This document shows, in pieces, positions 1 to 6,932 of a stretch of 6,932 nt of DNA. A program made the translations under genes and the position numbers. The stretch is from a virus. Its lineage: Duplodnaviria > Heunggongvirae > Uroviricota > Caudoviricetes. Location of the stretch: the IMG/VR virus record IMGVR_UViG_2711768017_000003; one strand, given 5' to 3'. The notes below the pieces were generated by a model, which searched no databases, was not told the DNA's origin, and saw only the letters and a list, made by a program, of their open reading frames with translations. Within the stretch, counting starts at the first letter, position 1. Every line of letters starts with the position of its first letter.

Positions 1-2147
1 GCTGCCGGTGCGGCAATCCGGAACGATACCGACGCCGGATCGCCCTGCTGCCCCCACGCATTTACTGCCCGGACTGTCAGCCTGTAGTTCCCCAGCGCCA
101 GTTGTGTGAAGCGGTAAGTGGTTTCCGTCGTCCGGGCCGTGCTGACCAGCCGCTCACTGCCGTCATCCGCTGTTACGGTCAGACGGAGCAGGAAGCTCAC
201 GCCCTTCACCACCTTCGGCGTGTCCCAGCGCGCCAGCACCTGATATTCCCCGCTGTCTGCGGTGACTTCGGCAGTCAGGTGCTGCACCGCTGGCGGCGTG
301 ACACCATTCACCGTGCCGCTCTGGTCGCCGTCAAAGTGCGCCCCGTTATCCACGATGGCTTCTTTTTCCGGCACATGCTGCACGGCGGTGATGGCATACG
401 TGCCGTCGTCGTTCTCACGGATACTCACGCAGCGGAACAATCGCTGGTGCAGCGTCGGCAGCTTCAGCCCCCACACGCTGTATTCAGCAACACCGTCAGG
501 AACACGGCTCACTTTTACCTTCACGCCGTCGGTGACGGACTGGACCTCCACGCTGACCGGATTCCCCTGCCCGTCAACCAGGCTTATCAGCGTGGTGCCG
601 GAGGATGGCAGCGTGATTTCACGGTCGAGCGTCAGCGTCCGGGTCTGGCTGTTCACCGCCAGCACGCGCCCGCCGGTGCGGATACCGGCATAGTCATCAT
701 CGCAGATTTCAATGACATCGCCCGGTACATGACGAAGCCCTTCAGCACCCACGCTGAAATCCACGGTCTGCGTCTCCAGCAGTTCCGTTTTAATCAGCCA
801 CAGCCCGGCGCGGTGTGCCTGCCCCCGGCTGGTACAGCCAAAGGCATCCATCTTCGTGACGTTACGACCGTAACGGGCAATGGCCTGCGTATCCTCCACA
901 AGCTCTGTCGCCGTCTCCCAGCCGTTATCCGGGTCAATCCAGTTCACCTCAACGGCATTATGGCGGTCTTTCAGGGCGCTGAAACTGTAGCGGAACGGCG
1001 CGCCATCATCCGGCATCACCACATTACTGCGGTTATAGGTCCACACCTTATCCGACGGTCGGTCCTGCACGAACGTCAGCGTCTGCCCGTTCCATACCGG
1101 CATACAGCGCATCGCCGAGCAGAAATCACTGAGCACATCCCACGCCTTGCGCTGTGTGGTCAGCCAGGCATTACAGGTGATGCGCGGCTCCGTGCTGCCA
1201 AAGCCGTCCGGCACCGACTGGTCACAGTACTGGCCGATGACATACAGCGCCCATTTATCCACATCTGCCGCACCAAGACGTTTCCCCATGCCATAGCGCG
1301 GATGGGTCAGCATATCCCACAGACACCAGGCCATGTTGTTGCTGTATGCCGGTTTTAACGTTCCGTCCCAGATACCGCTGTATTGCCGCGTCTGCGGATT
1401 ATAGTTCGACGGCACCTGCAGAATGCGCCCGCGAAGATGATAATTACGGCTCACCTGCTGGCTGCCGAACTGCTCCGAATCCACCTGTACGCCGACCAGT
1501 GCCGTGTTCGGGTAGCACTGTTTCACATCGATGATTTCGGTGTATGACGACCAGAGCGTTTTGTTCTGCAGCTGGTCTGTGGTGCTGTCTGGCGTCATCC
1601 TGCGCATCCGGATATTAAACGGGCGCGGCGGCAGGTTATCCACCACCACCGAGGCCAGATACTGCGAGGTGGTTTTGCCCTTAATGGTGATGTCTTTTTC
1701 CGTCACCCAGCCACCGTTACGCTGTATCTGAACCAGCAGGCGAACTTCAGACGGATTCCTGTCTCCCTTTGAGGTGGTTTCCACCAGTGCCTGCACACCG
1801 AAGGTAAAGCGCAGACGGTCGATGTTTGCCGACGTGATGGTCCGGGTGATCGGCGTGTCATATTTCACTTCCGTACCCAGCACCGTCTCGGAGCCGGAGG
1901 ATTCAAATCCCTCCGGCGGTGACTGCTCCTGCTCACCTGCCCGGAACACCACCGTGACGCCGGAGATGTTGGTATTCCCCTCACTGTCCAGCACCGGCGT
2001 ACTGTTCAGCAGCACGCTTTTTAATCCATCCACCGGACCTTCAACCGGCCCTTCGCTGATGGCATCGATCACACTCAGTAACTGCGTGGATTTCAGGTTA
2101 TCTTTCGCTTCGCGCGGGGTATGCCCCTTACTGCTGCCTTTACCCAT
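1..2147 (-). CDS. J: Tail tip / host-specificity protein J (central tail fibre), N-terminal ~715 codons only; the 3' end lies beyond the window start
   Basis: Minus-strand frame is open from the window edge to an ATG at 2145-2147, with GGAG about 8 nt upstream. The encoded N-terminus (MGKGSSKGHTPREAKDNLKSTQLLSVIDAISEGP...) matches lambda gpJ from memory. It follows I after a 60-nt spacer, as in lambda. Not in the ORF track because no stop codon falls inside the window. Confidence 0.92.
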   Translation of the reverse strand, partial: MGKGSSKGHTPREAKDNLKSTQLLSVIDAISEGPVEGPVDGLKSVLLNSTPVLDSEGNTNISGVTVVFRAGEQEQSPPEGFESSGSETVLGTEVKYDTPITRTITSANIDRLRFTFGVQALVETTSKGDRNPSEVRLLVQIQRNGGWVTEKDITIKGKTTSQYLASVVVDNLPPRPFNIRMRRMTPDSTTDQLQNKTLWSSYTEIIDVKQCYPNTALVGVQVDSEQFGSQQVSRNYHLRGRILQVPSNYNPQTRQYSGIWDGTLKPAYSNNMAWCLWDMLTHPRYGMGKRLGAADVDKWALYVIGQYCDQSVPDGFGSTEPRITCNAWLTTQRKAWDVLSDFCSAMRCMPVWNGQTLTFVQDRPSDKVWTYNRSNVVMPDDGAPFRYSFSALKDRHNAVEVNWIDPDNGWETATELVEDTQAIARYGRNVTKMDAFGCTSRGQAHRAGLWLIKTELLETQTVDFSVGAEGLRHVPGDVIEICDDDYAGIRTGGRVLAVNSQTRTLTLDREITLPSSGTTLISLVDGQGNPVSVEVQSVTDGVKVKVSRVPDGVAEYSVWGLKLPTLHQRLFRCVSIRENDDGTYAITAVQHVPEKEAIVDNGAHFDGDQSGTVNGVTPPAVQHLTAEVTADSGEYQVLARWDTPKVVKGVSFLLRLTVTADDGSERLVSTARTTETTYRFTQLALGNYRLTVRAVNAWGQQGDPASVSFRIAAPA

Positions 2148-2169
2148 TCCTCACGCTCCATAAACGACA

Positions 2170-2189
2170 AAACCGCCCGCAGGCGGTTT
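2170..2189 (-). other. Perfect 8-bp inverted repeat (AAACCGCC-cgca-GGCGGTTT) in the I-J spacer; candidate RNA stem-loop just upstream of the J ribosome-binding site
   Basis: Read directly: 2170-2177 pairs with 2182-2189 around a 4-nt loop. On the minus-strand transcript the stem is followed by UUUUGUCGUUUA and then GGAG...AUG of J. Confidence 0.4.
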
Positions 2190-2207
2190 CACATAAAACA
2201 TTTTGCA

Positions 2208-2879
2208 TCAGCGACCAATCACCACAACCTGACCACCGTCCCCTTCGTCTGCCGTGCTGATCTCCTGAGATACCACACGTGACCCCACGCGCATTTCACC
2301 ATACAGAACAGGCATAACATTGCCCTGGGCAACCATGTTATCCAGTGAGGAGAAATAGGTGTTCTGCTTACCGTTATCCGTTGTCTGTGTGCGGGGAGTT
2401 CTGGCTTTCGGTGCCAGCATCTGAGCCACACCGCCGAGCACCATACTGGCACCGAGAGAAAACAGAATGCCGGTCATACCACCGGCACCAATGGCAGCCC
2501 CCCATGCTGCAAGGGTGGCTCCGGCGGTAAAGAATGATCCGGCAATGGCGGCTGCTCCCAGGACAATCTGGAATACACCACCTGACTTGGCCCCGGCGAC
2601 TCTGGGAACAATATGAATCACAGCGCCGTCAGGCAGAGCCTCATGTAACTGTGCCGTTAATCCGGACGTGCTAACATCCTGCCCGGCAATACGCACCTGA
2701 TACCAGCCGTCGCTCAGCTTCTGACGAAACGCAGGGAGCTGTGTGGCCATCGCCCGGATGGCTTCGGCACCCGTTTTCACACGAAGGTCGATGCGGCGGC
2801 CAAATCGTTGCAAATCCCCGTAAAGGCAGATGCGTGCCATGCCCGGTGACGCCAGAGGGAGTGTGTGCGTCGCTGCCAT
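2208..2879 (-). CDS. I: Tail tip assembly protein I (ubiquitin-like N-terminal domain, Gly/Ala-rich hydrophobic C-terminal half)
   Basis: 223-aa ORF in the track, the same length as lambda gpI. Start ATG at 2877-2879 is preceded by GAGAGG; stop TGA at 2208-2210. Its start lies 103 nt inside the 3' end of K, as in lambda. Confidence 0.9.
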   Translation of the reverse strand: MAATHTLPLASPGMARICLYGDLQRFGRRIDLRVKTGAEAIRAMATQLPAFRQKLSDGWYQVRIAGQDVSTSGLTAQLHEALPDGAVIHIVPRVAGAKSGGVFQIVLGAAAIAGSFFTAGATLAAWGAAIGAGGMTGILFSLGASMVLGGVAQMLAPKARTPRTQTTDNGKQNTYFSSLDNMVAQGNVMPVLYGEMRVGSRVVSQEISTADEGDGGQVVVIGR

Positions 2880-3520
2880 TTGTCGGTATACCTCTCTCGT
2901 TTGCTCAGTTGTTCAGGAATATGGTGCAGCAGCTCGCCGTCACCACAGTAAATGGCGGCATGATTCGGCACCGATGAACCAAAACAGCACAGCAGCACAT
3001 CGCCCGGCTGCGCCGCTGACAACGGCACCTGATACAGCCCTGTGGCCTCCAGATTATCCAGATAGAGATTCTGACCGTGACGCCACCAGTCATCCTCACG
3101 ATGAAAATCCGGCATCTCAATCCCCGCCAGATGGTAAGCATCCCGGAACAGCGTGTAACAGTCCGTCACCCCGTGCTCAAAGCGCCGCCCGGTAAGATGT
3201 GGCACACAGCGGAACTTGTGAATCGCCCCCCGGCAGACCAGCCACCACGGCAAATCACTCTGCACCTGCAGCCGCCGGTCGGCCTCACTCAGCCAGGGCA
3301 GACCACCGGGGTGGCTGTGGACCAGTGCCACAATCTCACCCTGCATCTCTGCCTGCAGCCAGTCTTCCGGCGACATACGGAAATACGCCTCCGGCTCACC
3401 GGAGATATTCACGCAGGGGAAATATCTTTCCCCCTCCGGCGTTCTTACCACGAAGCCGCACGACTCCGCTGGAGCACATCGCCGGGCGTGCGCCAGAATC
3501 GCTGATTCTGTCTCTGTCAT
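2777..3520 (-). CDS. K: Tail tip assembly protein K, two-domain JAMM/MPN + NlpC/P60 peptidase-like protein; longest-ORF form of 247 aa (alternative SD-preceded start at 3374-3376 gives 199 aa)
   Basis: ORF 2777..3520. It contains H68-S-H70-x7-S78-x2-D81 (HSHPGGLPWLSEAD, a JAMM motif) with upstream E19-S-C-G, and an NlpC/P60-like Cys/His/His set (DCYTLF C121, NHAAIY H187, H199). The upstream ATG lies 5 nt after the L stop codon with no SD; the internal ATG at 3374-3376 has GGAGG about 11 nt upstream. Confidence 0.85.
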   Translation of the reverse strand: MTETESAILAHARRCAPAESCGFVVRTPEGERYFPCVNISGEPEAYFRMSPEDWLQAEMQGEIVALVHSHPGGLPWLSEADRRLQVQSDLPWWLVCRGAIHKFRCVPHLTGRRFEHGVTDCYTLFRDAYHLAGIEMPDFHREDDWWRHGQNLYLDNLEATGLYQVPLSAAQPGDVLLCCFGSSVPNHAAIYCGDGELLHHIPEQLSKRERYTDKWQRRTHSLWRHRAWHASAFTGICNDLAAASTFV

Positions 3521-3525
3521 GGGAT

Positions 3526-4224
3526 TTACTGCGAAAGTTTGTTAATGGAAAGGAAGCCGCCAAAGTTGCCGACGTTATTGCGAAACTTACAGCCACTCAG
3601 GCATTTGCTGCATTTATCCTTCGTGATGTCGGACGTTGGCTGGTCATATTCATCCGCGACCGCCGGACCGTGATAACCGCACTCATCGCCGCGATAGGTC
3701 CAGGTGCAGGTGTTGGCCAGCATGATACGTCCCGGAAAAACAGCGCCATCTGTTTCCGTCGGCGTGGACAGTACAAAAGAGGCACTCACCGCGCTCAGTT
3801 CGCTGCACTGCTCGATGCGCCAGCGGCTGATCACCTCCTGCTCCGGATCGGCGTCACTGTTTCCGTTGACGAAGTTCACCGCATCCAGAAAACGGGCGTA
3901 AACCTTACGCCGGACCACCGTTCCGCCGACCAGACTCTGTAGATCTTCCGCCATCCCGGTGACCATACCGTACAGGTTAGAAACCATCAGCGTGGGGCGC
4001 GTACTGGTGCCTTTGCCATTCAGTTCAAAACCACTCCCCTGAATGGGATACGGCTGATACTGTCGCCCCTGCCAGGTGACCGGCTCACCTTTTTCGTTCT
4101 GCTCATTACAGAAAAAATAACGTTCTCCACCGACCTCTGTCAGATCGATTTCCCAGAGCACCACGCTGGCCGACTGCTCCGCACGGGTGCATTCATTCAG
4201 TGTTTCCTGCCGGATATCCTGCAT
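3526..4224 (-). CDS. L: Tail tip protein L, with a cysteine-rich C-terminal region (Fe-S cluster family)
   Basis: 232-aa ORF, the same length as lambda gpL. Its ATG (4222-4224) overlaps the M stop codon as TGATG. C-terminal cysteines at C173, C182, C205, C208 and C212. Confidence 0.93.
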   Translation of the reverse strand: MQDIRQETLNECTRAEQSASVVLWEIDLTEVGGERYFFCNEQNEKGEPVTWQGRQYQPYPIQGSGFELNGKGTSTRPTLMVSNLYGMVTGMAEDLQSLVGGTVVRRKVYARFLDAVNFVNGNSDADPEQEVISRWRIEQCSELSAVSASFVLSTPTETDGAVFPGRIMLANTCTWTYRGDECGYHGPAVADEYDQPTSDITKDKCSKCLSGCKFRNNVGNFGGFLSINKLSQ

Positions 4225-4553
4225 CAGTTCACCACCTGTTCAAACTCTGCGCTGAACTCAACACGCAGCATACTGACCCGCGACGACCATTTTGCGCAGG
4301 TCACCTTTATCTGCCGCCACTCATAAGGCGGCGTCCACAGAAAGGCTTTCCAGCCCCCGTGCTCTTCCAGAAACGACTCCAGTACCATGGCCTCCTCACG
4401 GGGGACAGAAAGCGTCACGCTGTACGTTTTCAGGTTGGCATTCAGCCCGGCAGGCGCTCGCTGGGAATAGCCATCACCAAAGCGCACCTTTCTTACAGAA
4501 GGGGCCGAAGCCACATCCATACCGGGTTTCACTTTCCAGCGGAAGGTTTTCAT
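4224..4553 (-). CDS. M: Tail tip assembly protein M
   Basis: 109-aa ORF, the same length as lambda gpM. Its ATG overlaps the H stop codon as ATGA (4550-4553), with GGAGGTGG upstream. Confidence 0.93.
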   Translation of the reverse strand: MKTFRWKVKPGMDVASAPSVRKVRFGDGYSQRAPAGLNANLKTYSVTLSVPREEAMVLESFLEEHGGWKAFLWTPPYEWRQIKVTCAKWSSRVSMLRVEFSAEFEQVVN

Positions 4554-6932
4554 CGTCCACCTCCGGAGAACAGGCCACCATCACGCATCTGTGTCTGAAT
4601 TTCATCACGGGCACCCTTGCGGGCCATGTCATACACGGCCTTCATCATCTGTGGACCTGGCAGACCATTCGTACCGTCGTTCTGAATCACCACGTGATTG
4701 TTCTGATTAAAATTAATGCCTTCAGCCCGCCGCATCTGCGCCGGACTTCCGGCACCGCCCACATAACCACCTTCCGCATAGCCGCGCATCAGCCGGTAGA
4801 GATTCCCCACGCCAATCCGGCTGGTTGCCTCCTTCGTGAAGACAAATTCACCACGGTGAACAATCCCCGCTGGCTCATATTTGCCGCCGGTTCCCGTAAA
4901 TCCCCCGGTTGCAAAATGGANNNNNNNNNNNNNNNNNNNNNNNNNNNNNNNNNNNNNNNNNNNNNNNNNNNNNNNNNNNNNNNNNNNNNNNNNNNNNNNN
5001 NNNNNNNNNNNNNNNNNNNNNNNNNNNNNNNNNNNNNNNNNNNNNNNNNNNNNNNNNNNNNNNNNNNNNNNNNNNNNNNNNNNNNNNNNNNNNNNNNNNN
5101 NNNNNNNNNNNNNNNNNNNNNNNNNNNNNNNNNNNNNNNNNNNNNNNNNNNNNNNNNNNNNNNNNNNNNNNNNNNNNNNNNNNNNNNNNNNNNNNNNNNN
5201 NNNNNNNNNNNNNNNNNNNNNNNNNNNNNNNNNNNNNNNNNNNNNNNNNNNNNNNNNNNCCCCCGCCAATGGCGCTGCCGATACTCCCGACAATCCCCAC
5301 CATTGCCTGCTTAAGCAGAATTTCTGTCATCATGGACAGCACGGAGCGGGTGAAGCTGCGCCAGTTCTGTTCACTGCCGGTCAGCATCGCCGCCATATTC
5401 TGTGCAATACCATCAAAGGTCTGCGTGGCTGCACTTTTAACCTGTGACATACTGTCCGTGGCGCTCTCTTCCCACTCACTCCAGCCGGACTTCAGGCCTG
5501 CCATCCAGCTCCCGCGAAGCTGGTCTTCAGCCGCCCAGGTCTTTTTCTGCTCTGACATGACGTTATTCAGCGCCAGAGGATTATCGCCATACTGTTCCTT
5601 CAGGCGCTGTTCCGTGGCTTCCCGCGCTGCCTGCCGGTCAGTCAGCCCCCGGTTTTTCGCATCAATGGCTGCCCGTTTTGCCCGTTGCTGCTGTGCGAAT
5701 TTATCCGCCTGCTGCGCCAGCGCATTCAGGTGCTCCTGATACGTAACCTTGTCACCAAGTGCAGCCAGCTGGCGTTTGTACTCCAGCGTCTCGTCTTTAT
5801 GCGCCAGCAGGGATTTCTCCTGTGCGGACAGCTGGCGACGTTGTGCCGCCTCCTCCAGTACCGCGAACTGACTTTCTGCCTTCCACAAATCCCGGCGCTG
5901 CTGGCTGATTTTCTCATTCGCTCCGGCATGCTTCTCCAGCGTCCGGAGTTCTGCCTGAAGCGTCAGCAGGGCCGCATGAGCACTGTCTTCCTGACGATCG
6001 CCCGCATACACCTTCACGCCGGACTGTTTCGGCTTTTTCAGCGTCGCTTCATAATCCTTTTTCGCCGCCGCNTTGCGCAGATTCCAGATGTCGTCTGCTT
6101 TCTTAAACGCAGCCTCTGCCTTAATCAGCATCTCCTGCGCGGTATCAGGACGACCAATATCCAGCACCGCATCCCACATGGATTTGAATGCCCGCGCTGT
6201 CCTGTCTGCCCAGGTCTCCAGCGTGCCCATGTTCTCTTTCAGGCGGCGGGTCTGGTCATCAAACCCTTTCGTTGCGGCCTCGTTCGCCGCCTGCAATGCC
6301 CCGGCTTCATCGCCGGAACGCTGCAACTGAGCAACATACGCAATCTGCTCCGCCGTCACGTTATGGAACTGGCGTGCCATCGCCGTCAGCCCCGACGTCG
6401 GGTCTGTGGTCAGCTTCCCGAAGGCTTCAGCGACCTTGTCCACCTCCACGCCGGATGCATAGGAGAAACGCGCCACACTCTGGCTGATGGACGCAATCTG
6501 AGCCTCACCGCTTACCCCCGCCTTAACCAGTGCGCTGAGTGACTCGCTGGTCTGGTTAAACGTCAGCCCTGCCGCCTGCCCGGCTCTGGACAGGACCAGC
6601 ATACGATCTGCCGTCAGTCCCGCCTGATTGCCGGAAAGGACCAGCGTTTTGTTGAAATCGGACAGGGTTGAGTTGCCCTGATACCAGGCATACGCCAGCG
6701 CACCGGTCGCCACCGCCAGCGAGGTGGCCCCCACCATCGGCAGGGTGATCGCGCCGGCAAGCCCCCTGAACATGGGGATCATCCCGCCGAAGGAGTCCTT
6801 AACCTGACCACCCTGTTGCAGCAGGATCAGCCAGGGATTCTGCCCCCCTGCAAGCTGCGTGGCCACGTCGGTGAACTGTGCAGGCAGCATACGCATGGCG
6901 GCTTTATACTGCCCGACGGAAATCCCCGCTTT
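4550..6932 (-). CDS. H: Tail tape-measure protein H; the start codon lies beyond the window end and the CDS is interrupted by a 339-nt N run
   Basis: Two track ORFs (4875..6896 and 4550..5293) are the two sides of one gene split by the N run. The upstream piece (MRMLPAQFTDVATQLAGG... with a long helical, coiled-coil-like stretch) and the C-terminal piece (...DEIQTQMRDGGLFSGGGR) match lambda gpH from memory. The frame stays open from 6896 to the window edge, adding KAGISVGQYKAA. Confidence 0.9.
4921..5259. other. Run of 339 N (assembly gap or masked segment) inside the H coding sequence
   Basis: Read directly from the sequence. The H reading frames on either side are offset by one position, so the run length does not represent the true missing sequence. 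Confidence 0.95.

Follow-up and report, generated by a model that had tools for sequence, protein, structure and literature searches.

Gene K of a lambda-like phage as a 247-residue JAB and NlpC/P60 protein, and the origin of the 199-residue K of the lambda reference record

The window, by which the whole analysed stretch of 6,932 nucleotides of phage DNA is meant, contains the tail-tip assembly genes L, K and I of a lambda-like phage, all on the minus strand. Its DNA is 96-97% identical to that of phage 434, mEp460 and other lambda-like phages. Gene K is flanked by L and I, which Pfam recognizes as Phage_tail_L and Lambda_tail_I, and the order is the same as in lambda. The K protein has an identity of 97-99% to its counterparts in lambda, 434 and mEp460, the values being 99.2% for the mEp460 protein and 97.2% for that of lambda. 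The genes are arranged as follows.

4875-6896, minus strand: gene H (tape measure), a lambda-type tail gene
4224-4553, minus strand: gene M, a lambda-type tail gene
3526..4224, minus strand: gene L, minor tail protein L, 232 aa (Pfam Phage_tail_L, 335.6 bits)
2777..3520, minus strand: gene K, long form, 247 codons and stop (ORF translation; Pfam Prok-JAB and NLPC_P60)
2208..2879, minus strand: gene I, 223 aa, a ubiquitin-like domain followed by a structural domain (Pfam Lambda_tail_I, residues 14-97)

Gene H cannot be read through in the window because of a masked run of 339 N at 4921-5259 and a single N at 6072.

The reading frame of K is unbroken from an ATG at 3520-3518, through an internal ATG at 3376-3374, to the stop at 2777, and encodes 247 amino acids. 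The ATG at 3520 is the first start codon after the in-frame upstream stop, and the five nucleotides ATCCC (3525-3521) separate it from the stop codon of L. The internal ATG is preceded, at a distance of 11 nt, by the sequence GGAGG (3392-3388). An earlier note, made from the letters of this DNA, had described both start codons with these positions and distances and had placed E19-S-C-G in the upstream extension and HxHx7SxxD at residues 68-81; the frame, the spacer, the GGAGG and the residue positions were all borne out, the second motif reading H68-S-H70-PGGLPWL-S78-EA-D81. One lambda peptide within residues 1-48 of K is TQTESAILAHAR. The landmarks of the gene, in the order of its transcription, are these.

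3526..3528, minus strand: stop codon of L, TAA (sequence)
3521..3525, minus strand: spacer between L and K, 5 nt, ATCCC (sequence)
3518..3520, minus strand: start codon of the long form, with no upstream Shine-Dalgarno sequence
3377..3520, minus strand: 48-codon N-terminal extension, residues 1-48 (conservation, dN/dS, AlphaFold)
3464..3466, minus strand: codon of E19, the JAMM general-base glutamate, in an ExCG motif (99% conserved; aligned to the ExCG glutamate)
3388..3392, minus strand: GGAGG inside the codons CCG GAG GCG (P43-E44-A45), 11 nt before the internal ATG
3374..3376, minus strand: internal ATG, codon 49 (M49), the start in the reference lambda annotation
3278..3319, minus strand: zinc-site motif H68-S-H70-x7-S78-xx-D81 (H68, H70 and D81 invariant; S78 95%)
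2849..3190, minus strand: NlpC/P60 (C40) peptidase domain, residues 111-224 (Pfam, 49.2 bits)

At the base composition of the window a run of 48 open codons arises by chance with a probability of about 0.18. Openness of the frame was therefore dropped as evidence for the extension, the reality of which rests on conservation. An exhaustive HMMER search of 1.84 billion representatives yielded 2776 relatives of K, and conservation was scored in an alignment of 93 sequences comprising the window protein and 92 near-full-length relatives of 32-59% identity. The extension has an occupancy of 0.98 in this alignment. Within it, G22 and N38 are found in 100% of the 93 homologues, E19 in 99%, and P17, C21 and F47 in at least 94%; in the columns of the zinc site the values are 100% for H68, H70 and D81 and 95% for S78. 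Judged from these sequences, E19, G22 and N38 are conserved on a par with the putative zinc ligands.

Because the members of the alignment had been picked as full length, coverage was counted again without that filter. Residues 1-20 are covered in 97 of the 98 distant representatives that cover the NlpC domain, and the N-termini of these representatives lie at a median of 2 residues from M1 of the long form. A tblastn search of phage records gave a similar picture, 1720 of 1743 covering at least 80% of the 247-residue query, typically from residue 1-8. The sole exception among the 98 is P0249, a protein of 202 aa that is without the N-terminal 40-odd residues and aligns from query residue 47; it could have a miscalled start or be an NlpC-only TAPK variant such as those described in PMC1779556.

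The coding sequences point the same way. With 200 unique sequences taken from 246 loci, codons 2-48 have a dN/dS of 0.13, close to the values of codons 49-105 (0.15) and 106-212 (0.12). A scan of viral contigs with P0127, a homologue of 60% identity, found no loci, and the DNA-level statistics are therefore confined to relatives whose protein identity is about 75% or more. The long frame is intact in 246 of 249 loci, the exceptions being J02459, NC_001416 and OR974322, and the same number (246 of 249) have an in-frame ATG at a distance of 65 or 67 codons upstream of HxH. Conservation thus runs through the upstream 48 codons, as the homologue alignment proposed in the earlier note was meant to reveal; the contrary outcome which that note envisaged, drift or stops in this region, is absent, with E19 at 99% and dN/dS at 0.13.

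The extension also completes a recognizable domain. The Prok-JAB profile of Pfam (PF14464) matches the long form with 52.6 bits over positions 4-103 of 114, and matches a form starting at M49 with 22.9 bits over positions 63-103 only, which is below the gathering cut-off of 25 bits. A structure prediction of the long form, also proposed earlier, was made with AlphaFold2 from the alignment and has a pLDDT of 97.2, residues 1-48 being at 97-98 (a single-sequence run gave 35.7 and was discarded). In the model, residues 1-48 supply helix 3-15 and strands 21-27 and 30-36 of an MPN/JAB fold. Foldseek matches the N-terminal half to PfJAMM1 (5ld9/5lda), AMSH, CSN5 and Rpn11, the match to 5ld9/5lda having a target-normalised TM score of 0.67-0.69, an rmsd of 2.5-2.6 A over 107-109 columns and a probability of 1.0. 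The C-terminal half is matched to MepS, Spr and LytE. In a profile search against PDB sequences, the family sequence 'prEaCG' aligns with the ExCG glutamate of 2kks, 2kcq and PfJAMM1 (5lda), a column regarded as catalytic in the JAMM literature (PMC300881). The motif E-x(n)-H-x-H-x7-S-xx-D is complete in the 247-residue form and is without its glutamate in the 199-residue form.

Residues of about 1-105 are predicted to form an MPN+/JAMM (Prok-JAB) zinc peptidase domain, and residues of about 111-224 an NlpC/P60 cysteine peptidase domain. The extension would be an integral part of the former, providing helix 1 and strands 1-2, and E19 would complete the site composed of H68, H70, S78 and D81. 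According to the model, a protein starting at M49 would lose the catalytic glutamate and three core secondary-structure elements. Pfam, conservation, profile alignment, dN/dS and AlphaFold all support the proposal of the earlier note that the 247-residue protein, with the JAMM glutamate upstream of the internal ATG, is the functional form. The C-terminal domain scores 49.2 bits with NLPC_P60 (PF00877; cut-off 23). In the alignment D120 is invariant and C121, H187, H199 and H200 are at least 90% conserved; C121, H187 and H199 are candidates for the NlpC/P60 triad.

The best anti-Shine-Dalgarno duplex at the ATG of the long form has an energy of +0.7 kcal/mol, which amounts to no Shine-Dalgarno sequence. 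The gap between the L stop and the K ATG is 4-10 nt in 221 of the 226 loci with a locatable L stop, and 5 nt here. Since this ATG has no Shine-Dalgarno sequence and follows the L stop so closely, initiation there is probably due to ribosomes that have finished L and start again, and translation of the long form by coupling to L appears likely. Such coupling would give a low expression of K tied to that of L, which would suit an enzyme absent from the virion (PMC10721106, PMC12617516). K is like the coupled pairs of phage late genes in its stop-to-start distance of 5 nt, in the missing Shine-Dalgarno sequence and in an arrangement that is kept across relatives. It is unlike them in that a short spacer separates the two codons, which do not overlap, and the coupling is in this case what we infer from the arrangement.

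The earlier note gave K of the lambda reference annotation as 199 residues and took this for a choice between two start codons. The length was accurate, the reference feature being 14276..14875 with its start at the internal ATG. The assumption about the choice of start did not hold, as the frame of the reference is closed upstream by the omission of a single nucleotide.

3386, minus strand: G present in the window and absent from J02459/NC_001416 after reference position 14266 (alignments)

The reference K has GGAGGC-TATTT where the window has GGAGGCGTATTT, and the extra base is window position 3386; in other terms, GGAGGC-TATTTCCGTATG of the reference stands against GGAGGCGTATTTCCGTATG or GGAGGAGTATTTCCGGATG in the window and phage 434. 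The upstream ATG of the reference, at 14133, is out of the K frame and opens an ORF of 76 aa only. The extra G and the 247-residue ORF are present in LC730321, PV340536, KT232076, lambda imm434 and DE3, five records that are independently determined lambda or lambda-derived left-arm sequences. Over the whole genome LC730321 differs from J02459 at 15 places, two of which are an additional G after 14266 and a missing G at 138. The other differences are a C inserted after 20832, in the region of the known stf frameshift, and 12 substitutions. The lambda notes of a commercial supplier presumably describe the same two changes, 'G deleted at 138, G inserted at 14266', in agreement with the comparison of LC730321.

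An 80-nt query across the site matches 122 phage records, four of which are identical to the reference version: J02459, NC_001416, OR474059 (flagged UNVERIFIED) and OR974322. The last two also agree with the reference, and not with LC730321, at position 138; this shared base fits, without proving, that they are reference-derived assemblies. In complete E. coli genomes the site occurs in 3940 of 5426, at 7345 places, and the shorter reference version was found at none of the 7345, the best identity to it being 98.8%, which corresponds to a gap of one base. The simplest reading of these sequences is a one-base omission in the reference sequence of 1982. The omission would close the upstream frame and leave the ATG at 14276 as the only start, hence a 199-residue K that has been copied since. 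Full-text searches of the accessible literature for 14266 and 14267 returned nothing relevant as a published statement of the correction. Lambda stocks have been compared with NC_001416 in PMC9997739 and in bioRxiv 10.1101/2025.08.29.673000, and K is unmentioned in both.

The shorter version might instead be genuine in the stock that was sequenced, in which case laboratory lambda would be frameshifted in K and would live with the short form or with ribosomal frameshifting. A real stf frameshift in laboratory lambda provides a precedent (PMC9997739), and the shorter version is common to four records. Two of these, OR474059 and OR974322, match the reference at 138, as reference-derived sequences would, and the former carries the UNVERIFIED flag; the G is present in LC730321, PV340536, KT232076, lambda imm434 and DE3, and no place among the 7345 in E. 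coli genomes has the short version. In addition, tail assembly requires K (PMC12617516), and the glutamate of the JAB domain would be lost. A genuine deletion is thus regarded as very improbable. Still less credible, to the point of being negligible, is the reading that the reference is right as it stands, with a 199-residue K and 48 upstream codons that are an untranslated spacer, open by chance. The annotation of J02459/NC_001416 and its copies in DE3 and lambda imm434 agree with this reading, as do the Shine-Dalgarno sequence before the internal ATG, the want of one before the upstream ATG, and the chance probability of about 0.18 for the open run. The supposed spacer, however, has a dN/dS of 0.13 and contains invariant or near-invariant residues, the catalytic glutamate among them; it is covered in 97 of 98 distant homologues, the short form falls under the Prok-JAB cut-off, and the internal ATG itself is missing in 39% of close relatives. 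As far as sequence comparison can tell, the spacer reading is already contradicted by the conservation data.

The same internal ATG bears on a further possibility, that two products are made, the 247-residue JAB-NlpC protein and an internally initiated protein of 199 residues with a role of its own. Nested products of this kind are found elsewhere in lambda, namely C/Nu3 and S107/S105. The anti-Shine-Dalgarno duplex at the internal ATG has an energy of -9.5 kcal/mol, similar in strength to those of genes M (-10.8) and I (-9.3), the value for L being -7.2, and this strong pairing is the reason why gene callers choose that start. GGAGG at 11 nt and the internal ATG occur together in 142 of 246 close relatives, and the 199-residue clusters in databases have about 11,000 member sequences, the start often having been picked by gene callers. 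Some phages have NlpC-only TAPK variants (PMC1779556), and the 202-residue homologue P0249 is without the N-terminal region. Against two products stands the variability of codon 49: of 246 close relatives, 149 have ATG there and the other 97 have ATC, ATT, ATA or CTG (Ile/Leu), and 65% of distant homologues have Ile. Of the 97 loci with no ATG at codon 49, 82 still have GGAGG; a conserved internal ribosome-binding site was rejected on the ground that GGAGG persists where the ATG is gone, and GGAGG is explained as a by-product of coding, CCG-GAG-Gnn for P43-E44-x. The spacing of 11 nt is above the optimal length. In the AlphaFold model the product starting at M49 would carry about 57 residues of a truncated MPN fold lacking helix 1 and strands 1-2, a fragment unlikely to be stable. 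Two products are accordingly considered unlikely, and a narrower version, in which lambda-type phages with GGAGG and the internal ATG make a 199-residue isoform (NlpC/P60 and a JAB remnant) with a distinct role in the tail tip, somewhat more so. If this isoform did exist, it would have been given up in the relatives that have Ile at codon 49.

At its 3' end K overlaps gene I by 103 nt (window 2777-2879), the two being in different frames. The ATG of I at 2879 is found in 245 of 246 related loci, and a second ATG (M14) is missing in about 80. In the lambda records PV340536 and KT232076, gene I is given as 573 nt (190 aa), with a GTG overlapping the K stop as its start. A 190-residue I would be cut within its ubiquitin-like domain (residues 14-97 of the 223-residue form according to Pfam), a start-site problem like that of K. 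The overlapping part of K, residues 214-247, has a dN/dS of 0.28, above that of the rest of K, and a pS of 0.19, compared with 0.25 in the rest of K, and the last 21 residues have an occupancy of 0.40 in distant homologues. This pattern fits a dual-coding constraint together with a dispensable C-terminal tail.

The two-domain nature of K has been recognized for some time. A list of JAMM proteins from 2003 already includes lambda K (PMC300881). In 2006 a JAB and an NlpC/P60 domain were assigned to TAPK, with the prediction that it severs the ubiquitin-like domain from TAPI (PMC1779556). Virions contain no gpK (PMC10721106), and the cryo-EM structure of the tail tip shows gpI from residue 101 onwards only (PMC11101478). 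In the I protein of the window the ubiquitin-like domain ends in ...AKSG100-G101 (2577-2582). This end, together with the visibility of gpI from residue 101, is consistent with cleavage of the ubiquitin-like domain from gpI at the Gly-Gly or close to it. From the literature it would follow that, in the course of tail-tip assembly, the JAB domain cuts the ubiquitin-like domain off the N-terminus of gpI, and the product of gene I is the likely substrate of K. [quoted passage not shown]

With PfJAMM1 (with SAMP2, 5lda) and AfJAMM (1r5x), K shares the motif E-x(n)-HxH-x7-S-xx-D, the MPN fold and the alignment of the glutamate. Like the prokaryotic JAMM/MPN+ peptidases that act on ubiquitin-like proteins, it has a ubiquitin-like partner in its neighbourhood, gpI (PMC1779556). 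It differs from JAMM/MPN+ peptidases in being fused at the C-terminus to an NlpC/P60 domain and in serving virion assembly, not protein modification, and its predicted target is a peptide bond inside gpI, as opposed to an isopeptide bond. The second domain resembles MepS/Spr of E. coli and LytE/CwlO of B. subtilis in its PF00877 match, in its fold matches and in the conserved Cys and His residues. Unlike these proteins, K has no signal peptide or cell-wall-binding module, and is cytoplasmic and absent from virions (PMC10721106); the substrate of its NlpC/P60 domain may be gpI rather than peptidoglycan.

The gpK/TAPK of phage 434 (OL657226) and of PV340536, and the RefSeq 'C40 family peptidase', are the same gene in the same L-K-I-J order, and gpK of 434 and PV340536 also starts at the long-form ATG, 5 nt downstream of the L stop, and has the same JAB and NlpC/P60 architecture. 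The reference lambda record alone differs from K of the window, having 199 aa and one base missing upstream of its ATG. The start of K is annotated in several ways.

434 (OL657226): K annotated as 744 nt
lambda PV340536: K annotated as 744 nt
lambda imm434: K annotated as 600 nt
DE3: K annotated as 600 nt
KT232076, locus 716-1351: K annotated as 636 nt (211 aa), with an in-frame GTG (codon 37) as its start

The start at codon 37 in KT232076 is a third K start in circulation, and it too removes E19. Among close relatives in the protein database the 247-residue clusters have roughly 50,000 members, and the 199-residue clusters about 11,000.

The reading favoured here joins four statements: K is a single 247-residue protein of a JAB and an NlpC/P60 domain; the 199-residue call stems from the omission in the reference; the long form would be translated by coupling to L; and the protein would trim gpI. 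We put the probability of this joint reading at about 0.86. Since several GenBank and RefSeq entries give the long ORF and publications on the JAB domain go back two decades, the finding is correct and already known; the 247-residue start of K is a sound point of annotation and adds no new mechanism. Its practical value is as a warning about the K entry of the lambda reference. Lambda is the reference phage, and the 199-residue K of RefSeq/GenBank is still copied into new annotations and analyses; a structural survey of 2020, for example, took gpK as 199 residues with a peptidase domain only (PMC7291167). Because the cause is the omission of one base after 14266 and not the choice of a start codon, it is the sequence that has to be corrected, and not only the feature. 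A gpK cloned, modelled or mutated from the reference coordinates would be without the catalytic glutamate and part of the JAB fold.
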